Positions 1 through 64,000 of a DNA stretch of 64,000 bases are shown here, one piece after another. The DNA comes from Prochlorococcus sp. AG-418-I21 (GTDB lineage: Bacteria > Cyanobacteriota > Cyanobacteriia > PCC-6307 > Cyanobiaceae), in assembly GCA_003214115.1 (NCBI GenBank), contig QCMA01000001.1, positions 22,905-86,904 on the forward strand. Direction: 5' to 3'. Made by a program: the position numbers and the translations under genes. Each line of letters starts with the position of its first letter. Positions within the stretch are counted from its first letter, which is position 1. The notes under the pieces were generated by a model. It was given only the letters and a program-made list of their open reading frames with translations. It had not been told where the DNA came from and made no database searches.

Positions 1-3000
1 CAAAATGGCCTCTAGCTCAGCCCATGAGATTTTTGGGTCATAATGGCGAAATAAATACTCTTTTAGGTAATATTAACTGGGCTAAAGCTTCAGAAACACA
101 CATCGATGATTTTTGGGGGGAGTTATCTAACGAAATTAAGCCAATTGTAGATATTAATAAAAGTGATTCATCAAATCTTGATGCAACTCTTGAAATCAAT
201 ATTCGTTCAGGTCAGCCCATTACTGACTCATTATTAAAACTTGTTCCTGAAGCATTTAGAGATCAACCAGAACTTGAGCAGAGAGAAGATATAAAAGCTT
301 TTTATGAATATTCTGCAAGCATACAAGAAGCTTGGGATGGTCCAGCACTTCTTGTCTTTGCTGATGGAAATTTTGTCGGAGCAACGCTCGATAGAAATGG
401 CCTCAGACCAGCAAGATATTCAATCACAAATGATGGTTTTGTAATAATGGGTTCAGAAACAGGAGTGGTAGATCTTGAAGAGGAGAGAGTAATAGAAAAA
501 GGTCGATTAGGACCGGGACAAATGTTAGCAGTTGATTTTCATCAAAGTAGAATTCTAAGAAATTGGGAGGTAAAATCTGAAGCGGCTCAAAGACATGATT
601 ATAAAAATCTCCTAAGTAATAGAACTATAAAAATTGAAAATAGTAAATGGTTTAAAGACTGTAAACTAAAAGACCTTGAAATGTTACAACAACAAACTGC
701 CTACGGTTTTTCAGCAGAAGATAATGATCTAATTTTGGATTCAATGGCTTCATTAGCTAAAGAGCCAACCTATTGCATGGGCGACGATATCCCATTAGCA
801 GTGCTTTCTTCAAAGCCACATATTTTATATGACTATTTCAAGCAAAGATTTGCACAAGTTACAAATCCTCCTATTGACCCACTGAGAGAAAAACTGGTAA
901 TGAGTTTAGAGATGCATCTTGGAGCAAGATGTACTCCATTTGAGATTAAAGATCCTAAACCTTTTGTGCATTTACAAAGTCCAATTCTCAATGAGGAAGA
1001 ACTCATTTCCATTAAAAAATCAAAAATTAAATCTCAAACAATTTCAACTTTGTTTGATATTGAGGAAGGTTTTCAAGGCTTAGAGAACCAATTAAAAGCA
1101 ATTTGTAAACAGAGTGAGATCTCTATTAAAGAAGGTTGCTCTTTAATTATCATTTCTGATAAGGGAATTAATCCTAAAAAGACTTTTATTCCTCCTTTAC
1201 TTGCTATTGGGGCAATTCATCATTATCTTCTAAAAAAAGAAATCAGGCTAAAAGCTTCTCTAATTATTGAAACAGGTCAATGTTGGAGCACACATCACTT
1301 GGCTTGTTTGATTGGTTATGGTGCAAGCGCAGTTTGCCCTTGGTTGACCTTAGAAGCAGGAAGACACTGGTTAAAACATCCAAAAACTCAAAAACTCATT
1401 GATAGCAAAAAAATAAATCCATTATCAATAATTGATGTTCAAGAGAATATTAAAAAAGCTTTAGAAGACGGTCTTAGGAAAATTCTTTCGAAAATCGGCA
1501 TCTCACTTTTATCTAGTTACCATGGCGCACAAATTTTTGAAGCTGTAGGCCTTGGATCTGACTTAATAAAAGTTGCTTTTGATGGTACAACAAGCCGCAT
1601 CGCCGGCATAACTTTAAAAGAATTAACTAATGAAACAATTTCTATACATACGAAAGCCTACCCAGAGATCGATTTAAAAAAATTAGAATTTTTAGGATTT
1701 GTGCAATTTAGAAATAATGGAGAATATCATTCCAATAACCCTGAAATGTCCAAAGTTTTACATTCAGCTATAAAACAAGGTCCAGGATACGATCATTTTG
1801 AAACTTACAAAAAACTCATTAGTAATAGACCGACAACATCTCTAAGAGATTTATTAACAATTAGTTCAAAAAGAAAAAGCATCCCATTAGAGGAAGTTGA
1901 AAGTGTTGAATCAATTTGCAAAAGGTTCTGCACTGGAGGTATGAGTTTGGGTGCTTTATCCAGAGAAGCGCATGAAGTGTTAGCAGTTGCTATGAACAGA
2001 ATTGGTGGCAAAAGTAATAGTGGAGAAGGGGGAGAAGATCCAGCTCGTTTTAATGTTTTAAATGATATCGATGAAAATACTAAATCAGCGACGTTACCAT
2101 TTATTAAAGGTCTAGAAAATGGAGACACCGCGTGTTCAGCTATTAAACAAATAGCATCAGGTAGATTTGGAGTCACACCTGAATATCTAAGAAGTGGTAA
2201 ACAACTCGAAATTAAAATGGCTCAAGGTGCAAAACCTGGAGAAGGGGGACAATTACCTGGTCCAAAAGTTGATTCTTACATCGCAAAACTAAGAAATAGT
2301 AAACCTGGAGTAGCTCTAATATCTCCTCCACCGCATCATGATATTTATTCAATTGAAGATTTAGCTCAACTTATCCATGACTTACACCAAGTTCATCCAA
2401 AAGCGAAAGTGAGTGTAAAACTTGTTTCTGAAATTGGTATAGGCACTATTGCTGCTGGAGTAAGCAAAGCTAATGCAGATGTAATTCAAATTTCAGGCCA
2501 TGACGGAGGTACAGGTGCTTCGCCCCTAAGTTCTATTAAACATGCAGGTTTACCATGGGAATTAGGTGTTGCTGAGGTTCATAAATCTCTCTTAGAGAAT
2601 AACTTACGTGAAAGAGTAATTTTGAGAACTGATGGAGGTCTTAAAACAGGCTGGGATGTAGTTATTGCAGCTTTACTAGGTGCTGAAGAATACGGTTTCG
2701 GTTCTGTAGCGATGATTGCTGAAGGATGCATAATGGCTCGGGTTTGTCATACAAACAAGTGTCCTGTTGGAGTTGCTACTCAAAAAGAAGAGTTAAGAAA
2801 AAGATTTAAAGGTATTCCAGAAAATGTTGTAAATTTCTTCTTATATGTTGCTGAAGAAGTAAGACAGATAATGAGTAGTATTGGAGTTTCTAATATGGAA
2901 GAACTGATTGGTAATCAAGAATTTCTTTCTGGAAGAAATATCGGTCTTCCAAAAACTTCTAATATTGATCTCTCTTCTTTAGTAAATAATGAACACCTAA

Positions 3001-3842
3001 CCACTGATAGATCATGGTTAAAACATTCAAAAAATGCTCATAGTAATGGTTCTGTATTAGAGGACGAGTTTTTGTCTGATACTGAATTTATAGATTCAAT
3101 TAAAAATCACGAAAAATTGACTAGAGAAATTGATATAAAAAATACAGATAGAAGTGTTTGTGCGAAAATATCAGGCGAAATCGCAGAGCTTCATGGAAAC
3201 ACAGGCTTCAATGGCGAACTTAACTTAAATTTTAAAGGATATGCGGGACAAAGCTTTGGTGCCTTTTTATTAAAAGGAATGAATGTTCAATTAATCGGAG
3301 AAGCTAATGATTATGTTTGTAAAGGAATGAATGGAGGAATACTCACAATAATTCCTCCAAAAATAGATAAAATCTCCTCCGAACAAGTTATCCTAGGCAA
3401 TACTTGCCTATATGGAGCAACAGGTGGGAAATTATTTGCTTTGGGAAAATCGGGAGAAAGATTTGCAGTAAGAAATAGTGGTGCTACAGCAGTAACAGAG
3501 GGAGCAGGAGATCATTGTTGTGAATACATGACCGGTGGGAAAGTAGTTATTCTAGGTTCAACAGGAAGGAATATTGGTGCGGGCATGACCGGTGGAATAG
3601 CTTTCATAATCGATAAGAATAATGATTTAAATAATAAAGTAAATAAGGAAATAGTAAGCATTCATAAAATAACTTCATCAAGGCAGGAAGATATTTTATT
3701 GGAAATTATTAGAGAATATCGAGCAAAAACAAATAGCTTAAAGGCCTCTAAAATAATTGAAAATTGGTCTCACTACAAGAGTATTTTCAAATTAATTGTT
3801 CCCCCAAGTGAAGAAGAGATGCTTGGCATAAAGAAAATGTAA
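1..3842 (+). CDS. glsF: Ferredoxin-dependent glutamate synthase (Fd-GOGAT), 5'-truncated by the window edge
   Basis: Frame is open from base 3 (KWPLAQP-MRFLGHNGEINT). Motifs WDGPA, DRNGLRP, GGMSLGALS, SGEGGED, QIASGRFGV, KPGEGGQLP, CIMARVCHTNKCPVG (3Fe-4S) and C-terminal GXGXG domain. Confidence 0.97.
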   Translation, partial: KWPLAQPMRFLGHNGEINTLLGNINWAKASETHIDDFWGELSNEIKPIVDINKSDSSNLDATLEINIRSGQPITDSLLKLVPEAFRDQPELEQREDIKAFYEYSASIQEAWDGPALLVFADGNFVGATLDRNGLRPARYSITNDGFVIMGSETGVVDLEEERVIEKGRLGPGQMLAVDFHQSRILRNWEVKSEAAQRHDYKNLLSNRTIKIENSKWFKDCKLKDLEMLQQQTAYGFSAEDNDLILDSMASLAKEPTYCMGDDIPLAVLSSKPHILYDYFKQRFAQVTNPPIDPLREKLVMSLEMHLGARCTPFEIKDPKPFVHLQSPILNEEELISIKKSKIKSQTISTLFDIEEGFQGLENQLKAICKQSEISIKEGCSLIIISDKGINPKKTFIPPLLAIGAIHHYLLKKEIRLKASLIIETGQCWSTHHLACLIGYGASAVCPWLTLEAGRHWLKHPKTQKLIDSKKINPLSIIDVQENIKKALEDGLRKILSKIGISLLSSYHGAQIFEAVGLGSDLIKVAFDGTTSRIAGITLKELTNETISIHTKAYPEIDLKKLEFLGFVQFRNNGEYHSNNPEMSKVLHSAIKQGPGYDHFETYKKLISNRPTTSLRDLLTISSKRKSIPLEEVESVESICKRFCTGGMSLGALSREAHEVLAVAMNRIGGKSNSGEGGEDPARFNVLNDIDENTKSATLPFIKGLENGDTACSAIKQIASGRFGVTPEYLRSGKQLEIKMAQGAKPGEGGQLPGPKVDSYIAKLRNSKPGVALISPPPHHDIYSIEDLAQLIHDLHQVHPKAKVSVKLVSEIGIGTIAAGVSKANADVIQISGHDGGTGASPLSSIKHAGLPWELGVAEVHKSLLENNLRERVILRTDGGLKTGWDVVIAALLGAEEYGFGSVAMIAEGCIMARVCHTNKCPVGVATQKEELRKRFKGIPENVVNFFLYVAEEVRQIMSSIGVSNMEELIGNQEFLSGRNIGLPKTSNIDLSSLVNNEHLTTDRSWLKHSKNAHSNGSVLEDEFLSDTEFIDSIKNHEKLTREIDIKNTDRSVCAKISGEIAELHGNTGFNGELNLNFKGYAGQSFGAFLLKGMNVQLIGEANDYVCKGMNGGILTIIPPKIDKISSEQVILGNTCLYGATGGKLFALGKSGERFAVRNSGATAVTEGAGDHCCEYMTGGKVVILGSTGRNIGAGMTGGIAFIIDKNNDLNNKVNKEIVSIHKITSSRQEDILLEIIREYRAKTNSLKASKIIENWSHYKSIFKLIVPPSEEEMLGIKKM

Positions 3843-4136
3843 ATGCCTTTCTTTGTAAAAACTGAAATTATAAAAAAAGAATACTTAATTAATAATGATT
3901 TAAAACGAAAAGTAATTAAAGAACATAATGATTGGATAAAAAAATTAAAAAAAGAGGGAATTAATATAAAAAGTGGTTTTTTAGTAGATGAGTTAAAGAG
4001 GCCAGGCGCCGGCGGATTACTAATTCTTGAAATAAATAATTATGAAAATGCACTAAAAATAATTAAGAATGATCCAATGATTAAAAATGATCTAGTTGAA
4101 TGGAAATTAAATGAGTGGGTAGATTCAAATAAATGA
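3843..4136 (+). CDS. YciI-family protein
   Basis: 97 aa with EH..W motif, SGFL, GGLLI and DPMIK..L..W pattern of YciI; abuts the glsF stop. Confidence 0.75.
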   Translation: MPFFVKTEIIKKEYLINNDLKRKVIKEHNDWIKKLKKEGINIKSGFLVDELKRPGAGGLLILEINNYENALKIIKNDPMIKNDLVEWKLNEWVDSNK

Positions 4137-4142
4137 AAATTA

Positions 4143-5036
4143 CTATCTTGGATACTTTTTCATAAGTTTTTGAATCTCTTCAGCATGGTAACTGCTTCGA
4201 GTTAAAGGAGAACTAACTACTTGCATAAAATCCAAATTTTTTTCCCCGAAAACTTTGAAATAATTGAATTTAGAGGGACTCACAAATCTTTGAACAGGTA
4301 AATGATTAGGGCCAGGAGATAAATATTGGCCAATAGTAACAATATCAACGAAATTACTTTTTAAATCCTCAAGAAGACTTAAAACCTCCTCATCTTTTTC
4401 TCCTAGACCAAGCATAAAGCCTGACTTTGTATAAACTTTAGGAGAATAGTCTCTGGTTCTTTTAAGTAACTCAAGAGTTCTCTCATATTTACCCTGAGGT
4501 CTTACTTTTTTATATAGTGAAGGCACAGTCTCAATATTGTGGTTTAAAACGTTTGGATTTGAATCAAGAACTTTTTCAAGCGCTTTCCAGTTACCGCAAA
4601 AATCAGGAATTAAAAGCTCAATAGTAGTTTCAGGAGATTTATTTCTTACTTGATAAACACATTCAAAAAATTGAGATGCACCACCATCCTTAAGATCGTC
4701 TCTATTTACTGATGTTATTACAACATGTTTAAGCTTCATTCTATAAACTGCTTCCGCTAGACGATATGGTTCTGTTGGATCCAATTCTCTTTTTGATCTA
4801 TCAAAATCAATATCGCAATATGGACATGCCCTAGTACAGCCAGGACCCATTATAAGGAAAGTGGCAGTTCCACTAGCAAAACATTCACCAATATTTGGAC
4901 AGCTTGCTTCTTGACATACAGTATTGAGCTTTAAATCATTTAACAAATCAGCAGTATTACCAATTCTCTCAACTTGCGGAGCTTTTACTCTTAACCACTC
5001 AGGTTTTGAAATTAAACTATTCGGATTATTATTCAA
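4143..5036 (-). CDS. lipA: Lipoyl synthase
   Basis: [18 protein letters not shown] (CX4CX5C), CTRACPYC radical SAM motif, RSSYHA. TTG start. Confidence 0.97.
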
Positions 5037-5315
5037 ATTAAGTGGTTCTGGCCTGTAATTTCATTTTACTAAAAACAAGATGAATTAACTATTAATAATT
5101 TCAAAAATGATTCCTATTCAATGGGAGTCAATAAATAAATAAATAAATTTAACTAGTCCATCGATTATTTAAAGAATTCTAATTCAGGTTAATAATTACG
5201 CAATATTTTTGTTTTAAAAACTAAAAAAAAACAGTATTTAGAACAATATTTTTAATACAGATATCAGAACATTTTAATTAAACTCTATGTTTGTGAATAT
5301 AATTGCTTTAAATTT

Positions 5316-5350
5316 CACTTTTTTGTACTAAAAAGTGTTTTTTTTATAAT
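5316..5350 (+). promoter_or_regulatory. Near-perfect 22-bp palindrome plus TATAAT upstream of the resolvase-like gene
   Basis: CACTTTTT-tGTACt-AAAAAGTG at 5316-5337, TATAAT at 5345-5350, gene start at 5386. Confidence 0.4.
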
Positions 5351-5385
5351 TTATTGATACAGTAAAAAATATATGTAATAAAACA

Positions 5386-6009
5386 TTGACTTTTAAATTT
5401 AAAAGAAAACGTCTTTTACTATCTGAAAAAAATAAAAACTCTAAAGCAATAGGTTATGCCAGAGCTACTCATAATGAATATGAATATTTAGAAGAGCAAA
5501 TAAAAATTTTAAAGGAAGAGGGATGCAGTTTAGTTTTCTCTGAATTTATAAGTTTAGATGAAGAAATCAAACCCCAGCTCAATAAAGCTATGAATTGCTT
5601 ATCTAAAGGCGATCAATTAATAATAACTCAGCTGGACCGAGCCTTTAAAAATAAAAAAGAATGTTTAGGGACAATAAATAAACTTATTAATAAGGATATT
5701 AAATTGCGAACTTTGACTGGTTTTTTTGCTGCTAATGAATCCTCTAATGAAATTTCTTCAATTTTTAAGATTTTATATGAATTAGATTATTTAGAGGACA
5801 AAAGTTTAGGTGAAAGAAAAAAAGAGCAACTATTACGCAGAAAATTATCTGGAAATAATCTGGGAGGAAGGCCCAAAATAAGTCCTTTAAAAGAATCTTT
5901 AGTAATCAGATTGCGCAATGAAGGATATTCATATCGATCAATCAGATCACAAACAGGAATTGCATTGTCAACAATAAGAAGAGTAATTATGGAAGGGGAA
6001 TTAACATAA
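5386..6009 (+). CDS. Resolvase/invertase-family (small serine recombinase) protein with degenerate active site
   Basis: IGYARAT (vs GYARVST), LEEQIKIL..GC, GDQLIITQLDR, GGRP linker and C-terminal HTH (GYSYRSIRSQTGIALSTIRRV). Confidence 0.85.
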   Translation: MTFKFKRKRLLLSEKNKNSKAIGYARATHNEYEYLEEQIKILKEEGCSLVFSEFISLDEEIKPQLNKAMNCLSKGDQLIITQLDRAFKNKKECLGTINKLINKDIKLRTLTGFFAANESSNEISSIFKILYELDYLEDKSLGERKKEQLLRRKLSGNNLGGRPKISPLKESLVIRLRNEGYSYRSIRSQTGIALSTIRRVIMEGELT

Positions 6010-6010
6010 A

Positions 6011-6223
6011 ATGAAGAGGAAAGAAATTGAAAATTTAATTAAAGAAAATTTCAAAGATACAGCCTTGCGAATTTATGAATTAGATAATGAAGATAGAAAA
6101 AGTTTGTTAGCTGAATATAGAGAATGGATTATGAATGATATAGATTTTGAAGAAATAATGATGTTGCCATATGAAGCATATACTGACAAATTAGATCATA
6201 ATTACTTAGACGATTTAATTTAG
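6011..6223 (+). CDS. Small acidic hypothetical protein (70 aa)
   Basis: ATG 1 bp after the resolvase-like stop, protein-like composition, fills the gap to the convergent gene. Confidence 0.6.
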   Translation: MKRKEIENLIKENFKDTALRIYELDNEDRKSLLAEYREWIMNDIDFEEIMMLPYEAYTDKLDHNYLDDLI

Positions 6224-7128
6224 TCCTGAATAGCATATCTTTTATTAAATTCATATACTTCTTTCGATATTGATGGTAAGAAGGAAGTATCTTTGGAATA
6301 TTTTTCTCCATCACAAAAAACAACTAATAAAGTTTGTAGAGATTGACTATTAGTCCACCAAGCAGAATCATGTCTAACTTCAGACATTAAGCCTGCTTTA
6401 CTCCAAAGATTAATGCTTTCTGGTAATCCTGCGCCTAAAAAACCATCTATTTGATTAAGAGAATCGTTTTTAAGCACAAATTTATTTAAATTTCTTTTTA
6501 AAAAACTTCGTAAATTTAAATCATTTTTTTGATAATCAATATGAATCATAATTTCCTCTAAAACCCGTGCAGCGGAATCAGAATTCATAGCATTTCTATT
6601 TTTATTATTATGTCCATAAAATTCTTTTTCACGACCAAATGGTCCATCATCCCAAGTCTTTTGACAGCAATTTATACCATTCAATTCCTCCCAATGTAAA
6701 TCATGTAGCCAATCGTTTATTATTGTTCTTTGAAATTTCCAATTTTCCCATAATTCGCCTTCAATACAAGGTCCACTTGTTGTTCCAGTAAGTAAATCAA
6801 TTAAAAAGCTTGTTGCATTATTACTGGAAAAAGACAACATTTTCCTTACAGCATCAATAATTTCATTTGATAATAATAAACTGCCTTTTTTAATCCAATA
6901 AAATGCAGCAAGGCCATAAACCAACTTAACTACGCTAGCAGGGTAAACCATTTTTTTATTATTAATACCGGTTCCAAAACCTTTAAATACACTTTTATTT
7001 TCACTTTTATAATTTATCCAAGTTATCGAAATATCTTCTCTTGAAAAATCTTTATTATAAGAGCATGCTCTCCCTAAAATATCATTTAAGGCTAGACCCA
7101 TCTCTTTACTTAAATAGTAAAAGGACAT
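6220..7128 (-). CDS. Class A beta-lactamase-like serine hydrolase (PBP-A type)
   Basis: YPASVVK (SxxK), SSN (SxN), SKAG (KTG-like), RHD. Confidence 0.85.
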   Translation of the reverse strand: MSFYYLSKEMGLALNDILGRACSYNKDFSREDISITWINYKSENKSVFKGFGTGINNKKMVYPASVVKLVYGLAAFYWIKKGSLLLSNEIIDAVRKMLSFSSNNATSFLIDLLTGTTSGPCIEGELWENWKFQRTIINDWLHDLHWEELNGINCCQKTWDDGPFGREKEFYGHNNKNRNAMNSDSAARVLEEIMIHIDYQKNDLNLRSFLKRNLNKFVLKNDSLNQIDGFLGAGLPESINLWSKAGLMSEVRHDSAWWTNSQSLQTLLVVFCDGEKYSKDTSFLPSISKEVYEFNKRYAIQD

Positions 7129-7131
7129 TGT

Positions 7132-7890
7132 ATGAAAAGTTATAAAAATCCTATCTCACTATTTAAACAAACTAATTTTTCAAAAACTATTTGGTGGAAA
7201 TTAAAAGTTAATATTTCTGGATATCAAAATGAAACAGAAGATAAATTAGTTACTGAAATATTTAAAAATAGAATTTTTAGGCTTATTTATCCAAATACTT
7301 CTCAAAATAACTATAAATTATCAAGAATACTAGTTCAACTATATGAAGATGGTTACGTCTGTTGGATAAATTTAGATGGATTAATTATTGAGAAATACGA
7401 ATTAGGAAAATCTGAAAATTCAAAAAAAGAACACTTCTTTATAAAAGATAAAGTTAACTCAATTTTAAAATGGATCAAAGATCAATCTGAGTTAAATAAT
7501 GAATACCTTTGGGGAGGAACATTAGGACCCAATTTTGATTGTTCTGGATTAATTCAGACTGCTTTTTTAAAGCATCAAATTCATATACCTCGAGACTCTT
7601 TTCAAATAAAAAGTTTTTGTAAACACCTTTTTTATTCCAAAGAATCTTATGAGGCTCTACAACCTGGCGATCTTTTATTTTTTGGAAATGAAAAAAAATG
7701 TGATCATATTGGAATCTACAAGGGAGACGGATTCTATTACCATAGCTCTGGAAAGGATTTTGGCAGAAATGGAATAGGATTAGATACCCTAAAAAAATCT
7801 AATGACAAAATTTCAATTCATTATAAATCAAAACTAATTTCGGCAGGACGAGTAGTTAGAAATTATAGATGGGATAGAACTATACGTTAA
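7132..7890 (+). CDS. NlpC/P60 (C40) peptidoglycan peptidase
   Basis: YLWGG, FDCSGL, IPRDS, LQPGDLLFF, HIGIY, HSS; N-terminal degenerate SH3-like EDGYVCWI. Confidence 0.9.
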   Translation: MKSYKNPISLFKQTNFSKTIWWKLKVNISGYQNETEDKLVTEIFKNRIFRLIYPNTSQNNYKLSRILVQLYEDGYVCWINLDGLIIEKYELGKSENSKKEHFFIKDKVNSILKWIKDQSELNNEYLWGGTLGPNFDCSGLIQTAFLKHQIHIPRDSFQIKSFCKHLFYSKESYEALQPGDLLFFGNEKKCDHIGIYKGDGFYYHSSGKDFGRNGIGLDTLKKSNDKISIHYKSKLISAGRVVRNYRWDRTIR

Positions 7891-7953
7891 TTAATGGAGC
7901 CCACTTTTTAATTTTAAATTAAATTTAAATATTACTTATTCTTTTTTTAGGCA

Positions 7954-8553
7954 TTAACCAGCAGTCCAAATATTTTTAATAATTGGCATTATTGTATCTA
8001 AGTGTAATGTCCCAACAAGTAACCAAGCAAAAACAGCTCCTCCACATCCTCCTAACCAAAATCCACTTGTAAAATCAGCCCAACCAGCTCTTGTAAATAA
8101 GTCCTTTGGCGGATTATTAACAGTCGCATCTGGAGGTTGAACATTAGGTGCTTTACCAGGTGCATTGTATAGAACAAAAAGTGCTGTCAAAATATGAACA
8201 GCTCCAATAGTAGCGAGAAGTCCAGCTGTTAGAGCAAATTCAGAATTTCTTAATGGGCCAGTCATCGTGAAAGGTCCGTATAGAAGATATCCAAAAGCTG
8301 CTCCAGTTTCTAAACCTCTAAAATTAGGGGAAATACCTTCTCTGTAAAAAGGTAAATTATTTATAAAGGCTTTTGTAAAATACCCACTATTAACTGGAGT
8401 AGCTAAATTACCAACACAAGGATCGGCAACCGTTTTTACTGCCCATTGTTCTGCTACGCCAATATCATTAGGTTGTACAGAAGTATCTATGTATTTCTCA
8501 TCAAACTTAATAGAACTTGTTGATTCTGAGAATGATTTTTGAAAGTCGCTCAT
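7954..8553 (-). CDS. psaL: Photosystem I subunit XI
   Basis: [45 protein letters not shown]. Confidence 0.97.
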
Positions 8554-8580
8554 TTTTTTAATAGTTTAGTGTTTGATAAT

Positions 8581-8694
8581 TTATTCGGTTGCTGTAATTA
8601 ATCTTCCGATCAATACGATAAAAACCGCAGGCATTGCTATACCAATTAATGGAACAAAAATTGAGGGTAAAAGACTTGGTAAATCAGATGGCAT
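8581..8694 (-). CDS. psaI: Photosystem I subunit VIII (37 aa; not in ORF track)
   Basis: Manual translation MPSDLPSLLPSIFVPLIGIAMPAVFIVLIGRLITATE*; LPSIFVPLIG signature; directly upstream of psaL. Confidence 0.95.
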   Translation of the reverse strand: MPSDLPSLLPSIFVPLIGIAMPAVFIVLIGRLITATE

Positions 8695-8786
8695 AGTTCT
8701 TTAAACATCTTTAAACACTTTAGTATTTATCTGCGAAATAGTGTTAATTTTATTACTGGATGATATAAAAATTATTAACTTTTTAC

Positions 8787-9167
8787 ATGATAAATTTTTT
8801 CGCATTTGTACTCATTATTTTTATAGGAATATTACTTCTAGTTTTTAAAAAAAGAAACTTTAAAAAGTTAATAAATAAAAGCAATTTATATTCTATTCAA
8901 TTAAACAAAAATAATAAAATTTCATCTAATAAAAATAGTTTTTTGTACAATCACGAAGAAAAAAAGTACTCAGTATTTTATAAAAATTCTCAAAGAAATA
9001 AAATGTTTATTCTTTTTAAGGGTAATACAGAAAATAAATTAAGGGCATTAAAAATTGCGGAAGAATTGGCTGATAAATCAATATTACCAATTTTACGAAA
9101 AGGCTTAAGAGATATTTCTCCTGAGGTCGTTGAAATTTCAGCTTTATTAATAAGAAAGTTCAAGTAA
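8787..9167 (+). CDS. Membrane-anchored protein with C-terminal HEAT-like repeat
   Basis: N-terminal hydrophobic helix; ILPILRKGLRDISPEVVEISA resembles a HEAT repeat. Confidence 0.65.
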   Translation: MINFFAFVLIIFIGILLLVFKKRNFKKLINKSNLYSIQLNKNNKISSNKNSFLYNHEEKKYSVFYKNSQRNKMFILFKGNTENKLRALKIAEELADKSILPILRKGLRDISPEVVEISALLIRKFK

Positions 9168-9170
9168 AAA

Positions 9171-10133
9171 TTAATTTTGATTAGTACTGTTTATTGATCT
9201 AATTCTGTAAATTGGACGACTTTGACTTTCATGATATGTCCTAATTAAAAGTTCGCTCAATAATCCAAAGCTAAATAATTGAACACCAGCAATTCCTAAT
9301 ATTAATGCAAACATTAACAAAGGACGATTTCCAATATCCTCACCAATTATTTTTAAAACTATCAAATAAGAACTCATCGCAAAGCTAATGAAAATACTTA
9401 AAATTCCAACAAAACCGAATCCATACATTGGTCTTGTAAGAAATTTAGTCATAAACCAAACAGTTAGTAAATCCATTAAAACTCTAAAAGTTCTATCAAT
9501 TCCATATTTACTAGATCCATATTGCCTGCTTCTATGATTTACTTTAATTTCTTTGATTCTTGCACCTTCAATATTTGCTAAAACGGGCAGAAACCTGTGC
9601 AGTTCACCATATAATTTAATATCATCTATTATTTCTTTCTTAAAAGCTTTTAATGAGCATCCATAGTCATGCAACTTCAAACCTGTCACGTGAGCTATTA
9701 ATTTATTCGCTATTTTTGATGGTATCTTTCTATTAATTAATTTATCTTTTCTATCAAACCTCCACCCACAAATCAAATCATACCCATCATTAATTTCAGA
9801 AATTAATTTAGGAATATCATTTGGATCATTCTGTAAATCACCATCCAAAGAAATGATAATATCACCTTTAGAATTATCAAAGCCAGCTGAAATTGCTGCA
9901 GTTTGACCATAATTTTTGCGAAGGGAAATTACTGACAATTCTTTAATTTTGAGAGTTAGTTCTTTCAATACTTGATAAGTAGTATCTTTAGAACCATCAT
10001 TGACAACAATCAATTCAAAATTAAATTCATGAAATGACATTACATTTATAACTTCATCCAATAAAAAACCAATGCTCTCACTTTCGTTGTAAACAGGGAT
10101 AATAATAGAAATTAATTGTTTTATATCTGACAT
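9171..10133 (-). CDS. GT2 polyprenol-phosphate glycosyltransferase (ArnC/DPM-like)
   Basis: SIIIPVYNE, VNDGSKD, NYGQTAA, LDGDLQNDP, ELHRFLP, two C-terminal TM helices. Confidence 0.9.
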   Translation of the reverse strand: MSDIKQLISIIIPVYNESESIGFLLDEVINVMSFHEFNFELIVVNDGSKDTTYQVLKELTLKIKELSVISLRKNYGQTAAISAGFDNSKGDIIISLDGDLQNDPNDIPKLISEINDGYDLICGWRFDRKDKLINRKIPSKIANKLIAHVTGLKLHDYGCSLKAFKKEIIDDIKLYGELHRFLPVLANIEGARIKEIKVNHRSRQYGSSKYGIDRTFRVLMDLLTVWFMTKFLTRPMYGFGFVGILSIFISFAMSSYLIVLKIIGEDIGNRPLLMFALILGIAGVQLFSFGLLSELLIRTYHESQSRPIYRIRSINSTNQN

Positions 10134-10189
10134 TTATATTTGATAATATTTATATAATTTTAACTTAATTTAGAACATTAAAATTAAGC

Positions 10190-10219
10190 AAAAAAAAATC
10201 ACCACAAATGTGGTGATTT
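10190..10219 (-). terminator. Rho-independent terminator of psaAB
   Basis: Inverted repeat AAATCACCAC-aaat-GTGGTGATTT with A9 at 10190-10198 (U tract on the minus strand), just downstream of the psaB stop. Confidence 0.85.
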
Positions 10220-10237
10220 AAATTACTTAAGAAAAAT

Positions 10238-12466
10238 TTAACCAAATTTACCTGAAGTTGATGCAATAACAAATGCACCGAATGTAAGAATGTTCCCAAT
10301 CGTGAAGTGTGCTAACCCAACTAATCTAGCTTGAACAATTGATAGTGCAACTGGCTTGTCTCTCCAGCCAACAAGATTAGCTATTGGAGTACGCTGATGT
10401 GCCCAAACTAATGTTTCAATTAATTCTTGCCAGTAACCACGCCATGATATTAGGAACATGAAACCAGTAGCCCAAACTAAATGACCGAATAGGAACATCC
10501 AAGCCCAAGGAGATAAGGAGTTTACTCCGAATGGATTATATCCGTTAATAAGCTGGGCGGAGTTTAACCACAGATAATCTCTGAACCAACCCATTAAATA
10601 AGTTCCTGATTCATTAAATTGTGCTACATTACCCTGCCAAATTGCTAAGTGTTTCCAATGCCAGTAGAAAGTTACCCATGCTAGTAAATTTAATGCCCAG
10701 AACATAGCTAAGTACATAGCATCCCAAGATGAACTATCACAAGTACCTCCACGTCCAGGACCATCGCAAGGGAATGCATAACCTAAATCTTTCTTATCAG
10801 GAATTAATTTAGTTCCTCTAGCATCAAGTGCACCTTTGATAAGAATTAAAGCGGTTGTATGAAGACCTAAAGCAATAGCATGGTGAACTAAGAAATCTGC
10901 AGGACCTATAGGTAAGAAAGCACTTAATGCATCTTGTCTATTGATCAGATCCATCCAGTAATGATTACCTGGTAATGAATTAGCAGCGAGACTTGCTGAA
11001 CTTGTAGGATCAGATAATAGAGCATTAAAGCCGTACATCATCTTACCTTGAGCAGCTTGAACAAATTGAGCAAAAACTGGCTCAATTAGAATTTGCTTTT
11101 CAGGATTACCAAAAGCTACAACAACATCGTTATGAACATAAATTCCTAAAGTATGGAAACCTAGCAACATTGTGACCCAACTAAGGTGACTTATCAAAGC
11201 TTCCTTTGTTCCAAGAACTCTTGCTAATACATTGTCTTTATTTAATTCTGGATCGTAATCCCTTACAAAGAAAATAGCTCCGTGTGCAAATGCACCAACC
11301 ATCAAGAACATTGCTATGTATTGATGATGACTATATAAAGCAGATTGTGTAGTGTAGTCTCTGGCAATAAAAGCGTAAGAGGGTAGTGCACCCATGTGCT
11401 GCGCTACAAGAGAAGTTGCTACTCCAAGTGATGCTAATGCTAATCCAAGTTGGAAATGTAATGAATTATTTACAGTTTCATATATTCCATCATGGTTAAT
11501 TCCGAAACTACCTTTATGAGGATCATTAGGATGTCTTGTGTTATGAGCTTCTGTAATTTCTTTAAGGCTATGACCAATACCAAAAGTATTTCTATACATA
11601 TGACCAGCAATTACAAAAACTGTTCCAATAGCAATATGGTGATGAGCAATATCGGTAAGCCATAATGCTTCACTTTGAGGATGAAGACCACCTAAAAAAG
11701 TGAAGATTGCTGTTCCAGCTCCTTCAGCCGTTCCAAATACTTGATCTAAAGAATCAGGATTTTGGGCATAAGCTCCCCAGTTTAAAGTAAAGAAAGGAGC
11801 TAATCCTGCAGGGTGTGGAAGCACTGTTAACCAGTTATCCCAACCTACATGCTGTCCTCTTGATTCAGGTATAGCAACATGAACCAAATGACCTGTCCAA
11901 GCGATACTACTAAAACCAAATAAAACAGCTAGGTGATGATTTAATCTTGACTCTGCATTTTTAAACCAGGCCAGAGAAGGTCTGAATTTTGGTTGTAAGT
12001 GTAACCAGCCTGCAAATAAAGTCCAACAAGCAAGAATACTCATAAATATTGATGCTTGGAAAAGTTGCTCGTTAGTTCTCATTCCAATTGTGTACCACCA
12101 ATGGTAGAGACCTGAATAAGCGATATTTACTGGACCGCTTGCTCCAGCTTGTGTCATTGCTTCTGTGATACCAGATCCAAAATGAGGGTCCCAAATAGCA
12201 TGAGCGATAGGGCGGACATGGGTTGGATCAAGCACAAATTGCTCAAAGTTACCCTGCCAAGCTATATGAAATAAGTTACCAGCTACCCAGAGAGCAATTA
12301 TTGCTAGATGTCCAAAATGTGTAGAGAATAGCTTCTGATAAAGTTTTTCTTCGGTCATACCATCATGACTTTCAAAGTCATGAGCGGTAGCTATTCCGTA
12401 CCATATTCGTCGGGTTGTGGGGTCCTGAGCTAGACCCTGGTTAAATGATGGAAATTTTGTTGCCAT
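10238..12466 (-). CDS. psaB: Photosystem I P700 apoprotein A2
   Basis: [22 protein letters not shown]; [12 protein letters not shown] (Fx). Confidence 0.99.
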
Positions 12467-12493
12467 TGAATTAAAAAGGTGAAGTTCAGGTTA

Positions 12494-14797
12494 TTAGCCC
12501 AGCCCGAAAAGGCGAGCATGGAAGAAGGCCCATGTGGTAGCAATACCACCTACAAGGAAGTGTGTTACACCTACTGCACGTCCCTGAGTAATAGATAGAG
12601 CTCGAGGTTGGATGGTTGGTGCAACCTTTAGTTTGTTGTGGGCCCAAACAATTGATTCGAACAATTCTTGCCAATATCCTCTTCCACTGAAGAGGAACAT
12701 TAAACTGAACGCCCATATAAAGTGAGCTCCTAAGAACATCAAACCGTACATGCTTATTGATTGACCATAGCTTGTTAATACTTGAGAAGCTTGAGCCCAG
12801 AGGAAATCTCTTAGCCAACCATTAATAGTAATTGAACTTTGTGCGAAATTACCACCAGTGAGTCCCCAAACATCGCTCTGCATTTTCCAAGAGAAGTGGA
12901 AAATAACTATTGATAAACAGTTATACATCCAGAAGAGAGCCAAGAAAACGTGGTCCCATGAAGAAACTTGACATGTACCACCTCTTCCAGGACCATCACA
13001 AGGGAATCTAAATCCTAAAGAAGCTTTATCAGGGATCAACCTTGAACTTCTTGCATAAAGCACTCCTTTGAGAAGTATCAAAACAGTTACATGGATTTGG
13101 AAAGCATGAATATGATGAATCATTAAATCAGCTGTTCCTAACGGAATAGGGGCTATAGCAACCTTTCCGCCGACTTCTACTAAACTTCCATTAAAAACTT
13201 CACTTAAAGCTTTGTGAGGTAAAGCTTCTGCAGTACCTGCTAAAAGAGAAGTTCCAACAGCAGATGCTTGAATACTCTGTACCCACTGAGCAAAGATTGG
13301 CTGAAGTTGGATTGCAGAATCACTAAACATATCTTGTGGTCTACCCAAAGCTCTCATAGTATCGTTATGAATATAAAGTCCAAAACTATGGAATCCTAAC
13401 CACATACATACCCAGTTCAAGTGACTGATTAAAGCATCTCTTGCTTTGAGAATTCTGTCTAATACATTATCGATATGTTTTGCTGGATCATAATCTCTAA
13501 CCATCGCAATTCCAGCATGCGCACCTGCTCCAACTATGAATAATCCACCTATCCACATGTGATGGGTAAATAATCCAAGAACTGTCATATAGTCTGTAGC
13601 TATATAAGGATATGGAGGCATCGCATACATATGATGAGATACAAGTATGCTTATCGATCCAAGCATCGCTAGGTTTACTGATAGCTGAGCATGTCTACTT
13701 TCTGCCATGAACTCAAAAAGACCTTGATGACCTTTAGGAGCAGGGAATAATATTGGGTCTCCTTGTTGTGAATCTAATATTTCTTTCATACTATGACCAA
13801 TACCATAATTGGTTCTGTACATATGACCACCGATTATTGCTATTACACCAAAAGCTAAATGATGATGTGAAACATCAGTCATCCACAAGCTTCCTGTCAC
13901 AGGGTTAAGTCCACCTTTGAAAGTAAGAAAGTCAGAGAAAGCTAACCAATTTAAACTAAAGAAATTGCCTGTACCACTTGCTAATCCTGGAAATATCTGA
14001 CCGATAATTTGTGGATCGCAGAGTTGATGAGGCATAGGCATATCTGCAATAGTTGCTATTTCTTTACCATTTATAACTAAAGGAGAGCCTGCATCAATTG
14101 CATCTAAGAGAGCTGCAGTAGGAGCTCCGATATGAATACAATGGCCAGCCCATGCTAGAGATCCTAACCCTACTAAACCAGCTATATGGTGGTTAAGCAT
14201 AGACTCAATATCTTGAAACCACTCCATTTTTGGAGCTGCTTTGTGATAATGAAAAATTCCAGCATGGAGCATAAGTGCAGCCATTACTACAGCACCTATT
14301 GCTAAAGCCATCAGTTCACTCTCATTAGTGATTCCCCATGCTCGCCACATGTGGAATATTCCTGAACTAATTTGAATACCGTTGTAGTTAGCACCAAGAT
14401 CAGCATTAAGCATTTCTTGACCAACGATTGCCCATACTTGCTGAGCTCCGGGTTTAACGTGAGTTGGATCAGCTAACCAACCTGAGTAATTAGAAAATCT
14501 AGCTCCATGGAAAAATGCAGCACTCATCCATATAAAAATGACTGCAAGATGTCCAAAATGAGCTGAAAAGATTTTTCTTGTTGCTTCTTCAGCATCTCCT
14601 GTATGCACATCGAAATCATGTGCATCAGCATGCAAATTCCAGATCCAAGTTGTAGTTTTTGGACCTTTAGATAATTTACTTGACCAGAAACCTGGCTTAT
14701 CTAATTTGGCAAAATCAATAGGTCTTGGATCGGCCTTTACAGGATCTTCCAAAACTTTTTTGTTTTTTTCTCCACTTTCTGGTGGGCTGATGGTCAT
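12494..14797 (-). CDS. psaA: Photosystem I P700 apoprotein A1
   Basis: [38 protein letters not shown]. Confidence 0.99.
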
Positions 14798-15131
14798 CTA
14801 GCACCTCGAAAATAATTGACATTAAAGCCGATTGATCGGATCTTGAACTTATTTTTAATCATAATGTTCAAGAAAACGAATCCTTCGGAACTTTAGATAT
14901 TCGTTTCAAAAATAATAAGACAAAGATTCTTTCGTTATGCATTAACGTAACAAATGTTCTAATGATTGTTACTATATGAATATTTTGTTAAATTCAAGTC
15001 TATGACTAAATTATGGGTATTTTTACTCAAATTTTATATAAATTTCTTAAATTTTTTTTTATATTTCAAAGAAAATTTTTAAATCCAGCGACAGGATATA
15101 ATTTCAAAGTTACTACACAATAGTTTCTAAT

Positions 15132-16934
15132 TTGAAAGGCATTGCGATAGGTCTATCTAATAATTCAAAAGAAATTTTAAAAAGGCTTAAAAAAACCGAA
15201 TTTGTCAAAGACATATATATTGCGGGTTCTTCAAGAGAGAATGGAAAGGAAAATCAACTTTTTGAAATACAAAAACCTAGAGAAATCTTACTAAAAAAAT
15301 GGCCCGAGATAGATTTAATAATTTTCATAGGCTCAATTGCTGCATCAATACGCATAATAAATCCATTTTTAACCTCTAAAGATCAAGATCCAGGAGTAAT
15401 AGTCATAGATAACAAATGTTCCAAGGTAGTTCCTTTAATTGGCTTACATCAGTCAAATACACAAAATATTGCATGCCAAATTGCTAATTTATTTGGTGGC
15501 GAAATTATAGAAACTAATAATTCCAATGATCAAAGCCTCTTAAGTCTTGATGCATTTGGGAATCAATGGGGTTGGAAAAGATCTGGCAAAATAAACGATT
15601 GGTCAAAACTAGTAATTAAACAAGCTAAGAACGAAGAAATATTTTGCAAACAATTATCTGGTAATAGCTTATGGAAAACTTCAAAATCAGCTGAGATAAT
15701 TAATCAAATCGATAAAAAAGAAACTGAAAAAACAGATTCAACATTTTATGTGAGTATATTCGAAAATCATCAAACAACTTGGCACCCGCCCGTATTATGG
15801 GTTGGTATTGGATGTGAAAGAAATACAAGCAAAGAATTAGTAACAAATTCTTTAAATAACTTTTTAGAGTCAGGAAATTTATCACAGCAATCAATTGCGG
15901 GATTTGCAACTATTGATATTAAAAAAGATGAGAAAGGAATTTTAGAACTTGCTAAAGAAAAAAACTTGCCTATAAAGTTTTTTAGTAAAGAAGATCTTTC
16001 AAAAATAATTGTTCCAAATCCATCAAATGTTGTGCAAAATGAAATTGGCACCCCATCCGTAGCAGAAGCCTCTTGCTTACTCGCAGCAGGAAAAGAATCA
16101 AAATTATTAGAAGAAAAAAGAATTTTTAAAAATCAATCCGGTGCAGTAACTATCGCTATAGCAGAATCAAAAAATCAATATAATCCAACCCATGGCGAAA
16201 TCCATGTTATTGGAAGTGGGCCCGGTGATATCTCATTTTTAACCAATAATGCAAGAAAAGCACTTTCAAGATGTACTGTTTGGATTGGATACAAAATGTA
16301 TTTAGATTTAATAAAACCCTTAAAAAGAAATGATCAGGTTTTGATTGAAAGTAAACTTACTGAAGAAAAAGAAAGATGCAGTAAAGCAATTCAACTAGCC
16401 GAGGAAGGAATAAAAGTAGCTTTAATTTCTTCAGGAGAATCTGGATTCTATGGAATGGCTGGTTTACTTTTGGAGTTACTTCAAAAAATCAAAAAAGAAT
16501 ATAGGCCTTACTTTGAAGTACATCCAGGTATAAGTAGTGTTCAATTAGCTGCTGCGATTAGTGGAGCACCACTAATGAATGACTTTTGTTCAGTAAGCTT
16601 AAGCGATAAATTAACTCCATGGTCTTTAATAGAAAAAAGAATTGAAGGAGCTCTTTTGGGTGACTTTGTAGTAGCTTTATTTAATCCTCAATCCATTGAA
16701 AGAAATTGGCAGCTAAAAAGTGTAATAGATATATGTTTAAAATCTAGGCATGGTGATACTCCAGTTTTAATAGCTAGACAAGTAGGGAGAGAAAATCAAA
16801 CCAAAAAATTTTTTACTTTAAACACCATTCCTTTTAAAGAGATTGATATGTTATCAATCATTATTATTGGCAATTCTCAAACAACCTTAGTTGACGAAAT
16901 ATTTCTCACTCCCAGAGGATATCTACAATATTAA
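15132..16934 (+). CDS. cobJ: Fused CbiG / precorrin-3B C17-methyltransferase
   Basis: CbiG part: KDQDPGVIVID, VGIGCER, GTPSVAEA. CobJ/CbiH part: VIGSGPG, SSGESGFYGMAG, SLSDKLTPW, TPRGY. Confidence 0.92.
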   Translation: MKGIAIGLSNNSKEILKRLKKTEFVKDIYIAGSSRENGKENQLFEIQKPREILLKKWPEIDLIIFIGSIAASIRIINPFLTSKDQDPGVIVIDNKCSKVVPLIGLHQSNTQNIACQIANLFGGEIIETNNSNDQSLLSLDAFGNQWGWKRSGKINDWSKLVIKQAKNEEIFCKQLSGNSLWKTSKSAEIINQIDKKETEKTDSTFYVSIFENHQTTWHPPVLWVGIGCERNTSKELVTNSLNNFLESGNLSQQSIAGFATIDIKKDEKGILELAKEKNLPIKFFSKEDLSKIIVPNPSNVVQNEIGTPSVAEASCLLAAGKESKLLEEKRIFKNQSGAVTIAIAESKNQYNPTHGEIHVIGSGPGDISFLTNNARKALSRCTVWIGYKMYLDLIKPLKRNDQVLIESKLTEEKERCSKAIQLAEEGIKVALISSGESGFYGMAGLLLELLQKIKKEYRPYFEVHPGISSVQLAAAISGAPLMNDFCSVSLSDKLTPWSLIEKRIEGALLGDFVVALFNPQSIERNWQLKSVIDICLKSRHGDTPVLIARQVGRENQTKKFFTLNTIPFKEIDMLSIIIIGNSQTTLVDEIFLTPRGYLQY

Positions 16935-17029
16935 GTTTAGATAATCCATGATTTATAAATAGAATGTTTTTCTTTGCTTTTTCTTTATAAGAATACTAAT
17001 CTTTTATAATAATGATTTAAGAAAATTAA

Positions 17030-17818
17030 TTGAAAAATATTGGTTTAATTTTGTTTGACATTGATGGGGTAATCCGGAGCGTAGAGAATAGTTATAGACT
17101 TTCTTTAAAAAAAACAGTTTACAAATTTTCCGGATGGGAGCCAAGTTATATAGATATTGATAATGCAAAAAATGAAGGGATCTGGAATAATGACTGGGAT
17201 TTAAGTTTAGAACTTATAAAAAGATGTATAAAAAAAGAGAACTTAAACCTTAAAATTCCTCCAAGAGAAGAAATAGTAAAATGTTTTGAAGGGTTTTACT
17301 TTGGTGGAGATCCAAATAAAGATAGTAAATACTGGTCTGGCTACATAACAAATGAGGAGTTATTAGTTGATAAAAAGTTTTTTGATTTAATTCAAGGTAA
17401 TGGAATAATGTGGGGTTTTGTTAGTGGTGCAGAGTCTGCTTCTGCAAAATTTGTTTTAGAAAAAAGACTTGGATTAAAATCACCCCCATTAATCTCTATG
17501 GGAGATGCCCCTGACAAGCCTGATCCTAAAGGTTTTATTAACTTATCAAAAAAGCTTATTGGAGATAAACTTGGCGAATCAAATATTCCCATTGCATATG
17601 TAGGAGATACTATTGCAGATATAAATACAGTTATAAACGCTAGAAAGGAAATACCATCTCAGAAATTCATAAGTATCGGAATAGCTCCCCCTCATTTACA
17701 TTTAAATTCTCGATTAAAAGAACGTAATTCTTACGAGACAAATCTTAGAGATGCAGGCGCTGACTTGATTTTAAATTCTATTTATGACCTTAAAGATATT
17801 AATCTTAACTTGTTCTAA
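17030..17818 (+). CDS. HAD-superfamily hydrolase (TIGR01548-like)
   Basis: FDIDGV motif I, WNNDWD, KPDP, YVGDT.AD. Confidence 0.85.
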   Translation: MKNIGLILFDIDGVIRSVENSYRLSLKKTVYKFSGWEPSYIDIDNAKNEGIWNNDWDLSLELIKRCIKKENLNLKIPPREEIVKCFEGFYFGGDPNKDSKYWSGYITNEELLVDKKFFDLIQGNGIMWGFVSGAESASAKFVLEKRLGLKSPPLISMGDAPDKPDPKGFINLSKKLIGDKLGESNIPIAYVGDTIADINTVINARKEIPSQKFISIGIAPPHLHLNSRLKERNSYETNLRDAGADLILNSIYDLKDINLNLF

Positions 17819-17893
17819 AAAAAATATTAATTAAAAATGTTCTTTATTACTTTTAAGTCTAAAGTTAAATATATTATTTTCTAGATTGAAAAA

Positions 17894-19750
17894 GTGAGCA
17901 ATTATATCCTTGGTTTATCTTGTTACTACCATGATAGTGCCGTTGTCCTGATAAAAAACGGAGAAATAGTTGTAGCAGTTCAAGAAGAAAGATTTTCTAG
18001 AAAGAAGCATGATTCTAGATTTCCAATAAATGCAATACGATACACTCTTAAATCGCAAAATATTGACTTAAGAGATATTGAAATGATTGTCTACTACGAG
18101 AAACCACTTCTAACTTTTGAGAGATTATTAGAAACATATCTTGCTGTTGCACCTAGAGGATTACGTTCATTTATTGCAGCAATGCAAGTATGGTTAAAAG
18201 AAAAATTATTTCTCAAATCAGAACTTACTCGCAAATTCAAATCCTTACAAAAAGAACTTTTTCCAAATACTAAACCTCATATTCCAAAATTTTTATTCTC
18301 AGAGCATCACCTTTCTCATGCCGCCGCCGCCTTCTACCCTAGCCCATTTGATGAGTCAGTAATACTTTGTATGGATGGAGTAGGTGAATGGGCAACTACG
18401 TCTACATGGGTGGGCAAAAAGAATGAAATTAATCCTCTTTGGGAAATCAGTTTTCCTCACTCTCTTGGTCTTCTTTACTCTGCTTTTACTTACTATTGCG
18501 GTTTCAAGGTTAATTCAGGTGAATATAAATTAATGGGTCTTGCTCCTTATGGAGAACCTAAATATACCAAATTAATCAAAGACAACTTAATTGATATCAA
18601 AGAAGACGGAACTTTCAAACTTGATATTAGTTATTTCAAATATCATCGTGGTTTTCGCATGACGTCAAGAAAATTCGACAAACTATTTGGGAAATCACCA
18701 CGTAAAGGAGAAAGTGAGTTATCGCAGTTCCATATGGATATAGCGGCGTCCATTCAGGCAGTCACTGAAGAAGTTGTACTTAAATTGGCGAGAAGACTTC
18801 GAGAAGAGACAGGTATAAAAAAACTTTGCCTTGGTGGAGGGGTAGCACTTAATTGTGTTGCTAATGGAGTACTTTTAAGAGAAAATATATTTGATAATAT
18901 TTGGATTCAACCAGCGAGTGGAGATGCGGGTTCAGCACTAGGTGCTGCCCTAGTTGGATGGCACCAACATCAAGAGCAGGAAAGAGTTGTTAACACGAGC
19001 GATTCAATGAAAGGAACCTACTTGGGTCCTAAGTTCATGAACGATGATATAACAAACTATCTAAATCAGATTAATGCACCATTTCATACTTACAGTGATC
19101 CAGAATTATTTGAGCGACTAGCAGAGGAACTTGAGAAAGGTCATGTGATTGGTTGGTTTAATGGTCGTATGGAGTTCGGTCCAAGGGCATTAGGGGGACG
19201 CTCCATCATTGGGGACCCTCGTAATCAGAAGATGCAGAGCGTGATGAACCTGAAAATCAAGTATAGAGAGAGTTTTCGTCCCTTTGCTCCATCTGTTCTG
19301 GAAGAAGACGTCAGTAATCAATTCGAGATGGATGTCAAGAGTCCTTACATGCTTCTGGTTGCACCAGTCAAAAAAGAACTCTGTAAGCAGATGACAGAAG
19401 AGGAAGATAAACTCTTTGGAATCGAAAAACTCAACATCCCACGGTCTTCACTACCAGCAATAACTCATATTGACTACTCAGCAAGGGTTCAAACAGTAAG
19501 CAAAACCACGAATCCTCGCTATCACAACTTGATTAGTGCATTTAAACGAAAAACTGGATGCCCCACCATCGTTAACACATCATTTAACGTGAGAGGAGAG
19601 CCCATTGTGTGCACTCCTCAAGATGCATACAGATGCTTTATGAGGACAGAAATGGATATATTGGTTCTTCAAAATCAAGTCCTCTTTAAGAGAGAGCAAC
19701 CAAAGGTTGAAAAAGATGAAACATGGATGCAGGAGTTTGAACTAGATTGA
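17894..19750 (+). CDS. O-carbamoyltransferase, NodU/CmcH/TobZ family (SxtI-like)
   Basis: YYHDSA, EERFSRKKH, EHHLSHAA, MDGVGE, EYKLMGLAPYG, GGVALNC, EFGPRALGGRS, KYRESFRPFAP, SARVQTV, NTSFNVRGEPIV. GTG start. Confidence 0.95.
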   Translation: MSNYILGLSCYYHDSAVVLIKNGEIVVAVQEERFSRKKHDSRFPINAIRYTLKSQNIDLRDIEMIVYYEKPLLTFERLLETYLAVAPRGLRSFIAAMQVWLKEKLFLKSELTRKFKSLQKELFPNTKPHIPKFLFSEHHLSHAAAAFYPSPFDESVILCMDGVGEWATTSTWVGKKNEINPLWEISFPHSLGLLYSAFTYYCGFKVNSGEYKLMGLAPYGEPKYTKLIKDNLIDIKEDGTFKLDISYFKYHRGFRMTSRKFDKLFGKSPRKGESELSQFHMDIAASIQAVTEEVVLKLARRLREETGIKKLCLGGGVALNCVANGVLLRENIFDNIWIQPASGDAGSALGAALVGWHQHQEQERVVNTSDSMKGTYLGPKFMNDDITNYLNQINAPFHTYSDPELFERLAEELEKGHVIGWFNGRMEFGPRALGGRSIIGDPRNQKMQSVMNLKIKYRESFRPFAPSVLEEDVSNQFEMDVKSPYMLLVAPVKKELCKQMTEEEDKLFGIEKLNIPRSSLPAITHIDYSARVQTVSKTTNPRYHNLISAFKRKTGCPTIVNTSFNVRGEPIVCTPQDAYRCFMRTEMDILVLQNQVLFKREQPKVEKDETWMQEFELD

Positions 19751-19752
19751 TC

Positions 19753-20145
19753 ATGAAAGAAATAATTTCAAAAAAACAACTTCAAGAGTTTGGACTTTTA
19801 ATTGGATTTGGATTCCCATTATTGATTGGTTGGTTGATTCCTTCACTCACGGGTCATGGATTTAGGGCATGGACTCTATGGGTCGGATTTCTAGGATTAA
19901 TATCTGGAATCATCTTTCCACGTTCTCTATACTATCCATACAAGTTTTGGATGAAACTCGGTCTTACACTTGGATGGGTTAATAGCAGAATTATTCTTGG
20001 TCTTGTATTCATAATTGTTCTTCTACCAATTTCATTTGTAATGCGTCTTATTGGATATGATCCATTACGAACTAAACTAAAAAAAGTTAAGACTTATAGA
20101 GAAAACCGAAAAAATCATAAAACAGACCTCACTCGCATTTTTTGA
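19753..20145 (+). CDS. SxtJ-family membrane protein
   Basis: KKQLQEFGL, TM helices, WMKLG..LGWVNSRIILG, GYDPL. ATG 2 bp after the carbamoyltransferase stop (track uses TTG 19747). Confidence 0.85.
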   Translation: MKEIISKKQLQEFGLLIGFGFPLLIGWLIPSLTGHGFRAWTLWVGFLGLISGIIFPRSLYYPYKFWMKLGLTLGWVNSRIILGLVFIIVLLPISFVMRLIGYDPLRTKLKKVKTYRENRKNHKTDLTRIF

Positions 20146-20148
20146 ACT

Positions 20149-20310
20149 ATGGAAGCATTTTTTGATCTCGCTAAAGACATTTGGGACTTTATGAAGGTTC
20201 GAAAAAAGTACTGGTTAGCACCTTTGATTATCACGATTGTCTTAATGGGAACTCTTATTGTATTTACACAGGGTTCAGTAGTTGCACCCTTTATTTACTC
20301 TATTTTCTGA
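20149..20310 (+). CDS. 53-aa single-TM peptide, SxtK/DUF5989-like (not in ORF track)
   Basis: Manual translation MEAFFDLAKDIWDFMKVRKKYWLAPLIITIVLMGTLIVFTQGSVVAPFIYSIF*; RKKYWL.P and APFIY..F signatures; 3 bp after the previous stop. Confidence 0.9.
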   Translation: MEAFFDLAKDIWDFMKVRKKYWLAPLIITIVLMGTLIVFTQGSVVAPFIYSIF

Positions 20311-20316
20311 TAAGGG

Positions 20317-21399
20317 ATGAGTCCTCGCTCATTAATCAAAGTTTTCCTTGTGAATCTCACCATACTGGGGATACTTCTTTTATGTGGAGAATTTGGATTT
20401 AGACTTCTAAGGTTTGCAAGAAGTTGTAAGATAACTTGTGATTTCTCATATCTTTCTATAATTACAAGTAGTCAGAGAAACAAATGGAGCCATGGAATCA
20501 GCAGGTTCAGTCAAGTTTTAGGTTATGAACCCAATAGCGATCTGAATCTTGTTATTAATGCAGTTGGTTGGAAAGATATTAAGGTATCGACTGATAGCAA
20601 TGGATTTCGAAATTCGAATCCAAACCCTGCTGCCAATTTCAAGATACTTACTGTTGGAGACAGTTACACTTTTGGAGACCAGGTTTCTGATAGTGACACC
20701 TGGCAAGCATGCCTGAACAAAAGGTTTAAAGATTATGAATTTGTGAATGCAGGTGTATTTGGATATGGCACACACCAAGCTCTATTGCGTTCTCAAGAGA
20801 TAATAAAAGAGAACCCATACAAATACGTAATTCTGCAAACACTTGTTGGAGAGAACTTTAAACGCGACCAATTAGACATTAGATCAGGTTTCGTGAAACC
20901 TTATTTAAAAAAATCTAATGGAAATATAGTTTTATCACCTCCCCCTCCTAGAAGCACCCCAAATACTAAGTATGGTCCACCTGAGATTTCGCTTGCAGAT
21001 TACCTCTTGGCGAATATAAGATTACTAGAAAAAGTCCCTCAGGCAAGCGGTTACCATTTCAATGCCTTTAGTAAAGTGAATGGAACTATTAACAGACGCG
21101 GAATAGACAGTGCTACTATTGAGGAAATTATCGAGCAAACAGTAAATTCTTCGACAACCCGAAGTATGCCCTTCATCTGGTTACTGCAATACAGAAGTAA
21201 AGTAGATCAAAATACTCTCAACGAAAGGAAGATTATCATAAGTAAACTTAAAAGCAAAAACATTGCGTTCATAGATACATTTAATGTTTTGCACATAAGC
21301 AAAATGTACTCCAAAGATCAATTATGGCGTGGTCATCACACCCCACTGGGCAACAAGATTGTGTGCCAGGAAATAGCTAGTCACTTAGAGTCACTTTAA
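20317..21399 (+). CDS. Membrane-anchored SGNH/GDSL hydrolase-fold protein (SxtL-like position)
   Basis: N-terminal TM (VFLVNLTILGILLLCGEFGFR), SNGFR, VGDSYTFG (block I), NAGVFGYGT (block II), GHHTPLGN (block V His). Confidence 0.85.
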   Translation: MSPRSLIKVFLVNLTILGILLLCGEFGFRLLRFARSCKITCDFSYLSIITSSQRNKWSHGISRFSQVLGYEPNSDLNLVINAVGWKDIKVSTDSNGFRNSNPNPAANFKILTVGDSYTFGDQVSDSDTWQACLNKRFKDYEFVNAGVFGYGTHQALLRSQEIIKENPYKYVILQTLVGENFKRDQLDIRSGFVKPYLKKSNGNIVLSPPPPRSTPNTKYGPPEISLADYLLANIRLLEKVPQASGYHFNAFSKVNGTINRRGIDSATIEEIIEQTVNSSTTRSMPFIWLLQYRSKVDQNTLNERKIIISKLKSKNIAFIDTFNVLHISKMYSKDQLWRGHHTPLGNKIVCQEIASHLESL

Positions 21400-21433
21400 T
21401 TAAATGTTGGCATATAAAATTCAAATCCTTATT

Positions 21434-21568
21434 TTAATTTCGAATCGTTAAGATTAAATCTATACTTGCTAACTGTTTTTCTTCGTCAATTTCCTGATAT
21501 TCCAGAAGAACGGAAGAGATTTGTGAACTGAAATCACTGAATTTCTCTTCAGAAAGCTCTATGCTAAA
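21434..21568 (-). pseudogene. Possible gene fragment without a start codon
   Basis: 44 open codons FSIELSEEKFSDFSSQISSVLLEYQEIDEEKQLASIDLILTIRN*, preceded in frame by TGA; no ATG/GTG/TTG. Confidence 0.3.
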
Positions 21569-21874
21569 TCAATTTAATTAATTGACTGCGGTCAAAATTT
21601 TCTTACCAAACAGAAATCCCAATTCCAAATATTAGAGTTAAAAATAATTTCTTCCCGTTAAATCCTTATGATTAATCTTAAAGATCCTTAGAATATCTAA
21701 ATTTGAAGAGTAAGGAACGTCCACTGACCTTTATGTACTAAGTTCAAAAAGTAATCGCTATGTTTACCTTAGTCATTAAGCTATGCGTTAATTAGTGATC
21801 ACTATGAATTAGGTTTAAATAATATTTTTATCCACGACAATCGCTTAGAACGTACTCTCTGAATGCGTTATCTC

Positions 21875-21926
21875 TACCCACCATTTTTACTCCAGATATT
21901 CGTTTTACCAACCAATTTACCCACCA
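21875..21926. repeat. Three TACC(C/A)ACCA direct repeats, integrase arm-type-like
   Basis: TACCCACCA 21875-21883, TACCAACCA 21906-21914, TACCCACCA 21918-21926. Confidence 0.7.
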
Positions 21927-21944
21927 GTTTGTTGACTTAATATT

Positions 21945-22040
21945 GAACCGGTGTGAACTTGTAAGAACCTCATATTCGGGCATCAGTAGTAATATTAATA
22001 GATCTGAATCTTCAGCGAACTTTTATAAACTTCCACGAAC
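21945..22040. repeat. Two arrays of 10-bp-phased GAAC motifs
   Basis: GAAC at 21945, 21955, 21965; GAAC/AAAC/GAAC at 22017, 22027, 22037. Confidence 0.5.
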
Positions 22041-22050
22041 CAAATAATTA

Positions 22051-22139
22051 CGGAGAGGGAGGGATTCGAACCCTCGACAAAAGTTACCTCCTGTAACTCC
22101 TTAGCAGGGAGCCGCTTTCAACCACTCAGCCACCTCTCC
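22051..22139 (-). tRNA. tRNA-Ser(GCT)
   Basis: GGAGAGG/CCTCTCC acceptor stem, GCTCC-CT-GCT-AA-GGAGT anticodon arm, long variable arm, GGTTCGAATCC; CCA not encoded. Confidence 0.97.
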
Positions 22140-22200
22140 AGTTCTTATACATTATCAATTTTTTTGCAAACATTCAAAATTTTTTATTTAATCGAAATGT

Positions 22201-23400
22201 CTAATCAACTTGAACTCTCGGCAATCTATTTTTAAAAGAACAAAGAATTTCCCAAGGTATAGTATTAGATTTTCTTGCCCATTCAAGAGGAGAAATTGTT
22301 TTATCTCCATCAGATCCTAGTAATACCACGGTACTACCAACTTTAATTTCACTTGAACCTGTTATGTCCACCATCATTTGATCCATAGTTATGGATCCAA
22401 CTTGGGGATAAAGTTTATCATTATGTATAACGTTTATCTTTCCTGAAAGATTTCTTGGTACTCCATCTGCGTATCCAATACTTAATACAGCTAAATTTGT
22501 TTTTCTATTACTTACAAATTTTCCTCCATAACTTACACCAACACCTGGATCAATAGTTCTAATAAAAGCTACTTTAGCTTTCAAAAATAAAGCTGGTTTA
22601 AGTGATAAATTTTTATCTATTTTGTCAAAAGGACGGTATCCATACATAGAAAGCCCAACACGTACCATGTGAAAATGAAAATCTTTGTTAATAAGCATTC
22701 CCGCAGAATTAGCCAAATGAATCTTAATTTCATTATTTCGATAAAGATTAATTTGCTTTAATAATTCATTAAACTTCAGTCTTTGTAGTTGTGTAATACT
22801 TTTAGGATCTAATGCGTTATCTTCATCTGCAGAAGATAAATGACTATATATTCCTTCTATTAAAATGTTCTCAAAAGATTTTATTTTTTCAAATTGCTGA
22901 ACAAATTTATTATATTCAAATCCTAATCTTGACATTCCCGTATCAACTTTAAGATGTAAGAGAAATTTCAATCCAAATTGCTTACCAATGTTATTGCAAA
23001 TTAAACATTCTCTTATACTACTGATAGTTGGCATAAGATCATTTTTAAAACATATGATAAGGTCTCTTTTCGTATAAAGATTTCCGAGGATAAGTATTGG
23101 TTTTTTAACTCCTGAAGAACGAAGCTTAATGCCTTCATTTAATGTGGCAACCCCTAATTGAGATGCTCCACCTTTGATAGCATACTCTGATACTAATTTC
23201 GCATCATGTCCATATCCATCAGCTTTAACGACTGCCATAAATTGACAATTTTTGCTTAATTTTGATCTTAACTGTCTAACATTTGTTTCTATTGCTTTAC
23301 CTTTAACTTCAATCCATGCTCTTTGTTTTAGATCTATATCTTTTTCAAAATTTGGAAATTTGTCAAAATTAAATACCTGATTTGTTTGCCTATTTTGCAT
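22201..23400 (-). CDS. alr: Alanine racemase
   Basis: AVVKADGYGH (PLP Lys), HLKVDTGMSRLG, GYADG, TMDQ. Confidence 0.96.
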   Translation of the reverse strand: MQNRQTNQVFNFDKFPNFEKDIDLKQRAWIEVKGKAIETNVRQLRSKLSKNCQFMAVVKADGYGHDAKLVSEYAIKGGASQLGVATLNEGIKLRSSGVKKPILILGNLYTKRDLIICFKNDLMPTISSIRECLICNNIGKQFGLKFLLHLKVDTGMSRLGFEYNKFVQQFEKIKSFENILIEGIYSHLSSADEDNALDPKSITQLQRLKFNELLKQINLYRNNEIKIHLANSAGMLINKDFHFHMVRVGLSMYGYRPFDKIDKNLSLKPALFLKAKVAFIRTIDPGVGVSYGGKFVSNRKTNLAVLSIGYADGVPRNLSGKINVIHNDKLYPQVGSITMDQMMVDITGSSEIKVGSTVVLLGSDGDKTISPLEWARKSNTIPWEILCSFKNRLPRVQVD

Positions 23401-23468
23401 TAACTTTGCACAAATATATGCGCTTATTGAAATATACAGTTAGCATGACATGTAAATTGTATTTTGGC

Positions 23469-23975
23469 ATGGGCCAGACTCTAGTTTTAAATGCATCTTA
23501 TGAACCTTTAAACATCACTTCCTGGCGAAGAGCAGTAATTTTGATGATTAAAGGTAAAGCAGAAAGCTTAGAGGAAGATAAAACATATTCAATTCATAGC
23601 GGGAAAAAGTTGCCTACAGTTATAAGACTTCGTTACTACGTCAAAGTTCCTTTTAGAGAGGTTTCTTTAACAAGAAAAAATATTCTTCTGAGAGATAATA
23701 ATTCATGCCAATACTGTAACTATAGGGGGAGTGACCTATCAATAGATCATGTTTTACCGAGAAGCAGAGGTGGAACAGATAACTGGGAAAATGTTACTAC
23801 AGCATGTCTCAGATGTAATGTTCAAAAAGGTAATCGAACCCCCGAAGAGGCAAATATGCCCTTAAAACGTCGGCCTTATCGTCCATTAAGTAATCTAAAT
23901 TTTGAAGCTACAAGACAAATTGACTCTGGCAAGCATAAAGAATGGAGTAAATACGTAATAGGGGTTGCAATCTAA
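23469..23975 (+). CDS. HNH endonuclease (McrA-like)
   Basis: LVLNASYEPL, RDNNSCQYC, SIDHVLPRSRGG, WENVTTACLRCN. ATG 23469 preferred over the track start 23382, which overlaps alr. Confidence 0.9.
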   Translation: MGQTLVLNASYEPLNITSWRRAVILMIKGKAESLEEDKTYSIHSGKKLPTVIRLRYYVKVPFREVSLTRKNILLRDNNSCQYCNYRGSDLSIDHVLPRSRGGTDNWENVTTACLRCNVQKGNRTPEEANMPLKRRPYRPLSNLNFEATRQIDSGKHKEWSKYVIGVAI

Positions 23976-23985
23976 TAAAAAAATC

Positions 23986-25080
23986 TTAATTTACTTCTTT
24001 ATTAAAATCTTCCATCATTCTTTTTTGTTCTTGAGCTATGCATGCATTAATCACTTCTTCTAATTGACCAGCAAGAATTGGTTCAAGAGAAAAATTGGAA
24101 CCTAATCTATGATCAGTTGTCCTGTTATCTTTAAAATTATAAGTTCTGATTTTTTCACTTCTATCGCCTGTTCCAACCTGGGAAAGCCTTTGTGATCTCT
24201 CTTTTGCATTAGCTTCTTTTAATTGAATTTCATACAATTTAGCTCTTAAAATTTCCATTGCTCGTTCGCGATTTTGCAATTGTGATCTTTCTTGAGTACA
24301 AAAAACTCTTATTCCTGTAGGCTTGTGGAGAAGATCAATAGCTGTCTCTACCTTATTAACATTTTGTCCCCCTGCACCTCCTGATCTTGCTGTTCCAACC
24401 TCTAGATCTGTTGGATCAATTTTAACCTCAACAGGATCAGCCTCAGGCATAACTGCAACTGTAGCAGTAGAGGTGTGAACTCTACCTTGAGATTCAGTAG
24501 CTGGAACTCTTTGGACTCTGTGTACACCAGCCTCAAATTTAAGTTGACTATATACAGAATCTCCCTTAACGGAGATAACTAACTCCTTAAATCCACCCAT
24601 ATCTGACTCGGAAGCACTAACAGGTTTTACAGACCATCCAATTTTTTGTCCATATCTTTCATACATTCTTGCTAAATCACCCGCCCAGATACAAGCCTCG
24701 TTACCTCCAGCACCGGCTCTAATTTCTAACATTACACTTCTTTCATCTCTTGGGTCTTTTGGCAATAAGGCGATTGTGGTTTTTTGAATCAGTTCACTCT
24801 TAGATTCTTCTAGAGTTATTAACTCCTCATTAATCAAAGATTCCATTTCTTTATCATTTCTATTCTCTTTAAGTAGATTTTTTGAATCTTCGATTTCTTT
24901 ATCAGTATCAAGCAACTTATTAAAATCAATCACCAAAGGTTCCAATTTTGACCTTTCTCTTGCTATGGATTCTAATTTTTTTGGATCATTAGCTATATCA
25001 GGATCTGCAAGTTGCACTTCCAAATTTTCAAAACTTTCTGAAGCAGTTTTCAACCTTGCAATTAATGTTGAGTATTCCAA
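23986..25080 (-). CDS. prfA: Peptide chain release factor 1
   Basis: PAT motif (RVPATES) and GAGGQNVN. Confidence 0.97.
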
Positions 25081-25107
25081 TTGAAATTGTGCTTAATTTT
25101 GAAAATT

Positions 25108-25368
25108 CTATTTTTTAGAATCTTTTTCTTCTTTTTGATCTTTTGATGTGGCTGAATTAGCTGAACCCATCCCATATTTTTTCATAAACCTATCAACCCT
25201 ACCTTCTGTATCAAGAATCTTTTGAGTTCCGGTGAAGAAGGGATGATTTCCACTCCAAACATCAACATGTAATTCAGGCTGCGTGGAGCCAGTAGTCATT
25301 ACAACCTCTCCATTACAAATGACTTTTGCATCTGGATACCATTTTGGGTGTATTTCTGATTTTGGCAT
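25108..25368 (-). CDS. rpmE: 50S ribosomal protein L31
   Basis: IHPKW, DVWSGNHPFFTG, GRVDRF. Confidence 0.96.
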   Translation of the reverse strand: MPKSEIHPKWYPDAKVICNGEVVMTTGSTQPELHVDVWSGNHPFFTGTQKILDTEGRVDRFMKKYGMGSANSATSKDQKEEKDSKK

Positions 25369-25381
25369 AATTTAAATTCCT

Positions 25382-25792
25382 TTAACGTTTAGAGAATTGA
25401 GGAGCTTTTCTTGCTTTTTTAAGACCATATTTTCTTCTTTCCTTAGCTCTAGGATCTCTACTGAGATGGCCTTCCGTTTTTAGCGGCTTTCTATTGTCAG
25501 GAGATAATTCGCAAAGTGCTCGAGCTGCCCCTTGCTTTATAGCATCTGCTTGGCCAGTCAATCCACCACCAAAAACATTTACTAAAATATCATAAGAATT
25601 TTCAAGGCCTAATGTTTGCAAAGGTGCTTTTATTGAATTTAAGTGCAGGGGATTAAAGTTCAAGTAATCATCTCCAGCACGACCATTAATTTTTATTAGT
25701 CCATTTCCTGGAATCAAGCGAACTCTAGCTACTGAAGTTTTTCTTCTTCCAGTTCCCCAATACACAGCTTTGTTTGTTATTTGACTATTCAT
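25382..25792 (-). CDS. rpsI: 30S ribosomal protein S9
   Basis: [12 protein letters not shown]; [11 protein letters not shown]. Confidence 0.98.
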
Positions 25793-25801
25793 TTTAATAA
25801 A

Positions 25802-26233
25802 TTAACTATCTAATAATACAGGATTCTGAGCAGCATGAGGATGATCAGCACCTTTATAAACTTTTAGTTTTTTAAATTGCTGTCTTCCTAAAGAATTATG
25901 AGGCAGCATTCCCTTAACAGCTTGCTCGATGATTCTTTCAGGAATTCTTTCTTGTAAAGACTCAAATTTTTCAATTTTCATTCCTCCTGGTCTTCCAGAA
26001 TGCCTCCTGTATAATTTCTGTGATGCTTTTTTACCTGTTACCTCAACTTTCTCGGCATTTACTACAATGACAAAATCTCCTGTATCTAAATGAGGTGTAA
26101 ATGTAGGTTTATTCTTACCTCTCAATACAGTTGCAATTTCTGTAGCAAGTCTACCAAGCGTCTTATCTTTTGCGTCAACTAAAAACCAATTTCTTTCAAT
26201 TGTTTCTAAAGATGGCGTAATTGTTTTATTCAT
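25802..26233 (-). CDS. rplM: 50S ribosomal protein L13
   Basis: [25 protein letters not shown]. Confidence 0.98.
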
Positions 26234-26347
26234 TTACCAAATTACTGCAAATAAATTTAAATTAGTCTTTGATTCTACCTTATTGAAGGAATATTAAACA
26301 ACAGTTTTGAATGATTTGCACAAAAAATTCGCTTAATTAAACCTTAC

Positions 26348-27154
26348 TTAAGAAAAACCCTTAATTAAAAATACAGGGAAAAAATCATTATTATTAATCT
26401 TTTTAAAAACATTTTCTTCATAAACAGCATTTACAAAACATAACCCCTTAGCTGGAGCAGATTCTTTAACATCATTTTTCTTTTTGTTTACCCATCTATC
26501 TGTAAAAATTTCTGGCGATATTTTGTTTTCTCCAACTAAAACTAGTTGACCAATAATTAAGCGGACCATTCCATATAGAAAACCAGTAGCTTTAATATCA
26601 ACAAAAATCAAATCTTCTACTCTTTTAATATCTATATTTTTTATTTTTGTAATTGAGTTTGTTCTATTACTACCGCTTTTCTGAAAAGCAAAAAAATCAT
26701 ATTCTCCTATCATTTTCCTGGATGCATTTAACATTAAAACTTCATCTAATACTTTTTGATATCTATGCCATGACCAATTATTGATGAACAAGTTTGGAAA
26801 TTTACTGTTATTAATGACATATCGATAATGTCTATAAATTGCTGAATAGCATGCATGCCAACTATCTTTTACCTCAACTGACTCCAAGATCCTAATTGAT
26901 GAGGGTAAAAGACTATTTAAGACATCAGAATAACTGTTTCCTGGAACAACACAATCAACATCAAAGTGTACTACTTGGCCTGATGCGTGTACCCCAGCAT
27001 CAGTCCTACCTGCTGCAAAAGTCTTTACTGTATGATTCGTAATCTTTAGGAGAGCTCTGTCTAAAATTTCTTGAACAGTAGTTGCATTTTTTTGTTTTTG
27101 CCAACCTGAATAATGAGATCCATCATATTGGACTAGTAAAGCTACCCTTTTCAA
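26348..27154 (-). CDS. truA: tRNA pseudouridine(38-40) synthase
   Basis: YDGSHYSGWQ, AGRTDAGVHA, FLYGMVR. Confidence 0.96.
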   Translation of the reverse strand: MKRVALLVQYDGSHYSGWQKQKNATTVQEILDRALLKITNHTVKTFAAGRTDAGVHASGQVVHFDVDCVVPGNSYSDVLNSLLPSSIRILESVEVKDSWHACYSAIYRHYRYVINNSKFPNLFINNWSWHRYQKVLDEVLMLNASRKMIGEYDFFAFQKSGSNRTNSITKIKNIDIKRVEDLIFVDIKATGFLYGMVRLIIGQLVLVGENKISPEIFTDRWVNKKKNDVKESAPAKGLCFVNAVYEENVFKKINNNDFFPVFLIKGFS

Positions 27155-27191
27155 AAGTTATTTTTTAGTAAAAGCCCTTTAATTAACTTAC

Positions 27192-27542
27192 TTAAACAAG
27201 CTCGATTATGGCCATCTGAGCGTTATCACCTTTTCTTGATACAGTTCTAACTATGCGTGTATAACCACCATCTCTGTCTCCATATCTTTCCTTTGCTTTT
27301 TCAAATAATGAATGAACTAATTTTTTATCATAAATATATCCAATAGCCCTTCTCCTAGAAGCCAAACTCCCCTCTTTGGCGAGTGAAATCATTCTTTCAG
27401 CCTCATTTCTTAAAGCTTTAGCACGAGCTTTTGTTGTAGTTACTCTACCTTCCCTAATTAATTGTGTAGTTAAACCTCTTAGAAGCGCTTTCCTCTGGTC
27501 AGCAGGTTTACTTAATAATGGAATTCTAAGTTGGTGTCTCAT
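27192..27542 (-). CDS. rplQ: 50S ribosomal protein L17
   Basis: [29 protein letters not shown]. Confidence 0.98.
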
Positions 27543-27556
27543 AATCTTTAAAATTG

Positions 27557-28495
27557 TTAAACAGATGTTCTGCTTTGTGGAATAGAAATGCCGATGCGCT
27601 CAAGAGCCTCAATAACTTCATCTGCAGATTTAGAGCCAAAGTTCTTAATTTCAAGAAGATCTTCATAACTGAAGCCCATTAAATCCGAAACCGAGTTAAC
27701 TTGCGCCCTTTTCAAACAATTATATGCTCTAACGGACAAATTTAGTTCCTCTAGAGGAATTTGAGCTTCAGGAGATGGTTCAGGTTCTTCAGGAATCTCC
27801 TCAACCATAGTGACAGTCGCAAGGGGTTGAAAAAGTTCTATTAACTGATTTGCAGCTTCAGCAATAGCATCGTCAGGACTTGTTGAACCGTCAGTTACGA
27901 CTTCCATTTTTAATCTTTCTCTTCCCGTTCCGCCTTCTGCTACAGCAGTTTCATCAATGGTAAAATTCACTCTCTTCACTGGCATAAATACAGCATCTAT
28001 TTGAAGTAAGTCAATTGCAGTTGTCTCTTCACTCTTTCGGTCTACAGGTCTATATCCAACACCTCTTTCAACATGGATTTCCAACTCTAAGTTATGACCC
28101 TCCTGGATAGTCGCAATCGGTTTTTCACCATCAACAATTTCAACTTGAGAAGAAAATTGGATGTCATTTGCCTTCACCTCCATTGGACCACTCGCTACTA
28201 ACCTGCCAATTTCGAGCTCTGGATTTAAACTATTTATTGATAGTTGCTTGCAATTAAGAAGAATATCTAAAACATCTTCTCTAACTCCAGGAATAGTGGC
28301 ATATTCATGATTAATTCCTGCTATTCTTACTGCAGTAACTGCACTCCCTTCAAGTCCTCCCATAAGGACTCTTCTAAGGGAATTACCCAAAGTTGTAGCT
28401 TGTCCCCTTTCTAGAGGGCCAATTAAAAAAGTTCCTGTTTGGGAGCGATCATCTGCTACTTGATGGTCGATTCTGTCAATCTGGTATTGCAACAC
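27557..28495 (-). CDS. rpoA: RNA polymerase alpha subunit
   Basis: [16 protein letters not shown]; [11 protein letters not shown]; NFGSKS. Confidence 0.98.
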
Positions 28496-28554
28496 GGAAA
28501 ATAATGAGGTTAAGAGTTGTTTTTTTTGAGGGGGGGGTTGAGAATGGTTAAGAC

Positions 28555-28947
28555 CTAAACGCGTCTTCGTTTAGGTCTTCTACATCCATTATGAGGTAAT
28601 GGAGTTACATCTCTTATTAGAGTTATTTCTAATCCGGCCACTTGTAAAGCTCTTATGGCCGTTTCCCTACCTGCGCCAGGCCCTCTAACTAGTACTTCTA
28701 TTTGTCTCATACCTTGATCAAGTGCTCTTCTAGCTGCAGCTTCGGCGGCTGTTTGAGCAGCAAATGGCGTACCTTTCCTAGCTCCTTTAAATCCACTTGC
28801 GCCTGCAGAAGACCAAGAAATTACATGACCAGAGGTGTCAGTAATTGAGACGATAGTATTATTAAATGTGCTTTGGATATGTACCACACCGTTAGGTACA
28901 TTTCGTTTAGATTTCTTTGAACCTGTTTTTTTTACTGTAGCTGCCAT
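28555..28947 (-). CDS. rpsK: 30S ribosomal protein S11
   Basis: STFNNTIV; [13 protein letters not shown]. Confidence 0.98.
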
Positions 28948-28991
28948 GATGTTTTAAGTTAATACTTCAATTTGTAAATAGATTTAGTTAT

Positions 28992-29357
28992 TTATTTTTT
29001 TCTTCCAGCAACTGTTTTCCTAGACCCGCGTCTTGTTCTTGCATTGGTTCTAGTTCTTTGACCCCTTACTGGAAGACTCATTCTATGTCTTCTTCCTCTT
29101 ACACACCCTATATCTTGTAGACGTTTTAAAGCCATTCCCTCTTTTCTTCTCAAATCCCCTTCTAAAGTGAATTCTTCTGTGGCACCTCTTAGTTTTTGTA
29201 CATCAGAATCTGAAAGGTCTTTGACACGAGTATCAGGGTTTACACCCGTATTAGCAAGAATTAGCTTTGATCTCGTTAAACCAATTCCATAGACGTATGT
29301 AAGTGCAATTTCAACTCGCTTTTCGCGAGGTATGTCAATTCCTGCAATCCTGGCCAC
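28992..29357 (-). CDS. rpsM: 30S ribosomal protein S13
   Basis: ARIAGIDIP; [15 protein letters not shown]. Confidence 0.98.
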
Positions 29358-29398
29358 GTGTTTTGAATAAGTAAAAGTTTGAATTTGAGGGTTGAAAT

Positions 29399-29515
29399 TT
29401 AACCCTGACGTTGTTTATTACGAGGTCTTTTCTTGTTAATAACATAGATTTTACCTCTTCTCCTCACGATCTGATCGTCAGGACTAATTTTTTTGACTGA
29501 AGATCTGACCTTCAT
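29399..29515 (-). CDS. rpmJ: 50S ribosomal protein L36, Cys-free type (38 aa; not in ORF track)
   Basis: Manual translation [38 protein letters not shown]; canonical position before rpsM. Confidence 0.96.
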
Positions 29516-29560
29516 AGGGGTTTAACAAATAAAACGTTAATACTATATTCTACATCATCA

Positions 29561-30109
29561 TCAAGCCATTTTTTGTTTGATATCAGAGGAAATGGTTTTT
29601 AAATCTCTATCAGCATCAATATATTCTAACAATGAGAGATCCTTAAAATATTGAATTAAGGGTTCTGTAGTTTTTTTATAAATATCAACTCTTGTTCTAA
29701 TTGTCTCTTCCGTATCATCTTTTCTCCCTCTTAAAAGCAAACGCTTAATTAGTACTTCTTCTGGAATATCTAAATAAAAAACTAATTCCAAAGGTTGATT
29801 TATTTCATTCAAGACTTCATTCAATGAATTTGCTTGAGATAAATTTCTTGGGTAACCATCTAGAATCCAACCACTATTATCCTTGACTAAATTTTGTCTA
29901 ACGATATTTAATACAAGTTCATCACTAACAAGTTCCCCGCGATTCATAATATCCCTTACCTGTATACCCAGGGTAGTATTCATTTCGATTTCTTTTCTTA
30001 ATAATTCACCGGTAGAAAGGTGTAAGTAAGAATTAGTTTGACTTAGCAATTCCGCTTGAGTCCCTTTCCCTGCTCCAGGAGCTCCTAAAAATAGTAAATG
30101 TTTCTTCAT
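29561..30109 (-). CDS. adk: Adenylate kinase (short form)
   Basis: [22 protein letters not shown]. Confidence 0.97.
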
Positions 30110-31428
30110 TAATTGTTAATTAGTCCCTCATACCTTTGTGAGATAACATAAGTTTGAATTTGCTTAGAAGTATCTATAGCAACACCCACAAGAATAAGTA
30201 ATGATGTTGCTCCTAAACCTTGAAAGGTCTGTACATTTGTAGCTCTTTCTACTGCAGCTGGAATTATGGCTACTGAACCCAGAAATAATCCTCCCAATAA
30301 AGTTAACCTATTTTGTATACCTGATAGGTAATTTGCTGTATTAGTTCCTGGTCTAACTCCTGGTATAGCTACTCCTCCTTTCTTTAAATTTGAAGCTACA
30401 TCAACTGGATTGATAGTAAGAGATGCATAAAAATAAGAGAAACCCAAAATCAAGGAGAAAAATGTAAGAGCATATGGCCATGGATTAGAAGATCCTGGAT
30501 TTAAACTACTTGCCAACTTGATTAAGACTGGATTGCCCGTAAAATTTGCAACTGTTATAGGTAAAAAAATTAAAGCAGATGCAAATATGATAGGCATGAC
30601 TCCTCCTGCATTTAGTTTCAGAGGTAAATAACTTTGCCTTGTAGGAAGTAGTGTTGAATTTCCTATCTGCCTTTTTGCACTAACAATAGGAATGCGTCTT
30701 GCTCCCTCTTGGACAAAAATGATCCCAACAATTGTCAGTAAAAATACTCCAAGTAAAACTGCTATGCCTAAAACATCTCCTCTATCGCCAGTTTGAGCTT
30801 TTTCAATAGTTGAACTTAGAGCCTTAGGTAAAGTCGAAACAATATTCAAAAAAATTACCAGTGAAGCACCTTGACCTATCCCTTTCTCTGTAATAATTTC
30901 ACTAAACCACATTACTAACATTGAGCCAGTAACCAAGGCAATGGAGGTTTGCAAGACAAATGTAGTTTCACTTATCCCCTCAATAGCATATTGTCTGAGA
31001 ATTAAGGAAAAAATTATACTTTGCAAAAATCCCCATCCTAATGAAACATATCTAGTTATTTGAGCAATTTTTCTTCTCCCAGCTTCTCCTTCATTTTTTT
31101 GTAAATCTTCAAGAAAAGGCAACGAAGCTGTTAGAAGCTGAATAATAATTGATGCGTTAATGAAGGGAAGTATGCCTAATGCAAATATTCCCAAGGTTGA
31201 AATTCCTCCTCCAGTAAAAATATCTAAAAAACCTATTAATTGCCCCCCTTGATCTATAAAACTTTTAAAAGCGACCCTATCAATACCAGGCATAGGGATA
31301 TATATACCAAGTCTTACTAAAAGGAGAAGACCTAGAGTAGTTAAAACTCTACTCCTTAACTCTTTATTTAAAAATAATTGGGAAAGTATTTCAGAAGCGC
31401 TAGGATTTCTACTTTTGTTGACAAACAT
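30109..31428 (-). CDS. secY: Preprotein translocase SecY
   Basis: [40 protein letters not shown]. Confidence 0.98.
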
Positions 31429-31456
31429 TTTGAAGCTTACCTAAATTTTTAGAAAT

Positions 31457-31915
31457 TTATTTATTATTTATAAGCTCGCAGGATCCACCTGCGTCCTCAA
31501 TTTTTTGTTTTGCAACTTTTGTAAATGCATGAGCTTGGACTTTGAGCTTTACATTAATTTTTCCATTACCAAGGATTTTTAAAGGAAATTTGGGCTTGAA
31601 GATCAATCCTTTCTTAACTAGTGAGTCAAGGTTAACTGTATCGTTATCTTTGAAATCATTTAATTTTTCTAAATTTATTATGGAAAAGTTCTTTTGATTT
31701 ATTATTTCAAAGTGCTTTAATTTTGGAACTCTTCTATACAGAGGCATTTGGCCACCTTCAAAACCTGGACGTGTAGGTCTTCCAGAACGTGACTTTTGTC
31801 CTCTCATCCCAAAACCACATGATGCACCCTGACCGGCTGCAATTCCTCTACCCTTTCTTAATTTTTTCTTTCTCGAGCCAGAGTTTGATTTAAGTGTATT
31901 TAAAGTTGAAGTCAT
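31457..31915 (-). CDS. rplO: 50S ribosomal protein L15
   Basis: [27 protein letters not shown] 31915 preferred over the track start inside rpsE. Confidence 0.97.
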
Positions 31916-31919
31916 AATT

Positions 31920-32540
31920 TTAAGAATAGAGCTGTTCAAGTGAGATGCCTCTCTCCCTTGAGGCAGATTTGTGTGTTCTTAATTGAGAAAGAGCAACCAT
32001 AGCAGCTCTTGCATTATTCAAAGGTGTTTTACTACCCAATCTTTTTGCTAGGACATTTTTTATACCGGCTAATTCTAAAACAGTTCTTATTGAACCACCA
32101 GCAATTACACCTGTACCTGGGGCAGCTGGTCTAATTAGTACATTAGCAGCACCATCTCGACCTTTAGATAAAGTCGGTATTGAATTATTTGGGGTTAAGG
32201 GAACCCTTACAAGATTCTTTTTACCATCTGAAACTCCCTTTCTCACAGCACCAATAACATCCCCTGCTTTACCAACTCCAACTCCAACTTGACCTTTCTC
32301 ATTACCTACAACAACAATTGCTCTAAAACTCATTTTTTTTCCACCCTTAACAGTCTTTGAAACACGTCGAATTTGAACAACTCTTTCTTGCCAATCAGAA
32401 TCTCTCTCTAGATTTTTTGAATCACCTCTTCTATTTCTTTTTCGATCATTACGATTATTCTTTTTTTGTTCTACGGGCATAGCTCCAGGAACGTTATCGT
32501 TCTTGGATTGGATTTCTTGTTTTGTTGGAGTGTCAGTCAT
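31920..32540 (-). CDS. rpsE: 30S ribosomal protein S5
   Basis: RVSKTVKGG; [12 protein letters not shown]. Confidence 0.98.
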
Positions 32541-32556
32541 AGTAAAAAATTGAGAG

Positions 32557-32925
32557 TTAGAATTCTAGGCCAGCTTCACGAGCAGCGTCTGCAAGTGCCT
32601 TTACTCTGCCGTGATATAAATTACCTCCACGGTCAAAAATTACTTGCTTAATACCTTTTTTTATCGCTCTCTTTGCTAATAATTTTCCAACAATGGAAGA
32701 AGAATTACAATCAGAAGGTAATTTCTCAGATTTTTCTCTTAGTTCCTTATCAACAGTTGAAGCTGAGCAAATAGTTGTTTGAGCGCTATCATCTATAACT
32801 TGGGCATAAATATGGTTATTAGAGCGAAAAACAGACAATCTTGGACGCGTTTCATCTCCAATTAAGAATCTCCTTAATCTTCTATGTCTTTTTTGGGTTT
32901 GTAATTTTCTGGAAAGTTTGGTCAT
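32557..32925 (-). CDS. rplR: 50S ribosomal protein L18
   Basis: [16 protein letters not shown]; FDRGG..YHGRV. Confidence 0.98.
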
Positions 32926-32939
32926 TTTTTTAATTGGAA

Positions 32940-33479
32940 TTATTTTTTGCCAGATTTACCAGCTTTTCTGAGAATTCTCTCATCATGGTATTTAATTCCT
33001 TTTCCTTTATATGGCTCTGGAGGTCTAATTGATCTGATTTTTGCTGCTTCGTTGCCAACAATTTCCTTATCAATTCCAGATACGGTAACGTTTGTATTAC
33101 TCTCAACTTTGTATGTTATACCATCGGGGGGGACCATTTCTACAGGATGACTATATCCTGCACTTACAACTAGATTTTTACCTTTTACTTGTGCTCTTGA
33201 TCCAACGCCAACAATTTCTAGTTTCTTTGAAAAACCTTGAGTAACTCCTTCAACCATATTTGCAATTAAGGCTCTACATAAACCATGTCTCTGCCTTGAA
33301 TATATTTTGGTTGTAGTAGGACTTACGACAACAGTATTATCTTTCTTATCAAAACTAACTCCCTCAGGCATGATACGTTTTAACTCACCCTTTGGGCCTT
33401 TTACTGTAACTGTTAATCCATCAAAATCAACTGTAACTTTCTCTGGAATAAGTACCGGTGTTTTTCCGATTCTTGACAT
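32940..33479 (-). CDS. rplF: 50S ribosomal protein L6
   Basis: MSRIGK; [11 protein letters not shown]. Confidence 0.98.
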
Positions 33480-33491
33480 GATTAATTCTCC

Positions 33492-33893
33492 TTAATAAAC
33501 ATAGCAGAGGACTTCGCCGCCAATGCCTTGTTTCCTAGCATCGCGATCACTCATAACGCCCTTAGAAGTTGATATTATGGCAACTCCAAGACCTCCAAGA
33601 ACTTTTGGTAAACCTCTAGTATTTTTATATATTCTCAAACCAGGTTTACTAACTCTTTGCATAGATCGGATAGTAGGAAATTTGTTTTTACCACTATATT
33701 TGAGACCGAGTATTATTTGTGATTTATAACCTTCACCTTCTTCATTAATATCAGAAATGAACCCCTCTTTTTGAAGCACTTTGGCGATACTTAAAGACAT
33801 TTTTGAACCTGGGATTGTTGTGGTTGTATGCTTTTTTTGACTCGCATTTCTAATTCGAGTAAGCATATCTGAAATTGGATCGTGATTTGACAT
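33492..33893 (-). CDS. rpsH: 30S ribosomal protein S8
   Basis: [13 protein letters not shown]; SKPGLRIY; GGEVLCYV. Confidence 0.98.
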
Positions 33894-33902
33894 AGTTTTA
33901 AT

Positions 33903-34442
33903 TTAATTCTTACTAAAAGGCATTCCTAACTCTTGCAAAAGAGCTTTACCTTCTTGATCTGATTTGGCACTAGTGACAATGGTTATATCCATACCTCTTA
34001 TTGAATCTATTTTATCAAAAGAGATTTCAGGAAAAATCAATTGTTCTTTCACTCCAACGGTATAATTCCCTCTCCCATCGAAACTTTTTGGATTAACTCC
34101 TCTAAAGTCTCTTATTCTTGGTAAAGCTAGATTTATAAATCTCTCCAAAAAGGAATACATCCTGTCTCCTCTTAAAGTTACAGTACAACCAATCGGCATG
34201 CCTTCACGAATTTTAAAACCCGCGATAGCTTTTTTAGCCCTCGTTACAAGGGCCTTTTGTCCTGTAATTGTTGCCATTTCGTTTAAAGAGGCTTCTAGAG
34301 CTTTCGAATTTGAAGCTGCCTCACCAAGACCTCTGTTAACGTTGACTTTGACAACTTTAGGGACTTGATGAATATTTTTAAGACCAAGGTCCTTTAAAAG
34401 TTTTGGTCTTATTGATTCTTTGTAGCGATTTTTTAGAGTCAT
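33903..34442 (-). CDS. rplE: 50S ribosomal protein L5
   Basis: [27 protein letters not shown]. Confidence 0.98.
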
Positions 34443-34516
34443 AATTTTTTGTTAATTCTGGTCTTTGTCAGAATTGATAAATTAGGAAAAGTTGAAATCT
34501 GGTTTCTGATGAAAAA

Positions 34517-34873
34517 TTAATCAATTACTTCACCAGTTTTCTTCAATCTTCTTTTCTTAACCCCCTCTTTATCAATAAAGTATTCAATCTTACTTGTAAG
34601 ATTTTTATCCTTTGAAAAGAACATTACATTCGATGCATGTAAAGATGCTTCTTCTGTAAGTATTCTTCCAGTTTCTCCTTCCTGGGTTGGTTTTACATGT
34701 TTAGTCCTAAGGTTAATTCCCTTTACAACTACTCTATTTTCAAGTGGGATAGTTTTTAAAACCTCACCTGTTTTACCTTTGTCCTTGCCATTAATTACTT
34801 TTACCAAATCTCCAGTTTTAATTCTCATTTTTATTCTCTGGAAATTTTTCTTTTGCTTTAATGAATCCAACAT
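34517..34873 (-). CDS. rplX: 50S ribosomal protein L24
   Basis: [16 protein letters not shown] (KOW); HASNV. Confidence 0.97.
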
Positions 34874-35239
34874 TTAAATCACCTCCGGAGCAAGAGAAAC
34901 AATCTTTGTATAATTTTTATCCCGCAGTTCTCTAGCTACAGGACCAAAGACTCTCGTCCCTTTTGGATTTTTATCTTCATTAATCAATACTGCCGCATTG
35001 TCATCAAATCTGATTGAATTACCAGTATTTCTTCTTAATGTTGCTTTAGTTCTGACGATAACAGCTTTAACAACTTCAGATTTCTTAACTCCCATGTTAG
35101 GAAGAGCATCTTTTACAGTTGCTACGATTACATCTCCGACATGCGCATACCTTCTATTAGAGCCTAAAACCCTAATACATTGAAGTCTTTTTGCTCCGCT
35201 ATTATCGGCAACTGTTAAATAAGTTTCTTGTTGAATCAT
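34874..35239 (-). CDS. rplN: 50S ribosomal protein L14
   Basis: VADNSGAK; [12 protein letters not shown]; SLAPEVI. Confidence 0.98.
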
Positions 35240-35502
35240 TTTTTAACCTCCTTAGCCTGACTTGTTTTATTGAGAATCTCTTCTATTGCCCATCTTTTAT
35301 GAGCACTAAGCGGTCTAGTTTCTCTAATTTTAACTCGATCACCTAAAACACATGTATTTTCTGGATCATGCGCCTTATATCGTGTAGTTCTACTTACAAT
35401 TTTTTTATAAGTGGGATGGGGATATCTGTTAATAACAGCAACAACAACTGTTTTATCCATTTTGTCGCTGACAACAGTACCAATTCTTTCTTTAAGTGCC
35501 AT
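35236..35502 (-). CDS. rpsQ: 30S ribosomal protein S17
   Basis: [11 protein letters not shown]; ETRPLS..KRW. Confidence 0.98.
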
Positions 35503-35511
35503 AACTAATAA

Positions 35512-35730
35512 TTAATCAGAAGTTGTTTTAGAAGCAGATTGACTCTTACTGAGAGTGAGTAATTGCGCAACTTGTTTCTTGATAATTTTAAATTTATGAG
35601 TTTCATTGAGCTGTCTTGTAGCTTGCTTGAACCTCAAATCAAAAAGATCTTTTCGTAATTGGTCAATCTTTTCAGTAATTTGTTCAGAATTTAATTTTTT
35701 AAATTCCTTAAGTGACTCTGAGTTTTTCAT
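35512..35730 (-). CDS. rpmC: 50S ribosomal protein L29
   Basis: [12 protein letters not shown]; position between rplP and rpsQ. Confidence 0.95.
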
Positions 35731-36209
35731 TGTTTAACCTCCTCTTGAGATTTTTTACTATTTTTTGTATTTTCTTGGGAGGAATTTTCAAGATTTTTAT
35801 CAATGGAGATAAATTTAGTTTTTACAGGAAGTTTGTATTGAGCCAGACGCATAGCTTCCTTTGCAGTTTCCTCAGTGATATCCTCACCACCCATTTCAAA
35901 AAGTATTCTTCCAGGTTTTACAACTGCGACCCAAAACTCTGGATTACCCTTACCAGAACCCATTCTGGTTTCGGCAGGTCTCATTGTAACGGGTTTATCA
36001 GGAAATATTCTTATCCAGATTTGACCACCACGTTTGATATATCTGGTCATAGCTCTTCTGCTTGCTTCAATCTGACGTGCAGTTACCCAGCCACAGTCTT
36101 GAGCTTGGAGAGCAAATTGACCGAATGCAATAGTATTACCTTTTGAGGCTACACCCCTCATTCTGCCTCTATGTTGTTTACGGAATTTAGTACGTTTTGG
36201 ACTAAGCAT
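35727..36209 (-). CDS. rplP: 50S ribosomal protein L16
   Basis: [12 protein letters not shown]; RMGSGKG. Confidence 0.98.
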
Positions 36210-36220
36210 TTTTATACCTC

Positions 36221-36952
36221 CTATGAATTCTCATTTGAACGATCCTCAAATTGCTGAGGTCTTCTACTAGCTTTCCTCTTAGGGCTCGCACCCACAGGGA
36301 TAGTTTGTTCTTCTTTAGGGAGAACTTCACCTTTGAAAACCCAAACTTTAATGCCTAGAACACCGTAAGTTGTATTAGCTTCACGTGTTGCATAGTCAAT
36401 TTCAGCTCTCAATGTATGTAATGGAACTCTACCTTCTCTAGTCCATTCAGTTCTAGCAATTTCAGCACCATTCAACCTTCCCCCTACTTGAATTTTAAGA
36501 CCTAATACTCCAGCCCTTTGAGCCCTTTGTAAGGCCATTCTTATAGTTCTTCTAAAGGCGACTCTTTTTTCAAGTTGTTGCGCGATATATTCAGCTAGTA
36601 AAAAAGCATCAGCATCTACGCGTTCAACTTCTACAACGTTTATTCTGACTTGCCTTGTTCTATCCCCTAAAGTTTTTTGAATGCCAGATCTTAATTCTTC
36701 AATCCCACTTCCTTGTCTTCCAACTATAACCCCTGGTCTTGCAGTTTTTAATTCAAGTTCCAGTTGGTCAGCTTTTCTAGCGATTAAAACATCGCTAATT
36801 CCTGCTGCTCCATATTTTTTTTGAATAAAGGTACGAATTTTAAAATCTTCTTGGAGAAGAATTGGATATGTTTTAGAAGTAGCAAACCACTTAGAGCGAT
36901 GCTCTTGTGTAATTCCTAATCTTAGTCCAGTAGGATGTATTTTATGTCCCAT
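36221..36952 (-). CDS. rpsC: 30S ribosomal protein S3
   Basis: MGHKIHP.GLRLG; [10 protein letters not shown]; [10 protein letters not shown]. Confidence 0.98.
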
Positions 36953-37338
36953 TAGTTTTGTACCTCCGCATTAGTTTGAGTAGGAGCAGACTCAACAGAA
37001 ATACTGATGTGGCAAGTCTGTTTTTTAATTGAAAATGCTCGACCTTGAGCTCTGGGCCTATACCTTTTCATTACTGGACCACTATTAGCCCATGCAGATG
37101 AAATAACTAAGGTAGATGGATCCATTCCAAGGTTATGTTCTGCATTGGCAACCGCAGATCTTAGAACTTTAGTGATGGGGTCTGTAGATCTGTAAGGCAT
37201 AAATTCCAACATAATTAATGCATCTCTATAGGACCTACCCCTTATCTGATCCAAAACTCTTCTCACTTTGGAGGCTGATCCGCGAATGTAATTCCCATGA
37301 GCAATTGCCGTTTTTGTTGTTTCAGGTGTTTTTGTCAT
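36952..37338 (-). CDS. rplV: 50S ribosomal protein L22
   Basis: KVRRV.DQIRG; SAVANAEHN; RPRAQGRA. Confidence 0.98.
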
Positions 37339-37613
37339 GATTTTGCTCCTTTCTTATCTCTTATGTGACCTCGGTAAGTGCGCGTAGGAGCAAATTCACC
37401 GAGTTTATGACCAATCATTTGTTCAGTAATAAATACTGGAATGTGAGTCTTGCCATTGTGTACGGCGATTGTGTGGCCAATCATTAAAGGTAAAATCGTA
37501 GAAGATCTCGACCAAGTTTTGATAACAGACTTGTCATTATCAGTATTCTGTTTTTCTACCTTCTTGAGCAGGCTATCTGCTATAAAAGGTCCTTTTTTTA
37601 GTGAACGTCCCAT
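37335..37613 (-). CDS. rpsS: 30S ribosomal protein S19
   Basis: [10 protein letters not shown] (ATG 37613; the track extension overlaps rplB); [11 protein letters not shown]. Confidence 0.98.
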
Positions 37614-37650
37614 GATTATGTAATAGAAATTGAAATAATAAATGAAGTAA

Positions 37651-38514
37651 TCAAGAGTCTCTTCCTCCTCTACTCCTCTTAGAAACGCGACGGCGTCTTC
37701 GAACAACTAATTTATTACTTGGTTTGTTCTTTTTACGTGTCTTTAATCCAAGAGCTGGTTTACCCCATGGAGTAACTGGGCCTGCTCTACCAATTGGTGC
37801 TTTTCCCTCTCCTCCTCCATGTGGATGATCACATGGGTTCATTACACTACCTCTTACTTGAGGCCTTCTTCCAAGCCATCTTCTTCTTCCTGCTTTTCCT
37901 AAGCTAGTATTTCTTATTTCAGAATTACCAACTTCACCAAGAGTTGCGTAACATTCTTTTCTTACAAGTCTTACCTCAGTAGATGGGAGTTTTAAAGCAA
38001 CATAATCTCCTTCTTTTGCCATAACTTGAGCACTAGCTCCTGCGGATCTAACCATCTGAGCACCCCTACCTGCATATAACTCAACACAATGAACACTAGA
38101 TCCTAATGGCATAACAGAAAGTGGCATTGCATTACCATCTTCAATTGGAACACTTTCTCCAGATATGACATTTTGTCCGACTTTTACTCCTGCTGGAGCG
38201 ATAATATATCTTTTTTCCCCATCTTCGTAGAATAAAAGTGCCAGCCTTGCATTTCTATGAGGATCGTAGTGTATAGCTGCAACTTTAGCGTTGATGTTTT
38301 TTTTATCTCTTCTAAAGTCAACTAATCTATATTGCCTTTTGTGACCACCTCCACGATGACGACAAGTGATAACTCCACGATTATTCCTGCCTTTAACTCT
38401 ATGTTTTGAAACTATTAGTGATCTTTCTGGTTTTGCACTTGTTATTTCACTAAAGTCAGTAACTACTCTCTGCCTAGTGCCAGGTGTATAAGGTTTAAAT
38501 TTACGTATTGCCAT
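37651..38514 (-). CDS. rplB: 50S ribosomal protein L2
   Basis: RHRGGGHKR; [18 protein letters not shown]. Confidence 0.98.
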
Positions 38515-38526
38515 GATTAAAACTCC

Positions 38527-38829
38527 TTAAGATTCTGGAAAAAGTTGGATTTTGTCTCCTTCAGCAAGACGTACAATTGCCTTCTTGACCTGAGAACGTT
38601 TACCGGAAAATTTCCCGACTCTTCGAGTTCTCCTAGGAGGATTCATAGTGTTAACTCCTATGACTTTAACACTGAATAAGGCTTCAATAGCTGCCTTTAT
38701 TTGTGGTTTTGCCGCTCTATGATCTACTTCAAAAGTATATTGGTTCAGATCTAGTGCATTTGTAGCTTTCTCAGTAATAACTGGCTTTCGTATTACATCG
38801 GCTAAACGAGAATCGAATAATTTACTCAT
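38527..38829 (-). CDS. rplW: 50S ribosomal protein L23
   Basis: PVITEKA; KKAIVRL. Confidence 0.97.
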
Positions 38830-39458
38830 GATGCATAAACCTCCTGAATTTTATCTATCGCTGATTGACCTATTACCAATTTATTTGCATTAAGAATATC
38901 AAATACATTTAGTTGATCGGCGGCAATTAATTTTACTTTTTCAATATTATTAATGGATTTTTTTATAACATCGGACGGACTATCAAGAATAACCAAAACT
39001 TTTTCAGTTTTTTGTATACCTAATCGAGCAAGGCCATTGATGATGTCACTTGTTTTAGGCTGCTTTAGAGTAGATCCAAAATCTTCAACAGCCTTCATAT
39101 CAGATACTCTGGACATTAGTGCTGTTCTAAGAGCTAATCTACGCTCCTTACGATTCATATCAAGATTGTAAGAACGTGGCTTGGGTCCAAAAATAATTCC
39201 ACCACCAGGTCTTAAGGGTGTCCTAATTGATCCTTGACGAGCTCTTCCTGTACCTTTCTGTTTGTATGGTTTTCTACCGCCCCCACGAACTTCAGATCTT
39301 GTCAAAGTCGATGCTGTGCCTTGTCTTTTATTTGCTAGCTGCCTAAGGACTGCTCGATGGATTAAGTCTGACGATGAAGTTTGTTTAGCAACTGCCAAAT
39401 CAAGAGTAACTTTGCCGGATTTTTTACCATCCCACTTAAGAGTTTCAAGTGTTGTCAT
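38826..39458 (-). CDS. rplD: 50S ribosomal protein L4
   Basis: [13 protein letters not shown]; [11 protein letters not shown]. Confidence 0.98.
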
Positions 39459-40108
39459 GATTTTTCACCTCCTTTTTTGCCTACAACATTGTTTGGCTTA
39501 ATGTTGACAATTGAGCCTGGCTTACCTGGGACTGAACCCTTTACTACAAGCAAATTTTTCTGATCATCAATTTTTAGAACTAACAAACCTTTAGTAGTTA
39601 TCTGTTTTCCTCCATATCTTCCTGCCATTCTTTTTCCAGGATAAATTCGGCCTGGAGTTGTTCCTGCTCCTGTAGATCCAGGTGCTCTATGATTTTTTGA
39701 ACCATGACTCATAGGACCTCTGCTAAAACCATGTCTTTTCTGGTAACCAGCAAAACCTCTGCCCATAGATTTACCACTGATATCAACTTTTTGACCAACC
39801 TCAAAGTTTTTTACAGTTATTTGATTTCCAATTTCATAAGATGAATTTTCTTCAACTCTATATTCCTTCAAATGCTTTAAAAGTTCTTCACCTGATTTCA
39901 ACAAATGTCCCTTTTCAGGTTTACTCATATGCTTTTCTTTGGACAGGCCATAACCTATCTGAATGGCAGTGTAACCATCCAAAGCTGTAGTTTTCAATTG
40001 AGTGACACGGCATGGACCAGCCTCAATAAGAGTCACTGGTACCGCATTACCTTTGTCGTCGAACAATTGGGACATACCCAATTTCTTTCCTAAAATTCCT
40101 ATAGACAT
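39455..40108 (-). CDS. rplC: 50S ribosomal protein L3
   Basis: GKKLGMSQ; [12 protein letters not shown]; KGSVPG. Confidence 0.98.
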
Positions 40109-40320
40109 AAGACTAAATTAGGCTAGCACGTAATGATTTTTCAATTATCTAAAACCTTTAGTTTTTAGGGCGAAGTTAATAGAAAAACAATTAAATAAGG
40201 TTGAGACTTATCTAAAAACTAGATAGTATCTCTTGGGATAAATCCACCTGAATTTTTTAACGAAACGCTAAAAAATGTGAAGTTTTACAGAGGCTCGGCT
40301 AGCTTGCGAGCTTAAAAATT
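40109..40320 (-). promoter_or_regulatory. Putative structured 5' leader of the rplC operon
   Basis: Four stem-loops at about 40149-40168, 40203-40232, 40252-40276 and 40293-40311 in the spacer upstream of rplC. Confidence 0.5.
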
Positions 40321-40388
40321 CACTGAGTTACAATTGTACATCATCAAGTACCATAAAATAAAATAAAATAGAAATAAAGGTTATTTTT

Positions 40389-40865
40389 ATGCCATTACTG
40401 CTCACAGGGAAAAAGTTTCATAACGATTTAAAAACTAACAAATGTCTAGCAATTTTTGCTCCCCTTGAAGGTGGTTATGAAACTCGTCTTTTGAGGAGAA
40501 TGAGGGCCAAAGGCTTTAAAACTTTTATAACCTCAGCAAGAGGACTTGGAGATCCAGAAGTATTCTTGCTCAAATTGCACGGGGTTAGGCCACCTCACCT
40601 TGGTCACCAAAGTGTAGGAAGAAACGGAGCACTTGGGGAAGTGCAACAAGTAATTCCCCAAGCTTCTGAATTATTTAACGAAAATGATCAAAATAAATTA
40701 CTATGGTTGTTAGAAGGTCAAGTATTGTCTCAATCTGAATTAGAGAGCTTAATAGAGATTTGCACTCAAGATAACAAACTATCAATTGCTGTTGAAATGG
40801 GGGGTTCAAGAAAACTTGAATGGAAACCATTAAGTAATTATATTTTGGATGAATTTGAAAGTTAA
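40389..40865 (+). CDS. ndhN: NDH-1 subunit N
   Basis: PLEGGYE; SARGLGDPE; HGVRPPHLG; EMGG.R...W. Confidence 0.93.
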
Positions 40866-40870
40866 ATTGT

Positions 40871-41878
40871 TTGATTAAAACCAAGAATAAAAAAGATAAA
40901 TGGATTAAGTTAATTTGTGGTGCCAGTAATGAAGATATTGTTGCCATAGAAGATTTATGTGCAATTTATACTGCTGCTGGTGTCGACTACATAGACGTTG
41001 CAGCAGAAGAATCTATAGTTTATGCAGCAAAAAAAGGAATCGATTGGGCAAAAAAAGTCTTTAAAAACTCCCCTGGATTAATGATAAGTATTAGTGATGG
41101 TAATGATATCCACTTTCGAAAAGCAAAATTTGATCCTTTAAAATGTCCTCCTAGTTGTCCAAGACCATGCGAAAAAGTATGCCCCACCTTTGCAATTGAT
41201 AATTTCGGAATTAAAGAGAGTAAATGTTATGGATGCGGAAGATGTTTAAATAGTTGTCCTCTAAATCTAATAAGTGAATATGAATATAATTTGTCAAAAA
41301 ATGATTTAGCATCAACACTTCAAAAAATAAGACCTAATGCAGTAGAAATTCATACAGAAATCAATCGGCTAGATTCTTTTACAAAAGTTGTAAGTATCCT
41401 TAAAAGTTCTGGAATGAAATTAGACAAGATATCTATTAGTTGTGGATTAAATCAATCTTTCAAAAAAGCCCAAGAGCCCAAAGATCTTTTGAAAGCTTTT
41501 TGGGAAAGATATGAAATTCTGAATGAGCTAGATATTCCCCTTATTTGGCAACTAGATGGAAGGCCAATGTCTGGAGATCTTGCTCCTACAACAAGTAGAG
41601 ATGCTGTTAAGTTGTTTGAAAAAATCGGTTCAGATCTTCCACCAGGATTAATTCAATTAGCAGGAGGAACAAATGAAAAAACTCATGAATTGTTGAATTC
41701 AAACAATCTCCCAGATGGAATAGCATTTGGAAGTGCTGCAAGAAAAATTATGCAGCCCCTTATTGAATTTGCTCACAAAAATAACAAAAAACTCTATGAG
41801 TATCCTGAAATAATGGGTTTGGCGATCAAAAAAGCTCAGAAATTTCTAGAGCCATGGAAATCGCGCTCATTCAAATAA
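40871..41878 (+). CDS. ldpA: LdpA iron-sulfur protein
   Basis: KLICGAS, D.HFRKA.FDP, CPPSCPRPCEKVCP and CYGCGRC...CP ferredoxin motifs, WQLDGRPMSGD, QLAGGTN. Confidence 0.9.
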   Translation: MIKTKNKKDKWIKLICGASNEDIVAIEDLCAIYTAAGVDYIDVAAEESIVYAAKKGIDWAKKVFKNSPGLMISISDGNDIHFRKAKFDPLKCPPSCPRPCEKVCPTFAIDNFGIKESKCYGCGRCLNSCPLNLISEYEYNLSKNDLASTLQKIRPNAVEIHTEINRLDSFTKVVSILKSSGMKLDKISISCGLNQSFKKAQEPKDLLKAFWERYEILNELDIPLIWQLDGRPMSGDLAPTTSRDAVKLFEKIGSDLPPGLIQLAGGTNEKTHELLNSNNLPDGIAFGSAARKIMQPLIEFAHKNNKKLYEYPEIMGLAIKKAQKFLEPWKSRSFK

Positions 41879-41972
41879 TATTTTTATTTTTCAAAACTAG
41901 CGCCATGTTTATAAAAAATTTGTATTTTTTGGATAGAAAAAAATCTTTCCATGTATTAAAATGGTAATTCAA

Positions 41973-42044
41973 TGGGCCGTCGCCAAGTGGTAAGGCATCG
42001 GGTTTTGGTCTCGACATTCCTAGGTTCGAATCCTAGCGGCCCAG
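41973..42044 (+). tRNA. tRNA-Gln(TTG)
   Basis: TGGGCCG/CGGCCCA acceptor stem, TCGGG-TT-TTG-GT-CTCGA anticodon arm, GGTTCGAATCC. Confidence 0.97.
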
Positions 42045-42060
42045 TTCTAATATTCAACTG

Positions 42061-42837
42061 GTGTCTTCTCAAAAAATTTTTCTATTTGATTTTGATGGAG
42101 TAATAGTTGATGGAATGCAAGAATATTGGCATAGCTCCTTGCTGGCCTGTGAAAGATATTTAAATTCACCCAACATCACTATTGATCAAAAACTTTATCA
42201 AGGAGTACCAAATTCTTTCAAAGAAATTAGGCCTTGGGTTAAATATGGTTGGGAAATGATTCTAATTGTTCACGAAATTATAAAAACAGAAAATCCATTA
42301 AAAAGTGATAATAAAGATGATTTCATTAATAATTATCATCAAAATTGCCACAGGATATTAAATGAAAATTCCTGGATAGCAGAAGATATACAAAAAATGT
42401 TAGATAAGTCTCGCAAGTACCAAATTGATAAAGATTTTAAATCGTGGGTAAATTTACATAAACCTTTTTTTGAAATTATAAATTTTATGAAAGAATTAAG
42501 CAAAAGAGGAATAAAAACTGGAGTTATAACAACTAAAGGTAAAATATTTGCAGAAAAAATTCTTAAACAATTAAATATTTTTCCAGAATTTATTTTTGGT
42601 TATGAATCAGGAACAAAAATCAAAATAGCTGAAAAACTTACACAAACTTATGAAATTTTAGGCTTTATAGAAGATAGAAAAAAAACTCTAATCGATATTA
42701 AACAAAATTCAGAAACTTCTCACATTCCATGCTTCCTAGCTGATTGGGGATATTTGAAAGAATCAGATAAAAATAAGTTAAGTAATGAAATCAAATTATT
42801 AAAATTAGGAAACCTTGGAGAATTAGTTGCAATTTAG
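42061..42837 (+). CDS. HAD-family hydrolase
   Basis: FDFDGVIVD, TTK, FIEDR, LADWGY. Confidence 0.85.
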   Translation: MSSQKIFLFDFDGVIVDGMQEYWHSSLLACERYLNSPNITIDQKLYQGVPNSFKEIRPWVKYGWEMILIVHEIIKTENPLKSDNKDDFINNYHQNCHRILNENSWIAEDIQKMLDKSRKYQIDKDFKSWVNLHKPFFEIINFMKELSKRGIKTGVITTKGKIFAEKILKQLNIFPEFIFGYESGTKIKIAEKLTQTYEILGFIEDRKKTLIDIKQNSETSHIPCFLADWGYLKESDKNKLSNEIKLLKLGNLGELVAI

Positions 42838-42851
42838 AGATAATCAGCTAG

Positions 42852-42865
42852 AGTACAGATGTACT
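42852..42865. promoter_or_regulatory. Cyanobacterial LexA (SOS) box
   Basis: AGTACAGATGTACT matches RGTAC-NNN-DGTWCB and lies ~85 bp upstream of recA. Confidence 0.85.
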
Positions 42866-42949
42866 ATAGTTTGTATTTATGAAGTTTGGTTTAAATAAAA
42901 ATTTCCAAATTTAGAATAATTACAAGAACTTTAACCGATAAATCAAACA

Positions 42950-44047
42950 ATGAGCCTTGAAGAAAAGAAAAAAACTGAATCAAAAGAAAAAGACAAGGCA
43001 TTAAGTCTTGTCTTAGGTCAAATAGAAAGAAATTTTGGACGAGGTTCAATAATGAGACTTGGTGACGCCTCAAGAATGAAAGTAGAAACAATATCTACTG
43101 GAGCGCTCACCTTAGATTTAGCATTAGGAGGAGGCTATCCAAAAGGAAGAGTAGTAGAAGTTTACGGACCAGAAAGTTCAGGAAAAACTACATTAACGCT
43201 TCACGCGATTGCGGAAGTCCAAAAAAATGGAGGAGTAGCTGCATTTGTAGATGCTGAGCATGCACTCGATCCAGTTTATGCGGCCTCTTTAGGTGTTGAT
43301 GTTGAAAATTTGTTAGTTTCACAGCCAGATACCGGTGAAATGGCTCTAGAAATAGTTGACCAACTTATAAGATCGAGTGCGGTAGATCTTGTAGTTGTTG
43401 ACTCGGTCGCAGCACTAACCCCAAGAGCCGAGATAGAAGGAGAGATGGGAGATCACGTAATTGGAAGCCAAGCAAGGCTAATGAGCCAAGCAATGAGGAA
43501 AATAACAGGAAATATTGGCAAATCTGGATGTACGGTAATATTCCTGAATCAATTACGCCTAAAAATTGGCGTTACATACGGCAATCCAGAAACAACCACA
43601 GGAGGTAATGCATTAAAATTTTACGCCTCAGTAAGACTTGATATCAGAAGAATTCAAACTCTTAAAAGAGGTACTGAGGAATATGGCATAAGAGCAAAAG
43701 TGAAAGTAGCAAAAAACAAAGTTGCACCACCATTTAGAATTGCAGAATTTGATATTCTCTTTGGGAAAGGTATTAGTACAACAGGATGCTTATTAGATTT
43801 AGCAGAAGAGACTAATATCATCATAAGGAGAGGTGCTTGGTATAGTTATGAAGGAGAAAATATTGGACAAGGAAGAGATAATACAATTATTTGGCTTGAT
43901 CAAAACTTAGAAATCAGGAATAAATTAGAATCTATGGTTAAAGAGAAATTAACAGAAGGGACTGAAGTCAGTTCTAATTCAATGAAAGCATTAAATAGCA
44001 ATCCTGCTAATACAATCGCTGTTAATGATATAAAAACAGTAGCTTAG
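42950..44047 (+). CDS. recA: Recombinase A
   Basis: [30 protein letters not shown]. Confidence 0.99.
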
Positions 44048-44049
44048 AT

Positions 44050-44295
44050 TTATAAAGAATCAGCTAAAGTCCACCACCCAGCAGCAGGGCCTATAAATCT
44101 CACTACAATCCATAAGATTACTAACCCTCCGATTCCAAACCAACTGGCCTTAATACTTAATTTAATTAGGTTATCTCTTTGATTGATTGTAAAGGGAAGC
44201 CATTCAAATAATCTTGGAGACTCATCAATTTTAGTTTTAGTATTATTTTTTTTTGGAGGTAAACCAAGTGTTTTACGTCTTTTTGCTTCTCCCAT
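44050..44295 (-). CDS. DUF2839-like small membrane protein
   Basis: MGEAKRR N-terminus; one TM helix; VRFIGP..GWW. Confidence 0.8.
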   Translation of the reverse strand: MGEAKRRKTLGLPPKKNNTKTKIDESPRLFEWLPFTINQRDNLIKLSIKASWFGIGGLVILWIVVRFIGPAAGWWTLADSL

Positions 44296-44324
44296 ATTTC
44301 TTTAGTTATTTACAAAATCATAAC

Positions 44325-45773
44325 CTAATCAAAAGGTAGCATATAGTTAATTTGTTTTGAGGGTTGAATGTTTTGCAAAAGTAATCTTCCCCAGTTTCTT
44401 TTATTTGCTCTTCCATCTAGGATTATTAACTTACCTGAATTTCTTCTTAAAGGAGAAATAGATCTTTCAAGTTTAATTCTAGCTTGAGGAAGAAAGAAGT
44501 CTCTAAACCAATCTTGAGAGAGCTTCTTTTTATGAGAGACTGTAATTGCATTAATGGGTTCTGACATATTCGGAATCGGAAGTAAAGGAATGATAATTTG
44601 TTCTGGAATTTGAATTAAATAAGAATTCATAATCCACCAGTCAAAACTAGAGCAAAGGATTTCATTTCTACCTGTGGGAATTGTCTCTAGCAATACTCTC
44701 TTCCCGTAAGTAGAAGCTAATTCTGTAGCAAGATTAGTTTTTAAATCAATATCATCAGACAACACTAAAGTTAAACCCTTTCTAAAAAGTATTAACTTTT
44801 TGCATTTGTCCAAGATTGAATTGGTAAAAAGAGGATTATTAGGAAGAAACTGTTTAGAGGGTATATATAAAGAAATCTTTTTCTCTTCAAAATTACTCTT
44901 AAAATTAATAACCAAGTCAATATCTAAACTATGCTTTTTAAAATACATTTGGAAAAAATTATCTTTTCTCAAGGCTGATAAAAAAACAAATTTATTATTT
45001 GAAAAAAATTCTTTTATTTGAAAAAGTTCATCTATTGGCTGTAAATACAAATTCCAATCTAAATTTGTATCGTTTAACTTTACCCAGCATGCCCAACCTT
45101 GAGATAATGCTTTGTTGACGGTTAAAAATTTATCAGAAAAAAAAGAATTTTCATGAAAAAAGTTTGACAAGAAACTAATTTCTTTTTCATCTAAATTAAT
45201 ATAACTATTTCCTAAGACCTTTCTCAAGAAGAACTTTTTCTTCAACGAATCATATACTTTTATAAATTTTTGATTGATTAATTCGAATTCTTTAAAATTT
45301 TTTGTCCAATCCTTTTTAAGTAAAGAAATCCTAAAATGATTTTTTAAATCCTGTTTTATATCCTCAATTCCTGAATAAACTATTCGATGATTTCTAAGAT
45401 TACGAGAATTAGGATCATTAAGAAAATTTTGGATAGTTATCAAGTGAACATGATGATTTGCAAAAATAAATTGATCATTTTTCAAAATAAAATTAAAACC
45501 TAGATTTTTTAATGAGTCAATCTGAAATTGGCTTATAAATTTGATTTTTTCTTTAGATAAAATAAAAGTTGAATCCTCTTCCTTTAAAAATAAAGAAATC
45601 AAAATTGGAGTTAACCAATCATAGCTAGAGAAAATTTCTGAATTAATTAGATAGGTAGAATCATTTTCAATACATTTGGAAACTATCCTCCCAAAAGAAT
45701 ATATGTGCTCCCAATTAATACTTTGATCTCTCAAAAAATTTTTCAAATATTGATGACTTAAAATTTCAAGCAT
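44325..45773 (-). CDS. Degenerate DinG/helicase-C-terminal-domain protein
   Basis: C-terminal IIIPLLPIP, DWFRDFFLP.A, PLRR..G.LIILDGR resemble DinG motifs V-VI; no Walker A or DEAH box. Confidence 0.65.
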   Translation of the reverse strand: MLEILSHQYLKNFLRDQSINWEHIYSFGRIVSKCIENDSTYLINSEIFSSYDWLTPILISLFLKEEDSTFILSKEKIKFISQFQIDSLKNLGFNFILKNDQFIFANHHVHLITIQNFLNDPNSRNLRNHRIVYSGIEDIKQDLKNHFRISLLKKDWTKNFKEFELINQKFIKVYDSLKKKFFLRKVLGNSYINLDEKEISFLSNFFHENSFFSDKFLTVNKALSQGWACWVKLNDTNLDWNLYLQPIDELFQIKEFFSNNKFVFLSALRKDNFFQMYFKKHSLDIDLVINFKSNFEEKKISLYIPSKQFLPNNPLFTNSILDKCKKLILFRKGLTLVLSDDIDLKTNLATELASTYGKRVLLETIPTGRNEILCSSFDWWIMNSYLIQIPEQIIIPLLPIPNMSEPINAITVSHKKKLSQDWFRDFFLPQARIKLERSISPLRRNSGKLIILDGRANKRNWGRLLLQNIQPSKQINYMLPFD

Positions 45774-45868
45774 TTATAATTAATTTAATTTCAAAAATAT
45801 GCAAAATTTATGAACCTAATATACAAAAAATTGGTATCAATAAAAGAGGGTCTTGAATTAATTAATTT

Positions 45869-46708
45869 ATGAAAATTGGAATTGTAGGATTAGGATTAAT
45901 TGGTGGTTCTTTAGGATTAAAACTCCAAAGTCTAAATCATACAATTTATGGAATAGCAAATAATGAATTTAATGAAAAAAAAGCTAAGGATAAAAAACTT
46001 GCAAATTTTGTTAGCTGTGATCTGAGCTTATTAAAAAAATGTGAGCTAATAATTTTGGCATTGCCTATCAAAGATTTGATCAATCCGTCGCAACAATTAG
46101 TAGCATCAATACCTCAGGAAACAATACTAACTGATGTGGGGTCTGTAAAAGAACCAATTGTAAATACATGGGAAAATTCACATCCTCTATTTATTGGATC
46201 TCATCCAATGGCAGGCACAGAAAAAAAAGGAGTTGATTCAGGTTTTGAGGGTCTTTTTAAAAATGCAAAATGGATTATTACCCCAACACAAAATAGTGAT
46301 TTAAATTCAGTCAGAACTATTTCCGAGCTCATAAAATCAATGGATTGTGAAATTTGCCAAGCTTCGCCAAAAGAGCATGATGAAGCAGTATCTCTAATTT
46401 CTCATTTGCCTATATTTTTAGCTTCTGCCCTCATAGAAACTGCGCAAACGAAAAATAATCAATCTTTATTAGATCTCTCGCAAAAATTAGCTGCTACAGG
46501 ATTTGCTGACACTTCGAGAGTTGGCGGAGGCAATGAACAACTAGGCCTAGATTTAGCTATTAATAATCAGATTAATGTTTTAAATTCCATAAATAATTTT
46601 AAAAATAAGCTGAATATACTGGAATCTCTTATTAAAGAAAAAAATTGGGATTTACTTTCTAAAAAACTTGCTGAAGCAAAAGAAAACAGACAAAATTTTA
46701 TAAACTAA
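45869..46708 (+). CDS. tyrA: Prephenate/arogenate dehydrogenase
   Basis: GLGLIGGS, TDVGSVK, GSHPMAGTE, EHD....ISHLP, GFADTSRVG. Confidence 0.93.
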   Translation: MKIGIVGLGLIGGSLGLKLQSLNHTIYGIANNEFNEKKAKDKKLANFVSCDLSLLKKCELIILALPIKDLINPSQQLVASIPQETILTDVGSVKEPIVNTWENSHPLFIGSHPMAGTEKKGVDSGFEGLFKNAKWIITPTQNSDLNSVRTISELIKSMDCEICQASPKEHDEAVSLISHLPIFLASALIETAQTKNNQSLLDLSQKLAATGFADTSRVGGGNEQLGLDLAINNQINVLNSINNFKNKLNILESLIKEKNWDLLSKKLAEAKENRQNFIN

Positions 46709-48203
46709 AATTTTCTATACCTTTGGAAGCTAAAATTTGCCTCGAAACCATTAATGCAGACTGACTAACACCTGCAGTCCCCTCTCCTGGATAAATCGAA
46801 TCTCCACATAACCATAAACCTTCAAAAGGTGTCCTACTTGATAATCCAAATAAACCAAAAATATCTGGATTTTGACCAAGCCCTCCTACTATTCCATTAG
46901 GTCTTTTTGTCCATTTTTCAAAGCCCAATGGAGTTGCTAATTCTCTATGTAGCCATTTTTCAGGATCAATATCAAATTGACTTTCCAATTCAAGGGATAT
47001 TTTTTTCATGAAACCATTTTTTTTCTTTAAGTAGGTTTGTTTATCTAGATCAAACCAATCTTTAGTTTTGGTAAAGATACTGGCAATTAAAGTAACCTCA
47101 CCTTTTGGCGCTCTTCCATCACCATCATCACTAATTGATACAAATAAAGAACAAAATTCTTTTGAAACAAATTGATAATGATTGGAGAATGTTTTTTTAA
47201 TATGTTCCTTTTTTAATGCTGAATAAAAAACTACAGCTCCACTTGGATCAGGCAAATTATTAAGTCGATTTTTATAATTTTTTTTTCTTTCTAAAGGATC
47301 TTTCAAATGCTTGAGCAAAGATTGTGGAGGTGCGGTATAAATCACATCTTTTGCTTGATAAATAAATGATTTTTTTTTCGAATTAGCAGATAGTTGCCAA
47401 TACATATTTACATCATCAAAAGTTATAGAATTAACTTCTTGTCCAAAAATTAAATTAACTCCAGTTTTAATTAATGAACTTTCTAATGATTCACTTAAAG
47501 ACTGCATAGATTTTTTAAGATGCCACAGACCATGTGGCTGTTGACACATCTGAAGAACAGTAGATCCATATAATGCTGCAGTACTATAAACGTCCTCTTG
47601 AGAATAAAGTTTTAGTTGAAGATTTAAGAATTTAATCAAGCGCTCATTCTTGGATAATCCACACATCCGCAATAGATCAAAAATAGTAGATTTAAGTAAG
47701 ATACCTGTGACAAGGTTTGAAGGTACTAGTGCTTTGAGAAGTTGAGAAAAATCCCAAAAATTACTTATTGGTAATACAGGATTATTATTAGCAAATATCC
47801 AATTACTTTCATGTATTAGGGTACAAAGCTTCCAAAATCTTTGACTCCCAGGAAACTGCATTTCTCGTTCAGCAATCCATTTACTTTTTTCATACCAAAT
47901 AGGTATGGGATTACCACCATCATTTAAATCAACAATGCAAGCAGGGTCTAAAATTGTGGCTTCTGGTAATGGAATATCTAAAAAATCAAAAATTCTAGAA
48001 TGTATTCCTCCCTTCTCTAAACCAGCAACCTGAGTTGCGCCAACATCGAAAGTATAATTCTTTCTTTTGAAAGTACCGGCACATCCTCCGGCTTGAGTAT
48101 GAGATTCGATTAAAGTAACTGATAAGCCTTTTTTTGATAAAATCGCTGCAGAAGTTAGTCCTGCTATACCGGCGCCTACAACAATAACTTCAGACTTTTT
48201 CAT
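46698..48203 (-). CDS. crtD: CrtD-like FAD-dependent carotenoid desaturase/oxidoreductase
   Basis: GAGIAGL, GGCAGTF.R, FDVGATQVAG, ATP..F..WT.R, LCGDSIYPGEGTAGVS. Confidence 0.75.
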   Translation of the reverse strand: MKKSEVIVVGAGIAGLTSAAILSKKGLSVTLIESHTQAGGCAGTFKRKNYTFDVGATQVAGLEKGGIHSRIFDFLDIPLPEATILDPACIVDLNDGGNPIPIWYEKSKWIAEREMQFPGSQRFWKLCTLIHESNWIFANNNPVLPISNFWDFSQLLKALVPSNLVTGILLKSTIFDLLRMCGLSKNERLIKFLNLQLKLYSQEDVYSTAALYGSTVLQMCQQPHGLWHLKKSMQSLSESLESSLIKTGVNLIFGQEVNSITFDDVNMYWQLSANSKKKSFIYQAKDVIYTAPPQSLLKHLKDPLERKKNYKNRLNNLPDPSGAVVFYSALKKEHIKKTFSNHYQFVSKEFCSLFVSISDDGDGRAPKGEVTLIASIFTKTKDWFDLDKQTYLKKKNGFMKKISLELESQFDIDPEKWLHRELATPLGFEKWTKRPNGIVGGLGQNPDIFGLFGLSSRTPFEGLWLCGDSIYPGEGTAGVSQSALMVSRQILASKGIENFSL

Positions 48204-48207
48204 TAAA

Positions 48208-49086
48208 ATGCAAAAATTATCTCCTATTGAAATTAACGAAATTTGTGAAGAATTAGGTGAAACCTATCCAAAAAGTATTGAACAAGTTCATGGTGGCGAT
48301 ATTCATAATGCATGGCGAATAGAATTTTCAAACAAAAAGTTATTTCTTAAAAGAAACATTAGAAACAAAAAATTTCTTGAATTTGAAAAATATTGTCTCC
48401 AAAATTTGAGAAAATATATTAATCAAGAAAACTTAATTATTCCTGAAGTTATTGCATATAAAAATATAAAAAATATAGAGATTCTTTTAATTGAATGGAT
48501 AGATATGCATAACTTTGACCAAAAAAAGCTTGGAAAAGGTTTAGGTGAATTGCACTTAAAATCAGCTGAATCTAACCCCAAAATGTTTGGTTTTCCAGTT
48601 GAGGGTTTTATCGGAACAACAGATCAGAAAAAAGGCTTGGAAGATAATTGGATAGATTGTTTTTTAAACTTAAGGATAATACCTCAATTATTAAGTCTTA
48701 AATCGAGAATTTTAGATAAAGAAATTATAAATAAAGTTAAAGAAAAAATTAAATCAGAATTGCTGAATCACAAACCAATAAATGCTCTAGTTCATGGTGA
48801 TTTATGGTCAGGCAATGCAGGAATGGACAAAAATGGAAAGGGGGTTATATTTGATCCTGCATCTTGGTGGGCAGATAATGAAGTAGATATAGCTATGACA
48901 AAACTATTTGGAGGTTTTAGAAAAGAATTTTATGAAGAATACCATAGAATTTTTCCTATAAAAAACGGATTTGAAAAAAGAATTATTATTTATAATTTTT
49001 ATCACATATTGAATCACGCCAATATGTTTGGAGGAGGGTACTTAAACCAAGTTGAAGATTACGTAAAAGCAATTCTTAATATGTAA
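48208..49086 (+). CDS. Fructosamine-kinase family protein
   Basis: GGDIH, LVHGDLWSGN, FDPA, E.DIAMT.LFGGF. Confidence 0.9.
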   Translation: MQKLSPIEINEICEELGETYPKSIEQVHGGDIHNAWRIEFSNKKLFLKRNIRNKKFLEFEKYCLQNLRKYINQENLIIPEVIAYKNIKNIEILLIEWIDMHNFDQKKLGKGLGELHLKSAESNPKMFGFPVEGFIGTTDQKKGLEDNWIDCFLNLRIIPQLLSLKSRILDKEIINKVKEKIKSELLNHKPINALVHGDLWSGNAGMDKNGKGVIFDPASWWADNEVDIAMTKLFGGFRKEFYEEYHRIFPIKNGFEKRIIIYNFYHILNHANMFGGGYLNQVEDYVKAILNM

Positions 49087-49093
49087 TCTTTAA

Positions 49094-49459
49094 CTACCCC
49101 AAATATGTCTTCTTAAGATTTTGTACCTTATCTAGAACAGCTTCACGATTTTCACTGGTACGAAGATTTTGCCAACTCCATTGACCGACAACAATGACCC
49201 CTAGCAGTTCTAGTAAACCAGGAAGAATTGGGAAAAAGTTTATCGTGTCAATAACAACTTTAATTATTATCTGAGCTATTACGACAACAGCAATTATGCC
49301 TGCCGCCTTGCCGTACTTACCCATTTGAGTCCAATCAACATTACCAAGGGTTTCGTTGACTTTTCCCATAACATCAGAGTACTTCTCTGAAAAACTTTTG
49401 GTTTCTGAGCTTGTATCGGAGCCGGGGTCTTGGTTTGACTCTGGAGTGTTATCACTCAT
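49094..49459 (-). CDS. curT: CAAD-domain thylakoid curvature protein (CURT1-like)
   Basis: IDTINFFPILPGLLELLG signature, two TM helices, ENRE. Confidence 0.8.
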   Translation of the reverse strand: MSDNTPESNQDPGSDTSSETKSFSEKYSDVMGKVNETLGNVDWTQMGKYGKAAGIIAVVVIAQIIIKVVIDTINFFPILPGLLELLGVIVVGQWSWQNLRTSENREAVLDKVQNLKKTYLG

Positions 49460-49753
49460 GAATTCAGTAAACTTAATATATGAACCAGACAGTATCGGAA
49501 AAAACGTCTATTGACTACCTTTTTGTTATGCAAAATTCCGAACCGAAACATTTTGTATTTTTTTAGAGGCGTTGGTATGTAGGGTTTCTGAAGATATTTA
49601 AACTTAAAATTGATTTATAAAAACTTCACATTATCGTCTTGTTCTAACAAAAACATTAATAATTCCCAGAAATAAGAAAAATTTAAAAGGCTAAAATTTT
49701 TATTTTAATTATTATGTTTTCATAGTTTAGTTCGCAAACATTAACTGATCGAA

Positions 49754-50899
49754 ATGTCCAAAGATATCAAATTTAATTTCTTAAACTCTGATGAAGAAGA
49801 AAGATATCAAAAACATTTAACGCTCAAAGAGATAGGTTATGAGGGTCAACTATATCTTAAAAACAGCTCAGTATTATGCATTGGTGCAGGTGGGCTTGGG
49901 TCTTCCGTTTTGCTTTATTTAGCTGCAGCAGGAATTGGAAGAATTGGAATAGTTGATAACGATCATGTTGAAAAGTCTAATCTCCAGAGACAAATAATTC
50001 ATGAAACAAATACTATTGGTAATCTTAAAATTGATTCTGCCAGGGAAAGAATTAAAAAATTCAATCCTAATTGTGAAATATTAACCTTTTCAAAGAGAAT
50101 TAATCCTAAAAATGCTCTTGATTTAATAAAGGAGTTTGATGTTATTTGTGATTGCTCAGATAACTTTGGTACAAGATATTTAATAAATGATTCATGCCTG
50201 ATATTGAATAAACCCCTAGTCTTTGGAAGTGTACAAGGCTTTGAAGGGCAAGTAAGTGTTTTCAATTTACATAAAAATAGTCCTAATTTAAGAGATTTAC
50301 TTCCAGAATCACCTTCAAAAAATGCTGCCCCTAGTTGTGAAGAATATGGAGTTGTGGGTGTTTCAACAGGTTTAATAGGAATTCTTCAGGTTAATGAAAT
50401 TATCAAAATCATTTTAAAAAAAGGTGAAATTTTAGATGGGAAGATTTTAATTTTTGATCTATTGAATATGAATATGAAAAAATTACATCTAAAAAGTGAT
50501 CAGTTAAATAAACGAATAAAAAATCTGTCTCAGTTTGAGAGCTTTTATAATAGTGATGAATATTGTGAAAAAAACTGTAATATTAACAGTATTGATGCTA
50601 ATGACTTTAATAGTTTATACAAATCAAAATCTAACAAAATTCTTTTAATTGATGTTAGAGAAAATGAAGAATTTTCTAAATCTGCAATAGAAGGATCTAT
50701 CTCAATTCCCTTAAGTCATTTGAACCAAGAATCTGACTTAAAATTTATTCAAAAAGAAAGTTTAAATAAAGAGGTTTTCACTATATGTAAATCGGGGAAA
50801 CGCTCTGAAAAAGCTTCAAGAATCTTGTCTAAATTCAAAATTCAGTCAAGATCTATTGAAGGCGGCATTGAAAAGATAAAAAAAATATTGTGCAATTAA
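49754..50899 (+). CDS. moeB: MoeB/ThiF adenylyltransferase fused to rhodanese
   Basis: RYQKH, GAGGLGS, SNLQRQ, DNFGTRYL, PSCEE.GV; rhodanese IDVRE and CKSGKRS. Confidence 0.9.
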   Translation: MSKDIKFNFLNSDEEERYQKHLTLKEIGYEGQLYLKNSSVLCIGAGGLGSSVLLYLAAAGIGRIGIVDNDHVEKSNLQRQIIHETNTIGNLKIDSARERIKKFNPNCEILTFSKRINPKNALDLIKEFDVICDCSDNFGTRYLINDSCLILNKPLVFGSVQGFEGQVSVFNLHKNSPNLRDLLPESPSKNAAPSCEEYGVVGVSTGLIGILQVNEIIKIILKKGEILDGKILIFDLLNMNMKKLHLKSDQLNKRIKNLSQFESFYNSDEYCEKNCNINSIDANDFNSLYKSKSNKILLIDVRENEEFSKSAIEGSISIPLSHLNQESDLKFIQKESLNKEVFTICKSGKRSEKASRILSKFKIQSRSIEGGIEKIKKILCN

Positions 50900-50914
50900 T
50901 TTTTTAAGAATAAG

Positions 50915-52075
50915 TTAGTAATCTACACCTCTTTTCAAATCAACTCCAACATTTGCATAATGCTTATGACAAACCATTTCAGAGTAAACATCAGCTAATT
51001 CAAAGTAAGAAGGTTCATTTTTACACCTCCCAGTAATTACAACTTCTGTATCTGCTGGTTTTTTTAAAAGAGTTTGATGTATCGATTCCACAGGTAATAA
51101 CTCTAAATCAACAGTTGGATTCAATTCATCTAAAATGATTGTTTTATACAAGCCAGACAAAATAGCAGCTTTAGCAATTTCCCATGCTCTTTCAGCCTCA
51201 ACATAATCAATTGGTTGTTGCTGACCTCTCCATACGATGGCATCTCTGCCTGAACGCAAATGATCTACTAAATGAGGGTAACTCTCTCTCAAAGCTTCTA
51301 TGGCAGCATCTTCGGTATATCCATTTCCACCTTTTAACCATTGTAATATTAAAACTCTATGACTTTTATCTTGAGATATTCCTTTACCGATAGCTTGAAG
51401 AGCCTTACCGAGTGCACTTGTAGATTTACCCTTTCCTTCACCGGTATAAATCTCAATTCCACCACTAGAACTACTTTGTCTGGTTGGTTCTGATAAGTCT
51501 CCTATCAAACGTGGTCTCATTTCTGAATGGAGTTGAGATATTCTTACCAAAGCGGACGGGGCTGCCCTTCCAGTAATAATTATTTCTAATCCATCTGGGC
51601 GATTTTGAAGAGAATCAACTACTTCATTGATATCAAGCATTCCTAAATCAAGAACTGGATTTAACTCATCCAGTACAACTACAGAATAAAGAGAACTAGC
51701 AATTGCTCCTTTAGCAATATTCCAACCTCTTTCGGCCTCACCAACATCAAACTTTGTAACTTGGTCGGCAGTAAAGAATTCAGATCTTCCTGTCCTTACA
51801 TGGTCAATTAAATGTGGGAAACCTCTTTGTAAAGCCTCTATAGCTGAATCCTCGTCATATGGCCTCTCAGGGCCTTTTAAAAATCTTAGAAGTAAAACTC
51901 TTGACTGTCTTTTTTCGCATATTCCTAATCCTATTGTCCTGAGAACTACACCCAATGCAGCCTGGCTTTTCCCCTTACCCTCTCCATCATAAATATGTAA
52001 TTGACCTTTTGATCTCTCTTGACTGTCACTTGCTGTGACAATTCCAATTCCTCTATTTTTACTCGTATTCGTCAA
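50915..52075 (-). CDS. cobO: Cob(I)yrinic acid a,c-diamide adenosyltransferase-like protein with two tandem CobA/BtuR domains
   Basis: GEGKGKS and LDELNP motifs each occur twice. Confidence 0.85.
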   Translation of the reverse strand: MTNTSKNRGIGIVTASDSQERSKGQLHIYDGEGKGKSQAALGVVLRTIGLGICEKRQSRVLLLRFLKGPERPYDEDSAIEALQRGFPHLIDHVRTGRSEFFTADQVTKFDVGEAERGWNIAKGAIASSLYSVVVLDELNPVLDLGMLDINEVVDSLQNRPDGLEIIITGRAAPSALVRISQLHSEMRPRLIGDLSEPTRQSSSSGGIEIYTGEGKGKSTSALGKALQAIGKGISQDKSHRVLILQWLKGGNGYTEDAAIEALRESYPHLVDHLRSGRDAIVWRGQQQPIDYVEAERAWEIAKAAILSGLYKTIILDELNPTVDLELLPVESIHQTLLKKPADTEVVITGRCKNEPSYFELADVYSEMVCHKHYANVGVDLKRGVDY

Positions 52076-52184
52076 TTGAACAAAATTAGTAAATTTAATC
52101 TAAGATATAGATTAAGAATATTATTAAAGATTTAATAATAAATTCAACCTATTCATAGGTAATTTGAATTTTAAAGTAATTAGC

Positions 52185-53009
52185 ATGTTCAATCAACTAG
52201 AAATTCTCTCTGATGAACAAAGTGAAAAGCTTTATACAATTAGAAGATACATTAAGAATCTTGATAGTGTTTGTATTGCTTATTCCGGAGGAGTTGACAG
52301 TACATTAGTAGCATCATTAGCATTCGAGCAATTAGGTAGCAAAGCTGTTGCTATAACTGGTATTTCTCCTGCATTAGCCAATAGTCTTCGTGAAGAAGCA
52401 AGAAGACAAGCTAAATGGATTGGAGTAAAGCATTTAGAAATTAAAACATCAGAATTAGACCAATCAAGTTACAGTGAAAATCCTAAGGATAGGTGCTTTG
52501 CATGCAAAAAAGAGCTCCACAAACATACAACCTACCTCTCTAAAAAACTTAATTACAAGATTGTTTTAGATGGAGTCAATCTGGATGATCTTAAAGATTA
52601 CAGACCAGGTATAGAAGCCTCAAAACAAGCAGGAGTTATCTCTCCCCTTGCAAAATTTAAAGTCTCAAAACAAGATATTAGGGATATATCAAGAGCATTG
52701 GGTTTTCCTTGGTGGGATAAACCTGCTCAACCTTGCTTATCATCAAGATTTCCTTATGGCTATGAAATAACTAGTGAAAGGCTAAAAATGGTTGAAAAAG
52801 CAGAAGAATATCTTAAAAAATGTGGATTATCGGAGGTTAGAGTTAGATGCCAAGGTTCAACTGCAAGAATAGAAGTTCCCCAAGATGAATTAAAGCAATT
52901 TTTTAACAAATATAATTTTAGTGAGTTGGTTCAATATTTTTCTAATTTAGGATTTAATTGCACAAGTTTAGATCTTGAAGGACTAGTAAGCGGAAAATTA
53001 AATAGGTAA
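52185..53009 (+). CDS. larE: LarE-family ATP-dependent sulfur transferase
   Basis: AYSGGVDS PP-loop, DRCFACK, DGVNLDD..DYRPG, PCLSSRFP. ATG 52185 preferred over TTG 52164. Confidence 0.88.
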   Translation: MFNQLEILSDEQSEKLYTIRRYIKNLDSVCIAYSGGVDSTLVASLAFEQLGSKAVAITGISPALANSLREEARRQAKWIGVKHLEIKTSELDQSSYSENPKDRCFACKKELHKHTTYLSKKLNYKIVLDGVNLDDLKDYRPGIEASKQAGVISPLAKFKVSKQDIRDISRALGFPWWDKPAQPCLSSRFPYGYEITSERLKMVEKAEEYLKKCGLSEVRVRCQGSTARIEVPQDELKQFFNKYNFSELVQYFSNLGFNCTSLDLEGLVSGKLNR

Positions 53010-53015
53010 ATATTG

Positions 53016-53450
53016 TCAAACAACTGTTCTGATCTGTTTAGAGACTGCAGAAGGTGGATTTCGCTCAATGACACGCAAAGAATGTTCTCTAGCCCTCAAA
53101 GATTCAATTAAATGTTGACTAGCTAGTTCAGGCATCATATTTTGACCGCATGTAAAAATATCGACTGCCGAATAATTAGATTCAGGCCAGGTATGGATTG
53201 AAATATGAGATTCTGCCAGTAATGCAATTGCCGTAACCCCCTGAGGCTCAAATTTATTACTTATCAAATTCAAAACTGTTGCATTTGCCAATTTAGCAGC
53301 TCTATTTAAAAGACAGCGCAAAAAGGATTCGTCATTTAATTTTTCGCGATCGCATCTATAAAGTTCCAATAAAAGGTGTTTACTTTGATGACTTAATTTT
53401 TGCTCATCACTTAAGGAACTTAAAATTTGACTTTTTTTGTAGATTTCCAT
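53016..53450 (-). CDS. speD: S-adenosylmethionine decarboxylase proenzyme
   Basis: FEPQGVT, LAESHISIHTWPE (pyruvoyl cleavage site), DIFTCG. Confidence 0.93.
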   Translation of the reverse strand: MEIYKKSQILSSLSDEQKLSHQSKHLLLELYRCDREKLNDESFLRCLLNRAAKLANATVLNLISNKFEPQGVTAIALLAESHISIHTWPESNYSAVDIFTCGQNMMPELASQHLIESLRAREHSLRVIERNPPSAVSKQIRTVV

Positions 53451-53503
53451 TTAAGAAATTTATATAAAATTAAGATTAGCTAAAAATCATGCCTTTTTTT
53501 AAA

Positions 53504-54595
53504 TTATAAGTGAATCAATTGTGACGAGCCTAAGAAAGACTGATTAAATTTATCTAAATGTGTCGCACTTATAAAACATTGACTATCTTTACCAACAGAA
53601 TTTAATAACAAATTTTGCCTGGTTAGATCTAATTCCGCCAAGACATCATCCAATATAAGTATTGGAGGAACATTTAATGTTTTTGTTAATAAATCGAGTT
53701 CAGCCATCTTTAAAGCCAAGATAAAAGTCCTTTGCTGTCCTGATGAACCATATTTTCTAACTGAAACATTATTGATTAGAAACTCAACATCATCACGATG
53801 AGGGCCAAAATTACATTTACCAGTCAATGCTTCTATTGAACGCTGATTTAAGAGTTGTTCTGCTATTTTTTTACTAATAACTTCCTCTTCTTCTTCTTCT
53901 GGACTTATATTTTGTATCCCCGAAAGATAATTTATTTCTATTTGCTCTTGAGATTTACTTAAATGATTATGCCAATATTCAACATATGGTTTTATTTTTA
54001 ATAAAGCTCTTCTTCTGCGCCTAAAAATTCTTGTACTTATTATTGACATTTGAATATCAAAACTTTCAACAATATCTACGGATTGGGTTTTTAAGAAACT
54101 TTCCGAACGCCAAAAATGACTTCTTTGTTTTAAAAGCCTATTAAATCTACTTATAAGATCTAAATATACTGGTTCAAGCTGTGATACGACTTTATCAATC
54201 CATGTTCTTCGATAACTTGGTTCACTTCTAACAATATCTATATCATTAGAACAGAAACATACACTCCGAATATAATTTTTTATTTCACTCTGTTTTTTCA
54301 AGATTGATTCATTAACATAAATTCTTTTAGGCCCTTTTCGGAATAAATTTAACTTTAAATCGTCTTTAAAATTTATCTGTCCTATAACTACAGCCATATC
54401 ACTGTCGTTCTCTATTAAGTCTTTATCGCTTAGTGCTCTATTAGATTTTAATTGACTTAAAAATTCAACCGATTCAAGTAAATTTGACTTGCCAATACCA
54501 TTGGAGCCAAGAACAATTGCTCTTTGCTCTTTTAGATCAATTTCAAAACTTTTATGGTTCCGAAAATTTTTAATTTTTAATTTATTTAAAAAAAT
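53504..54595 (-). CDS. recF: DNA replication/repair protein RecF (start uncertain; extends 66 codons upstream of the track ORF)
   Basis: In-frame upstream sequence IFLNKLKIKNFRNH...GSNGIGKSNLLES (Walker A); GPHRDD, SSGQQR, LDDVLAELD. Confidence 0.92.
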   Translation of the reverse strand: MFLNKLKIKNFRNHKSFEIDLKEQRAIVLGSNGIGKSNLLESVEFLSQLKSNRALSDKDLIENDSDMAVVIGQINFKDDLKLNLFRKGPKRIYVNESILKKQSEIKNYIRSVCFCSNDIDIVRSEPSYRRTWIDKVVSQLEPVYLDLISRFNRLLKQRSHFWRSESFLKTQSVDIVESFDIQMSIISTRIFRRRRRALLKIKPYVEYWHNHLSKSQEQIEINYLSGIQNISPEEEEEEVISKKIAEQLLNQRSIEALTGKCNFGPHRDDVEFLINNVSVRKYGSSGQQRTFILALKMAELDLLTKTLNVPPILILDDVLAELDLTRQNLLLNSVGKDSQCFISATHLDKFNQSFLGSSQLIHL

Positions 54596-54672
54596 TTTTT
54601 TTATGCATTCATTAATTAAATTAGCTAAGTTTAAAATATTTAGATTTTCTTTAAAGAAATTGAAAAATTAAA

Positions 54673-54746
54673 GGGCATGTAGCTCAGTTGGATAGAGCAT
54701 CAGATTCCGGTTCTGAGAGTCGGGGGTTCGAATCCCTCCATGCTCG
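54673..54746 (+). tRNA. tRNA-Arg(CCG)
   Basis: GGGCATG/CATGCTC acceptor stem, TCAGA-TT-CCG-GT-TCTGA anticodon arm, GGTTCGAATCC. Confidence 0.97.
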
Positions 54747-54757
54747 TAGGGTGATGT

Positions 54758-55204
54758 TTAAAGCTTATATCCCATTACTCTTATTCCATTTGGATCAAGT
54801 ATGAATCCATTTTCCTCTAAACTTAGAAAAGAGGATACTGGAGCCTGAACAGAAATACTGCATCCTGGCATCTCTCTGTTTATTTTTTCAAGAGTTACTT
54901 GAAGCAATATTGAATAATAAAGTTGCTGATTATTCCCTGGCAATGCACTTAAATTCCACAAGTTAGCATTCAATCCCCTGTCGGAAGTAACCCTTACAAA
55001 GCCATATAATTTATTTTTTAATTCAGTCTGTATAGTAAAAAAGAAATTACTTTTCTGAATAGCCTCAGAAAGAGGTTTTATAGGGAATGTCTCACAACCA
55101 CAATTCGCTAATAGTTTGTTAACTTCTTTAGCTGATGGAATTTGGGAAGAGTTAATAATATAACCTTCTGGAAGAACAAGTTTTTTTTTAGAAAAATATT
55201 GCAA
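54758..55204 (-). CDS. GNAT-fold (Ycf52-like) N-acetyltransferase
   Basis: YGFVRVTSD..LNANLWNL; GF..DPNGIR.M. Confidence 0.7.
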   Translation of the reverse strand: MQYFSKKKLVLPEGYIINSSQIPSAKEVNKLLANCGCETFPIKPLSEAIQKSNFFFTIQTELKNKLYGFVRVTSDRGLNANLWNLSALPGNNQQLYYSILLQVTLEKINREMPGCSISVQAPVSSFLSLEENGFILDPNGIRVMGYKL

Positions 55205-55207
55205 TTA

Positions 55208-58177
55208 TCAACCTGTATTTCTCATGCCAGCTGCTATCCCATTAATAGTTAAGAGTGCTCCTCTCAATAGTTCACTTCTACTGTAAGCTCTTCTAGATTC
55301 ATCTTTATCAATAATAAATTCGCTTATTGGGGGTTGTCTTGTCTGGTCTCTTAATCTTCTTAAAAGTGAAACCTGCAAAAAACCCAATGGGATGATTGTC
55401 TTATTTCTCAAGCTTACTGATGATTTCAAGTCCCTATCAGATTCTAGGAGCTTATTTTTACCAGTAATTTCGAGTATTAAAGATTTTGTAAGATTATATT
55501 CTCTAGAAATTACTTCAAAAATTTCATCAAAAGAATCTTTATTTTCCTCACTGCCAAGAGTATCAACATAATATCTAGCAACTTCCAAATCCACCTTAGA
55601 TAATGTCATTTCTACTTTAGATATAAGCATTCTGAAAAATGGCCATCTTTGATGTAAAACTCTTAATAATTCAATTTGTTGTGGATCTGAATTTAATTCA
55701 GATGACAATGCAGTGCCTACTCCAAACCAACTTGGCAAAAGAAATCTACTTTGTGTCCAACCAAAAACCCATGGTATGGCTCTTAAGCTTGACAAATCTT
55801 TTGCACCTTTTTTTCTTCTAGCAGGCCTACTAGAAATCTGTAATTTACTTATTTCTTCTATTGGAGTGACCTCTTGAAAGAAATTTAACAAATCAGGATT
55901 CTCATGCACTAATTTTCTATAGTGAGACCTTGATGTTTCTGCCAACCTGGACATTAATTGATTCCATTCTGGAGTAGCGTCAAGTCTATTATTAACCAAA
56001 CTATTTTGAATTACGGCTGTAGTGACAGTCTCAAGATTGTACAAAGCAAGTTCCGGAAGACTATATTTAGACGCTAAAACTTCTCCTTGTTCTGTTATTT
56101 TTATTCGTCCTTTTAAAGTACCGCTTGGTTGAGCTAATATTGCCTGATAAGCTGGTCCTCCTCCTCTCCCTACAGAACCACCTCTTCCATGAAAAAGTCT
56201 TAGCAATATGTTATTTCTGCTTGAAAGGTTTTGAAGAGCTATTTGGGCTCTATGAATTTCCCAATTACTAGAAACAAACCCCGAATCTTTATTACTATCA
56301 GAGTATCCAAGCATTAATTCTTGCAGAGGTTTAAAAGATTCTCCCACTTTTGGCAATAATGATCTATAGAAATCTAATTTAAACAACTTTTCCATTACTT
56401 CTGGTGCTCTTTTAAGGTCTTCTACAGTTTCAAAAAGAGGAACAACTAATAGTTTTGACTTTTGTGAATTTTGATCAAGAAGTCCCATTTCTTTTGCCAG
56501 TAAGAGAACTTCAAGCAAATCAGATGCACTATGACTCATTGAAATTACATAAGAATGACAAATACGACTTCCAAATTCTTGCTGTAGTCTCTTAACCATT
56601 TTAAAAACTGAAAAGGTTTCTTCTGTAGTTTTTGTCCAGTTAACGTCAGATGGAATTAGGGGCCTTTTTGTATTTAATTCGTCTATAAGCCATTTAATTT
56701 TCTCTTCCTCAGACATTTGGTCATACTGCAAAGATAAATCAAGATAATTTGTAAGCTCTTGTATAGCATCACTATGCCTTGTACTCTCTTGACGAATATC
56801 TAAACTTGCTAGTGAAAATCCAAAAATATGAACCTGAGTAAGTAAGGTATTTACAGACTCGCAGGTTAAATCTGTACTAATCAGGCTATTTTTAATTAAT
56901 TCGAGATCATAAGTAAATTCGTTGACAGACTTGTAATATAAGTTTTCAACTTTATCTAGATTTTTGTTATCAATTTCCCCCTCTAAGTCAAATTTCCACC
57001 CATTATCAGCTAATAAATTATTTCTTTCTTGTGTTAACCTTAATTTTTCTAAAATATAACTTAATTTCAATCTATAAGGCTCTGATCTATACCTTGTAGC
57101 CCTGGCTTCATAAATTTCTGGGAACTTAACCCTGTCCGTTTCGAGAGACTCTAGTAGAGAAGAACTGACTTGACTCCATTGCATCGAGACACTTAATTGA
57201 TCTCTAAGATTGGATGTCGCAATAATATATCTTTCCAACATCAACTGCCTTTGATAGCAAGCAGTTCTCCATGTTATCTCAGGAGTGACCGAAGGATTAC
57301 CATCCCTATCGGAGCCAACCCAAGAACCGAAGTTACAAAAAGATTCGGAGGGCAATTGAACATCTGGATAATTTTCGGTGAGTGCTTCAGTGATCCTACC
57401 CCTCAATTGAGGCATCGCATTAAATAAAACTTGCTGAAAATAATGCAAGGCATAATCTACTTCGTCTAAAACTGATGGTTTAAATTGATGTAATTCATCT
57501 GTTCTCCACCAAAGTCTTACTTCCTCTTTTAATTGGTTTTTTAGAGAATTTTTTTCTTCATTTGTTAAAAATTGCTCAATTTGTATTTTTTTTAACAAAT
57601 TTGCTACTCTTGTTTGCTTGTGTCTAATCGTATGTCTAACTATCTCAGTCGGATGTGCAGTAAAAACTAAACGGATATCCATTTCCTGCAATAACTCTTC
57701 TAATTTCCCTGGTGGTACATTTAATTTCCTCAGCCTATAAAATAATTCTCTAAAAGTTACTGGGGCATTTTGTCTAGCCAATGCCGGCGCAAACGGATCA
57801 AGGTTGTCAGGCGACTTTTGAACATCCTTATTAGTAAAGCTTTGAATATATCTATCTTCCTCAACTCTTTGTTCCAAAATATTCACGAGTTGAAAATATA
57901 ATGAAAACGCCCTTGCTGCTGCAATGGATTCTGCTAAATCCATAGAATTTACAATATCAACTATTTCATTTTTAAAAGTTTTTGAACTATCACCATCAAT
58001 TTGTTTTGAATAACTTAATTCTTTAAGCTGTATCAATCTCTCTGCTTGATCAGCTGGACATTCTTCTCTGAGTACAGATTCCCATAAATCTTCTATTAAA
58101 AGACGATTTTTATCTAGTGGATCATTGTTACTTATCAGATCCACGTTATTATTTTTTATCTGTCGAAAAGATTCCAT
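55208..58177 (-). CDS. ppc: Phosphoenolpyruvate carboxylase
   Basis: [49 protein letters not shown]. Confidence 0.99.
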
Positions 58178-58230
58178 ATAATCATTATGTCACAAGTAAA
58201 AATGTTCAGATCAAATATTTATTTAAATAA

Positions 58231-59349
58231 TCAAACATTCTTGCCTTCACTCCTGATCATATCTTCGATAGAAATTTTCATGATTTGCTCAATAGAAAGA
58301 CCTTTTTCATATTGTTTTACCCATTTCATAGATTGATTACCTTCTTCAAGGACTTTGTAGATAGGATGCAAAAGATGTTTCATACCAAAGTTTTCTGCTG
58401 TGGATGACAAATCTGATAATAAGTTTTGAATCCACTCTCTACAAATAATTTTTTTGCCATTTTGCCAGTGAATTAATTCTGAATTCAGACTATCTTTAGC
58501 AGCATTAGTTTCATTTTGATCACATATTTCTGATAATTTCTCAATAGAAAAAAAACTGACATTCAAAGGATCTAAAGTATTTATATTTTCAAAAAGATTT
58601 AAAATCCTTAGTTCTATCATGGCCGTTATGCCTAAAAGCAAGTTAATATCATAAACAAAATCACAAATTCTTAATTCCAAACGATCAAGAATTAAAGGTC
58701 TTTGGGGACCATTTGGCCGGATTGAAGACCAAAAATGTCTAATATTTTGCATATTTTTATTAGCTATATTTTCCTCGATCCAATCGACATAAGAAGTATG
58801 ATTTACAAACAAAGGTACCTTACTTGGTGTTTTAGGGAACTGCATCCATCTCTGAGAGTGATTCTCCGTAATTTTATTATTTAAAAAAGGTGAACTAGCA
58901 CTTAGGGATAAATATAAAGCGGCCTCAGATCTTATTAGTCTAATAGCCGCAAAAAGCTTATCTAAATCATCTATTCCTATGTTTATATGTACACTTGAGG
59001 TTGCAATGGAGGTCCCATAATTATCCTGTATAAATTGATGATAAACATTGTCAATATCCGATCTTTGAAATCGAATATCGTGTTTAAAACATAAAGTGGA
59101 TGAAGGAATGATCGTTAACTCTTTTTTGTTTAACCATTGTCTTAACTTTTTTCTTGGAGTTATTAATTTCTCATATAAAAAATTGTAGTCTTTTTCAGGT
59201 GTTGTTATATATTCAACGTTTCTGTTATCTGGCTCTTTTACAAAATCAGTAAATTTTTTCTCAATTTCAGCCGATACACCAATATGAGAATTATAAGAAC
59301 CTGTGAAAAGCTCCACCTCAAAACCCTTATAAAGATTATTTTGACTCAT
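58231..59349 (-). CDS. gshA: Glutamate--cysteine ligase (cyanobacterial type)
   Basis: KGFEVELFTG, EPDNRNVEY, SVHINIG, SASSPF, RPNG, RLELRICD. Confidence 0.88.
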   Translation of the reverse strand: MSQNNLYKGFEVELFTGSYNSHIGVSAEIEKKFTDFVKEPDNRNVEYITTPEKDYNFLYEKLITPRKKLRQWLNKKELTIIPSSTLCFKHDIRFQRSDIDNVYHQFIQDNYGTSIATSSVHINIGIDDLDKLFAAIRLIRSEAALYLSLSASSPFLNNKITENHSQRWMQFPKTPSKVPLFVNHTSYVDWIEENIANKNMQNIRHFWSSIRPNGPQRPLILDRLELRICDFVYDINLLLGITAMIELRILNLFENINTLDPLNVSFFSIEKLSEICDQNETNAAKDSLNSELIHWQNGKKIICREWIQNLLSDLSSTAENFGMKHLLHPIYKVLEEGNQSMKWVKQYEKGLSIEQIMKISIEDMIRSEGKNV

Positions 59350-60870
59350 TTACTTATCCAAACAGGCTAATGCCTTTAGTATCCCCTTTGCTTTATTTAT
59401 CGTCTCTTGATATTCATTTTCAGGAAAAGAATCAGCAACTATTCCAGCTCCTGCTTGCACTGAAACTTCATATTTCCCATCTATTGTGGGTTCAACTATC
59501 ATAGTTCTTATAGTAATTGCCGTATTTAATGCACCATTAATATCAATAGATCCGTATACACCGGCATAAGGTCCTCTAGCGTCTTTTTCAAAGTGCTTAA
59601 TCAATTGCATAGCTCTTATCTTTGGCGCGCCAGTCACTGTACCAGCGGGAAAAGATGCTTTCAGCAAATCCCATACATCAGCATTGTTTTTTAAGATTCC
59701 CTCAACTTCACTAACTATATGCATAACATGTGAATATTTCTCAATAACCATCAAATCCTTGACTTTCACAGTACCAATTTCACAAACTCTTCCAAGATCA
59801 TTTCTCCCGAGATCAATTAGCATTACATGCTCAGCTATCTCTTTTGGATCTTTTAATAAATCCTTTTCTAATTCCAAGTCTTGTTTATTATCAATACCTC
59901 TGGGTCTTGTGCCAGCTATTGGTCTTAAGCTTGCAACAATCTGATTGTTTTTATTTTTTTCAGCTTTAACCATTACTTCAGGACTCGAACCTATTAGATA
60001 CCATGAGCCAAAATCAAAAAATGACATGTATGGAGATGGATTAACCATCCTCAAACTTCTATATAAATTAAAGGGATCACTATTAACTTGAGTCTGGAAT
60101 CTCTGACTTATAACTATTTGGAAGATATCTCCCTTTCTTATATATTCTTTTGCAGAGAGAACTGCATCCTCAAAATCTTTTTTCTTCCAATTACTTTTTA
60201 GATCTAAATTCAAATTCTCATTTTCATTCCAATCTAAAAACTCATTTTCTTTTAGAGGAACCCGCATTAAATTTCTAGTTTTCTGAATTTTAGAAATTGA
60301 GTTTAGATACAACTCTTCAATCGAAGACTCTTTTGAAGAAGTTGTATCTGCATAAACCACTGTAGTAATACATCTTTTTATTTGATCAAAAACAACTAAC
60401 TGATCAAAAAACATCCAGGAACCATAAGGGATATTGTTTGCTGGTATTTCATTTATTGGAACGCTTGGTTCTATTTTATTTATTAGTTCATAACTCCAAG
60501 AGCCATATAACTGTCCAATTGATGGTAAGTCATCAAGCATGATTGAATTATATTCCTTTGTCCAACTCCTTAAAATATCAAAAGGATCACCTTTATGGAT
60601 TTCAATTTTGCCATCATTCCAAGTTTTAACTATTTCTTCTCCATAACAAACGGCTTCCCAAAGAGGTTGAGTAGCAATAATACTCCACCTACCCAAGCTT
60701 TCCCCACCTTCAACGGATTCAAGAAAAACACCATGGGAATCTCTTGAGGATAATTTTAACCAAGTAGACAATGGGGTCTCTAAATCGGCTGGCCAAGTTT
60801 GAATGATAGGTATAAAATTTTTACCTTCGTTGTAAGCCTTTAAAAAACTATCTTTTTGTGAGCTGATCAT
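59350..60870 (-). CDS. trpE: Anthranilate synthase component I
   Basis: ADLETP, LESVEGG, GDIFQIV.SQR, NPSPYM, PIAGTR, EHVMLIDLGRND, GAGIVADS. Confidence 0.96.
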   Translation of the reverse strand: MISSQKDSFLKAYNEGKNFIPIIQTWPADLETPLSTWLKLSSRDSHGVFLESVEGGESLGRWSIIATQPLWEAVCYGEEIVKTWNDGKIEIHKGDPFDILRSWTKEYNSIMLDDLPSIGQLYGSWSYELINKIEPSVPINEIPANNIPYGSWMFFDQLVVFDQIKRCITTVVYADTTSSKESSIEELYLNSISKIQKTRNLMRVPLKENEFLDWNENENLNLDLKSNWKKKDFEDAVLSAKEYIRKGDIFQIVISQRFQTQVNSDPFNLYRSLRMVNPSPYMSFFDFGSWYLIGSSPEVMVKAEKNKNNQIVASLRPIAGTRPRGIDNKQDLELEKDLLKDPKEIAEHVMLIDLGRNDLGRVCEIGTVKVKDLMVIEKYSHVMHIVSEVEGILKNNADVWDLLKASFPAGTVTGAPKIRAMQLIKHFEKDARGPYAGVYGSIDINGALNTAITIRTMIVEPTIDGKYEVSVQAGAGIVADSFPENEYQETINKAKGILKALACLDK

Positions 60871-60929
60871 ATTAATAATGTCAACCCAAATTATAATTAT
60901 TTTCTTCTTTTATATCAACTTTAAGAAAG

Positions 60930-61352
60930 TTAATCAAAAGTATTCTTAGTTGTAAATTTCAAACCAGCTGGGTTAGGGTTCTCACCTATTCTTCTGGGAT
61001 TATGCCCTACTTTCTCTCTGCCTTCGTTTACTTTTTCAGAGAAAACACCATCTTTTGGGTGTAAAAATTCAATATCACCACCTGGGAAAATTCTGTAGAT
61101 TTTAAAATCTTCAATTCTTGGTTTGAAAGCTCTTAGTTGTGTCCCTAAAGCGAGGCATTGTTCTTTTCTTGCAAAGTACATTAAATTATCACCCTCATGC
61201 ATAATAGCCGCTCCACCGGTGGGTAATTCAAAAGCTTGTTCCTTGGAGCTTTTCCATACAATTGCATATTTTTCTTCGGTTTCTGCTGAGTTTAATAAAC
61301 CCCCAGTACTTCCTATATGCTTTGGAAATTGACCAACTAAAGTTTCAGTCAT
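60930..61352 (-). CDS. psaD: Photosystem I subunit II
   Basis: [38 protein letters not shown]. Confidence 0.98.
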
Positions 61353-61463
61353 CCTTCATTTTAAGTTATTTCTAATAAGAAATTAGCATTCATATTTTGC
61401 AAAATTAGAGATTTAAAGGAAATTTTCTACATTATTTAATATATGGAAAATTTCTTTCTCATT

Positions 61464-62831
61464 TTATTTTGAATCTGAAATCGGAAAAAATACTGTCAAT
61501 CCTGTATCACGCCTTTGTGTGACATGCCCTCCTAAACTAGCTAACAACTTTTGAGTAGCATTTTGACTAAGTTGTAAACTACCTGTTTGAGGGTTCCAAT
61601 TTAAAACAGGACCAATATCAGAACCGTTATCTTTTTTTGGAATTTCTTTTTGATTACTTTCTAATTTTCGTACTTTTAATTGAAGTTTAAGTTTTTGACC
61701 AGCTGGTCTTAATTCCAAAATCAATGTGCTACCTTCTTTTAATCCTCTAGTATTTTTATCAATTAATCCACTTAACATTAATTCCAATTTTTCAGAATCA
61801 CTCAAAATTTGCGGAAGTTGATTGGGGATATCAATCTTTAAAGAAATCCCACGTCGATTTAACTGTTTATTCCATAAAGGAGATAGCTTTTTAAAAATTT
61901 CAGCTAAATTAATTTTTGCCAGGTTATTTAAAGACGTAACTTCATTACTCACTAATTCTGCTGCATTAAAAATTAAACCAAACCTATCAATCTGTTCATT
62001 ACATTCATTATCTATTTGAATTAAACGATTTTTCATTGATTCGTCCATCTTATATTTTTTTAAAGTAGAACTTATGAGGGTTCTTATTGTTGTCAAAGGG
62101 GTTCTTACTTCATGAGATATAGCACGTAATAATTTTGCTTCAGTTATTTGCACATTTTTTTCATCGTTCATTACAGAATTCTGTATATTACGGTTTGGGT
62201 CAATATTTGCTAATTTTGCCGATAATATTGGCCAAAAAGATTTTTCAAATTGATTATTAATATTTAGGTTATCTAAATTATTGATTGCTTTACGAAATTT
62301 TACTCCTTCCTCATAATTTTCTTGATTTAATTTTGCATGCATTAATTCAATGGCCAGTTTTAGACTTTCTTCATCACACTTCATTAATAGAATTTTCTTA
62401 TCTTTGTCTCCTACAATTGATAATATGCATTGAAAATTCGGGGTGATTATCATCAAAAAAGGTTCATAACCATCTTCTTGACTAAGACTTAAAACTTTAT
62501 AATTACTAACTAAATCGAAATCTTTTTTTATCTTGTCTGCATTATTGACTGGTAAAAAACCTGCATTCTCATTTTGAAAGTACGGAAACCCCTCAGGAGA
62601 CCAAAGCCATCCATGAAGCTGATTTAAAAATTTTTTATCATTAAAAGCTGGCAAAGGTGAGGCAACCCAAATCCCCCCATGTTTATAATTCTGAGATAGA
62701 AAATCTTTTTGAATAACTTCTAAAGAAGCCCACCACATTCTTCGGGATGTATCATCATCAACATATATAGTTTGAACTCCTTTTAGCAAAAGGTCTTGAA
62801 TTTTTTTTATGGTTATTTGTGATTTCATCAA
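61464..62831 (-). CDS. Sensor histidine kinase-like protein (HisKA intact, ATPase domain divergent)
   Basis: AISHEVRTPLTTIR H-box; LPQILSD.EKL; C-terminal LGG...GLTVFFP. Confidence 0.85.
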   Translation of the reverse strand: MMKSQITIKKIQDLLLKGVQTIYVDDDTSRRMWWASLEVIQKDFLSQNYKHGGIWVASPLPAFNDKKFLNQLHGWLWSPEGFPYFQNENAGFLPVNNADKIKKDFDLVSNYKVLSLSQEDGYEPFLMIITPNFQCILSIVGDKDKKILLMKCDEESLKLAIELMHAKLNQENYEEGVKFRKAINNLDNLNINNQFEKSFWPILSAKLANIDPNRNIQNSVMNDEKNVQITEAKLLRAISHEVRTPLTTIRTLISSTLKKYKMDESMKNRLIQIDNECNEQIDRFGLIFNAAELVSNEVTSLNNLAKINLAEIFKKLSPLWNKQLNRRGISLKIDIPNQLPQILSDSEKLELMLSGLIDKNTRGLKEGSTLILELRPAGQKLKLQLKVRKLESNQKEIPKKDNGSDIGPVLNWNPQTGSLQLSQNATQKLLASLGGHVTQRRDTGLTVFFPISDSK

Positions 62832-64000
62832 CTTCTTAGTGATCTAGAACGTTTCAATATAGATAAAACAAATCCAATAGATATAAAATTAGTCACCAAT
62901 GACGTCCGACCATAACTCATAAAAGGAAGGGGAATCCCAGTAACTGGTCCTAATCCAATAGTCATAAATAAGTTAATAATTATTTGAAATAAAAAAGTTG
63001 AGGCTATTCCTATAACAATTAGAGATTCAAAGTTAGTCCTAGCATTTGTTGCAGTATTAATAAGTTTTTTGATCAAAAAAAAGAACATTAATAAAACTAT
63101 CATGCACCCCACGAAACCCAATTCTTCGCCTAAAGCACTGAATATAAAATCAGTATGTTGTTCCGGTATAAATTGCAAATTAGTCAGCTTACCTTGTAGC
63201 AAACCAGTCCCAAATAATCCTCCAGAACCAACTGCAATTTGACTCTGTATCAAATGATATCCGCCACCTAATGGATCTCTATTGGGATCTAAAAATAAAA
63301 CTAATCTATCTTTTTGATATTCTTTTAAGCCATATTGCCACAAAATTGGTGTCAATTTTGCCACTAATAAATGGAACGAAATAGCGAGTGCAGAAAAAAT
63401 AATTTTCTTTTTCGAAGATCTATAAGCAAGATATCCTATAATTGGAATCCAGAAAATAAGAAGAGTTGGTAAGGTCAGATATAAAGTAGAAGTGATAATA
63501 CAAAACACTAATATCAAAATCCACTCTATGGGCATTTGCGACCAGTAAAGCATTACACTTGTCAAAACAAGTAAAACTAAAGAGGTACCTAAATCCGGTT
63601 GAAAGAAAATTAATAGCCAAGGAATAACCACTACTAATAAGGGCAATACTAAATCTCTTATTGTTAAAATTATTTTTTTGTCGAGTACTAAAGCAAGAGT
63701 TAAGACAGTACTAAGTTTAGCTACTTCTGAAGGTTGAAAAGAAAAGATACCAATGTTTAGCCACCTTTGAGCTCCAGAAACTGAAATCCCAAAAAAATAA
63801 ATTAGTAATAAGGATATTAAAGTAAACAAATAAAATGGAACAAAATACTTTCTAAGTCTCTCTAACGGTATATAAGAAATAAAAAATGCTAAAAAATAAC
63901 CAAAAAAACCCGTTAGGATATGGCTTAAATAGTTCGATACTGAGAAATCACCCTGAATACTTTTTATTAATACACCCGAAATAATAACTAAAAATAGGGG
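62828..64000 (-). CDS. rodA: Rod shape-determining SEDS protein, 5'-truncated by the window edge
   Basis: GAQRW, FQPSE..K, QPDLGT, PEQHTDFIFS..GEELG, GIPLPFMSYG; frame stays open to 64000. Confidence 0.93.
   Translation of the reverse strand, partial: PLFLVIISGVLIKSIQGDFSVSNYLSHILTGFFGYFLAFFISYIPLERLRKYFVPFYLFTLISLLLIYFFGISVSGAQRWLNIGIFSFQPSEVAKLSTVLTLALVLDKKIILTIRDLVLPLLVVVIPWLLIFFQPDLGTSLVLLVLTSVMLYWSQMPIEWILILVFCIITSTLYLTLPTLLIFWIPIIGYLAYRSSKKKIIFSALAISFHLLVAKLTPILWQYGLKEYQKDRLVLFLDPNRDPLGGGYHLIQSQIAVGSGGLFGTGLLQGKLTNLQFIPEQHTDFIFSALGEELGFVGCMIVLLMFFFLIKKLINTATNARTNFESLIVIGIASTFLFQIIINLFMTIGLGPVTGIPLPFMSYGRTSLVTNFISIGFVLSILKRSRSLRS

What the first reader, a model, noticed from the sequence alone, without database searches (positions are those of the whole stretch)
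17894..21399. Candidate MBOAT-free carbamoyl relay for cell-surface polymer modification (sxtI/J/K/L-like cassette)
Seen: a tightly coupled operon (gaps 2, 3 and 6 bp) of a TobZ/NodU-type carbamoyltransferase, an SxtJ-like membrane protein, a 53-aa TM peptide ending FIYSIF, and an N-terminally anchored SGNH protein. No toxin or secondary-metabolite core genes are present. Established: NodU/TobZ enzymes are cytoplasmic and use ATP plus carbamoyl phosphate; in Dlt/Alg/Pat pathways an acyl group passes from an MBOAT to a Tyr in a C-terminal FIYxxF motif, then to the Ser of an extracytoplasmic SGNH protein, then to the polymer. Inference: the carbamoyltransferase plus SxtJ replace the MBOAT, the peptide is the shuttle, and the SGNH protein is the final transferase carbamoylating LPS, EPS or another envelope glycan, plausibly altering phage or grazer recognition. 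This would also reinterpret sxtJ/K/L. Open problem: how the carbamoyl group crosses the membrane.
Basis: partly seen in the sequence, partly recalled or inferred. Interest (0 to 1): 0.88.

Follow-up and report, generated by a model that had tools for sequence, protein, structure and literature searches.

The report
Tyrosine-tail carbamoyl relay without MBOAT

Summary
Observation confirmed: carbamoyltransferase (CT), SxtJ, SxtK/DUF5989 ending FIYSIF and an N-anchored SGNH gene, gaps 2/3/6 bp, form a ~4.2-kb insertion between a HAD gene and alr. The Tyr is invariant in 103 of 103 peptides. All 73 genomes with this CT clade carry the peptide, even when unlinked. The SGNH family tracks it: within 5 kb of 40 of 56 peptide-linked versus 1 of 19 peptide-less CTs; in 20 of 20 versus 12 of 48 near-complete genomes of the genus. 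No MBOAT in 15 of 15 genomes tested. The CT acceptor pocket (mapped from GdmN) is frozen across 12 phyla, 79% identical even to saxitoxin SxtI, while the SGNH is hypervariable: one constant acceptor, many end targets. Best reading (0.55): a Tyr-shuttle carbamoyl relay. Not shown: Tyr chemistry, membrane crossing, the acceptor; no complex model was available. Rival: CT-J-K acts directly and the SGNH removes carbamoyl. Not found in the papers searched, but this scan noted the same idea on four other genomes.

The parts
17894..19750 (+). Class III (NodU/TobZ/CmcH-type) O-carbamoyltransferase of the SxtK-linked clade (SxtI homologue); no TM helix; catalytic H13, metal ligands H138/H142/D161/D344 by alignment to GdmN; clade signatures at 68-107, 496-516 and a C-terminal WxxEFELD
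   Evidence: Pfam; PDB; alignment; signatures; TM count; tree; GdmN residues from PMC9633730 passages
19753..20145 (+). SxtJ membrane protein: two TM helices, a K/W-rich helix, a Pro92-kinked hydrophobic segment between basic flanks (possibly re-entrant), basic C-tail; likely membrane adaptor for the CT
   Evidence: Pfam; column profile; AF2 model; one natural CT-SxtJ fusion, L080:3544-5787
20149..20310 (+). SxtK/DUF5989 microprotein: N-terminal helix, basic KVRKK, one TM (21-40), uncharged tail QGSVVAPFIYSIF; predicted N-in/C-out like DltX
   Evidence: Pfam; alignment; column profile
20290..20307 (+). FxYxxF motif F48-I49-Y50-S51-I52-F53 (Tyr50 codon 20296-20298), the candidate carbamoyl carrier
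   Evidence: Sequence; F48 and Y50 invariant in 103 of 103; motif defined in PMC12148441
20317..21399 (+). N-terminally anchored SGNH protein (SxtL-like): Ser116 (20662-20664), block II Gly149, His340 (21334-21336), no block V Asp; a rare, divergent allele
   Evidence: 22% identity to SxtL-type L079, E 2e-8; 1 close homologue in 200 other genomes of the genus
17844..22040 (.). Approximate extent of the variable insertion between the HAD hydrolase gene and alr
   Evidence: blastn against G016/G028/G024 loci; contigs joining about 17,801-17,835 directly to about 22,043-22,046

Best explanation
This four-gene cassette likely works as an MBOAT-free carbamoyl relay: the cytoplasmic carbamoyltransferase, probably held at the inner membrane by SxtJ, would load a carbamoyl group onto Tyr50 in the tail of SxtK, and the outward-facing SGNH protein would take it on Ser116 and hand it to a hydroxyl outside the inner membrane, here most likely an envelope glycan. 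Shown here: gene anatomy, invariant motif, strict CT-J-K co-inheritance, co-inheritance of an anchored SGNH family, no MBOAT in the 15 genomes tested, frozen CT pocket and variable SGNH. Established for the family: class III CTases make carbamoyl-AMP from ATP and carbamoyl phosphate and use a His base. Inferred: the Tyr and Ser intermediates. Most speculative: the crossing. The uncharged 12-residue tail would dip into a locally thinned membrane formed by SxtJ's short TM2 and its Pro-kinked segment, meet the CT pocket from the inside and swing out again. The SGNH allele would set the end target, which explains its swapping and tandem expansion.
For: Y50, F48, P25 invariant in 103 peptides; in the 45 found without a motif-bearing pattern, Tyr 45 of 45 and full FxYxxF 40 of 45. 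Basic residues only on the N-side of the TM. Two AlgI-type MBOATs next to such cassettes end PFVYFQF, the same tail. CT above 900 bits in 73 of 78 peptide-positive and 0 of 323 peptide-negative genomes, including unlinked cases. SGNH within 5 kb of 40 of 56 versus 1 of 19 CTs, with a profile built only from other phyla. Family f31: a close SGNH (E 1e-80 to 1e-91) in 13 of 13 peptide-positive genomes, none of which supplied training rows, unlinked wherever both places were listed; only a background SGNH (E 1e-35 to 1e-42) in 8 of 8 negative ones. Genus: 38 of 42 held-out peptide-positive versus 22 of 153 negative genomes; 20 of 20 versus 12 of 48 at 90% completeness or more. MBOAT in 0 of 15. 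Pocket more conserved than the rest in 4,283 of 4,283 peptide-linked pairs (79 vs 57%) but in 62 of 117 peptide-less pairs (34 vs 39%); window versus SxtI-type L079 79 vs 61%. SGNH median pairwise identity 18%. SGNH N-terminal TM in 113 of 122; even Cys counts 47 versus odd 10, as expected for disulfide-bonded outside domains. In Lyngbya wollei sxtI is truncated and sxtL absent together, and decarbamoyl forms are made without SxtL (PMC3037375 passages).
Against: The CT has no TM or obvious export signal (0 TM in 102) while the Tyr is predicted outside, and SxtJ is far smaller than an MBOAT. The SGNH keeps block II Gly (53 of 79), the hydrolase-type feature that PatB and OatA replace (PMC12148441). 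The window protein, like 25 of 79 relatives, has no Asp before the His. An SGNH was within 5 kb of CT in only 26 of 54 non-cyanobacterial loci, and SGNH hits exist in 22 of 153 peptide-negative genomes of the genus. In the Gastranaerophilales-like family f46 none of 5 loci with a 'FIYTII' peptide had one nearby. The closest full-length solved match, CgnD, is a leader-removing hydrolase. Only about 20 of 61 non-cyanobacterial and 12 of 37 cyanobacterial loci had a glycan gene among the nearest neighbours (hand count; no background control; peptide-less CTs also lie among glycosyltransferases). None flanks the cassette in this window. Kin and sequence pairs are not independent.
Confidence: 0.55

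Rival explanations
1. CT, SxtJ and SxtK form a complete membrane-tethered carbamoyltransferase that acts directly on a lipid-linked sugar or small molecule at the cytoplasmic face. The Tyr tail is structural, and the SGNH is a periplasmic decarbamoylase or editing hydrolase, as proposed for SxtL.
For: No crossing problem. CT+J occur in 70 of 80 GTDB loci but an SGNH in 43 of 80. Block II Gly retained. SxtL is annotated as a decarbamoylase and SxtI/J/K as the carbamoylating set, both as proposals (PMC2679770, PMC2885083 passages). CgnD is a hydrolase.
Against: It does not explain an invariant terminal FxYxxF on the predicted outer side. Nor does it explain a CT pocket as alike between a picocyanobacterium and a saxitoxin cluster as among glycan loci, when pockets of direct-acting CTases co-evolve with their substrates (PMC9633730). 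Peptide-less CTs almost never have an SGNH neighbour (1 of 19), so carbamoylation alone does not call for an eraser.
Confidence: 0.25
2. All four proteins act in one forward pathway, but the Tyr is not a covalent carrier: SxtJ/SxtK oligomers pass a labile donor (carbamoyl-AMP or cyanate) or the acceptor itself across the membrane, and the tail only docks or activates the SGNH.
For: Same co-inheritance data as the best explanation; avoids a tail that has to visit both faces.
Against: In the two studied pathways with this motif the Tyr is the covalent carrier (PMC12148441). Phe never replaces Tyr50 in 103 sequences. SxtK's TM has no conserved polar residue to line a pore.
Confidence: 0.12
3. The relay or direct transfer in this genome serves an exported small molecule or a protein, not an envelope glycan.
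For: Cassettes sit beside MATE/MFS exporters and tailoring genes in L076, L079 (saxitoxin cluster) and L080, and near NRPS/PKS domains in L155 and L170. No glycan gene flanks the window's cassette.
Against: The closest homologue of the window's SGNH (45% identity) lies beside a CT-J-K cassette among genes that read as nucleotide-sugar and glycosyltransferase genes (G583, by eye). 7 of 16 picocyanobacterial loci have glycan neighbours. Patchy presence (48 of 201 genomes) and allele swapping resemble surface-glycan islands.
Confidence: 0.08

Closest known systems
DltB-DltX-DltD (teichoic acid D-alanylation)
   Same: Single-TM microprotein ending in FXYXXF, encoded with a membrane-anchored SGNH protein (as described in PMC12148441; the original Dlt paper was not held).
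   Different: No MBOAT and no carrier protein; the donor enzyme is a soluble ATP-dependent class III carbamoyltransferase; the group would be carbamoyl; SxtK shows no Pfam hit to a DltX family.
PatA-PatB, AlgI-AlgJ/X and WssH-type MBOAT-SGNH acetylation pairs
   Same: Same terminal motif with the preceding Pro (PFVYFQF in two AlgI-type MBOATs beside such cassettes); 14 of 79 SGNH relatives hit Pfam ALGX; DxH block V in 32 of 79.
   Different: The motif is on a free microprotein; similarity to the MBOAT C-terminus is limited to the six residues (hhalign probability 1%); block II Gly is kept; SGNH order is canonical.
Saxitoxin cluster genes sxtI-sxtJ-sxtK-sxtL
   Same: Same gene order and families; CT 63% identical to an SxtI-type protein, pocket 79%; SGNH 22% identical to SxtL-type, E 2e-8.
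   Different: No toxin pathway around the cassette or found in this genome. The sxt copy nests inside a large clade of non-toxin cassettes, so it looks like one recruitment of a general module. Papers read call J and K unknown and L a putative decarbamoylase.
Class III carbamoyltransferases TobZ, GdmN, NovN, NodU
   Same: Kae1-like plus YrdC-like domains, His base and metal ligands.
   Different: Those act alone on soluble acceptors with substrate-specific pockets; this clade carries three signature segments, always travels with SxtJ/K, and scores 144 bits against the NodU equivalog (cut-off 1000).
Crocagin CgnD (SGNH) with carbamoyltransferase CgnI
   Same: Best full-length solved match to the SGNH profile and model; an SGNH and a carbamoyltransferase in one cluster.
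   Different: CgnD removes a leader peptide in vitro, slowly (PMC10070186 passages); no J/K genes are named in that text.

Membership tests
MBOAT-SGNH acyl relay (Dlt/Pat/Alg) | MBOAT protein (PF03062) | tested here: not met
   None in the cassette; 0 of 15 peptide- and SGNH-positive genomes, 14 of them at least 97% complete; control search rings in 3 of 14
MBOAT-SGNH acyl relay (Dlt/Pat/Alg) | C-terminal FXYXXF after a TM helix | tested here: met
   FIYSIF; F48/Y50 invariant in 103 of 103
MBOAT-SGNH acyl relay (Dlt/Pat/Alg) | Membrane-anchored extracytoplasmic SGNH partner with Ser and His | tested here: met
   N-terminal TM, S116 invariant, H340 in 74 of 79; outside location predicted from charge bias (42 vs 11) and even Cys counts
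MBOAT-SGNH acyl relay (Dlt/Pat/Alg) | Transferase-type block II (Gly replaced) and full Ser-His-Asp triad | tested here: not met
   Window SGNH has Gly149 and no Asp at -2/-3 of His340; family mixed
MBOAT-SGNH acyl relay (Dlt/Pat/Alg) | Covalent acyl-Tyr and acyl-Ser intermediates | not testable with these tools
   Needs biochemistry
DltX microprotein family | Sequence homology beyond the motif | tested here: inconclusive
   No DltX-family hit among the 25 of 29 Pfam families shown for 103 members at E up to 5; no PDB hit; weak homology of 50-residue peptides can be missed
Class III carbamoyltransferase (NodU/CmcH/TobZ) | Carbam_trans_N and _C domains with His base, two-His two-Asp metal site and GPRALGxRS | tested here: met
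NodU equivalog | NCBIfam NF041651 above cut-off | tested here: not met
   144 bits versus 1000
SxtI/J/K/L module | PF19588 and PF19451 genes with the SxtK-linked CT clade and an SxtL-like SGNH | tested here: met
Saxitoxin biosynthetic cluster | Core pathway genes beside the module | tested here: not met
   Housekeeping neighbours; four pathway-side genes of L079 without full-length hits in this 68%-complete genome; other core genes were not searched

The most novel reading that the evidence does not exclude
A third architecture for trans-membrane acylation: a soluble ATP-driven carbamoyltransferase loads a microprotein's terminal Tyr through a membrane thinned by a 130-residue adaptor, with no MBOAT or AT3 tunnel, and swappable SGNH enzymes carbamoylate glycans and exported metabolites outside the cytoplasm across at least 12 phyla. 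SxtL would then be the terminal carbamoyltransferase of saxitoxin, not a decarbamoylase.
Probability: 0.5. Interest if true: 0.9.

Novelty: new variant of a known kind. Interest (0 to 1): 0.76.

Why it matters
It would give a function to two unknown families (SxtJ, DUF5989) found in at least 585 GTDB records and a quarter of this genus's genomes. It would extend the Tyr-shuttle logic to a new chemical group and a new donor enzyme, and re-read the last step of a much-studied toxin pathway. It also predicts a strain-variable carbamoyl decoration on the surface of abundant marine bacteria (picocyanobacteria, SAR11), which could affect phage and grazer recognition (inference). The model is testable with four small genes and three point mutants.

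Tried and rejected
Homology of SxtK to the MBOAT C-terminal helices: only the motif aligns. SxtJ fold search: best Z 5.7, generic helices, uninformative. ESM Atlas: no usable hit outside PF19451. PDB search with the K profile: none. J-K and CT-K fusions among longer proteins: not used, since several look like frameshift-joined gene calls on short contigs; P0291 and P0275 are in-frame but J and K are in frame in the window too. No K-SGNH or K-MBOAT fusion appeared among the 120 rows listed of 1,055. 'Amphipathic helix 70-107' in the CT: not among the 8 strongest hydrophobic moments, so not claimed. Phage carriage: 5 loci in IMG/VR, one full-length peptide (L171) without CT or J nearby, the other four not examined. 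Promoter/terminator scan: no excess over shuffles. RNA-library contigs bridge CT-J and J-K, but contigs do not show transcription. The first CT tree did not finish and was rebuilt with FastTree. Rows left out: SGNH alignment 79 rows from 114 after dereplication at 60%; CT, J and K alignments length-filtered (102 of 123, 89 of 124, 103 of 133 hits); three duplicate loci dropped; L110 and L221 left out of the pocket comparison because each sits in the other clade; 224 of 225 listed neighbours scanned, cut to the first 370 aa (340 aa). The E-value split was chosen after seeing the data. Literature: no paper held DUF5989 or 'SxtJ family membrane protein', none held carbamoyltransferase+SGNH+operon+lipopolysaccharide, and the DltX/MBOAT/SGNH searches gave only the PatAB paper with 0 'carbamoyl'. 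The Dlt mechanism paper (Schultz 2023) and all supplements were not seen and could mention this family.
Full report
OBSERVATION. The four ORFs, their lengths, the 2/3/6-bp gaps and the FIYSIF ending are as described. Pfam gives a class III carbamoyltransferase (CT), SxtJ (J), DUF5989 (K) and a weak GDSL hit. The AlphaFold2 model of the fourth protein has an N-terminal helix and an SGNH fold. The host is a Prochlorococcus-like genome (inferred from psaAB, low GC and names of close hits), 68% complete. The cassette is an insertion of about 4.2 kb between a HAD gene and alr. GC3 of CT, K and the SGNH gene is 0.31-0.35 (J 0.22) against 0.17-0.28 in eight nearby genes. G016, G028 and G024 hold a CT-J-K cassette at the same site in the opposite orientation, 76-77% identical, without an SGNH gene. 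Contigs from two DNA runs join the flanks directly, and summed depth on the cassette is far below that on the flanks (contig depth is no cell share).

THE CORE. In 80 GTDB loci, CT and J are both present in 70; several misses are short contigs. A CT scoring above 900 bits occurs in 73 of 78 K-positive and 0 of 323 K-negative genomes, also where CT and J-K have been separated by hundreds of kb. K-linked CTs from 12 phyla form one branch (101 of 102 rows, plus one K-less row; FastTree support 99) with three signature segments absent from K-less CTs. One genome has a natural CT-J fusion. So CT, J and K are one functional unit, and J is likely its membrane adaptor.

THE PEPTIDE. K has an N-terminal helix, a basic patch (R18 96%, K19, K20), one TM, and an uncharged tail; F48 and Y50 are invariant in 103 sequences. 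One of the two GTDB search patterns contained APFIY, so I recounted on the 45 peptides found without it: Tyr 45 of 45, full FxYxxF 40 of 45, five ending FIYTII. PMC12148441 (abstract, passages, Discussion) defines FXYXXF as the acyl-shuttle motif of DltX and of the MBOAT C-terminus and shows acetyl-Tyr in PatA. Two cassettes have an AlgI-type MBOAT ending PFVYFQF and its own SGNH-like gene just upstream. Similarity to K stops at the motif.

THE SGNH. It is the commonest neighbour family (74 genes in 54 loci in the largest cluster), has an N-terminal TM in 113 of 122, and looks extracytoplasmic by charge bias and even Cys counts. With a profile built only from other phyla, an SGNH lies within 5 kb of 40 of 56 K-linked and 1 of 19 K-less cyanobacterial-phylum CTs; the reverse test gives 26 of 54 outside cyanobacteria. 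In family f31, 13 of 13 K-positive genomes have a close SGNH elsewhere, and 8 of 8 K-negative ones only a background SGNH. In the genus, 38 of 42 held-out K-positive and 22 of 153 K-negative genomes have one; at 90% completeness or more, 20 of 20 and 12 of 48. The three genomes with a bare cassette at the HAD-alr site all have SGNH hits elsewhere. None of 15 such genomes has an MBOAT. Against: the family also occurs without K; block II Gly is kept in 53 of 79; 25 of 79, the window's included, lack the Asp; five FIYTII loci have no SGNH nearby.

THE KEY ARGUMENT. PMC9633730 (passages) names the acceptor-pocket segments of GdmN and says that pockets co-evolve with substrates. Mapped by alignment (70 positions, my choice of limits), these segments are more conserved than the rest of the protein in 4,283 of 4,283 K-linked pairs (79 vs 57%) but in 62 of 117 K-less pairs (34 vs 39%); three segments are nearly letter-identical between the window and the SxtI-type protein of L079. 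SGNH partners share a median 18%, come in tandem runs of 3-5 in Microcoleus and Trichodesmium, and the window's allele has 1 close homologue in 200 genomes. A constant CT pocket with variable SGNH is what a relay predicts: one acceptor (the K tail) for CT, many for the SGNH. The pocket could instead be conserved to bind J/K, and pairs are not independent.

THE ACCEPTOR. Not settled. About 20 of 61 non-cyanobacterial and 12 of 37 cyanobacterial loci have a glycan gene among the nearest neighbours (hand counts; lower bounds, no control). The closest homologue of the window's SGNH sits by a CT-J-K cassette in what reads as an O-antigen island. L076, L079 and L080 are small-molecule clusters with MFS or MATE exporters beside the cassette, which fits modification after export but does not show it.

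MECHANISM. Step 1 (established for the family): carbamoyl-AMP from ATP and carbamoyl phosphate. Step 2 (inferred): transfer to Tyr50 with His13 as base. Step 3 (speculative): the tail reaches the CT through a membrane thinned by J, whose TM2 is short and whose segment 80-97 has a 98% conserved Pro and basic residues on both sides. Step 4 (inferred): carbamoyl-Ser116, then transfer to a hydroxyl. From general chemistry (recalled): aryl carbamates are better donors than alkyl carbamates, and carbamoyl-serine enzymes hydrolyse slowly, which would favour transfer even without a transferase-type block II. No complex model could be obtained.

LITERATURE AND NOVELTY. Passages of PMC2679770, PMC2684587, PMC2885083, PMC5132012, PMC12300590 and bioRxiv 10.64898/2026.06.11.731795 treat SxtJ/K as unknown helpers and SxtL as a proposed decarbamoylase; none of the passages reports an assay. 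PMC3037375 (passages): L. wollei has a truncated sxtI, lacks sxtL and makes decarbamoyl forms, which fits both readings. PMC10070186 (passages): CgnD is a slow protease. bioRxiv 10.64898/2026.04.03.716430 (passages) was irrelevant. Searches found no statement of a carbamoyl-Tyr relay; the Dlt paper and supplements were not seen. Four earlier notes of this scan reach the same idea on other genomes; I had set down my reading before seeing them and count them as no support. Verdict: works like Dlt/Pat by inference, is not a member (no MBOAT); new variant of a known kind; interest 0.76.

Noticed in passing
L070:1929-8199 (G431) and L078:4428-12843 (G401): An AlgI-type MBOAT ending PFVYFQF with its own SGNH-like gene lies directly upstream of CT-J-K-SGNH, among genes that read as 2-oxoglutarate dioxygenases and repeat-like unknown proteins: two Tyr-tail modules side by side, possibly in a small-molecule or peptide cluster.
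   Followed up: partly
L080:3544-7079 (G099): Natural in-frame CT-SxtJ fusion (747 aa) followed by an SGNH gene, with K on the opposite strand, next to MATE and PhyH genes.
   Followed up: partly
L079:927-8414 (G274): Saxitoxin-cluster segment (gene lengths match sxtH, M, I, J, K, L in PMC2679770); its SxtL has an N-terminal TM anchor and the MATE exporter overlaps the start of sxtI.
   Followed up: partly
window 17844-22040; L017, L019, L020: The HAD-alr intergenic site is an insertion hotspot holding related cassettes in either orientation; G028 also has an integrase-like and phage-like genes there (by eye).
   Followed up: partly
L194 (G028) versus L065 (G439): At the secA-ribH site G439 has the whole cassette while G028 keeps a lone SGNH-like gene and has CT-J-K elsewhere.
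   Followed up: partly
L083-L088: A K-J-CT arrangement in non-photosynthetic relatives (family f46) with divergent tails (FIYTII, FVYPFF) and no anchored SGNH within 5 kb in 5 of 6 loci; a test case for whether the SGNH is dispensable.
   Followed up: no
L128, L143, L159, L161, L171: K genes without CT or J in the fetched flanks, two of them beside an SGNH gene, one on an IMG/VR contig.
   Followed up: no
L206-L225: A separate K-less CT clade in cyanobacteria lies mostly among glycosyltransferase and asparagine-synthase-like genes, probably direct glycan carbamoylation.
   Followed up: partly
window 21400-22040: About 640 bp of non-coding DNA after the SGNH gene belongs to the insertion and was not characterised.
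   Followed up: no

What the first reader, a model, noticed from the sequence alone, without database searches (positions are those of the whole stretch)
20149..20310. Unannotated 53-aa peptide with a DltX-like terminal FIYxxF motif
Seen: amphipathic N-terminus, basic KVRKK, one TM helix, short linker QGSVVAP, then FIYSIF-stop. The basic residues before the TM predict N-in/C-out topology. Established: DltX is a ~50-aa single-TM peptide whose extracytoplasmic C-terminus ends FIYxxF (FIYNEF in S. aureus), and AlgI/PatA-type MBOATs end in a similar motif. Inference: same architecture and probably the same Tyr carrier chemistry, in a locus with no MBOAT. The ORF track shows a spurious overlapping frame (20181-20402) instead.
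Basis: partly seen in the sequence, partly recalled or inferred. Interest (0 to 1): 0.8.

Follow-up and report, generated by a model that had tools for sequence, protein, structure and literature searches.

The report
Microprotein carbamoyl shuttle without an MBOAT
This is a real, widespread 53-residue membrane microprotein that ends in the tyrosine motif bacteria use to carry acyl groups across membranes, but it is partnered with a carbamoyl-transferring enzyme instead of the usual membrane acyltransferase, so it likely carries carbamoyl groups to cell-surface sugars by an undescribed route.

Summary
The ORF is a real gene (Pfam DUF5989; SxtK-like), third in a carbamoyltransferase–SxtJ–K–SGNH cassette inserted at tRNA-Ser in a Prochlorococcus-type genome. 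In a search blind to the tail, 75 of 78 complete homologues end F-x-Y-x-x-F-stop, the acyl-shuttle motif of DltX and AlgI/PatA MBOATs. It is not a DltX member (0 of 76 hit PF12459) and does not travel with an MBOAT (1 of 212 loci; 28 of 50 genomes show none). It travels with SxtJ (77 of 80 loci) and one carbamoyltransferase clade (75 of 80). A predicted three-chain complex (0.69; best control 0.01) docks it on the helix that lines the acceptor pocket in the solved homologue GdmN. Enzyme and peptide are ~60% identical across many phyla, while the SGNH partner is ~21% identical and is swapped right after the peptide's stop codon. Best reading (0.55): the enzyme carbamoylates Tyr50, which hands the group to a membrane-anchored SGNH for transfer to a surface glycan. 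Not shown: the carbamoyl-Tyr, tail topology, SGNH contact and the acceptor. SGNH is adjacent in only 43 of 80 loci; one genome lacks the peptide. No paper proposing this was found.

The parts
20149..20310 (+). K microprotein, 53 aa, DUF5989 (SxtK-like): amphipathic helix about 2-17, RKK, hydrophobic helix about 22-40, uncharged 12-residue tail
20290..20310 (+). FIYSIF-stop motif; Tyr50 codon at 20296-20298, the proposed carrier residue
17894..19750 (+). Class III (TobZ/GdmN/NodU-type) O-carbamoyltransferase, 618 aa; H13, H138, H142, D161 and D344 conserved
18104..18220 (+). Carbamoyltransferase helical hairpin, residues 71-109 (K70, P71, F75, R77, P87, W100 invariant in 70 of 70); predicted docking site for K; overlaps the equivalent of GdmN acceptor-pocket helix 1
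19747..20145 (+). SxtJ-family membrane protein (PF19588; ATG at 19753); helices 7-33, 40-54, 56-100; no invariant polar residue, so a likely scaffold
20317..21399 (+). SGNH/GDSL protein, 360 aa, N-terminal hydrophobic anchor, Ser116 and His340; the variable module of the cassette
17844..22041 (.). About 4.2-kb insertion at the 3' end of tRNA-Ser(GCT); absent in 4 of 5 relatives examined, and the fifth carries other DNA there
   Evidence: the joined empty form also appears as loose ends in 3 of 4 runs
22050..22140 (-). tRNA-Ser(GCT) flanking the insertion
20181..20402 (+). Spurious overlapping 73-codon frame; not a gene

Best explanation
The peptide is a conserved membrane microprotein (DUF5989) encoded with a carbamoyltransferase and SxtJ; it is predicted to bind both and likely serves as a tyrosine carrier that takes a carbamoyl group from the cytoplasmic enzyme and would hand it to a membrane-anchored SGNH protein for transfer to a cell-surface glycan. 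Step 1 (established family chemistry; catalytic residues conserved here): the enzyme makes carbamoyl-AMP from carbamoyl phosphate and ATP. Step 2 (predicted): its hairpin 72-109 docks on the peptide's N-helix and the start of its hydrophobic helix, and SxtJ braces the rest of that helix. Step 3 (inferred): the uncharged 12-residue tail folds back into the membrane so that Tyr50 reaches the acceptor pocket and becomes a Tyr-O-carbamate. Step 4 (inferred by analogy with DltX/DltD and PatA/PatB): the tail swings to the outer face and carbamoylates the SGNH serine, which transfers the group to a sugar hydroxyl. The constant core would do activation and membrane crossing; the interchangeable SGNH would choose the acceptor.
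For: Motif: 75 of 78 complete tails end FxYxxF-stop exactly 12 residues after the helix in a tail-blind search. The same FXYXXF carries acyl-Tyr in DltX and PatA (PMC12148441, passages) and ends most AlgI-type MBOATs fetched here (Y invariant in 28 aligned tails). Partners: SxtJ in 77 and the carbamoyltransferase in 75 of 80 GTDB loci; K at 27 of 29 SxtJ-anchored loci, the other 2 at contig ends; in 60 relatives K is in 9 of 10 genomes with this enzyme clade and 0 of 50 without. No MBOAT link: 1 of 212 loci, 22 of 50 K genomes. Complex model: score 0.69, best of 3 controls 0.01; the mark was reached by 116 of 157 solved and 2 of 215 mismatched pairs (only roughly applicable: own alignments, three chains); runs agree in at least 69% of contacts, partner pLDDT at least 73; replacing the enzyme drops the score to 0.01. 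The docking helix aligns with GdmN helix 1 (E85-E98), which lines the acceptor pocket. Mean pairwise identity: enzyme 61%, K 60%, SxtJ 30%, SGNH 21%, as expected if the enzyme's acceptor is K itself. In 7 Prochlorococcus alleles DNA similarity ends at the K stop codon. K stays with an SGNH gene when split from enzyme and SxtJ in L321. 63 of 71 neighbouring SGNHs have an N-terminal anchor, and the same SGNH profile hits genes beside AlgI-type MBOATs.
Against: No modification, topology or activity was measured. An SGNH gene lies within the fetched flank in only 43 of 80 loci, and genome-wide presence is weakly discriminating (19 of 20 SxtJ-positive against 13 of 20 SxtJ-negative genomes of one phylum). 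G026 (99% complete, 140 contigs) has enzyme, SxtJ and SGNH but no K was found. SxtJ has no catalytic-type invariant residue and no tunnel-like size, so the tail itself must cross the bilayer, which is not known for DltX or PatA. The window SGNH lacks the Asp of the usual D-x-x-H block. The best full-length solved match of the SGNH profile is CgnD (E 8.6e-13), described as a slow peptide hydrolase (PMC10070186, passages). Carbamoylation of surface glycan is already attributed to a carbamoyltransferase, WapO, in Pseudomonas (PMC8005017, passages); the part of that paper's gene table shown names no SxtJ or DUF5989 gene.
Confidence: 0.55

Rival explanations
1. K and SxtJ are only a membrane anchor. 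The enzyme carbamoylates a lipid-linked sugar or other small acceptor directly at the cytoplasmic face, as proposed for WapO and NodU, and the FIYxxF tail is a structural or docking element that is never modified.
For: The confident contacts of the model involve K residues 2-45 and would serve an anchor equally well. All solved homologues act directly on their acceptors. 37 of 80 loci have no SGNH in the flank. G026 keeps enzyme and SxtJ without a detected K.
Against: It does not explain why Tyr (not Phe), both Phe and the exact stop position are fixed in 75 of 78 tails and copy a proven acyl-shuttle motif, nor why the acceptor-pocket helix is near-invariant across phyla with different glycans.
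Confidence: 0.22
2. Tyr50 is a carbamoyl carrier, but the relay stays at the inner leaflet: K's helix lies obliquely, the tail never reaches the periplasm, and the group passes to a cytoplasm-facing or intramembrane acceptor. The SGNH is an optional accessory.
For: SxtJ has basic residues on both sides of segment 80-97 (mean K/R 2.9 in 57-79 and 4.6 in 98-115) and is modelled as one 45-residue helix, so it may be re-entrant; K packs antiparallel along it. The tail is uncharged and hydrophobic.
Against: K's 19-residue hydrophobic stretch and its charge bias fit an ordinary N-in/C-out helix. SGNH genes are repeatedly adjacent and can stay with K alone.
Confidence: 0.12
3. The tail recruits or regulates the SGNH protein as a pseudo-substrate, and the SGNH is a hydrolase that removes carbamoyl groups, the role proposed for SxtL.
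For: SxtL is proposed as a decarbamoylase (PMC2679770 and PMC3037375, passages). DltX's tail also binds the esterase DltE (PMC13653941, passages). Most PDB hits of the SGNH profile are hydrolases.
Against: Those papers give the SxtL role as a proposal awaiting tests. Loss of sxtL together with sxtI in L. wollei fits a transferase just as well. The profile also hits AlgX, AlgJ, PatB1 and PatB, and genes beside MBOATs.
Confidence: 0.11

Closest known systems
DltX in the DltB-DltX-DltD teichoic-acid D-alanylation relay (PF12459)
   Same: About 50 aa, one hydrophobic helix, basic N-terminal side, FXYXXF at the very C-terminus, stand-alone gene, SGNH partner.
   Different: No detectable sequence kinship; no MBOAT; tail uncharged and hydrophobic instead of polar and acidic; found in Gram-negative and other phyla; predicted loader is a soluble carbamoyltransferase.
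C-terminal acyl shuttle of AlgI/PatA-type MBOATs with AlgJ/PatB-type SGNHs
   Same: Peripheral helix, membrane helix, short linker, FIYxxF; best profile match to K (81.9%, E 1.1e-5 pairwise); similar anchored SGNH neighbours.
   Different: There the tail is fused to an MBOAT whose His loads it from acyl-CoA through a tunnel. With the last six columns removed the match falls to 24.8%, so homology is not shown.
sxtI-sxtJ-sxtK-sxtL block of cyanobacterial saxitoxin clusters
   Same: [quoted passage not shown]
   Different: No other sxt gene was seen among the window ORFs scanned around the cassette; the block is widespread among glycan and housekeeping genes. That SxtK is DUF5989 is inferred from order and size; its sequence was not compared.
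Class III O-carbamoyltransferases TobZ, GdmN, NovN, VtdB; NodU; WapO
   Same: Same fold and catalytic residues (Foldseek E about 1e-45 to 1e-40).
   Different: The solved ones act directly on small molecules; the clade here has a conserved hydrophobic hairpin predicted to dock a microprotein.

Membership tests
DUF5989 (PF19451) | Score above the gathering cut-off | tested here: met
   86.8 bits against cut-off 27
DltX (PF12459) | Sequence match to the DltX profile | tested here: not met
   0 of 76 members at E<=10; profile-profile 34.5%, no better than DltX against MBOAT tails at 27.1%
DltX (PF12459) | Encoded with DltA/B/C/D, i.e. an MBOAT and carrier protein | tested here: not met
   MBOAT in 1 of 212 loci; neighbours are carbamoyltransferase and SxtJ
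Tyr acyl-shuttle relays (DltX; PatA/AlgI tails) | Invariant terminal FXYXXF after a membrane helix | tested here: met
   75 of 78 tail-blind; 206 of 210 distinct sequences over all loci, partly tail-biased
Tyr acyl-shuttle relays (DltX; PatA/AlgI tails) | An MBOAT loads the Tyr | tested here: not met
   No MBOAT found in 28 of 50 K-bearing genomes, many of them incomplete, or in the own genome, 67.8% complete
Tyr acyl-shuttle relays (DltX; PatA/AlgI tails) | Membrane-anchored SGNH partner with Ser and His | tested here: inconclusive
   Present in the window (S116, H340); adjacent in 43 of 80 loci; elsewhere in the genome in 22 of 23 others tested, but common in controls too
Tyr acyl-shuttle relays (DltX; PatA/AlgI tails) | Covalent acyl-Tyr intermediate and extracytoplasmic tail | not testable with these tools
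   Needs mass spectrometry and topology mapping
Class III O-carbamoyltransferase (neighbour) | Kae1-like plus YrdC-like domains, metal ligands, catalytic His | tested here: met
   PF02543 and PF16861; H138, H142, D161, D344 invariant in 70; H13 in 58 of 58 rows covering it; fold match to GdmN and TobZ
SxtK of the saxitoxin cluster | Sequence orthology to SxtK | not tested
   Only gene order and sizes were compared with published tables

The most novel reading that the evidence does not exclude
DUF5989 is the carrier of an MBOAT-free trans-membrane acyl relay: a soluble carbamoyltransferase, clamped to the membrane by SxtJ and the microprotein, loads a Tyr whose hydrophobic tail flips across the bilayer to interchangeable SGNH transferases. 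That would make extracytoplasmic O-carbamoylation of surface glycans a common, overlooked modification in marine and soil bacteria, and would assign functions to SxtJ and SxtK and recast SxtL-type proteins as transferases.
Probability: 0.5. Interest if true: 0.85.

Novelty: new variant of a known kind. Interest (0 to 1): 0.74.

Why it matters
A 2025 paper on these relays states that other MBOAT/SGNH pathways lack a DltX-like microprotein (PMC12148441). Here is a large family (3585 clusters at 90% identity; 2654 representatives at 50%, inflated by mis-called starts) with the same terminal motif, tied to a different chemistry and a different loader. If the relay is real it adds a route for moving an activated group across the inner membrane without an MBOAT or AT3 protein, points to carbamoylated surface glycans in Prochlorococcus, SAR11 and many uncultured phyla (a variable trait at a tRNA insertion site, plausibly under phage or grazer selection), and gives a testable role to two long-standing 'unknown' genes. 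One Tyr-to-Phe mutant and one mass-spectrometry run would decide it.

Tried and rejected
PDB sequence search with the K profile gave nothing below E 1.3. The ESM Atlas returned only DUF5989 clusters and holds no model. The SxtJ fold search gave no Z of 8 or more; generic helices only, inconclusive. In the complex model tail residues 46-53 are not among the confidently placed ones; by the tool's terms this is uncertainty, not evidence either way. Apparent J-K and K-enzyme fusions among longer proteins were set aside: three show W where TGA stops stand in the window-type arrangement, the others are compatible with lost stops or frameshifts; no MBOAT domain is listed among those 120 hits. One in-frame enzyme-SxtJ fusion (L292) is a single case. 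J-K covariation (203 pairs, effective number 149) gave one strong pair, J129-K10 (z 7.6), compatible with the model but open to phylogenetic bias and silent on the tail. RNA runs: 4 small-share metatranscriptomes; contigs of relatives cover parts of enzyme, J and K in some of them, but transcription is not shown. The promoter/terminator scan was at or below chance. Viral contigs: no hit with the single protein, 3 loci with the alignment, one full-length; not a phage gene family. I recalled 'cgnJ/cgnK' genes in the crocagin cluster; the paper's main text has no such names, so that lead was dropped. The DltX mechanism paper (Schultz et al. 2023) is not held and is cited only through PMC12148441 and PMC13653941. 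Earlier scan notes: none by sequence or words; three look-alike windows sharing 4-5 of 180 words did not bear on this.

Full report
Observation. Window 20149-20310 (+) encodes 53 residues: amphipathic helix, KVRKK, one hydrophobic helix, QGSVVAP, FIYSIF, stop. It is Pfam DUF5989 (86.8 bits, cut-off 27), and RefSeq labels homologues with that name, so it is known as a family but has no assigned function. Against 12 picocyanobacterial alleles, changes fall 298, 83 and 20 times at codon positions 3, 1 and 2 (252 synonymous, 85 non-synonymous codons), while the overlapping frame 20181-20402 is broken or diverges. Of 2149 ATG-started ORFs of 40 aa or more in the own genome only this one ends FxYxxF.

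Locus. The window is Prochlorococcus-like (psaA/psaB, close hits named Prochlorococcus). The peptide (K) is third in a co-oriented block: O-carbamoyltransferase 17894-19750, SxtJ 19747-20145, K, and an SGNH protein 20317-21399 with an N-terminal anchor. The block is a 4.2-kb insertion between a HAD gene and the 3' end of tRNA-Ser(GCT): 4 of 5 relatives examined join 17843 directly to about 22042. K was found in 7 of 36 same-genus genomes, many incomplete. Order and gene sizes match sxtI-J-K-L, where J and K are listed as unknown and SxtL is a proposed decarbamoylase (PMC2679770, PMC2684587, PMC3037375; passages). That SxtK is DUF5989 is my inference from order and size.

The motif. My first genome scan used a pattern containing the tail, so its 80 loci cannot measure tail conservation. 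I therefore built an alignment without the last 12 residues and scanned metagenomes with it. Two loci end before the stop. Of the other 78, 75 end F-[IV]-Y-x-x-F-stop with a tail of exactly 12 residues; the three exceptions look like two frameshifts and one lost stop. Independently, K was found at 27 of 29 loci picked by SxtJ in another phylum, all ending FIYxxF; the other two are cut by contig ends (30 loci returned, one from an unpublished genome left out). Over all loci 206 of 210 distinct sequences keep the motif. FXYXXF is the 'acyl shuttle' whose Tyr is acylated in DltX and PatA and then donates to an SGNH serine (PMC12148441, PMC13653941; passages).

Not DltX. None of 76 members hits the DltX profile at E<=10. 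Profile comparison gives 34.5% with DltX (24 Staphylococcus/Listeria-type sequences only) and 81.9% with the tails of 28 AlgI-type MBOATs; DltX against those tails gives 27.1%. Removing the last six columns lowers the K-MBOAT match to 24.8%; shuffling K's prefix gives scores of 10.4-18.8 against 25.1. The likeness is thus 'membrane helix plus motif'; common descent is not shown. The tails differ physically: mean hydropathy of the last 12 residues is +1.47 with no charges in K, -0.98 with two charges in DltX, and +0.16 in MBOATs.

Partners. In 80 GTDB loci from more than a dozen phyla by record title, SxtJ occurs in 77, the carbamoyltransferase in 75 and an SGNH gene in 43 (33 of the 54 loci with full flanks). 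An MBOAT profile that finds all 30 control loci hits 1 of 212 loci scanned; 28 of 50 K genomes show no MBOAT. In 60 relatives K occurs in 9 of 10 genomes with this enzyme clade and 0 of 50 without (kin are not independent). Five genomes whose enzyme had no K within 9 kb all have K and SxtJ elsewhere. The exception is G026, with enzyme, SxtJ and SGNH but no K found. Five carbamoyltransferases of other clades (30-40% identical) lack the lid motif and have no J or K nearby. I scanned 187 of about 518 neighbour clusters against Pfam: glycosyltransferases, nucleotide-sugar epimerases, initiating transferases and Wzy-type genes are frequent, many neighbours are housekeeping genes, and none was an MBOAT. 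The SGNH link is looser: 22 of 23 K genomes without an adjacent SGNH have one elsewhere, but so do 13 of 20 SxtJ-negative controls against 19 of 20 SxtJ-positive ones; in Prochlorococcus it is 7 of 8 against 3 of 28.

Constant core, variable end. Mean pairwise identity is 61% for the enzyme, 60% for K, 30% for SxtJ and 21% for the SGNHs. In 7 Prochlorococcus alleles DNA similarity to the window stops at K's stop codon. An enzyme acting directly on strain-variable glycans should vary in its acceptor pocket; here residues 70-105 are near-invariant. In GdmN the pocket is lined by helix 1, E85-E98, and His27 is the base (PMC9633730; passages); these align with window residues of about 71-85 and His13.

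Models. The enzyme folds like GdmN, NovN and TobZ, with a helical hairpin at 71-104 (pLDDT 89.9). The three-chain prediction with K as partner scored 0.69 against a best control of 0.01; that mark was reached by 116 of 157 solved and 2 of 215 mismatched pairs, counts that hold only roughly here (own alignments, three chains). Runs agree in at least 69% of contacts and partner pLDDT is at least 73. Replacing the enzyme while keeping SxtJ gave 0.01. Confident contacts join enzyme residues 72-109 and SxtJ (mainly 78-97 and 128-130) to K residues 2-45. No solved relative of K was found by sequence, so a pass from memory is not evident. The model supports binding and does not show it. It places K's N-helix on the enzyme's side, agreeing with the charge bias (4.6 K/R before, 0.04 after the helix). 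SxtJ has two membrane helices and one 45-residue helix, no invariant polar residue, and basic residues on both sides of its last hydrophobic stretch: a scaffold, not an MBOAT substitute.

Mechanism. Shown: gene, motif invariance, partners, absence of an MBOAT link. Predicted: K docks on the enzyme's acceptor-pocket helix. Inferred: Tyr50 is carbamoylated, and the uncharged tail moves between the cytoplasmic enzyme and an outer-face SGNH. An aryl carbamate is an activated donor for a serine nucleophile (my own knowledge; no call), so the order carbamoyl-AMP, Tyr carbamate, Ser carbamate, sugar carbamate is chemically downhill. The weak point is the crossing: with no tunnel protein, the tail itself must reach both faces. 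I give this 0.55; anchor-only 0.22; inner-leaflet carrier 0.12; SGNH as hydrolase 0.11. Against the transferase reading, the window SGNH lacks the Asp of D-x-x-H, and its family's best full-length solved match is CgnD, a slow hydrolase (PMC10070186, passages); the profile also hits AlgX, AlgJ and PatB more weakly and genes beside MBOATs.

Novelty. 'DUF5989' occurs in 0 papers of the searched library. Searches for sxtJ/sxtK, DltX-like motifs, carbamoyltransferase with SGNH or MBOAT, and Prochlorococcus (listings, with passages read for the papers named above) found no proposal of this relay. The library lacks most subscription papers, the original DltX paper was not held, and no supplements were read; its supplement may list further families with the motif. 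Verdict: a new variant of the tyrosine-shuttle relay, with a carbamoyltransferase in place of the MBOAT; strong comparative and moderate structural support, no biochemical proof. Interest 0.74.

Noticed in passing
window 17844-22041: The whole cassette is an insertion at the 3' end of tRNA-Ser(GCT). Relative G016 is 94% and 90% identical on the flanks but only 77% in the three core genes, which suggests allele replacement; other Prochlorococcus carry the cassette at other sites.
   Followed up: yes
L020, L022-L024, L026, L028, L031, L033, L036 (filamentous cyanobacteria): Three to five tandem SGNH paralogues follow one enzyme-J-K core, in two subtypes (GDS and GGS at the nucleophile), as if one carrier feeds several acceptor-specific enzymes.
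   Followed up: partly
L078:7815-8156; L314 (G015): Two tandem K copies in one planctomycete locus; two complete cassettes within 8 kb in one complete Prochlorococcus genome.
   Followed up: no
L296:3028-3183: A divergent K ends FVYPFF: it loses the APFIY context but keeps F-x-Y-x-x-F, beside a divergent enzyme and SxtJ.
   Followed up: partly
L292:3329-5584: Carbamoyltransferase and SxtJ in one open frame in a complete cyanobacterial genome.
   Followed up: no
L074:8009-8162: K alone among housekeeping genes in a complete Latescibacterota chromosome; partners elsewhere in that genome were not sought.
   Followed up: no
L233:5947-6135; L234: A full-length K on one IMG/VR viral contig, and K next to a carbamoyltransferase on another.
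   Followed up: no
L247, L249: The J-K-enzyme block lies on Sinorhizobium/Ensifer chromids (38 of 45 plasmid records hit), with two SGNH genes nearby in L247: a tractable host for genetics.
   Followed up: partly
G002:C6:23122-25653: A carbamoyltransferase of a different clade, in a genome without K, also has an SGNH gene next to it.
   Followed up: no
window 23382-23975 (+): Stand-alone HNH endonuclease next to alanine racemase; the weak IscB/Cas9 hits are to the HNH domain only and far below cut-off.
   Followed up: no
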